Shown: positions 1 to 32,000 of the stretch, in pieces
Numbering within the stretch: the first letter of the stretch is position 1
Layout: every line of letters begins with the position of its first letter
Source: Candidatus Thorarchaeota archaeon
Lineage (GTDB): Archaea; Asgardarchaeota; Thorarchaeia; Thorarchaeales; Thorarchaeaceae
Direction: 5' to 3'
NCBI GenBank assembly: GCA_008080745.1
Contig: SHMX01000005.1
Coordinates: forward strand, 180,001 to 212,000
Length of the DNA: 32,000 nt
Notes under the pieces: model-generated
What the model saw: the letters and a program-made list of their open reading frames with translations, nothing else
Database searches by the model: none
Told to the model about the DNA's origin: nothing
Translations under genes and position numbers: made by a program

Positions 1-931
1 CAACTGCATTTTTTGTCAGTTCTAATCCTCTTTGGGCATGATAGAGGCTTAGGTCTTGTGGATATCCTCCCGGAGAAACTATAATTTTTGATGTGGGTTT
101 AACGGTGAAGCTTGTCATTTCGTCTAGAACCTCAATTCCTCTACTTATGACTGGTTCCAGCTCACCCGCATCAGCCCAGACAAGCTTTCCTTGATTTGTA
201 ATAACAGAGAGTGTGAAGGATTTTGCATCTTCTGTTATCATCTCCATAGCCTCACGCATATCATCCGCGAGTGGGTTGTTACGTCTTCCAGGAATGGGAT
301 GATATGGATGTTGACCGAACGTGGAGTTGGGGTCTAATGCCATCGAATGATTGGCCTCAATGGTTTCATAGGCACATATACCCGGAAGGAAGTCTTTCAA
401 TGCGTTAGAATATCCAGCAAAGTAGTGCGCCTTCATATCGGCAAGTGCAACATATACGTCGTGATTTGCAGCGTCTGCATCGATGATAACAGGAGTGCCT
501 CTGCTTGTTGTACCTAAATTGACAACATCTTCATTCTGGCAATCGTTTATTTTAATTCGATAATTCTTCAATCCGTTATCTTCAGCAGCTTGTTTAATCA
601 TTCCTACAATTACTTGATTCTCAGGATGGTCAACTACATGTGAGCCTGTAGTGATAATGAACTGCACAAAATTGGCATCGACAAGATAAGGCATAACTGC
701 ATGAATGAGCTCCCAATGGGGTTCATCACGGGTGTGATCCTCCACCATGACAAGAACACTCTTTGACTTGACCAGCTCATCAAGTGCAGGGCCCTGTGGA
801 TTTGTCATTACTCGTTGAAGCTCTTCAAGAGTGTCTGGTTTGGTCTTAACCTCCTTTGGCACAATAAGTCTAACAAAATTCTCAAGGGGGATTTCCAAAC
901 TGATAGCTTCAGACCCGTACTTAATTCTCAT
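1..931 (-). CDS. larA: Nickel-pincer-dependent lactate racemase family protein (LarA-like), runs off the window edge
   Basis: Manual translation from ATG at 931 (an in-frame TTG at 937 follows a GAGGT site): MRIKYGSEAISLEIP...EDHTRDEP...TTGSH...AHYFAGYSNALKDFLPG...IEANHSM...IIVSPGGYPQDLSLYHAQRGL. These match the LarA D-x-TR, GSH, H-x-FAG..K, NH and SPGGYP-x-D motifs. No stop codon before base 1, so it is absent from the ORF track. The substrate cannot be determined. Confidence 0.88.
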   Translation of the reverse strand, partial: MRIKYGSEAISLEIPLENFVRLIVPKEVKTKPDTLEELQRVMTNPQGPALDELVKSKSVLVMVEDHTRDEPHWELIHAVMPYLVDANFVQFIITTGSHVVDHPENQVIVGMIKQAAEDNGLKNYRIKINDCQNEDVVNLGTTSRGTPVIIDADAANHDVYVALADMKAHYFAGYSNALKDFLPGICAYETIEANHSMALDPNSTFGQHPYHPIPGRRNNPLADDMREAMEMITEDAKSFTLSVITNQGKLVWADAGELEPVISRGIEVLDEMTSFTVKPTSKIIVSPGGYPQDLSLYHAQRGLELTKNAV

Positions 932-1098
932 TTCCAAGGCTAGACCTCATAGAACTATTGTAACACCCGAAGAAAAAGATTCGCTATGAGGCGAAATAGA
1001 TGTCATCCTTTCTTGAAACACTTCAAATGAAACCTATGACCGTAATTGAATTCATATGTTCTTCAAAAGGTTCATATTATGCATAAGTTCGTGCATGC

Positions 1099-2715
1099 TT
1101 GGTGGCCATGCAAATCGACATCATTGAAACTGGTTTCGGACTGATTGGTGGACTCGCACTATTCATGTTTGGAATCACTATCTTACGTGAAACGTTGAGC
1201 AAATTGTCTGGTTCAACAGTTGCAAGGATACTCGAGAAAGTCAGCGATAATCCAATCAAGGGAATGGGTGCAGGCGCCGGAGCCACATTTATGACCCAGA
1301 GTTCAAGTATCACAGTCTTAACATTGATTGGATTCGTCAACGCTGGCATGATGACTTTCCGCCAGTCAGTCAATGTCATGCTGGGATCAGAGATTGGTAC
1401 CACCATCACTGCTCAGCTTGTTGCATTTGAGGTTGGCGCGATGTACTGGCCGCTTATTGCAATTGGTTTCATCGCATCGGTGAATCCAAAGAGCGAACGT
1501 CTTCGACATCTGGGTAAGACCATATTCAGTCTAGGTCTAATTTTTCTCGCGATGGAATTCATGAAAAATGCTGCACGTCCTCTAGCCAGTAGTCCATTAT
1601 TTGTTGATCTGATTAATGGCTATGGTCAGTTTCCTTTTACTGGTGTATTGATTGGAGCACTCATCGCCGCTGTCACATCTAGTAGTTCTGCGACCACAAG
1701 TTTAGTGATAGCTCTTGGTATGGGTGATGTAATTGGATTAGAGGCTGGAATAGCTCTTATTATGGGTGCAAATATTGGTACATGTGTTTTGGAGCTATTT
1801 GCCGGTGTGGGTGCGACTACTCCTGCCAAGCGGACTGCACTGGCTCAAACGATGATCAATTTGGTCGGAGTTGGTCTATTTCTTCCATTTCTATTTCCTT
1901 TTGCTAATATAGTTCGGAGTACTGCATTAGACTTGCCTCGTCAGATTGCAAACGCACATACCATATTCAATGTCCTTGTTAGTCTGATTTTCATTCCCCT
2001 TGTAGGGTTACTGGTCAGATTCTGTGAACGCGTTATTCCTGACAAGCCTGGTGAGATTATTGGCCGTCACTATTTTGACGAACAGATGTTGAACATGCCA
2101 CAGGTTGCATTACTTGAAGCTGAAAAGGAAATAATTCGTACAAGTGAAATGACATTAGAAATGTTGAAACTTAGCCATCAAGCTCTAATCGAGGGCGATA
2201 AGGAATTGGCTGAAAAAGTCATTGCTCTGGAAAACGATGTAGATGAGAGCTGCAGAGCAACTGAAGACTTCATCGACCAGATTAGAGAAGATGAACTAAA
2301 CGAACATAGCAAATTATGGAGGATGAAACTCCTTGCCATCATTACAGATGTGGAACGAGTAGGTGACCAGTCTCAAAACATTGCTGAATTTGCTTTGAAC
2401 CGGATGGTGAATGGAATCACGTTCTCTAACAGTGGTATTCGTGATATATCCAAGATGTTTGATCTTGTTGAAAAGACCTATGCGACTGCAATCAAAGCTC
2501 TCAAGACCAAAAACATTGAGATATCCAAGGAAGCCATAGATTTGGAGGACAAGGTGGACATCCTTGAAAGAAAAATTAAGGCTGCTCATCGAGAACGTAT
2601 GAGTGAAGGGATGTGTATGCCTCAGGCGGATACGGTTTTTGTTGAGACCGTACGAAATCTTGAACGAATCAGTGATCATGCTGACAACATTGCAGCTGAT
2701 GTTCAGTATTGGTGA
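1099..2715 (+). CDS. Na+/phosphate cotransporter (NptA/NaPi-II-like) with C-terminal tandem PhoU domains
   Basis: Hydrophobic N-terminal half with QSSS (TQSSSIT) and a second SSSSATT repeat and GANIGT. The C-terminal half has PhoU-type ENDVD...DVERVGD and LEDKVD...NLERISDHADNIA motifs. Confidence 0.92.
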   Translation: MVAMQIDIIETGFGLIGGLALFMFGITILRETLSKLSGSTVARILEKVSDNPIKGMGAGAGATFMTQSSSITVLTLIGFVNAGMMTFRQSVNVMLGSEIGTTITAQLVAFEVGAMYWPLIAIGFIASVNPKSERLRHLGKTIFSLGLIFLAMEFMKNAARPLASSPLFVDLINGYGQFPFTGVLIGALIAAVTSSSSATTSLVIALGMGDVIGLEAGIALIMGANIGTCVLELFAGVGATTPAKRTALAQTMINLVGVGLFLPFLFPFANIVRSTALDLPRQIANAHTIFNVLVSLIFIPLVGLLVRFCERVIPDKPGEIIGRHYFDEQMLNMPQVALLEAEKEIIRTSEMTLEMLKLSHQALIEGDKELAEKVIALENDVDESCRATEDFIDQIREDELNEHSKLWRMKLLAIITDVERVGDQSQNIAEFALNRMVNGITFSNSGIRDISKMFDLVEKTYATAIKALKTKNIEISKEAIDLEDKVDILERKIKAAHRERMSEGMCMPQADTVFVETVRNLERISDHADNIAADVQYW

Positions 2716-2734
2716 TTGGAAAAATAAAAGAAAA

Positions 2735-2752
2735 AGAGGGGAATTCCCCTCT
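2735..2752. terminator. Perfect 18-bp palindrome between convergent genes, followed by a T-rich tract on the minus strand
   Basis: agaggggaattcccctct is its own reverse complement. The flanking aaaaataaaagaaaaa reads as a U-rich tail for the minus-strand protease transcript. Confidence 0.6.
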
Positions 2753-2759
2753 CTCCTGA

Positions 2760-4598
2760 CTATAGTGTGAATATAGAACCAGTGTTACCATCAAACTCTT
2801 GTGGGGTGTCTCCGCCACTGTGTGGATATGCTGATAGAGCATAATCGAAGCACGCCTCAAGGGATGTGGTTGGGCTGCTACCATAATGGTTGATGAGACC
2901 GTACTCTAAGAAGTAATAGGTCCAAGCACCATTGTTGTGTGATGGATCATCATAGCCGTAGCCATCATCAGTACAGGTGGTTGCCATGTAGATGTTGGCA
3001 CTATTTGCAAGCGCTTGAATCTCAGGAATCAATCCACCACTGTAACAGTGATCCACGAAGATGAAGATATCTGCTGCTACTGCATCATCAAAGATGTTGG
3101 CTAACTCAGTGTCATACAGATTACCATCTTCTCCACTCTCTCCGCTGTTGCAGTCCCACATACAGAGGTATGAAGAACCGGAGCCATCACCACTTCCATG
3201 ACCCGAGGTTATGAAAGCAATCTGGTCATCAGCATCAGCACCGGATATCATCCAGTTAAGAGCGGATTTCACATTGTATTCAGTAGCCTTTGCGTAATAA
3301 GATGGATAGTTGGAGGTATGCCCGTCACCAAGAACTCTGATGTTGTCATAGTCCATCGTGTTGGTGAGGTAGTTGTACCAATCAGTTGCATCCTCATCAC
3401 AATAGGAAAGGTCACTGATGGCCTCATAATCGCTGATACCAACAAGCACTGCCCATTTGGTAATAATACCATCGCCGTCTCCACCACCGCCGCCACCGGA
3501 ATCATAGGTGAGGCTAACAGTCAGGTCATAAGAACCTGAACCGCTGTAGGAACGAACCATGATATACCATGTTCCAGCTCCAGGATTAGCAAAGTTGACT
3601 TCTTCGCCACCTGATGTGTAACCTCGCCAGTCATATGTGCTGGTCGTAGGTTCTGCACCAAGACGTCCATAGAGGTCAAAGTCTGCTGAACCGCAGGTGA
3701 TGACTGAATACATATTGGTTGCATCAGCTCCCACTTCAATGGTCCACATTTCTGTGTCGCCAGTAGCTGATAATGAACTGGTGGATGTTACACCATCTTC
3801 CAGAACATAGTCGCCACCACCGCCGCCACCAGAATCATAGGTCATAGTGACAGTAAGGTCGTAAGAGCTTGATCCACTGTAGGAACGTACCATAATGTAC
3901 CATGTTCCTGCACCAGGATTAGCGAAGTCTACATCCTCGCCGCCTGATGTGTACCCGCGAAAGTCGTAGGTACTGGTAGTTGGTTCTGCACCAAGACGTC
4001 CATAGACATCAAAGTCTGCAGATCCACATGTCAGGTAGGTGTTCATATTTGTTGCGTCTGAGCCGACCTCAATGGTCCACATCTCAGTATCGCCAGTTGC
4101 GGAGAGTGAACTTGTTGCAGTAACGCCGTCTTGTAAGACATTGTCGCCGCCTCCACCACCGCCGCCACCGCCTTCATATTCAATCTGGTCGATGGCAAAG
4201 CCCCACTTTGTTACGCTGTAATCAGTATCCAGACGAATCTGAATTGATTCGCCGTAACTCCAAGCTGACCAACCGCCTGATGAATAGCTGCCAGTAAGCT
4301 TGTGTAATTGGGCGCCCGAGTAGTCATAGACATACAAGTAATCGTAATTATTTTCCACTTCAATTTGGGTGAAGTGAACTCTGATCTGTGTCGCGCCAGA
4401 TTCAGTTATGGTCCAAGTATTGTCGTAGTTATTCGAGTATGGATGGCTCGACTCAAGGGAGTATGCCTCTACTGTTTTTGGCAGAGGAGTTGAATCCACA
4501 GGAGTTGCCGCTGCATGCGTCATCCCAAAATAGGGTAGAGCTGCCACTGCGAACATGACTACAAAGAGCAAAGAAGTAATCGCAGTTGTCCGATTCAT
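2760..4598 (-). CDS. Secreted caspase/metacaspase-fold (C14-like) cysteine protease with N-terminal CUB-like and two PPC-like domains
   Basis: Probable start MNRTTAITSLLFVVMFAVAALPYFGMTHA, a Sec-type signal peptide at ATG 4598. CUB-like ESSHPYSNNYDNTWTI...FTQIEVENNYDYLYVYD. Two 111-aa PPC-like repeats (DFDVYGRLGAEPT...GTWYIMVRSYSG). Catalytic domain KWAVLVGISDY...DLSYCDEDA...ITSGHG...VDHCYSGG with an intact His/Cys dyad. Confidence 0.85.
   Translation of the reverse strand: MNRTTAITSLLFVVMFAVAALPYFGMTHAAATPVDSTPLPKTVEAYSLESSHPYSNNYDNTWTITESGATQIRVHFTQIEVENNYDYLYVYDYSGAQLHKLTGSYSSGGWSAWSYGESIQIRLDTDYSVTKWGFAIDQIEYEGGGGGGGGGDNVLQDGVTATSSLSATGDTEMWTIEVGSDATNMNTYLTCGSADFDVYGRLGAEPTTSTYDFRGYTSGGEDVDFANPGAGTWYIMVRSYSGSSSYDLTVTMTYDSGGGGGGDYVLEDGVTSTSSLSATGDTEMWTIEVGADATNMYSVITCGSADFDLYGRLGAEPTTSTYDWRGYTSGGEEVNFANPGAGTWYIMVRSYSGSGSYDLTVSLTYDSGGGGGGDGDGIITKWAVLVGISDYEAISDLSYCDEDATDWYNYLTNTMDYDNIRVLGDGHTSNYPSYYAKATEYNVKSALNWMISGADADDQIAFITSGHGSGDGSGSSYLCMWDCNSGESGEDGNLYDTELANIFDDAVAADIFIFVDHCYSGGLIPEIQALANSANIYMATTCTDDGYGYDDPSHNNGAWTYYFLEYGLINHYGSSPTTSLEACFDYALSAYPHSGGDTPQEFDGNTGSIFTL
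3480..4145 (-). repeat. Intragenic tandem duplication, 2 x 333 bp (PPC-like domain plus Gly linker)
   Basis: Units 4145-3813 and 3812-3480. Shared words such as aagacgtccataga recur exactly 333 bp apart (3660 and 3993). The protein units are near-identical. Confidence 0.93.
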
Positions 4599-4663
4599 TG
4601 TTGCAAACACCTTTACGCATTCGCCGATTGGGTTAGCGTAATAACGTGCAGATAAATCAAGCT

Positions 4664-4676
4664 GATATATAAATAT
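4664..4676. promoter_or_regulatory. TATA-like box in the divergent protease/longin intergenic region
   Basis: gatatataaatat reads TTTATATA on the minus strand and TATATAAA on the plus strand, about 70 nt upstream of the protease ATG. Direction not resolved. Confidence 0.45.
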
Positions 4677-4849
4677 GGTGGAAAATATAGCATTAATGTC
4701 GTCAAATGTCGAGCTTGCGCCTACCTTGTACGACACTACTCACAATAGTACATCCGAGATCCCCGCGAAAATTCCAGAAGTTATTCATTTATTCACTAAT
4801 GCGAGAAAGGCTCATAATACCTGTACGATGGGTGGACATTGGGGTTACT

Positions 4850-6070
4850 GTGAGTACCGGAACATTATCGAAACTGGAACTTGAAAACGAGCAAGTTCTT
4901 TTCATATTCAACATGCATACAGGCTCTTCTCCGTATACTCACGAATTTGTAACAAATGTCCAAGATCCTCAATTATTATCCAGCTTCGTTTCTGCTATGT
5001 CTACGTTTATGGGTGAGGTGACTGGTGAGATACAGAAACAGTGGAAGACAGTGTACGGATCTGACACAACTTTGCTTGTTGAAACTGTGGAATGGTGTAT
5101 TGCTGTATTAGCAGTGAAACGAGAAACTGCAGAGGCTAGAAGTAAACTAAGACGAGTTGCTAGTGAGTTCGTGGATATCTTTGAGCCAATGAAGAATGCT
5201 CTCTACTTCGAGGGTGGTGTTTTCAATGAGTTTGACGATTTTGTTCGGGATGTTTTTCTAGGTAATCGAATCTCCGGAAGAACACTTCTCCTAACGGAAT
5301 CAAAAAACATTGATTCTAAACCTACTTTCTTATTACCAAGCATATCCTATAAAATTCAAAAAATTGCTGAACTGGCTAAAAAGAATCTATCTTTGGAAGA
5401 GATGGTATCCTATATCGACAGCACCAAAAAAGAACTGAAGGAATTGGTATCCCTTGCAGTTTGGAATAGAGCACTCTGTCCTATCTTCGTTCCTGAAGAT
5501 AGAGATATTCTCTCTTTATCATTAAACGCTGCTAGTGAGTTATTTGAACGTGGGAACCCCCTGAACCTATCTGTTACGACTATTCGTCTTCTTGCACTTC
5601 TAGATGGCAAAAAAACTCTCTCAGAATTGACCAAAAAGCTGGATATCCTTGAAAACTCAATTACATTTAAGGAACTGGGCCGCCTCATCAATCTTGGTTA
5701 TGTTGAGAAGATACCTCAAGAGCGACGCCTCCTTCTTGTTAATGAATGCATAATTTCACGATTGATTCGTTCATGTATTCGCAGCATTGGTGAGAAGAAG
5801 ACCTCTTCTCTTTTTGAGAGTGCTATCAGAGAAGGCATTCCAAATCATCCATGGACAAGTAGAATTCAGATGACTGCTGATGGTGCTGCAAAGGTGATTT
5901 TGGAAAAGGACATGACTCCTGTTGATTTGGATGAGATGTTTATAGCACTTGAATTTGCAATTGAAAGGATAATACAGGGACTATCTGATGAGATAGGCCA
6001 TATTTCTGCATCATTAGTTCTTCCCAGAATCAAAGAACGTTGTCAAAAGGAATGGAGTCGACGCTTGTAG
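4850..6070 (+). CDS. Longin-like N-terminal domain protein with winged-helix-like repeats (Asgard eukaryotic-signature type)
   Basis: The ORF track gives 4706. An in-frame GTG at 4850 after ggggt is a more plausible start. N-terminal VLFIFNMHTG..PYTHEF....DPQLLSSFVSAMSTFMGEVTG....TLLVE.....AVLAV....RSKLRRVASEFVDIF fits a longin beta-alpha-beta-alpha pattern. Later IRLLALLDGKKTLSELTKKL...ELGRLINLGYVEKI is wHTH-like. Confidence 0.65.
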   Translation: MSTGTLSKLELENEQVLFIFNMHTGSSPYTHEFVTNVQDPQLLSSFVSAMSTFMGEVTGEIQKQWKTVYGSDTTLLVETVEWCIAVLAVKRETAEARSKLRRVASEFVDIFEPMKNALYFEGGVFNEFDDFVRDVFLGNRISGRTLLLTESKNIDSKPTFLLPSISYKIQKIAELAKKNLSLEEMVSYIDSTKKELKELVSLAVWNRALCPIFVPEDRDILSLSLNAASELFERGNPLNLSVTTIRLLALLDGKKTLSELTKKLDILENSITFKELGRLINLGYVEKIPQERRLLLVNECIISRLIRSCIRSIGEKKTSSLFESAIREGIPNHPWTSRIQMTADGAAKVILEKDMTPVDLDEMFIALEFAIERIIQGLSDEIGHISASLVLPRIKERCQKEWSRRL

Positions 6071-6123
6071 ATTCTTACATGTCTAATCACAAACAATATT
6101 GCTATCATCATCAATGATTTGGT

Positions 6124-6447
6124 ATGTCAAAATCCCAAGAGCAATCTCAATCTGGAATCAGTGGGGCAGGTAGATGGCTTGCTGTAGCATCGGAATTACC
6201 ATGTTCTGTCATAATAATGGTAATTATAGGGCGCATTCTGGGTGAGAGTTGGTGGGGCTTGCAAGGTGCTACCTGGGGGGCTATTTTCGGTGCTATTTTT
6301 GGTTTCTTCTTTGGCGTCTATGGAGTCTATAAGACCATAAACTTTCTTGATGATATTGAGAAAAAGCAAAAAATAAGAACAACCTATATGCCAAGTGAGG
6401 AGGAGATCTTCGAGGACGTAAAGTTCGACCTCGAAGATGATGAATAG
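6124..6447 (+). CDS. Small 2-TM membrane protein, AtpZ/AtpI(UncI)/ATPase_gene1-like
   Basis: WLAVASELPCSVIIMVIIGRILGE..WG....GAIFGAIFGFFFGVYGVYK resembles the AtpZ/AtpQ pattern (EL....G..LD/G.....G...G...G.Y). Charged acidic C-terminal tail. Close to ATP synthase genes. Confidence 0.55.
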   Translation: MSKSQEQSQSGISGAGRWLAVASELPCSVIIMVIIGRILGESWWGLQGATWGAIFGAIFGFFFGVYGVYKTINFLDDIEKKQKIRTTYMPSEEEIFEDVKFDLEDDE

Positions 6448-6449
6448 TT

Positions 6450-7040
6450 CTACTCCTCCATGAAATCAGAGTCGTCCGCATCAAGTACTTCCAGTATGAC
6501 TTTGGTAGCTGTTCTTCCAACAAGTGCGACTATGAGCTGCATGAGAAATGCAATGAAGAACGCACCAAGGGCGAATCCGAAAACTCTCAGTGATAATGAT
6601 GCGCCTGCCCACGGTATTAAGGCATACTTGTCAACTAGGTACCATGTATAGATTCCAATAATCGCGACCACTGCAATGAGGAAACCATAGAGATATACCA
6701 CAAATTTAACTCTCGGTGTGTCCATTCGAACCTCTTGAATTCCTGGTCCAATGACAAAGTCACTAATACGTCTTGAGAACCGTACAAACACACTAAATGC
6801 CGCTAGAAATACTACAATCGTAACAACAATAAACACCAGTATTAGCAGAATCCGTAGATCTTCATTCAGACCTTCTAGTGCTGCTCCTGAAAAGTAAGCT
6901 GCGATTGCACCTAACATTACTATGACTGACACGATTTCAACAACGAAGGTGATTGTCCCGCTGTTACGAAATATGCTTCCAATATCAATCATGTCTGGTA
7001 AGTCAATTTCTCTTTTTTTCTTTGGTTTTTCTTCAGACAT
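6450..7040 (-). CDS. Uncharacterised 4-TM membrane protein, paralog of 7673-8233
   Basis: Four hydrophobic segments. Aligns by eye with 7673-8233 (IFRNS..FVVEIVSVIVMLGAI; YLYG; GIY.W.LV..Y..IPWA; SL...FG..LGA). Confidence 0.8.
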   Translation of the reverse strand: MSEEKPKKKREIDLPDMIDIGSIFRNSGTITFVVEIVSVIVMLGAIAAYFSGAALEGLNEDLRILLILVFIVVTIVVFLAAFSVFVRFSRRISDFVIGPGIQEVRMDTPRVKFVVYLYGFLIAVVAIIGIYTWYLVDKYALIPWAGASLSLRVFGFALGAFFIAFLMQLIVALVGRTATKVILEVLDADDSDFMEE

Positions 7041-7211
7041 CTCCTAACCTCTTTCATAATTATTAAGGTAGTATGATATTCCATTGTCATTCTACTTCTT
7101 AAACGCTTCACTTATGTTGATTTCCACAAAAGTGTTATCCGCTCCTCAACTCAATAAATACACTCAACTATTTTTAGTATATGCTTTTCAAATATTGAGT
7201 CGTGATTTCTA

Positions 7212-7598
7212 TTGACTCGTGTATGGATAGTTAAGGCACCTCATCTTTCCGATGAAGGTCCTTCAGCATTTCAGAAAATTATTGTCATCCTTCAAGTAAT
7301 ATCCTCTATATTACTGATTACTATTGGCACTCATTTATTTGTCCCAGAAGCTCTATTTGACACACAAACATTTCAATGGATTCTAGCAAGCTCTCCAGAT
7401 TTCAAATTATATTCTATAGGTCTTGGAGTTGCAGGTATCCCAGCTGCATATTTCTGGTTACGACGGATAAAATGGGGCTTCTTTCCTGCTCTCATAATTC
7501 ATTTTATTGGGATGCTACTGATAGCAGAGGTAGGAAGCTATGTCGGTGCGTTCCTTTGTTTATTGACTATGGTTATTATCTTGCTACATGGCAGATAG
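7212..7598 (+). CDS. Uncharacterised small multi-pass membrane protein
   Basis: 128-aa ORF with a TTG start and about 4 hydrophobic segments, filling the gap between the two paralogs. Confidence 0.65.
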   Translation: MTRVWIVKAPHLSDEGPSAFQKIIVILQVISSILLITIGTHLFVPEALFDTQTFQWILASSPDFKLYSIGLGVAGIPAAYFWLRRIKWGFFPALIIHFIGMLLIAEVGSYVGAFLCLLTMVIILLHGR

Positions 7599-7632
7599 AA
7601 AAATAGTTTCTTTCTATACCGATTGGAAATCC

Positions 7633-7658
7633 TGACCAGAAGATTCTCCTTCTGGTCA
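7633..7658. terminator. Perfect 10-bp stem, 6-nt loop between convergent genes
   Basis: tgaccagaag-attctc-cttctggtca. Confidence 0.6.
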
Positions 7659-7672
7659 TAAGAACTTAGTTA

Positions 7673-8233
7673 TTATCCAGTATCGACGAATACATTATCA
7701 GCGATTTTACCCTCTATGATAATTGCAAGAAGCAATATTGAGGAAATTATGAGCGCTCCAAGAGAGATTCCAAAGATCTGGAACGGAAGACTTGCGTATG
7801 GCGGCAGAGTTAGTGCCCAGGGAATGAAATAATACGTTTCTACTAGAAACCAACCATAGATGCCCGTTAAACCCAGGAATGCTGCCATGATTCCATAAAG
7901 ATACAAGAAGAGTTTTACTTTTCCAGATTCAATATCGAGATCATCTATCTGTTCTCTCACTATGTTTTTTGTTATCCGTCTGTTGATTCGGATAAAAACG
8001 CCAATTGCAAGTAAGAATCCCATAATTACAAGGGCTGTTAATAGAAGATACAATAAAATTTCAAACTCAAAAGTGAGTGTTGGTAAGAAACTACCTACCG
8101 CCACAGCTCCAATAGAGCCAATCATGAATATTACTGAAAGTATCTGAATCACAAAAAGTAGAATGGCTGAATTTCTGATTAGATCTCCAATATTCAGCTT
8201 GATGGAGATATCTACTTCAATATGCTCGTTCAT
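7673..8233 (-). CDS. Uncharacterised 4-TM membrane protein, paralog of 6450-7040
   Basis: Same topology and shared motifs as 6450-7040 (LIRNS..FVIQILSVIFMIGSI; YLYG; GIYGWFLVETYYFIPWA). Confidence 0.8.
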   Translation of the reverse strand: MNEHIEVDISIKLNIGDLIRNSAILLFVIQILSVIFMIGSIGAVAVGSFLPTLTFEFEILLYLLLTALVIMGFLLAIGVFIRINRRITKNIVREQIDDLDIESGKVKLFLYLYGIMAAFLGLTGIYGWFLVETYYFIPWALTLPPYASLPFQIFGISLGALIISSILLLAIIIEGKIADNVFVDTG

Positions 8234-8297
8234 ATTGTTTTATCTCATATTAACTATAGTTATAACAGTATAAGAATCTTGGGAACTGGAAGGTCTC

Positions 8298-8321
8298 ATG
8301 TCGTCAAGCTTATATCTTGAC
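8298..8321. promoter_or_regulatory. Inverted repeat GTCAAG-N7-CTTGAC straddling a TATA-like cttatat upstream of atpC
   Basis: atgtcgtcaagcttatatcttgac, about 50 nt before the atpC ATG in a divergent intergenic region. It contains the ATGTCGTCAA word also seen at 4696 and 16564. Confidence 0.4.
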
Positions 8322-8370
8322 CTCCAAGCCTTTTCTTTGTTCCATTAGGACCGAATAAGGCGGTAACGTC

Positions 8371-9435
8371 ATGAGCTTCAGAGCAGCAAATGAGTTCGGA
8401 TTTATCAATGCAAGAATACGTGGGATGAAATCACGTTTTCTAACGGTTGGTGATTACGAACGGCTCTTGCAATCAGATTCATATGATGAGTTTCTGAAAT
8501 TGTTGTCAGCTACATCATATGGAGATTTGATTGCAAAAGAGTTTCCCTACGAAACTCCATATCCTGATGACTTGGCTCTAGCGTTGTCGAAGGATTTTGC
8601 TCAAGTGACCTATAGTCTTACACGTACACTCTCTGGGAAAGTACGGGAATTCACAGATTCGTACATGAATATGTTTCTTGCTGAGAGTCTCAAGTCTATC
8701 ATCCGTGGATTACATGTGAATCTGAACAAGTCTGAGATCCTACGTTTTGCTGTTCCGGTTTCTCCAGAACAACAGGAGGTATTTGAGAGTCTTGTGCAGT
8801 ACAATTCCGTCGAAACGATGATTGAAAATCTTCCTTACTGGGATATTCGTTTGGCTCTCCTGACTCGACTTCCGGCCTATGAGGAGTATAACTCAACTGC
8901 TCCTTTGGAGGTTGCCATAGAGAAATGGTATCTGAAGAATATTCTCGAGGTGCTCAAGAAATTTCCAAAAGAAGATCAGGACCGCGTATTAGATATTCTT
9001 GAAGCACGGGTAGATTTGAGAAATGTTTTGACGATGATGCGAGCCCTAATCCTCTCTTTGGAAAAGCGAATCATAGAGATGTCGTTAGTTCCCTTTACTA
9101 GGAAATCAAATGCCATTCTTGATGATATCTCTACAAGTAATTCTTGGAAAGAGGTACTGAATAGATTGAGCTCTACTCGTTATTCAGATTTAGCTTCCCG
9201 AGCCGCTCGAAAATATGAGGATGAACAGGATCTCGCGGCCATCGAATTAATATTTGAAGACTATATTGCACAGAGGGTGAAATTACAGCTTACCGCTTTT
9301 CCATTTCATCTGGGCACAATCATAGGGTTTTTCAATCTGAAGTTTTATGAGGTGCGCAACATACGGTCCATTGCGGTTGGAATCGAACGAGGCGAATCGC
9401 CTAACGATATTAGACGCATGATTACAATATGGTAA
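8371..9435 (+). CDS. atpC: A/V-type ATP synthase subunit C (V0 subunit d homolog)
   Basis: N-terminal FGFINARIRGMKSRFLT..DYERLL. C-terminal IIGFFNLKFYEVRNIRSIAVGIERG. 354 aa. ATPase gene context. Confidence 0.93.
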   Translation: MSFRAANEFGFINARIRGMKSRFLTVGDYERLLQSDSYDEFLKLLSATSYGDLIAKEFPYETPYPDDLALALSKDFAQVTYSLTRTLSGKVREFTDSYMNMFLAESLKSIIRGLHVNLNKSEILRFAVPVSPEQQEVFESLVQYNSVETMIENLPYWDIRLALLTRLPAYEEYNSTAPLEVAIEKWYLKNILEVLKKFPKEDQDRVLDILEARVDLRNVLTMMRALILSLEKRIIEMSLVPFTRKSNAILDDISTSNSWKEVLNRLSSTRYSDLASRAARKYEDEQDLAAIELIFEDYIAQRVKLQLTAFPFHLGTIIGFFNLKFYEVRNIRSIAVGIERGESPNDIRRMITIW

Positions 9436-9454
9436 CAAATCGGAGGAACTCCTA

Positions 9455-9856
9455 TTGAATAAAAACTCACGAACAACCAGTCTGTTGATGTTCGTACTGG
9501 GTGCCATAGCATTTACCATCTCCATGATAATGCTACTTGCAGTTGGTGTTGATCATACAACAGCATATGCACTTGGTGTCCCCCCCAGTAGTGGCTACAC
9601 TCCTCTTCAGACCGAAGCAGGTGGTTGGGCAATTCTAGGCCTCGCTATTGGTGCAGGTCTTTCAATTGGTCTAGCTGGTATTGGTGGTGCAATTGGTATG
9701 GGTACTGCATCTGCAGCAGCACTTGGAGCCATCACAGAAAAACCCGAGACCTTTGGTAAAAGCATTCTATATGTTGTCTTTATCGAGGCTATTGCCATTT
9801 ATGGTTTCGTTATTGCTTTCTTACTAGTAGGATACATTCCTAGCTTAATTGGATGA
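9455..9856 (+). CDS. atpK: A/V-type ATP synthase proteolipid subunit K/c, single hairpin with N-terminal hydrophobic extension
   Basis: TTG start after GGAGGA. GLAGIGGAIGMG...AITEKPETFGKSILYVVFIEAIAIYG with the essential Glu (E111). Confidence 0.95.
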   Translation: MNKNSRTTSLLMFVLGAIAFTISMIMLLAVGVDHTTAYALGVPPSSGYTPLQTEAGGWAILGLAIGAGLSIGLAGIGGAIGMGTASAAALGAITEKPETFGKSILYVVFIEAIAIYGFVIAFLLVGYIPSLIG

Positions 9857-9879
9857 TTGGGGGTTTCCCCCAAATCATC
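9852..9879. terminator. Stem-loop between convergent atpK and atpE
   Basis: gatgattggggg-ttt-cccccaaatcatc: 12-bp stem with a one-base bulge. Confidence 0.6.
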
Positions 9880-9883
9880 TATT

Positions 9884-10507
9884 CTAATTTTCAAAAAGAA
9901 GTGAAGCTACTCTATCTCGAATCTCTTTCTCTAATCTCTCACGTCGCCCCTCGAAGGTGTTGTTTACCCATTTTGTACCATCTACGGTTCTGATAATTAG
10001 CCCTCCAGTGGCTCGAACTGTGTCTTTTGCTATCTTTACAGATGCTTTTTCATCGGCTTCTTTGGAGATGGCTTTTGCAATCTCTGTTGTGTTCGGTTCG
10101 GTCTTAGAGCCTGTTGGAAGAATTATCTCTAGTTTTCCTCCTCCCAAAGCTATTCCACCCTGTACTGCCAATCGGGTCAATATTTCCTCGTACTTTTTAC
10201 CCTTGACTTCTTTCTGAAGTTTCTCTTCCATATTTTTAAGAGCCGTTTGAATCATCTCTTCTTTTGTTTCAAGCAGTCTATATTTTGACTTCAGCTTAGC
10301 ACTAGCTTTGTATCTTGATAATTCTGCATCAGCCTCGATTTTCGCTTTCTGACGGATTTCTTCTGCTCTCTCTTCTGCTTTCTGTTTTGCACTTTTCATG
10401 CGAAGCGCTTTTTGGCTCTCTGCTTCATGTACGATTTTATCGGCTTTAGTTTTAGCTTTCTCGTGAATCATCTCAATAATCTTATCAACACCAGTCATGT
10501 TACTCAT
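9884..10507 (-). CDS. atpE: A/V-type ATP synthase subunit E (peripheral stalk)
   Basis: GVDKIIEMIHEKAKTKADKIV coiled-coil N-terminus. C-terminal ATGGLIIRTVDGTKWVNNTFEGRRE motif. Confidence 0.93.
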   Translation of the reverse strand: MSNMTGVDKIIEMIHEKAKTKADKIVHEAESQKALRMKSAKQKAEERAEEIRQKAKIEADAELSRYKASAKLKSKYRLLETKEEMIQTALKNMEEKLQKEVKGKKYEEILTRLAVQGGIALGGGKLEIILPTGSKTEPNTTEIAKAISKEADEKASVKIAKDTVRATGGLIIRTVDGTKWVNNTFEGRRERLEKEIRDRVASLLFEN

Positions 10508-10823
10508 CTCCGAGCATTATCTTTACAGCTAATTTGACCGCATCTGTGGTCTTTCGGGATGCTTTATCCTGAATAATGACAATCTCTCCATCAATCTCTT
10601 TGCGAATCTCTCGTTCGATTGCCATTCTCTTGCTTTCAATATCATTCAGCATTTTCTCAGCATCACGTTTTGCTTCTTTTTCAGTAACTTCCATTAGGTT
10701 CTTGATTTCTTGTTCTGTCTCTTCCCTGATCTCACGAGCGCGGTTCTCAGCTTCTTGTATCGCCTTTTTTGCTTCGAGTTCAGCCTCATGAATCTGATCG
10801 ATTTCATTTTGAGTGGATGACAT
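10500..10823 (-). CDS. atpH: A-type ATP synthase subunit H (V-type G-like peripheral stalk partner)
   Basis: 107-aa charged coiled coil (EIDQIHEAELEAKKAIQEAENRAREI). Overlaps the atpE start by 8 nt. Confidence 0.85.
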   Translation of the reverse strand: MSSTQNEIDQIHEAELEAKKAIQEAENRAREIREETEQEIKNLMEVTEKEAKRDAEKMLNDIESKRMAIEREIRKEIDGEIVIIQDKASRKTTDAVKLAVKIMLGDE

Positions 10824-11012
10824 AACTCAGTTCTCCGAGATGATTACAGACTTCTCTTCATCTATTGCCTAGATAAAGATTCACCTCTGGTTGGCGGAAT
10901 CTTTTTCCTCTGGGAATACATTTATCAATTCGGCCAATTGCTCATATTTGTCTATATGAACCGTATTGGATATTTGGTTCAATCATAACCTGCAGTTTTG
11001 GTGATTCAGAAT

Positions 11013-13211
11013 ATGGGTCTACAAATGAGCCCCGCAAAAATGGTAGTGGCCAAAGTCATCTCGCACAAAGACAAGGACCGTCACGTGACTCTTGCTCTAG
11101 AGAACTTCGGACTTTTTGAATTCATAGATGTTCGGAAAAAATCTCATCTTGCTACCGTAGAGCGAACTAGAGAAGAATCCACGGCACTGGCAGCATTAGA
11201 AAGACTTGAACGCCTTGCAGATACTTTTGATATCGACCTTCAGCGAGGTAGTGCCGACCGTGTATCTATTGATGATACGTCCATTTCCAATGCCATTGAA
11301 TATGCCAGCAATGTGATTAAAGGAGTAGAACCTGAAGTTCTTGAGATAGATCAAAAGCTTGTCAGTCTCCAGATGGAATTAGAAAGACTGATGAACATAC
11401 GTGACATCGCACAATATCTGGAACCATTGGGTCTTGATCCTAGTTACATAGGCTCTACGGAATTCACCTATACTACTGCTGGGGTAATTTCAACATCTAA
11501 GTTCTCTGAGCTAAAATGGAGCTTGAATGAGGTCACAGATGGTTCATATGCGGTAAACTCCATCAATCTCAAGCGAGGAGTTACGGTTGCCATCGTTAGT
11601 GTACCTGTTTCAATGAGATCTGGTGTTGAACGTATTCTCACCGCTCTTGGATTTGAATCCTTTTCGATTCCTGAGGGGTCAGAAGGCTCACCAGAGAAAA
11701 TTCTTTCAGAATCAACTAATCGTATCTCAGAGATTGAACAAGAGATAACACGCCTTAGACAACGAAAAAATCACTTACGAAAGGATTGGACAAGGAGGAT
11801 TTCTGCAGCATGGGAATTGATGACGATTGAACGTAAACGTCTTGATGCCCGTCGATTCTACGTCTACACGGAAGAATCCGTTAAGACATGGGGCTGGATT
11901 CCTAAAGGCAAAGAAACCGAACTTGAGAGTCTATTAAAAGAGCATATCGGGACTGCTTATGTCCTTGAGATTGATGAACCTGATTTTGTTGAAACCGAAT
12001 CACCAACTTATCTTGATAATCCTGAATTTATGAAACCTACCCAGGAAGTAGTAGAGGCCTTTGGCACTCCCTCAAAGCATGACCTTGATCCAACCAAGAT
12101 AATGTGGCTCTCATTTCCTCTAATCTTTGGACTTGTGTTTGCTGATGTAGGACAGGGTTTTCTGATTCTCCTTATTGGACTTGCAGCATGGCGATCAAAG
12201 AAGAAAGGAGATGATTGGGGTTCCATGCTAGGCTATCTCCAAGCAGGAGCAGAGGGTCTCATTATGATGGGCATCTTTGCTATGATTGGAGGATTCCTAT
12301 TTGGCAGTTTCTTCGGTGCGGAAACTGTAATCGAACCTCTTTGGCCCACATTTGCCCATCTCGATGAGCATGGACATCATAATCCCTATCGTGCAGTACA
12401 CATGCTAAAACTCTCTATTGAGGTTGGTGCTATTCAAATTGCTCTTGGTATTATACTGAGTATATACAATCATATCAAGCATCATGAGATGCGAAAAGCT
12501 GCCATCTCTGCATCATATCTCTGGTTATACTTTGGTTTCATCAATTTACTCTTTGGAGTTAGCTACAATAGCATCGAACAATGGTTCAATCCTGACAAAC
12601 TGATGAACATGTGGTTACCTATTGTCGGCATTGGATATGGATCTGGCAATAACGGAATCTACCCGGTACTACCAATCAGTGCTCAAGTCTTTACTATGAT
12701 AATGCTGATTGTTCCACTTGTTATAATGACCCTCTCCTCTGTGGTCGGTGGAATGGATGGAATGGTTCATCTCATGGAGAGTGTGTTGGGCATGATTAGC
12801 CATACTGTGAGCTATGCCCGAATATTTGCATTGAATACCGTTCATGTAATTCTTAGTGGTGTCTTCATTACATTGTTACCTCCACTATTGGTGATTCCAT
12901 TTCCTCATATCGAGCTGCTTGGTGTTGAGATTATCCCCGAAACAGTATGGCACGAAGGACCACATGGTCCTGAGCAGGTACAACCTTTTCTGCCTCTTCT
13001 TGGAGCTGTAGTTGGTACTCTCATTGTGGGAATTTTGGAGGGTCTTCTTGCGTTTATGCACACGCTTAGGCTGCATTTTGTAGAATGGTTTAGCAAATTC
13101 TATCATGCGGGTGGTATTCCCTTCGATCCATTTACCATTAAAAGAATACACACAACTGTTCCTAGAATGGAAACCGAAGTACCTACACAATCTGGATATG
13201 CTGTAAATTGA
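11013..13211 (+). CDS. atpI: A/V-type ATP synthase subunit I (V0 subunit a homolog)
   Basis: ATG 11013 is the likely start (track GTG 10998). PTYLDNP...DPT....FPLIFGLVFADVGQG, SHTVSYARIFAL (essential Arg), and HTLRLHFVEWFSKFYHAGG..FDPF. Confidence 0.96.
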   Translation: MGLQMSPAKMVVAKVISHKDKDRHVTLALENFGLFEFIDVRKKSHLATVERTREESTALAALERLERLADTFDIDLQRGSADRVSIDDTSISNAIEYASNVIKGVEPEVLEIDQKLVSLQMELERLMNIRDIAQYLEPLGLDPSYIGSTEFTYTTAGVISTSKFSELKWSLNEVTDGSYAVNSINLKRGVTVAIVSVPVSMRSGVERILTALGFESFSIPEGSEGSPEKILSESTNRISEIEQEITRLRQRKNHLRKDWTRRISAAWELMTIERKRLDARRFYVYTEESVKTWGWIPKGKETELESLLKEHIGTAYVLEIDEPDFVETESPTYLDNPEFMKPTQEVVEAFGTPSKHDLDPTKIMWLSFPLIFGLVFADVGQGFLILLIGLAAWRSKKKGDDWGSMLGYLQAGAEGLIMMGIFAMIGGFLFGSFFGAETVIEPLWPTFAHLDEHGHHNPYRAVHMLKLSIEVGAIQIALGIILSIYNHIKHHEMRKAAISASYLWLYFGFINLLFGVSYNSIEQWFNPDKLMNMWLPIVGIGYGSGNNGIYPVLPISAQVFTMIMLIVPLVIMTLSSVVGGMDGMVHLMESVLGMISHTVSYARIFALNTVHVILSGVFITLLPPLLVIPFPHIELLGVEIIPETVWHEGPHGPEQVQPFLPLLGAVVGTLIVGILEGLLAFMHTLRLHFVEWFSKFYHAGGIPFDPFTIKRIHTTVPRMETEVPTQSGYAVN

Positions 13212-13227
13212 AAAAATACGGAAGTGA

Positions 13228-13252
13228 GTGGATTGACTTTCTTCTAATCCAC
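13228..13252. terminator. Short stem-loop between convergent atpI and the alpha-solenoid gene
   Basis: gtggatt-N11-aatccac, 7-bp stem. Confidence 0.4.
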
Positions 13253-13263
13253 CATTCTTCTTA

Positions 13264-15603
13264 TCACATGTTTGTGATGCCCATGTAAAGGGCAGATAAC
13301 TCTGCTTCTCCCTTAAGCAATGGGTCTTGGTCTCTACCAAGTTTCTGTTTGTTATCCCACACACTTCGAGCAACAAGGTCAGTAGTCTTTGCTCTACTAT
13401 CAACCGTTCTGGCTGATTGAATATCACCAAGCTGTTGGAATAGCTGAGCTGCCCCTGTATATGCTCCTACTGCCTCTCTCAACTGATCACTAGCATCAGA
13501 GTAGTGAATCTTGGCTTTTGTGACCTCTCCCTTAAGATAAAACATCTCTGCCATAAAGTCGCTTTTTGCTCCCATGAGACGTTTTAGGTCTCCACGAAGC
13601 TTCATTACCACTCCTTGAAGTTGTTTAACTTGAGCATCGACATTGTTTTTCTTTCGGATTGCTTCACCTTTTACGCTGTTCAATTCTTTTGCTGCACATT
13701 CAAATGAAGAAACAGCTTGATAGATTCGTTTGATGGTTTCATCATGAGTCTTCAATGTTCCATCCATCGAACCCCCGTCTTCTAATTGTGCCAAGTCATC
13801 ACCGAGTGCTTTGATAGCATTGACACGGGCTACCTGTGATCTGAATGCCCATTGTTCAGATTGTCGAGAAAACGTCTGAGCTTCTGAAGCGTAGGCTGTA
13901 GCTAGAGCTAGTTTTCCTAAATCTTTCAATTCAGAGGCTGATGCATCCTCTCCAATTATTTGGTAATAAGAGGCGGCATCCTCCGCATGGAGGTTTTCAA
14001 GAATTCTGGACATAATGAATTTAGTTCCAGTCTGCAGCTGTGAGCTCAACTGGAATTGGATGACATATTTCACATTGTTCAATAGTGCCAATGTTTTATT
14101 TCTCAGGTCGCTAACTTCTTCATCTTCACTCTCAAGACTCAAGAGAATTCCCAGACTGTTGAGCGCTTCTCTTATAGCCTCCAAAGCATCAGGTGGATTG
14201 TTACTCAGGCTTTTCTGAGCATCATCCAATGATTTATGCACATCCTCAATTAATCCGGTCTTTCGGAGGTCTTTCGCAAATGCAATTTGTGAGATGATTC
14301 CGCTTATATCGTCGCCACTATTCTTCTTAAGAAGCTCCTCTACGAAAGAGAAGGTCTTCAGATTCTCTTTGATGGCACTAGTAAGTTCTCTTGTCTTTGA
14401 TAATTTTCCTGCTTTTTTCAAATCCCGGAAAATTTCTTGAAGAACCGTTATTGCTTCCTCACGATTATTCATCTCAAGTAAATCTGTCAGTTCCTGAACT
14501 GATGCCTCGGCAGAACAGAATAGTGCTTGTGCCTTCTTGTGTTCTTTATCTACCTGTGACTGATCTGCATTTGGTGCCAAATTGAGAATCTTCCTGAAGC
14601 ATTTTTCTGCTCTTCCAAATGCATCAGATGCAGAGGTATAGAGCTTTGAGGCGTCCTCCAGATTACCTGAACGCATTTGGGCATCAGCAATATCATTGTA
14701 TGTCATTGCTAGATAGACTTCACTTAGTCCAGCTGTGTTTTGCTTCCATGCTTTTATCATTCGTATTGTGTCTTGGTCGATGGCATCACTCTTTTCAAAG
14801 TGAGGAAGAGCCTCGTTGTAGAGATCCGTCGCTTGTTCAAATATGAAGGAACTAAGCATATCTCTCCAGATTAGTTCGTCAAATGGATTGAATGCTTGTC
14901 GGAAGGTACTCTCAACTCCAATCAGTTCGTTTAGAAACTCATCATAGAACTCAGCTTCTGCAGACTTGTTTTTTCCTAATAGCTCTGATAAGGTAGGATT
15001 TGCAGCATCAGATTCTTCCAGTAAGCTATAGGCCTTGTGGCCCAATGCAACACGTCTGAGCTTCTGGGTTCCGTCTACCTTTTGAGGGACTGCTGAAAAT
15101 GGTTTTTCCAGCATAGTATATACTGCAGCTAATGCTTTCTTTGCAGCATCCTTTTTTTCTTCATGTTCATCCTCAATAAATGGCCCACTAGATGATGCTG
15201 CTTGGTGGAGCCAAGCCATTACTCTAGCCATCCAAATATTTGCTAGATTCTCCTGGATTTGATCTTGCAAATTTTTCAGTGCTTGCTCCAACTGCTCCTT
15301 TTGTTCTCCTTCGGCTTGAGCAACTCTTTCTCTGAGAAACGCGACATCAAATTCTTCTCCCATACTCTCTTCACTGAATGATGCAATTCCCTGATATAGA
15401 TCAGTAAAGGTATCATGCATTACAATTCGTTTAGCTTCCAGTCCTTCGACATCGTCGATATCATGTAGGACAAAACTTCTTACAGCATCTTGAGCTTGAA
15501 GATTTAGTTCGAAGAGTTTACTTGTGTAGACTGTTACATCCACGTCCAACTCGGAAGTGGAATCGTCTTTTTTGAATTCATTACCCAAAGAGAACACCCT
15601 CAA
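13264..15603 (-). CDS. Large alpha-helical TPR/SNAP-like repeat protein of unknown function
   Basis: 779 aa, A/L/E/K-rich and nearly all helical. TPR-like segments GNLEDASKLYTSASDAFGRAEKCF and EAVGAYTGAAQLFQQLGD. Confidence 0.75.
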   Translation of the reverse strand: MRVFSLGNEFKKDDSTSELDVDVTVYTSKLFELNLQAQDAVRSFVLHDIDDVEGLEAKRIVMHDTFTDLYQGIASFSEESMGEEFDVAFLRERVAQAEGEQKEQLEQALKNLQDQIQENLANIWMARVMAWLHQAASSSGPFIEDEHEEKKDAAKKALAAVYTMLEKPFSAVPQKVDGTQKLRRVALGHKAYSLLEESDAANPTLSELLGKNKSAEAEFYDEFLNELIGVESTFRQAFNPFDELIWRDMLSSFIFEQATDLYNEALPHFEKSDAIDQDTIRMIKAWKQNTAGLSEVYLAMTYNDIADAQMRSGNLEDASKLYTSASDAFGRAEKCFRKILNLAPNADQSQVDKEHKKAQALFCSAEASVQELTDLLEMNNREEAITVLQEIFRDLKKAGKLSKTRELTSAIKENLKTFSFVEELLKKNSGDDISGIISQIAFAKDLRKTGLIEDVHKSLDDAQKSLSNNPPDALEAIREALNSLGILLSLESEDEEVSDLRNKTLALLNNVKYVIQFQLSSQLQTGTKFIMSRILENLHAEDAASYYQIIGEDASASELKDLGKLALATAYASEAQTFSRQSEQWAFRSQVARVNAIKALGDDLAQLEDGGSMDGTLKTHDETIKRIYQAVSSFECAAKELNSVKGEAIRKKNNVDAQVKQLQGVVMKLRGDLKRLMGAKSDFMAEMFYLKGEVTKAKIHYSDASDQLREAVGAYTGAAQLFQQLGDIQSARTVDSRAKTTDLVARSVWDNKQKLGRDQDPLLKGEAELSALYMGITNM

Positions 15604-15725
15604 ATGAGGTTAATATCACGATTAGGCGGTTCTCTTACTACTTAAGAATAACTGGGTTATTGCATGAAAATATTGTCAGAAATGCGCAAAATGAATATAA
15701 AGAAAGTGCAATCTATTAAAGTGAG

Positions 15726-16100
15726 TCATTCTTCGATTGCACGAAACTTCATCTTTCGTCCATCTCGGTATTTGATAAGATGTCCTTCTTCTACTAACTG
15801 ATTCAAAACTTCGCTTGTTCTAGAACGAGACCTACCCCATTGTTCAGCAAGCTCTGTAGTTGTTAATCCCTTCTCAGCATCATAGAGGAAATTCAATAAC
15901 CTGTCCCAACTTGCATCTCTTTCCACATAATCTTGATTGGGAAACATATCATACCGACCTACTTCAGCTGAACGCCTTGGTGATTCTTTATCAATAACTT
16001 GTGACTTGAGATCCGTTATGACTCCCTTCAAATCCATGACTGTTTTCTTTAGGGAACGTATCTCTTCCCTTAGTTGTTGAATTTCTTTTTCACTATCCAT
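15726..16100 (-). CDS. Coiled-coil plus winged-HTH putative transcriptional regulator (MarR/ArsR-like)
   Basis: N-terminal heptads (EIQQLREEIRSLKKTVMDLKGVI). C-terminal GLTTTELAEQWGRSRSRTSEVLNQLVEEGHLIKYRDGR is a wHTH pattern. Confidence 0.8.
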   Translation of the reverse strand: MDSEKEIQQLREEIRSLKKTVMDLKGVITDLKSQVIDKESPRRSAEVGRYDMFPNQDYVERDASWDRLLNFLYDAEKGLTTTELAEQWGRSRSRTSEVLNQLVEEGHLIKYRDGRKMKFRAIEE

Positions 16101-16120
16101 ATCGTTATCTCCTATTCCTA

Positions 16121-16498
16121 CTAGGCATAGTCAAATCGGAACTCTATGTAGTTGCGTTTCTTTCGTTTCTTTTCGTATTCGTCTTTAGCATCTCTTACAG
16201 GAAACTCAACCTGTATCATTGCTTTGTATTCTACGAGTGAATCTAGTTCATTCATTTCATCTTGGATGTCTTCAGATGCCACTTCCACCTGTTCGGATTC
16301 TTCAATGATTTCCTCGGCATCTCCAGGAAGGATATTTGTTACTGCTTCTTCTTCTACTATTTCTTCGATCGGACTTCCAACTCGAATTGTTTCTGTTGAA
16401 CCTAAGAGCTCATACTCGGTCTTTCGATCCTTTAGGATATTCTCAAGAACCTCTTTGGTGCCTTTAGCACAAGTCTCTCGTTTATGATGATAACCCAT
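16121..16498 (-). CDS. Acidic hypothetical protein, probably co-transcribed with the wHTH gene
   Basis: 125-aa ORF with a Glu-rich central region, 20 nt upstream of the wHTH gene on the same strand. Confidence 0.65.
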   Translation of the reverse strand: MGYHHKRETCAKGTKEVLENILKDRKTEYELLGSTETIRVGSPIEEIVEEEAVTNILPGDAEEIIEESEQVEVASEDIQDEMNELDSLVEYKAMIQVEFPVRDAKDEYEKKRKKRNYIEFRFDYA

Positions 16499-16549
16499 TT
16501 GTTCTTAACCTCAAATTGCATTTAGTGACTGCTGGTCCCTTACAATGAG

Positions 16550-16607
16550 TGTTGACGTTACAAATGTCGTCAACAATAATCGACAACAATCGACAACCGT
16601 CAACAAT
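16550..16607. promoter_or_regulatory. Inverted repeat plus four 10-bp-phased units, candidate operator
   Basis: tgttgacg-N10-cgtcaaca (16550-16575), then cgtcaacaat/aatcgacaac/aatcgacaac/cgtcaacaat (16568-16607), upstream of the acidic-protein/wHTH pair. Confidence 0.5.
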
Positions 16608-16669
16608 TTATCATAGCATCAAATGGTTATAAGGTTTTAGATAAATTAACCTTTTTACGAACATTTCGT

Positions 16670-17452
16670 CTATTCTTCTTTAGCAAATGTCCTGGCAAAT
16701 GTCATGTACCCTGTGTGACCGACCATCCACGTTGTGGGGCGTGTCTTGTTTTCCCGAACCATAATCTCTCGCTGCATGACTTCTAGAGTTTTTATCATAC
16801 CCCAATCCCCACTCTCTCCCATTGCTTTGCAGGTTTTCATTACCTGTTCGATTGTGGGACTATAACTTGCGATGTAGCAACTTGGCTTCAGTACTCGATG
16901 TGCTTCCTCTACAAGAAGCCATGGTGTAGCCAAATCCAATACTACTGCATCAATATACGATTCATGAATACCCTCAAGAATATCTTGATTGTACATCGTT
17001 ATTCTATCCATATCTGCATATTTTGAGAGATTTCTTTTTGCTCCTTCGTGCCAGTCCTCACGAATCTCATATGTGTAAACCTGGCCCGTTTCTCCTACTG
17101 CATTGGCTAGGATACTAGTAAGTGCTCCTGATCCAGTACCAGACTCCACCACTCTGCAACCTGAATGGATATCTGCCTCAATAAGTATGGTTCCCGCATC
17201 TTTTGGATAGATGATTTGTGTATTTCGGCCCATTGCTATTTGGATGTCTGTTTGACTAGGTCTGTGAATCTGAAATGTCTTACCTGAATGACTATCCACT
17301 TTCAGTCCATAGGGTCTACCAATAATGTCATCGTATTCGATGATACCCTTATTCGTATGAAATTTCTCTCCGGCCTTGACTCTTTTTATCCAATTCCTTC
17401 TATGATCAAGGAAAATAAAGACATATGAGCCGTCTTCAATCATCTCTGGCAT
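16670..17452 (-). CDS. trmI: tRNA (adenine-N1)-methyltransferase TrmI/GCD14 family
   Basis: FHTNKGII, RNTQIIYPKDAG, VVESGTGSGALT, YEIRED, DAVVLDLATPW, SPTIEQV, HTGY motifs. Confidence 0.95.
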   Translation of the reverse strand: MPEMIEDGSYVFIFLDHRRNWIKRVKAGEKFHTNKGIIEYDDIIGRPYGLKVDSHSGKTFQIHRPSQTDIQIAMGRNTQIIYPKDAGTILIEADIHSGCRVVESGTGSGALTSILANAVGETGQVYTYEIREDWHEGAKRNLSKYADMDRITMYNQDILEGIHESYIDAVVLDLATPWLLVEEAHRVLKPSCYIASYSPTIEQVMKTCKAMGESGDWGMIKTLEVMQREIMVRENKTRPTTWMVGHTGYMTFARTFAKEE

Positions 17453-17556
17453 GAGTTCAATTGATTTGTCATTGGTTTTGAGTTTTGCTGCGTAGCGGCG
17501 CGTATCTGCAAAACTTTATCCGCTTCCGAATATGTTCTCTGTTAGAGGGAGTACCA

Positions 17557-19794
17557 ATGGATGAAGAACATGATTTTCAAGAAACCTCCGAGGAAGCAGA
17601 TGAGATAGATTCAGAACTGCCAAAAGAACCTGTCAAACTGATCTCAGAAGACACTCTTGATTATCACCCCCGAGTGAGTGAACCTCTTGAACTTTTAGTG
17701 GACCCCGATACTGGCGTAGTTGTCGGGCGATCACAGTCTTTTCATAAGAAATACGGTCCTGTAGGTTTGGGAATGCTTGGAGCTATATCTGAGACCTCTG
17801 ATGACATTCTCACATCATTAGTAGGCACTCCTGTGAAGTTGGATCTGGTAAGCCCTCATGTTATGTTCGTTGCCGGGAAGAGAGGTTCCGGAAAATCATA
17901 TACATTAGGCATCATCGCAGAAGAATTAGCTTTGGCAATGGAACGCTCTCAAATTGAGGTTGCAGGTGTTCTAATAGATACGGTTGATGTTTTCCGTCAG
18001 ATGGTCGAGCCCAATGTGGACCAAGAGGATTTGTTGGAGAAATGGGGTCTTGATGATAGAGGATTTCCTGTTGCAGTCTATATCCCACGACGGACCTATG
18101 CTGGACTTCCTGATGAAGTTAAGAAGAAAGCCAGATTATATCCATTGGCAATAAGCCCCAGAGAACTATCTGATTCTGATTGGGGTTATGTTCTAGAGAA
18201 AGGAGGACAACTCAGCACTACTATGGAGAATCTCATAGGAGATATTATTGATAGCCTCCGTCATGGATATACCTTAGAAGAGGGCACTCGTCAAGAAGGC
18301 ATTCGTGATTTCAGCATCAATGATATGATACGAGTAATTGAGAGCAATCCAGCAATCCAAGATCTGTACAAGGCTTCTACACAGACTGCTATGATTCAAC
18401 GTCTTAGAAGAGCTAATCGTCTCGGTATCTTTCATCCTGGTGGCACCAGTGCTCAGGATTTAGCCATCGGTGGTCAGATTACCGTTATTGATGTAGCACC
18501 TCTTGGTTCCGATGCAGAATCTGTTCTTGCTATTCTTACCAATATTCTTTGTAGACAGGTGCTTACCTACAGAATGACCTGGACAGATGATGGTACCAGT
18601 GCACGCGAAGAGTTACCCCCCACATGGCTGATTGTGGATGAGGCACATACTTTGGTTCCTAGAACGGGAAATACTCCTGCCAAGGAAGCTATCATAAGCT
18701 ATGCAAAACTGGGACGTAGATTTGGTTGTAGTCTTGTTCTTTGTACCCAACAACCCTCGGCTGTGGCTGATGATGCAATATCCCAGTCTGATATTATTCT
18801 CTCTCATTCATTGTCTCACGACAATGATATTCGGGCGCTTCAACAACGTGCTCCTGCAGTCATGCCTGAACAATTCAAAGATAAAGTGTTTATCAGTAGC
18901 CTTCCACGGGGTGTTGCGCTATTATTTGACCAAACTACTGAAAACAAAAGAGGATTCATATTCAAAGTTCGCCCTCGTCTTTCTAAACATGGGGGGACTG
19001 ATAGACTATCAGGACTCTTTGAGGCTGCAAAGCTAGCCCCGCACGAAGAGGACCTGAAAGATGAAATAACAATCCAAGAAGTTGAGATAGATGAATCTGA
19101 GAAACTCGAAGTACCATCTGATGAATTCAAAGACGATGAGATGCTAGATGAAATCGAAGATGAGGATATACCAGATCTACCTCATGTACCTCGACCTCCT
19201 GTAAAACTAAGTAGGGAAGATTGGGAGTTATTGGATAGCTGGATTCAAGATTATGTTACGACCCTCTTTGAACAGAAACAACAGGAATTCTCTATAACGG
19301 AAGAAACTGCACCAAGAGAAACAACCGAACCCGAGGTTTCTATTGTGGATGAACCCATCATTGAAGATTACTCTGATGACACCGATGCAGTCATTGATGT
19401 ATCCAATGTGGCAGTGCGGCGTTTTGGTAATCTACAGCCGACCCTTCTTGCAAAGGCGATGACCAGAAAAGTGTTGTATTCCCGTTCGTCCCATGAGTTT
19501 CTCTTTCCCACCGAGTCGATAGAACGTGAAACCGTTCTTATAGAGTCTGATGATGTTGATCCCTGGGACTTGGTAGAAAGAATAACAGGGATTTTAGTTG
19601 AACGCGGTCTGCATCTCGATTCTCTCCGCCATGAGGATGATTTCACCTTTGTACTTCTTCGAAAGGATGAGGTTCGGGTAGCCTTCTCAGCAGGAATTAG
19701 TGAGAATACCGTCTGCATCCCTGTCATTTTCAGTGGAACAAGCAGACGTGGCGTTTCTATTCTCTCTGATCAATTTCGAGTGGCAATGAGATAG
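17557..19794 (+). CDS. HerA/FtsK-superfamily (DUF87-type) ATPase with acidic linker and unknown C-terminal domain
   Basis: Likely start ATG 17557 after gaggga (track 17485). PHVMFVAGKRGSGKS (Walker A), LIVDEAH (Walker B), GRRFG and LCTQQP motifs. Confidence 0.88.
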   Translation: MDEEHDFQETSEEADEIDSELPKEPVKLISEDTLDYHPRVSEPLELLVDPDTGVVVGRSQSFHKKYGPVGLGMLGAISETSDDILTSLVGTPVKLDLVSPHVMFVAGKRGSGKSYTLGIIAEELALAMERSQIEVAGVLIDTVDVFRQMVEPNVDQEDLLEKWGLDDRGFPVAVYIPRRTYAGLPDEVKKKARLYPLAISPRELSDSDWGYVLEKGGQLSTTMENLIGDIIDSLRHGYTLEEGTRQEGIRDFSINDMIRVIESNPAIQDLYKASTQTAMIQRLRRANRLGIFHPGGTSAQDLAIGGQITVIDVAPLGSDAESVLAILTNILCRQVLTYRMTWTDDGTSAREELPPTWLIVDEAHTLVPRTGNTPAKEAIISYAKLGRRFGCSLVLCTQQPSAVADDAISQSDIILSHSLSHDNDIRALQQRAPAVMPEQFKDKVFISSLPRGVALLFDQTTENKRGFIFKVRPRLSKHGGTDRLSGLFEAAKLAPHEEDLKDEITIQEVEIDESEKLEVPSDEFKDDEMLDEIEDEDIPDLPHVPRPPVKLSREDWELLDSWIQDYVTTLFEQKQQEFSITEETAPRETTEPEVSIVDEPIIEDYSDDTDAVIDVSNVAVRRFGNLQPTLLAKAMTRKVLYSRSSHEFLFPTESIERETVLIESDDVDPWDLVERITGILVERGLHLDSLRHEDDFTFVLLRKDEVRVAFSAGISENTVCIPVIFSGTSRRGVSILSDQFRVAMR

Positions 19795-19867
19795 CAGAAA
19801 TCATGTTCTTCAAACAGTCCATGCGCTTATAAGGCTAAAAACCTGCAGTTTGTCACTGGTGAGAATC

Positions 19868-20224
19868 ATGAGCAAAGACGAAATAAGACCCCCTGTCAAT
19901 CTTCGTATCGCATCATTGATGGATTTGGCCAGAATGCTGGTTTCTTGGTCACAACGTGATAGACCTGCGAGTGTCATGTACTTCGAGCATGATGGCAAAC
20001 ACATCTTTGGAACACTAATCTCCAATCATGGATATTATGAATATATGGGCCTTCCACTTTGGATTTACATTGAGCATGATAATGCACCTGATGGTAATTT
20101 CTTAGCATATCAACCCCGTGATAAAGAAAAAGTGAAATTTGTTGAAACCATCGAGACGGACCCTCAAACTGTTCATCTTCCAGTGATTCGTCTAGCTGAG
20201 AAGTTGGAAATACTTGATATCTAA
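19868..20224 (+). CDS. Conserved-looking archaeal hypothetical protein
   Basis: Likely start MSKDEIRPP (ATG 19868). Globular composition. The I.SLMDLAR...PVI pattern recalls a small uncharacterised TACK-archaeal family (unverified recollection). Confidence 0.65.
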   Translation: MSKDEIRPPVNLRIASLMDLARMLVSWSQRDRPASVMYFEHDGKHIFGTLISNHGYYEYMGLPLWIYIEHDNAPDGNFLAYQPRDKEKVKFVETIETDPQTVHLPVIRLAEKLEILDI

Positions 20225-20676
20225 TCTGATTCCCTACGGTCCTTATTGGACCAGTAGGTTCCCTTTTTCTTTATCCATTCTTTCAGGTCTCGTACCATCA
20301 AATCGTGGTCGAAGGCCAGGGTGATAGTATTATGTACCTCATCCAAATCGAACCATTTTGCTCCGGCTGCGTCATCGCCACCTGTTGGTTCTCCTTCTAA
20401 TGGTCTAGCAATAAATACTGTACTCTGAATATGTTTTCTTGGGTCTCGCTCAGGATCACTGTATACTCCTAGGATATCCAGCAGCTCTACCTTCATTCCA
20501 GTTTCTTCTATTACTTCTCTTAGTGCTGCTTTTTCTACGGTTTCACCATAGTCAACAAATCCCCCGGGAAATACCCACATACCCTTGTATGGTTCATTTT
20601 TTCGTTTAACAAGTACTATTCGATCCTGGTCAAGGATGACAGTATCTACAGTAGGACTGGGATTCTTGTACATCAA
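20221..20676 (-). CDS. Nudix hydrolase (ADP-ribose pyrophosphatase-like)
   Basis: Nudix box GGFVDYGETVEKAALREVIEETG, plus YSDPERDPR, GDDA and LAFDH. Confidence 0.93.
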   Translation of the reverse strand: MMYKNPSPTVDTVILDQDRIVLVKRKNEPYKGMWVFPGGFVDYGETVEKAALREVIEETGMKVELLDILGVYSDPERDPRKHIQSTVFIARPLEGEPTGGDDAAGAKWFDLDEVHNTITLAFDHDLMVRDLKEWIKKKGTYWSNKDRRESD

Positions 20677-21728
20677 TATAGCTCCCTAGGAGATGCTCGT
20701 GCAAAGTTAGCAGCTGCAACTGCGGCAAAGATGAAAAACGCCAACCATATTATCAAAGTAACAATGATGAGGCTTGTTTTGAAGAATATCTCTACCACTA
20801 GAAACATTCCTACCACAAGGATGTTAGTAACTCCTCCAAATGTACTATTATCCGATTCACCAACTCGCCACTTGATTAGTATCATTATTCCAACAATGGA
20901 TAAAGAAATCCAGTTGATCAAGTTGGTGAAGAGGTCGGATCGATTAGCAAAGGGTATTATTCCAAGCGGTGTTGGAATGGGTGGAAGATAAAGTGCTACA
21001 AAGATAGCAAAGAGAAGGATTTCACCAATTCTAATCTTGGTCGTGGGTGTGCTGGTATATACCTGACCATAGAGACCTCTGTCATATTGCTGTGCAGCGT
21101 GAAAAATGAAGTAGAATGGAGACCCAAAGCTAAGAGCATTGACAAGACATTGCGCTATTCCATAGACCACTTTGAACCAAAAGTCGCTCCATGCTTGGAG
21201 TATGGTCTCCCATACCGATATGTAGCTTGGAATAAACTCTAACATGATAATAGTTGGTAGAATACATAATGCAATAGCAACTAAGACTGCAAACAGGGCT
21301 GCAATTCTTCCTCCTCCAAGTTTGCCTAGACCAACCTGGTAGAATACTCTCCCCGCAACAAAGAGTCCTCCAATTATTGCAAGGGGTGCGGTTACTACTG
21401 GTAAAATGAAGAACATCAAGATAAATGCAGCATTGCTGCCATAGAATACTCTCCATCTGAGTGGTACAGCATCAGTGGTTTCTTGCATTAGATAAACGGT
21501 ATTAGCAAGTCGATATCGACTGTTGTATATGATTCCAAGCCATGGTGCACTGAATACTGCTGGTACTACCGTATAATGAAACCACCAATCGAGAAGGGGA
21601 TTCTGAAAGAGCGAGATTTGAAATGGTAGCAACCAAACCAATATGAAGAAATATATTGGTCCTAGGATTGCTATTAGTACAACCACCAAACGTGTCATTT
21701 TCCAATCTGGACTCACGCTGCCACCCAT
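20673..21728 (-). CDS. Uncharacterised polytopic membrane protein (about 9-10 TM)
   Basis: 351-aa highly hydrophobic ORF overlapping the Nudix start by 4 nt. Confidence 0.8.
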   Translation of the reverse strand: MGGSVSPDWKMTRLVVVLIAILGPIYFFILVWLLPFQISLFQNPLLDWWFHYTVVPAVFSAPWLGIIYNSRYRLANTVYLMQETTDAVPLRWRVFYGSNAAFILMFFILPVVTAPLAIIGGLFVAGRVFYQVGLGKLGGGRIAALFAVLVAIALCILPTIIMLEFIPSYISVWETILQAWSDFWFKVVYGIAQCLVNALSFGSPFYFIFHAAQQYDRGLYGQVYTSTPTTKIRIGEILLFAIFVALYLPPIPTPLGIIPFANRSDLFTNLINWISLSIVGIMILIKWRVGESDNSTFGGVTNILVVGMFLVVEIFFKTSLIIVTLIIWLAFFIFAAVAAANFARASPRELY

Positions 21729-21791
21729 TCAATTCGTGTCCAAATTGCTAATAAGTATGTGCTGCTCTATCAGGTATGAGGGTTAGAGAAA

Positions 21792-22580
21792 TTGACCTAC
21801 AAGAGAAAGTTGAATGCGGCTAGCTTCGTCAGAAAGACAAAACTAATCGTTGGTCTTGATATTCCTGCGGAGATGGCAGGAAAGACTATCGATGCCAGAG
21901 CTGCTGAGAGAGAACGTGTAGAAAAAGAAGCTATGCGTATAATTGAAGCAACAGCAGATTATGCGGTTGCGTACAAGTTCAATCGTCAATTGGTCCTCCC
22001 TATCGGAGTATTTGATGGTGTACCCCGATTGATTGATGCAATTCACGATTTGGGTCTGACCGCAATTATGGACTGTAAAATCAACGACGTAGGATCAACT
22101 AACCATCATATTGCACGGTATTATTTTGATGCTGGATTTGATGCAGTTATTGCAAATCCCCTCGTAGGAATGGAGGGTGGTCTTGATTCAGTATTCAAGT
22201 TGGCCAAAAATAGAGAAAAAGGTGTGATAACCCTCTGCTATATGTCTCATCCCGCAGCTCATGAAGGGTACGGTCTCCAAGTCGCTACAGATGAAAAGAT
22301 GAAACAACATGAACCTCTGTATGTTTCATTTGCGAAAAAGGCCAAGCTCTGGGAAACTGATGGTGTTATTGTTGGAGCAACCTATCCAGAAAAGATTCGA
22401 GAGATAAAACGGATTCTTGGCGATACCGTTCCCATTATCTGCCCTGGCGTCGGAGCTCAGGGTGGTACAGCAAAGGTTGCTATGGAGGCAGGAGCTTCAT
22501 ACGTCATCGTTGCTCGATCGATATGTAATGCAGATGATCCAGGAATGGTTGCAAAGGAAATTGCAGAAGAAACGCGGTAA
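21792..22580 (+). CDS. pyrF: Orotidine-5'-phosphate decarboxylase
   Basis: LIVGLD, YKFN, IMDCKINDVGST (D-x-K-x-x-D), VGATYP, CPGVGAQGG, VARSI. Confidence 0.95.
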   Translation: MTYKRKLNAASFVRKTKLIVGLDIPAEMAGKTIDARAAERERVEKEAMRIIEATADYAVAYKFNRQLVLPIGVFDGVPRLIDAIHDLGLTAIMDCKINDVGSTNHHIARYYFDAGFDAVIANPLVGMEGGLDSVFKLAKNREKGVITLCYMSHPAAHEGYGLQVATDEKMKQHEPLYVSFAKKAKLWETDGVIVGATYPEKIREIKRILGDTVPIICPGVGAQGGTAKVAMEAGASYVIVARSICNADDPGMVAKEIAEETR

Positions 22581-22601
22581 AACTAAAATTTATCGCAGTT
22601 T

Positions 22602-22835
22602 TTATTCATGTAGTTCTCTATCATCATTTGGCGGTTTGAGTCCGTGAAATAAGTATTCGAATATCAACAACATTACCAATCCTGGGATGATCCCAATGGA
22701 AATCGAATCAATAGGAAAAATTCCAGTGATGAATAGTATTGCGAGTAACACAATTAGAACGATGTATAGAACGAGTCTTTTATCGTCTTTCATCATCTTT
22801 TCCACCGTATTTTTTGTTCTTAGATTCTCACACAT
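22602..22835 (-). CDS. Small 2-TM hypothetical membrane protein
   Basis: Two clear hydrophobic segments (LVLYIVLIVLLAILFITGIF; IGIIPGLVMLLIFEYLF). The true start may be the downstream MMKDD. Confidence 0.6.
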   Translation of the reverse strand: MCENLRTKNTVEKMMKDDKRLVLYIVLIVLLAILFITGIFPIDSISIGIIPGLVMLLIFEYLFHGLKPPNDDRELHE

Positions 22836-23130
22836 TTCAGTATGAATCTTTATGGTTTACTTCTTTTCTTTCGCTTTCTCTCGGAATGAATCCCATATAT
22901 GGCGGGAGCTGCCAATATTGCTAGAATTTCGTGCATCTCCTCTCAATAATCAATCACTGACAAAATCAATGAACAATTCTGTACATCGTGTATCAAAAAC
23001 GAACTATTATTTCTCTGGCAACTCAGAAAAGGATATATCTCAGCATCATAAGAATCATACACGGCATGTACTGAAAAGTACATCTACAGAGATGGTATTC
23101 TTCCATACGGTCTCTTGGAGCGAATTCTAG

Positions 23131-24402
23131 ATGACAAAGAACGGTTCTTACGGCTTTGCGACTTGGACATCTTTTATCGAAGAGTCACAGATTAGAGCCT
23201 TGTTAAAATACAATGTGAAATACTATTTCGCAGGCGGCAAACCTGGCATCATGCCCACTAAAATATTTTCTAAGATTCTTGCTGACCTTAGTGAGTCCTA
23301 CGCTCAAGACCCGAAATTGGCTCTTGATGATCTCAATTATGGTCCAACTGGTGGACAGTCTTGGTTTTTGAAGACTCTGGCAAAACGCCTTTGTGATGTC
23401 CGGAATATTCCTATCGATTGCGATGATGAATGGCAGAATGTATCCATCACGAATGGCTCACAGCAGGCTCTCTATGCACTTCTTGATACAATGATTGACC
23501 CAGGTGATGTGATAATCACTCCCTCTCCTGCATATCTTGGCTTCCTCGTACCCGCAGTAAAACTTGGTGCAAGGATTATTACCATACCAACTGATCTTGA
23601 GGGTATCATTCCAGAGTATGTAGAGAAGGCAATACATGTATCAAAGATAAAATTCGGCAAAACACCTGATATTCTATATGTTGTTCCTGATTCGGATAAT
23701 CCTAAGGGCACAACCCTTCCTATGAAACGAAGACAGGCACTCTATGATATCTGTGAAAATCACAATATTCTCCTACTCGAAGACTCTGCATATGCGGAGA
23801 TTCAGTTTAAGAAAAATCCCCCTCCGATCAAGACCCTCGATAAAGATAATCTGCGAGTAGCTTATCTTGGAACCACAAGCAAAGAAGCTGCAGTTCTTAG
23901 AGTTGGATATTCCGTTCTTCCAGCTTCCGTTCGTGAACAGGTATTGAAAGACAAGGGATATCTAGACCTTTGCACCTCTACTTTGGTTCAGCGTATTCTA
24001 AACGAATACTATAGCAAGTATATTGATGAAGCAATGGCAAAGGCAATTCCGCTGTATCGTGAGCGATACGAAGCAATGGCAAAGGCAATTGATGAATCAT
24101 TCCCTGCAGGTACTCGAACAGACCCAACTGGTGGTTTCTTCATCTGGTGGGAGAGTGAAGACACAAGTTTTGATAGTAGCCGCTTCATGCAAGAGGTTGC
24201 TATTCCTCATGATCTTCTTTATGTTCCAGGTGGACCATTCTATCCAATATCGGGTTACACATTATCCGATAACGGGAATGATCTTATTGACAGCAAACCC
24301 GAATCCAATACTATGCGAATTGGATTCTCATATGCTTCACCGGAGATTATCTCTGAAGGAATTCATAGACTGGGAGAACTTCTCACAAAAGAACTAGGCT
24401 AA
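23131..24402 (+). CDS. PLP-dependent aminotransferase class I (LysN/Aro8/MocR-like)
   Basis: FAGGKP, YGPTGG, ITNGSQQAL, SPAYLG, DNPKGTT, EDSAY, GTTSK (PLP lysine), LRVG, PTGGFFIW, MRIGFS. Confidence 0.92.
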   Translation: MTKNGSYGFATWTSFIEESQIRALLKYNVKYYFAGGKPGIMPTKIFSKILADLSESYAQDPKLALDDLNYGPTGGQSWFLKTLAKRLCDVRNIPIDCDDEWQNVSITNGSQQALYALLDTMIDPGDVIITPSPAYLGFLVPAVKLGARIITIPTDLEGIIPEYVEKAIHVSKIKFGKTPDILYVVPDSDNPKGTTLPMKRRQALYDICENHNILLLEDSAYAEIQFKKNPPPIKTLDKDNLRVAYLGTTSKEAAVLRVGYSVLPASVREQVLKDKGYLDLCTSTLVQRILNEYYSKYIDEAMAKAIPLYRERYEAMAKAIDESFPAGTRTDPTGGFFIWWESEDTSFDSSRFMQEVAIPHDLLYVPGGPFYPISGYTLSDNGNDLIDSKPESNTMRIGFSYASPEIISEGIHRLGELLTKELG

Positions 24403-24415
24403 AGTTGAGTGTGCG

Positions 24416-24443
24416 GAATGGTGTCGGATTTCCGATACCATTC
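24416..24443. terminator. Stem-loop between the convergent aminotransferase and bshC
   Basis: gaatggtgtcgg-attt-ccgataccattc: 12-bp stem with one G-U pair. Confidence 0.6.
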
Positions 24444-26158
24444 TACACCATGAAGTTGATGAAGAGTGTAGCACCGTTTTTAAGACCCTGTGAGTGTGCA
24501 CGCTGATATGGTCCGAACAAATCGGTGAATCCTGAGTTCAATGACCATTCTATCCATGACCATGCTGACTCTTGACTAAGCTTATCTGGAGCATATTGGC
24601 CGAACGTCCAACTTAGATACTTCTCAATATCTAGTTTCAACATCTGTAACTCTTCATATTTTCCTCCAGAAGTTTCTTCTATCTCTTTGATTATTTCTTC
24701 ATAGGCATCATTGAGTTGAGAATGAACTGAATGAAGATACTGGGAGAATTCCTGAACTGCATCATTCATCTTCTGATCATTTTCTTTTCGTCTGAATTTG
24801 TTGATTCTTCCACTCAGTTTAAACAAGTCACGATCATGAAGCACTGGAATGTCTTTTTTCTTGAGCTCCTTTCCTAACTCCTCATTCCAAGGTGTATTAA
24901 AATAGGTTCTAGGATATCTAATAAAAGCTGGAAAAGGCTCATCCATCTCTTTTGCAGCTGGGATGACCTGTGCATAATATGCCGTTTCTCCAGGACCACC
25001 TACATGTGCAATTGTGGGTATTATTGTATCAATAGCAAGTTGCCTTGAATCAACTCGAAGGGAGAGCTGCTCTGCATGTTCTTCCAAATCTGGTTCCCCT
25101 TTTTCCACCTCTATCTGTATTTTTTCACCACAAGATGGACATTTCCCCTCTAATATTGCATTAGAACCTTGATCACGATAAACAAGCTCAGTCCTACTAT
25201 TGTTACAATCCCTATTTGGACACTCATAGAGAAAAGGCACATAGTCCTTACCTCTGGACCCTGCCCCTGTAGCATACCCCTCTGCCCCTATCATTTGTGT
25301 TGCATTTTCATGGGCCCGTAGAAATGCACTACGTTTGTCTTGACTAAGTAGGTATTCCAAACCACTAAGAAGGGCTCTTCGGATTCTTTTATCTCCCGCA
25401 GGGACCAAAGGTATCCCAAGATTGCCTTCTATATTGAATAGGGAACCAAGAATTCTGGTTGCCCATTCTCCTAATGTTTTTGAATTGACAAATGCCTTGC
25501 GAGTAACCGTTAATGCATGTTCAAGACGCTCATCAAGAAGTATTCTTGCTGTTCCATCAAGAACTTTGAATAGAGGTCTGTAACTTGATTTAATCGATTC
25601 TTCTGCCTCTCTGTACCACTCATAATCTGGGAGCGGAAGATGATTTACAGGGGAGTATTCATAACCTTCTGGAACTGGGATGCTGATGAGATTCCCATTT
25701 TGTCCGATATTGGGTGTTCTGATATTGGTTAATTCAGATTGCACAACGTCATAGTCTGCAATACAGAAATATGGTGTAACGGTTATTCCATTCTGGGTAC
25801 AGTATTCCGATATTGAAACTGCTGATGCAGCTTTGTTTAGAATATACCCGGGTCCGCCCATGACTATAGTCTGGTGTGCAGATTCAACTGCACCATCATG
25901 CAGATTCATTATTGAACTATGTACTTTGGGTGTCAAGCAGTTCATTTCTCTGTTTATCTCAACTAACACCCTCTGAATCTCTTTCACTCGTTCCTGTGAA
26001 AACCATGGTGACTTTTTATATTTTGCAAGTATATCTGGTACTCTGGTATGCAACCCCCCCATTTCTAGCACTGGCAGATTATAGAGATACTTCGCTAAGT
26101 CTTCGTTCTTTTGTTCCCAGATATAATCTTGATATATGTGATAGACACTTGGTTCCAT
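24443..26158 (-). CDS. bshC: Bacillithiol biosynthesis cysteine-adding enzyme BshC-like
   Basis: AHQTIVMGGPGYILNKAASAV (cf. GQQ..LF.GP.Y...K), FCIADYD, and R..AIDTIIPTIAHVGGPGETAYYAQ (cf. RP......P..AYVGGPGE.AY.AQ). Directly downstream of bshA. Confidence 0.85.
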   Translation of the reverse strand: MEPSVYHIYQDYIWEQKNEDLAKYLYNLPVLEMGGLHTRVPDILAKYKKSPWFSQERVKEIQRVLVEINREMNCLTPKVHSSIMNLHDGAVESAHQTIVMGGPGYILNKAASAVSISEYCTQNGITVTPYFCIADYDVVQSELTNIRTPNIGQNGNLISIPVPEGYEYSPVNHLPLPDYEWYREAEESIKSSYRPLFKVLDGTARILLDERLEHALTVTRKAFVNSKTLGEWATRILGSLFNIEGNLGIPLVPAGDKRIRRALLSGLEYLLSQDKRSAFLRAHENATQMIGAEGYATGAGSRGKDYVPFLYECPNRDCNNSRTELVYRDQGSNAILEGKCPSCGEKIQIEVEKGEPDLEEHAEQLSLRVDSRQLAIDTIIPTIAHVGGPGETAYYAQVIPAAKEMDEPFPAFIRYPRTYFNTPWNEELGKELKKKDIPVLHDRDLFKLSGRINKFRRKENDQKMNDAVQEFSQYLHSVHSQLNDAYEEIIKEIEETSGGKYEELQMLKLDIEKYLSWTFGQYAPDKLSQESAWSWIEWSLNSGFTDLFGPYQRAHSQGLKNGATLFINFMV

Positions 26159-26169
26159 GAATTAACATC

Positions 26170-27342
26170 CTATTTTTCTACTGCTTCTTCAAAGACCTTC
26201 TCATACAGTGGCACAATTGCTTGTGCTGAAAATGATTCCTCTACTCGCCTTCTACCTGCCTTTGCATATTTTTTCCTACTCTTTTCATCATTGAGGAGAT
26301 CGATAATGGCCTCAGCAAATTCTTCCTGTTCAAATCCCTTTGTTACCTCTCCATCAATACCGGGACGGACCAATTCTGGGATTCCTCCTGCAGGGGTTGT
26401 GATGATTGGTAATTCACAAGCCATTGCCTCAAGAAGGACCAACGGCATTCCCTCCATGGTTGAGTTCAGTAGGAATATGTCTGCTGCAGACATTATTTCT
26501 TGGATATTACTCTTAACACCTAGAAGGTGTACATTATTGCATAAATCCAATTCTTCGATTTTTCGTTCTACCTCTATACGTGTGGGTCCATCTCCAGCAA
26601 TTATCATTCGGGTTTCTGGTTGATGGTCTACTACTATACGCATGATTTCTATGAGATCAACTACCCGTTTCACCTTTCGAAAATTGGATGCGTGGAAAAG
26701 AACTTTTTCTTCGGGGAGAATGATTTCCGGGTCCTCCACATTTCTTAGTGAAACACAGCCGCTTTCTACCACTAATCTGTATCCTTTTACAGGCTGAAAC
26801 TCTTCTACATCTATGAAGTTTGGAATGACATGAATTTCACGACTGATTTCAAGCTCGTTGATGGCTTTATTTTTTAGAAACTCGGAAACCGCGGTAACAC
26901 CATTCGCTTCTTGAACTGTATGTTGAACTACAGGTTTGTAAGCGGGATCCAAGCCAAGAGTGTGAACGTCCGACCCATGAAGAGTCACTACATATGGAAT
27001 ACCTGAGATTTCTCTTGCCATATATGCGGACATAGCATGAGGGATAGCATAGTGTGCGTGGATGATATCTAATTTGGCCTCTTTTACAACCTTCAAAATT
27101 TTTGAAGCAAGTGCCATAGAATAGGGCGGACCCACCGCTTTGAAAAGAGGATAATCGAATCTATCAACAAGGTCCACATAGATTCCCCTTGGTTGTTCCC
27201 ACATTAGAGAGAAGGGTCTCTCATAGGTGATGAAATGGATAATATGTTCTCGTTTTGCTAGGGCATGACTCAATCGGGTAGCTAAGTAACCCGAACCCCC
27301 AACAGAGGGATACATGTTTACGCCTATTCTCACGCAATTCAC
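26170..27342 (-). CDS. bshA: N-acetyl-alpha-D-glucosaminyl L-malate synthase BshA (GT4)
   Basis: IGVNMYPSVGGSG..AT.L, HFITY..PF, DIIHAHYAIPHA, VTLHGSDV, HASNFRKVKRV, EGMPLVLLEAMAC. Confidence 0.92.
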   Translation of the reverse strand: MNCVRIGVNMYPSVGGSGYLATRLSHALAKREHIIHFITYERPFSLMWEQPRGIYVDLVDRFDYPLFKAVGPPYSMALASKILKVVKEAKLDIIHAHYAIPHAMSAYMAREISGIPYVVTLHGSDVHTLGLDPAYKPVVQHTVQEANGVTAVSEFLKNKAINELEISREIHVIPNFIDVEEFQPVKGYRLVVESGCVSLRNVEDPEIILPEEKVLFHASNFRKVKRVVDLIEIMRIVVDHQPETRMIIAGDGPTRIEVERKIEELDLCNNVHLLGVKSNIQEIMSAADIFLLNSTMEGMPLVLLEAMACELPIITTPAGGIPELVRPGIDGEVTKGFEQEEFAEAIIDLLNDEKSRKKYAKAGRRRVEESFSAQAIVPLYEKVFEEAVEK

Positions 27343-27441
27343 CTTTTTGTTTGACCCTGGTTCTACTCGCCTTTAAGAGCAGTGGTAGTAGCATGATTTC
27401 TAGTCAGAAACTTGATATTACTGAATGGGGTATCCTAGCAT

Positions 27442-28107
27442 ATGACTGAGGAATCTGCTTGTGTTCTCGTAATCATAGCTCATCCAGATGATGAATCTCT
27501 TGGAGCGGGAGGGACAATACGTCAGCATGTCATCAACGGTATTCCTGTCGACGTGCATTGTATGACTGGAAACGAGGAACGGAACGAAGAGCTGAAGAAA
27601 GCATGTTCGGTTCTTGGAGTTAGAAATCTCTATCTGAGTGAACGAGAAGATTTTGATATTGACATGAGTATGGTTCATGAGGTTGTGGCAACCATTCTAA
27701 AGTCGCGCCCAACCATAATCATCACGCATTCTCAGGAGGATTATAACCGAAACCATCAGATTTGTGCTCAGATAGTAGAGCAGGCTGTGGAGTGGGCCTC
27801 TCATATTACCATATTTGACAATGCTCATCGTGTAGAACGCATCTATCACATGGAGATTAATTCTCTGCATCCTCATCCTCATGTGCATGTGAATATAACT
27901 AACTCCTATTCAGAAGCTTTGCATGCACTAAGACAACATAAATCTCAGACTTCAAAGGCAAATGATTTCTACGAAAAATTGTATGATGCACGAACTAGAT
28001 TGCGCGGCGTACAGGCTGATGTAAAACGGGCTGAGGCATTTACAATATCATTGCCAAAGCACGCTGGTCCATTCTATCCTGAGAACAGTGTTGAAACACT
28101 GGTATAG
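27442..28107 (+). CDS. bshB: PIG-L/LmbE family deacetylase, BshB-like
   Basis: IAHPDDESLGAGGTI, R..E...AC.VLGV, RPTIIITH...D...H, R..RG...V..AEAF. Divergent from bshA. Confidence 0.75.
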   Translation: MTEESACVLVIIAHPDDESLGAGGTIRQHVINGIPVDVHCMTGNEERNEELKKACSVLGVRNLYLSEREDFDIDMSMVHEVVATILKSRPTIIITHSQEDYNRNHQICAQIVEQAVEWASHITIFDNAHRVERIYHMEINSLHPHPHVHVNITNSYSEALHALRQHKSQTSKANDFYEKLYDARTRLRGVQADVKRAEAFTISLPKHAGPFYPENSVETLV

Positions 28108-28112
28108 GTCCG

Positions 28113-28511
28113 TTAACTGCCCTCTGCCTTCTTTCTGCGAGCTGCGAGAAGGGCTTTGAGCTCACCCATCATTCCGCCTCCACCGCCTCCGCCAGCTGGC
28201 TTGGGTGGGGGTGCTCTAGCTATTGGAGCCTTTGCCATTGCTGGAGCTGCATCAGCTGCATCGGATGGACCTGATGAAGATGGTGTAAATGACCCTGATG
28301 CTAGTTTACTCTGCATAGAACCTATCTGTGACTCTAAACCGCCGACCTCACTTCTCAGAGTTGCTACTTCGGATTGTAGACCTTCAATAAACTCGATTAG
28401 TTTCTTGGTAATGGTACTAACAACTTCTCCAAGTTCGCGTAATTTCTCTTCTGTTGGATCTTTTAGAGCCCATTCGAACTCTTCCATAATGAAATCTTCA
28501 TCGTCACCCAT
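28113..28511 (-). CDS. Acidic N-terminus / coiled coil / Pro-Gly linker / basic amphipathic C-terminal helix protein (VASP-FAB/WH2-like)
   Basis: MGDDEDFIMEEFEW, heptads LQSEVATLRSEVGGLESQIGSMQSKL, and C-terminal APPPKPAGGGGGGGMMGELKALLAARRKKAEGS. TTTATA box about 50 nt upstream on the minus strand. Confidence 0.75.
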   Translation of the reverse strand: MGDDEDFIMEEFEWALKDPTEEKLRELGEVVSTITKKLIEFIEGLQSEVATLRSEVGGLESQIGSMQSKLASGSFTPSSSGPSDAADAAPAMAKAPIARAPPPKPAGGGGGGGMMGELKALLAARRKKAEGS

Positions 28512-28632
28512 ATGTATTCAGACCCCTAAGTAGGCATATCTGATTTTATTTAATTGTGCTATAAACCTTGTTTGCTTATGGTTGTCTTGCATGATAGACT
28601 TTGTCATTTCGCAATATGAAGTCACTGCTTTT

Positions 28633-30018
28633 TCAAAGCTTCTTCATGGTTTCCTCTACCACTGATTTCGCCAGTACAAGAATTTCATGGGTTCTTGCCT
28701 TGTTAGCTGCCTCACAGGTGATACGAATGATTGGTTCTGTCCCTGAGGGTCGTACGAGAAGCCATCCATCCTCAAGAACTATTCCTAGTCCATCTACAGT
28801 TAGAACCTCAACAACATCGCCCATTGATTTAGGTAAATATTCAGAGAGTTGTTCCATCGCTTCCTCTTTCTGATCATTAGGACAAGGCACTTTTGTTTTT
28901 TCAAGGGGATAGACTGGAATCTCTGCAATAAGCTCACCGAATGCTTTTCCTGTTTCAGCCATACTTTCAAGAATCTTGCAAATTGCTAAGAATGGCTCAG
29001 GTGCAAGATGGAACTCGGGAAAGATAAAGACTCCACAGGCCTCGCCTCCCATAATCGCCTTTTCCTCCTTGATTTTCACTGCGACTTGGATGTCACCGAC
29101 AGGAGTTCGGATTGTCTTTCCACCCGCTCTTTGAACAGTTTCATCAAGGACCTTTGAACTGTCCACAGTGGTGACAATTGTCTTATTCGATTCCTCTCTA
29201 AGATAGCTCTTAGCAATCAGAGCAATGGTTCGGTCTCCCCGAACAACCTCTCCTGTTTTTGTCACAAAAACAACTCGGTCCGAATCGCCGTCGTGCGCAA
29301 TTCCCAAATCAGCCCCTGTCTTCTGGATGAGTTGAATTAGGTCTGTTAGTGATTCTTCTTCAGGTTCAGATTTTCTTCCAGGAAAATGACCATCAAGTTG
29401 ACTATTTATGCTGACTACTTTACATCCCAATTCTTGCATCAGGTATGGAGTTAGCACACAGGCAGCACCATTACCAGGATCAACTATCACCTTGTATCTC
29501 TTAGACCTGATCAGGTCTGCTCTGCACTGGTTGAGTAAGCGTGAGATATGCTGACTTACTAGGTTTGGAATCATGGATTCTTTTCCGAGTTGGTCCCAGT
29601 CTGCCACCAAGTATTCTTTGGAATGGTATATCCGTTCCAATTCGGACTCGATATCCTGTGTGAGACCCATGCTATCAGCACCCCAGAACTTGACTCCTGT
29701 GTATTCCGGTGGATTATGAGAAGCTGTCACCATCAGGCCCGCATCATATCCAAGCTCTCTGGTCATCAATGCCAAAGTTGGTGTAGGGATTATTCCTGTG
29801 CGTACCACATTCACCCCGGTTGACAACAATCCCGCTGAAAGAGCATCTGCAATCATCAGTCCGGTAATTCTAGCATCTCTTGCAATCAAGACGGTACCTC
29901 TTTTCAGATAGGTGCCAAGCGATTTACCCAAACGCATTGCCATCTCTACATCGAACTCTGTTCCGTATACCTTTCGGACTCCGGTCGTTCCAAAGAGCTT
30001 CTTAGTCATAGTGCCCAC
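28633..30018 (-). CDS. glmM: Phosphoglucosamine mutase / phosphomannomutase (alpha-D-phosphohexomutase)
   Basis: LFGTTGVR, TASHNP (phosphoserine), DGDSDR (metal loop), GEACG, LVRPSGTEP.IRI. GlmM versus PMM/PGM specificity is not resolved. Confidence 0.85.
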   Translation of the reverse strand: MGTMTKKLFGTTGVRKVYGTEFDVEMAMRLGKSLGTYLKRGTVLIARDARITGLMIADALSAGLLSTGVNVVRTGIIPTPTLALMTRELGYDAGLMVTASHNPPEYTGVKFWGADSMGLTQDIESELERIYHSKEYLVADWDQLGKESMIPNLVSQHISRLLNQCRADLIRSKRYKVIVDPGNGAACVLTPYLMQELGCKVVSINSQLDGHFPGRKSEPEEESLTDLIQLIQKTGADLGIAHDGDSDRVVFVTKTGEVVRGDRTIALIAKSYLREESNKTIVTTVDSSKVLDETVQRAGGKTIRTPVGDIQVAVKIKEEKAIMGGEACGVFIFPEFHLAPEPFLAICKILESMAETGKAFGELIAEIPVYPLEKTKVPCPNDQKEEAMEQLSEYLPKSMGDVVEVLTVDGLGIVLEDGWLLVRPSGTEPIIRITCEAANKARTHEILVLAKSVVEETMKKL

Positions 30019-30113
30019 AATTTACTACTCAAAATTTCTCCATGAAAAATCTATCTACTGATAGGCAAAATATCTCTATATGTGGTTTTTCTTATTCTTT
30101 GCCCGGTGTTCTC

Positions 30114-30905
30114 ATGCCATACTTTGAGTACAATGGATTGAAGTTACATTATCTTGACGTTGATGAACGAGAAGACAAATACAATGGTATACCAATGGTG
30201 TTGGTCCATGGAGCTGGTTCCTATCATGTCATTTGGACTCTACAGATTGAGGAGTTTGCAAAAAGTCATCGAGTCATTGCCTTAGACTTATCTAACCACG
30301 GCTTATCCGATGATAATGATGATCCCGCTGATATTCACGACTATGCCAAAGAAGTTGCAGCTCTTGTCCGTCATGTAGGTCTAGATAAGTATGTACTTGT
30401 TGGTCATAGTATGGGTGGTGGTGTTGTGATGTCGTATGGTCTGCAACAAGACCTACCCCAACCAACCGCTATGGTGTTGGTTAGTACTCGACCCGACCTG
30501 AAGATTCGTAATCTAGCTGTGGGTTTAGTCATAGAGGCAGTTGAGGACACATTCAATCTTCTGCGAGGACGAATCTCCAAACACAAGACTCGTGAATACG
30601 AGATTCGATCTCTTGAGGGAGAGATGAAGGAGAAGCGACCAAAAATGATGTCACGGGATCTAAAGGCCTGTGATATATTTGATGTGACCGAGCAACTTTC
30701 TGAGATTCAAGTTCCAATCCTTGTTGTATGTGGTGATGAGGATAATATCATGCCACTTGATGAAGTAGAAGAATACGAGGTACTGTTCCCAGATGCTGAA
30801 ATTATGGTTGTTAACAAGTCTGATCACAATCCCATGGTGGAACAGCCAGAGCAGTTCAATCAGATTTTAGCAGATTTTCTTAAATTGGTGGAATCTGAAA
30901 TATAA
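30114..30905 (+). CDS. Alpha/beta-fold hydrolase
   Basis: Likely start MPYFEYNG (ATG 30114). LVHGAG oxyanion motif, GHSMGG nucleophile elbow, GDEDNI acid, SDHNPMVEQP His. Confidence 0.92.
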   Translation: MPYFEYNGLKLHYLDVDEREDKYNGIPMVLVHGAGSYHVIWTLQIEEFAKSHRVIALDLSNHGLSDDNDDPADIHDYAKEVAALVRHVGLDKYVLVGHSMGGGVVMSYGLQQDLPQPTAMVLVSTRPDLKIRNLAVGLVIEAVEDTFNLLRGRISKHKTREYEIRSLEGEMKEKRPKMMSRDLKACDIFDVTEQLSEIQVPILVVCGDEDNIMPLDEVEEYEVLFPDAEIMVVNKSDHNPMVEQPEQFNQILADFLKLVESEI

Positions 30906-31056
30906 TACACAAGTTTGTATTAAGCTCGCGAAAGCTTATTAGTTGCTGTCCCTTCTAAAATCGCTGGAGAACACTTGCCAATTCCTAAGGATTCGGCTCT
31001 TGTGTTTGTGGATATAGCTTTCATCCGTCCAACCAATAATTAAACGAGGCGTTCAC

Positions 31057-31599
31057 GTGAGTAGTAGCTATGATTTCCTGTTCAAGGTAGTGGTGCTAGG
31101 GGAAGGCGCAGTGGGTAAGACTGCTATTGTTACACGCTTCTCTCATGGTTTCTTCCGTACCGATTACAAGACTACTATTGGTTCTCAATTTGCAGTCAAG
31201 AATCTAGAGATTCCTAGTGGGAAAAATGATTCCCTTACAGTGAAATTGCAAATATGGGATGTTGCAGGCCAGTCTCGTTTTCAAATCCTACGTCCCATGT
31301 ATTACCGTGGGTCCAGTGGTGGTATCCTTGTCTATGATGTGAGCCGACGGAGGACCTTCATTGTCCTTGAGGAATGGCTAGAAGAGTTAGAAAAGGCTCT
31401 TGGTAAGAAGATTCCTCTGGTACTTGTTGCCAACAAGACTGACTTACCTGATCGTGTTGTTGATCCTGCAGAAGGTAAGGAATTTGCAGAACGTCACGAT
31501 ATGCCTTATGTCGAATCAAGCGCAAAGACGGGACAGGGGATAGTGGATATCTTCGAGCAACTGGCTAAGACTCTTGTTGAAGAACGAACTACAGAATGA
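31057..31599 (+). CDS. Rab-like small GTPase
   Basis: G1 GEGAVGKT, G2 TTIG, G3 WDVAGQ, G4 NKTD, G5 SAK. Rab-family-like segments KLQIW, RFQIL, YYRGS, LVYDVS. Confidence 0.93.
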   Translation: MSSSYDFLFKVVVLGEGAVGKTAIVTRFSHGFFRTDYKTTIGSQFAVKNLEIPSGKNDSLTVKLQIWDVAGQSRFQILRPMYYRGSSGGILVYDVSRRRTFIVLEEWLEELEKALGKKIPLVLVANKTDLPDRVVDPAEGKEFAERHDMPYVESSAKTGQGIVDIFEQLAKTLVEERTTE

Positions 31600-31741
31600 G
31601 TCTAGGATTGTAACAATTCTGATTGCAAATCTTTTCATATTAATTGATACTGTTTTAGACAGGATGCTTTCTCGGATATCTGCGTGCTTTCATGTTGTGC
31701 CCTAACTCATATCAGGGAGTTATGCTTATGCAATATCGAAA

Positions 31742-32000
31742 ATGACAAATCCTGATGAGTACTATCCGGTAAACACTCTTCCCGCCTTGGCATGGGCACT
31801 AAATCTCTACTTCAAAAAGGGTGCTCCTTTCAAAGAATCCCGAATCATCGAAATGATTCTTCCTGCTGATAAGCACAAAGAGAAACTAAAGACGAAAGCT
31901 GTCCATGAGATTGCTGTCTGGATTGCAGATAAGCAGGTCTATGCCAGAGCAAGATGCCCGTACGATAAAAAATGTAGTTTCAATTCCGAACGAATTCTTG
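31742..32000 (+). CDS. Hypothetical protein, truncated at the window end
   Basis: Manual translation MTNPDEYYPVNTLPALAWALNLYFKKGAPFKESRIIEMILPADKHKEKLKTKAVHEIAVWIADKQVYARARCPYDKKCSFNSERIL..., open to base 32000. Confidence 0.6.
   Translation, partial: MTNPDEYYPVNTLPALAWALNLYFKKGAPFKESRIIEMILPADKHKEKLKTKAVHEIAVWIADKQVYARARCPYDKKCSFNSERIL

Follow-up and report, generated by a model that had tools for sequence, protein, structure and literature searches.

A small coiled-coil protein family of Asgard archaea with a VASP-like C-terminal helix is a candidate actin regulator

The papers found name no actin regulators of Asgard archaea other than profilins and gelsolins, with WH2-like LKKT motifs lying inside the gelsolins, and a 2026 study of crawling Lokiarchaeum assigns filament polymerases (formins, Ena/VASP) to the eukaryotic machinery. 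A small gene in the 32,000-nucleotide stretch of Thorarchaeota DNA analysed here (the window) raises the question of whether these archaea possess a further regulator: the original prediction, made from the letters alone, likened the C-terminus of its product to the F-actin-binding motif (FAB) of Ena/VASP. Here, we ask whether the gene is real, how far its family extends, and what its C-terminal helix may bind.

The gene and the architecture of its product

The gene occupies positions 28113-28511 of the minus strand (132 codons, with a TAA stop at 28113-28115) and encodes a Thorarchaeota member of a pan-Asgard family; its translation is the 132-residue protein quoted earlier. An open reading frame of 125 residues on the plus strand (28156-28533) overlaps the gene and was rejected as its shadow. 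A Shine-Dalgarno-like site, AGGGGT, is located 10 nt upstream of the ATG (28522-28527, minus strand) and a TATA-like box, TTTATA, 48 nt upstream of it (28560-28565, minus strand). Both are sequence features only; the box reads as had been claimed and is a predicted element. A similar sequence, TTTATAG, occurs upstream in L004. A gap of 121 nt separates the gene from the PGM/PMM gene upstream. Among sequencing runs, the Thorarchaeota gene was present only in two DNA runs, both from marine sediment and perhaps the origin of this DNA, and in no RNA run.

A search of 5.8 billion proteins returned 175 homologues at E ≤ 0.01, all unannotated and nearly all from Thorarchaeota MAGs, and the motif [ML]M[GS]ELK is found in 119 of the 120 homologues listed. 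Thus, the gene is real and more than a chance reading frame. One source labels two of the homologues “uncharacterized membrane protein”.

The protein begins with a conserved head (residues 1-38; 28398-28511, minus strand), in which an acidic stretch is followed by a block described below; the acidic, Trp-containing N-terminus pointed out earlier (DDEDFIMEEFEW) is indeed present. An AF2 model computed from an alignment of 38 homologues contains three helices, at residues 3-16, 19-71 and 114-130. The second of these (28299-28457, minus strand) is modelled with pLDDT values of 82-94, exceeding 90 in part of its length, and on reading the sequence shows hydrophobic residues every 3-4 positions from L24 to L70 with a single stutter, in agreement with the heptad coiled coil that had been proposed. 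We presume it to be an oligomerisation stalk. In profile searches of the PDB, it is matched best by coiled coils that are for the most part trimers (reovirus sigma-1, trimeric autotransporters, HA2, Lpp and cartilage matrix protein), which hints that the stalk may form a trimer.

The stalk is followed by a Ser/Ala/Pro linker (residues 72-113; 28173-28298, minus strand), predicted to be disordered (pLDDT below 50 across residues 75-112) and ending in APPPKPA and seven Gly. Next comes the near-invariant, basic, amphipathic C-terminal helix MMGELKALLAARRKKA (residues 114-129; 28125-28172, minus strand), whose resemblance to the VASP FAB is analysed below. Both the linker and this ending are present in the translated protein as first described. 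Behind the basic cluster, the chain closes with the short acidic/polar tail EGS (28116-28124, minus strand). This tail is longer and more acidic in relatives, with a D6 run in the homologues of Lokiarchaeum ossiferum and MK-D1, and acidic residues follow the terminal helix in 120 of 120 Thorarchaeota members.

Pfam returned no domain for the Thorarchaeota protein, and its matches to the full chain, the tail and distant homologues were coiled-coil noise; sequence and profile comparisons with the PDB, using the whole family or the tail as query, brought up nothing beyond generic coiled coils, designed peptides and one twinfilin helix put down to chance; and a protein-atlas search with the Thorarchaeota protein retrieved only unnamed Asgard clusters. 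A slight likeness of the head to BRK1/HSPC300 or to the N-terminal helix of WAVE was considered and provisionally set aside, since no WAVE-complex chain is among the 60 best PDB profile matches.

A family found only in Asgard archaea

Within Thorarchaeota, conservation is concentrated in two blocks, (D/E)EFEWALKDPTEEKLRxLGEVVSxIT in the head and [ML]MGELKxLLAARRxK in the tail, while the coiled coil and the linker vary, the latter in both sequence and length. Invariant residues of the head are F12, W14, A15, L16, D18, P19, G28, I34 and T35; those of the tail, across 38 Thorarchaeota sequences, are M115, E117, L118, K119, L122-R125 and K128. When diverse members were aligned, Leu118 proved invariant throughout the phylum, and Glu117 and Lys119 nearly so. 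The C-terminal block had been proposed as the part that orthologues should conserve most, and it is indeed one of the two blocks in which conservation is highest, with ELK invariant or nearly so phylum-wide.

A profile search, run exhaustively over 1.84 billion cluster representatives, extended the family to more distant members of 117-175 residues that share its layout, and every match with the full architecture was of this kind. Their head reads MAEEFxxFL...P.EEK..L..I..K.M, without the Trp, which is kept only in Thorarchaeota-like forms, and their tail reads NP.S[LA]R[GS]AIM[GSD]ELKxLFAKRK. Their linkers differ from the Thorarchaeota one: Loki-type members contain true polyproline tracts such as GAPPPPPGAPPG, with runs of up to eight Pro (P8), and PPPPP occurs in 11 of 30 distant representatives as against 0 of 120 Thorarchaeota members. 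The longest Pro run in the protein of the window is PPP. The family can thus be described across the phylum by a head, a heptad stalk, a disordered linker and a C-terminal [RK]xx[ILM]xxELKx[LIA][FL]x[KR]x[KR]. In two deep-branching members, L021 (440 residues) and L033 (281 residues), the tail motif is repeated in tandem, with two or three copies about 30 residues apart. Three long profile matches (P0288, P0355 and P0363) were discarded as bacterial coiled-coil false positives.

A six-frame search of 400 Asgard genomes found a family match in 340 of them, including 82 of the 90 of high quality, and strong full-length matches in at least 16 family-level groups. Several of the weaker six-frame matches were read (L023, L028, L031 and L032), and each is a genuine member that ends in the family tail. 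All named members are from Asgard lineages (Thor, Hel (Helarchaeota), Sigyn (Sigynarchaeota), Frey (Freyarchaeota), Hod (Hodarchaeota) and Promethearchaeota), and neither the search of 5.8 billion proteins nor the profile search of 1.84 billion representatives found a member outside Asgard archaea. Homologues occurring mainly in prokaryotes without actin would have spoken against the original prediction; the family is found in Asgard archaea only, which carry actin. The source genome itself encodes actin (P0121) and a two-domain gelsolin. In this genome, the head HMM strongly matches the gene at 28113-28511 only, and the tail motif gave no other match at E ≤ 1 in the source genome, L. ossiferum or MK-D1, gelsolins and profilins included, save a 23-codon frame of the source genome (E 0.17), which we judge to be a chance match. 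In full-text searches of the literature, we found no description of this family or of any stand-alone VASP-, WASP- or WH2-like Asgard protein. The family is an undescribed, phylum-wide module that is strongly conserved in Asgard archaea.

Resemblance of the C-terminal helix to actin-binding motifs

Human VASP carries its FAB at residues 259-278, its GAB at 223-APGLAAAIAGAKLRKVS-239 and its tetramerisation segment at 343-380 (PMC10340426), and the FAB sequence from which the original prediction worked agrees with this source. Aligned by eye without gaps, residues 110-129 of the Thorarchaeota protein and the FAB share 12 identities in 20 positions. For a comparison at the level of the family, a tail HMM, termed A5, was built from 33 diverse family C-termini, and published peptides were scored against it. 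The VASP FAB scored 13.4 bits, ungapped over 18 positions, a value that has to be read with the limit that the HMMER length model favours a bare peptide. The VASP GAB scored -1.3 bits and the N-WASP VCA (residues 420-505; sequence from PMC5609757) -0.5 bits. None of the 4427 FAB shuffles scored reached 13.4 bits (maximum 11.8), and among 3090 long ORFs of the source genome (about 973,000 residues) only the family gene lay above this value, the next best reaching 5.6 bits. When the FAB was embedded in 380 random residues, its score was about 7 bits, with an E-value of about 1.5e-4 per protein, i.e. about 1 in 6000 proteins, so that a few human proteins would be expected to score equally by chance.

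The likeness to the FAB thus appears to be real, dependent on residue order and, of the motifs compared, peculiar to the FAB; a match of this length is not enough to establish homology, and convergence or chance is no less likely an origin. The resemblance originally predicted stands in so far as A5 scores the FAB, alone among the eukaryotic motifs tested; Pfam and the PDB give it no link to VASP. The accompanying claim of a relation to WH2 found no support. Hmmscan at E ≤ 10 found no Pfam WH2 (PF02205) in the full protein, in 20 C-terminal segments or in 10 distant homologues, although the HMMER filters may drop very weak matches; PDB searches with the tail profiles retrieved no WH2, VASP or WASP chain; N-WASP VCA and VASP GAB failed to score, as described above; and no motif of the LKK[TV] type follows the terminal helix, which the RRKK cluster continues directly. 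By every defining feature tested, the 132-residue protein would therefore be placed outside the WH2 and Ena/VASP families.

What the family has in common with Ena/VASP is a set of parts. Both have a Gly run, an amphipathic helix and an Arg/Lys cluster, and the Loki-type members share three kinds of module with Ena/VASP, namely an oligomeriser, a Pro-rich arm and a basic helix. The family has neither an EVH1 domain nor a GAB/WH2-type KLRK site, its module order is reversed, and its coiled coil is N-terminal, heptad-based and trimer-like whereas that of VASP is a C-terminal, right-handed tetramer. Of the idea that the Thorarchaeota protein combines the three modules of VASP in another order, the basic helix and the N-terminal coiled coil hold; the stalk is not of the VASP tetramer type, and the Thorarchaeota form is without polyproline. 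Given the absence of PPPPP from 120 Thorarchaeota members, the profilin-binding proline tracts suggested for this protein could not be upheld.

The order of parts is that of the WASP family (WAVE, WASH, WHAMM/JMY), i.e. a coiled coil, a Pro-rich arm, an amphipathic basic helix and an acidic tail, and the Loki-type RGAIMGELK shares its R-x-x-hydrophobic-hydrophobic spacing with GRDALLDQIRQG of N-WASP (PMC5609757). In contrast to WASP-family proteins, the Asgard proteins have no LKK[TV], no Trp in the acidic tail and no Pfam WH2. The N-terminal acidic segment had been compared to Arp2/3-binding A motifs, a comparison that does not survive the alignments: the Trp is specific to Thorarchaeota and lies within the folded, conserved head, which starts with MAEEF elsewhere. 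We know of no Arp2/3 complex described in Asgard archaea.

Prokaryotic proteins built on a similar plan exist, and the statement that no prokaryotic VASP-like protein had been described is not strictly true. Burkholderia BimA consists of a trimeric coiled coil, a Pro-rich stretch and WH2, and Vibrio VopL/VopF of a Pro-rich stretch, tandem WH2 motifs and a dimeriser; like the Asgard family, these effectors join an oligomeriser and a Pro-rich stretch to short helices, which in their case bind actin. They are secreted or surface proteins with recognisable WH2 motifs that act on host actin, whereas the Asgard protein would be a cytoplasmic housekeeping protein of a cell that has its own actin, and no WH2 is recognisable in it. 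The crenarchaeal CdvA offers a parallel of another kind: its coiled coil is followed by a disordered linker and then by the C-terminal peptide through which it docks on CdvB. The helical oligomer, the floppy linker and the short conserved C-terminal peptide are alike in the two; the Asgard family is unrelated to CdvA in sequence and lacks a PRC barrel, and the organisms and the partner differ. The ESCRT-III MIM1 consensus is a C-terminal (D/E)xxLxxRLxxL(K/R); a MIM1 reading of the tail was rejected, as the spacing of L118, L121, L122, R125 and R126 fits L-x-x-R-L-x-x-L-K/R in no register.

What the terminal helix may bind

The safest statement is that these proteins are phylum-wide, abundant, modular adaptors, in which an oligomerising head and stalk are connected through a flexible arm to an invariant docking helix; what we infer is the oligomerisation, the docking and, most of all, that the partner is actin. 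The head and heptad coiled coil would bring chains together, probably into trimers, and the flexible linker, a polyproline arm in most non-Thorarchaeota lineages, would present the basic amphipathic helix for docking on a partner. We tentatively name actin as the most likely single partner, a choice that we nonetheless hold with less than even confidence. Like the VASP FAB and the C/WH2-type helices of WASP, the helix might then sit in the hydrophobic cleft of actin or on the surface of the filament, with the RRKK cluster touching acidic actin residues. Several tails per oligomer could bundle filaments or feed subunits, and in the relatives that have it the polyproline arm could recruit profilin-actin. 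The likeness to the FAB, the polyproline arms, the long forms with tandem motifs and the restriction to actin-bearing organisms are the grounds for this choice. The tandem copies, some 30 residues apart, recall the tandem WH2 nucleators, and Loki-type proline tracts such as the one given above recall VASP and formins. Rabbit actin responds to the profilins and gelsolins of Asgard archaea, from which it follows that actin surfaces are conserved (PMC9433394).

Several observations weigh against actin. In sequence terms, these are the lack of any Pfam or PDB HMM link, the failure of GAB and VCA to score, the modest E-value of the embedded FAB and the loss of polyproline in Thorarchaeota. The genomic context also counts against it, as a comparison of Thorarchaeota and Loki-type loci revealed no conserved actin-related neighbour. 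In four Thorarchaeota genomes, the gene lies between the PGM/PMM gene and a PIG-L / GT4 / BshC-like (bacillithiol-type) set, and the whole region is syntenic; in Loki-type genomes, the family gene adjoins an Elf1-like zinc-ribbon gene.

The L. ossiferum proteome provides a further observation of this kind. In a comparison with the tables of a preprint on this organism, the actin, the gelsolins and a 38.1-kDa GTPase of one Asgard genome match L. ossiferum proteins by molecular weight and gene order. The family member, P0390 (152 residues, 16.1 kDa), follows an Elf1-like gene whose product is of 24.03 kDa; the preprint lists GNAMCCOK_02218 at 24.01 kDa and GNAMCCOK_02268 at 53.82 kDa, and an ORF of 53.86 kDa exactly 50 genes onward fits the latter. 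From this gene order and the molecular weights of the neighbours, we infer that P0390 is GNAMCCOK_02219. GNAMCCOK_02219 was detected in 16 of 16 whole-proteome samples with a mean log2 of 18.47, above the co-IP-enriched profilin Pro2 (17.38) and near GelX (18.64), and it is absent among the anti-Lokiactin co-IP rows listed, which are sorted from a log2 ratio of +10 down to -1.06. The co-IP-enriched “Arf” of the same tables, GNAMCCOK_04696 (38.1 kDa), was considered as a family member and rejected, being a 329-residue GTPase without the family tail. The absence of so abundant a protein is mild evidence, as far as those rows extend, against a stable complex with Lokiactin under the conditions used. 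Contacts of the WH2 and FAB type are weak and salt-sensitive, and the absence is therefore not decisive.

If the partner is not actin, the terminal helix may dock on another protein, for example a roadblock/longin-type regulator or some further component of the small-GTPase machinery of these archaea, with the free protein acting as a stand-alone copy of a GTPase tail that competes for, or scaffolds, the partner of that tail. This is a serious rival, although we regard it as rather doubtful when taken by itself. It is suggested by P0303, an Arf/Rag-like GTPase in which the module of head, coiled coil, linker and ELK helix makes up the last 110 residues. Every one of the 135 genomes in the largest Loki-type family gave full-length matches of the P0303 type, tail included, often in at least four copies; in the three that were read, the head-like segment, the coiled coil, the proline linker and the end helix are all present. 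These tails are true homologues of the protein of the window, which has no GTPase domain. The module can therefore occur either as a free protein or, in Loki-type genomes, at the end of a GTPase, and it would fit a targeting or anchoring device as well as it fits an actin binder. The near-invariant polar E-L-K implies a specific protein interface, the co-IP rows listed show no enrichment of the L. ossiferum homologue with Lokiactin, and the gene of the window has a Ras-family GTPase gene some 2.5 kb away that is syntenic in Thorarchaeota. This last point says little given that the synteny spans the whole region. Against docking on the GTPase machinery, Thorarchaeota have the free protein and yet a fused P0303-type GTPase was found in 0 of 85 of their genomes at E ≤ 1e-25, and both the likeness to the VASP FAB and the polyproline arm are left unexplained. 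A search with the full alignment returned no longer fused forms at E ≤ 0.001, a weak negative since word crowding limits the search.

The second serious rival is that the helix is a membrane-targeting, amphipathic, polybasic segment, comparable to those of MinD and FtsA or to the ends of non-prenylated small GTPases, in which case the protein would be a coiled-coil scaffold held at the membrane by a flexible leash. The terminal helices computed across members are basic (net charge +3 to +4) with a narrow hydrophobic face, they stand at the end of a long flexible linker, and the tail they belong to is also that of the Arf/Rag-like GTPases, which have to be anchored at a membrane. We know of no CAAX prenylation in archaea, a further point on this side, as is the membrane-protein label given by one source to two homologues. 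The hydrophobic moment (0.28-0.33) and mean hydrophobicity (0.12-0.20) of these helices are nevertheless low; for the Thorarchaeota helix, the values are 0.31 and 0.20, with a net charge of +4 and an invariant Glu inside the helix. The acidic residues behind the helix in all Thorarchaeota members, and the poly-Asp of L. ossiferum and MK-D1, would repel anionic lipids, and what is conserved phylum-wide is the identity of residues beyond their mere character. The invariant or near-invariant ELK and the acidic tail are more in keeping with a specific contact to a protein than with simple lipid binding, and we consider membrane targeting unlikely.

That the resemblance to a eukaryotic motif is chance and the protein a generic structural coiled coil without a docking function is highly improbable: the match is short and of low complexity, with the E-value of about 1.5e-4 per protein given above, and Pfam yields coiled-coil noise only, but the end helix is among the most conserved parts across the whole phylum, which is not expected of a functionless helix.

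Actin, as the preferred partner, also allows a bolder proposal, which we put forward as improbable. The family would then be a native actin-assembly factor of Asgard archaea, in which a trimeric coiled coil holds polyproline arms that collect profilin-actin and a helix related to the FAB or to WASP C hands the subunits to filaments, and it might be the source of the cassette of Pro-rich stretch and actin-binding helix found in VASP and WASP. Short of this, the family combines an oligomeriser with an invariant VASP-like basic helix and, in most lineages, with a polyproline arm, and this small, abundant, phylum-wide protein is therefore a concrete and cheap-to-test candidate for the missing Asgard assembly or bundling factor. 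Should actin binding prove true, the design that couples a Pro-rich stretch to an actin helix would predate eukaryotes; should it prove false, the family would still be an undescribed phylum-wide module that is shared with Asgard small GTPases, pointing to their targeting. In the closest archaeal relatives of eukaryotes, it represents a good, if unproven, candidate for an actin regulator.

Genomic neighbourhood in Thorarchaeota

The family gene (28113-28511, minus strand) is overlapped on the opposite strand by a 125-codon open reading frame (28156-28533, plus strand), which we rejected as a shadow ORF; its proline run mirrors the Gly codons of the family gene, read in reverse complement. Around the gene lie a BshC-like gene (24443-26158, minus strand; PF10079, E 1.3e-17), a GT4 glycosyltransferase gene (26170-27342, minus strand), a PIG-L deacetylase gene (27442-28107, plus strand) and a PGM/PMM (GlmM-like) mutase gene (28633-30018, minus strand). 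Together, these four genes look like a bacillithiol-type pathway for a low-molecular-weight thiol in this Thorarchaeote, and their synteny is kept in three further Thorarchaeota MAGs. A Ras/Roc/Arf-family small GTPase gene (31057-31599, plus strand; PF00071, E 4e-49) is located about 2.5 kb from the family gene and stays close to it in three further Thorarchaeota genomes. Since the entire region is syntenic in Thorarchaeota, this proximity is only a weak indication of a functional link.

Module-tailed GTPases and an Elf1-like neighbour

The whole module, i.e. head, coiled coil, linker and C-terminal ELK helix, was also observed as the tail of Arf/Rag-like GTPases of about 410-480 residues, encoded at three loci (L048-L050, in phylum genomes G130-G132) and in the profile-search match P0303. 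Full-length matches were obtained throughout the largest Loki-type family (135 of 135 genomes) but not in Thorarchaeota (0 of 85 genomes).

In L. ossiferum, the family homologue is adjoined by an Elf1-like zinc-ribbon gene (L036, 37-657, plus strand), an arrangement also seen at Loki-type loci L007, L008 and L037; the C-terminal extension of the Elf1-like protein is long and acidic. In a published Lokiactin co-immunoprecipitation, the L. ossiferum product (GNAMCCOK_02218, 24.01 kDa, a tag we assigned by gene order and molecular weight) was mildly enriched (log2 1.36, adjusted p 0.034).

Tandem tails and a sister family with a different end piece

Two loci from deep-branching Asgard families, L021 (440-residue ORF) and L033 (281-residue ORF), encode long forms with two or three tail-motif copies in tandem. 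The first two copies are spaced by roughly 25-35 residues in both; in L021 they are followed by a long Lys/Glu-rich region, behind which stands a third, C-terminal copy.

A sister family was represented by ORFs of 221 residues (G000:C4:84672-85334), 173 residues (contig C3) and 192 residues (L041, L. ossiferum), and by a member at L022. It has the N-terminal MAEEF head and coiled coil in common with the ELK-helix family, but a distinct helical domain of about 90 residues stands in the place of the ELK helix. Thus, the common head and stalk seem to form a reusable platform carrying different end pieces.
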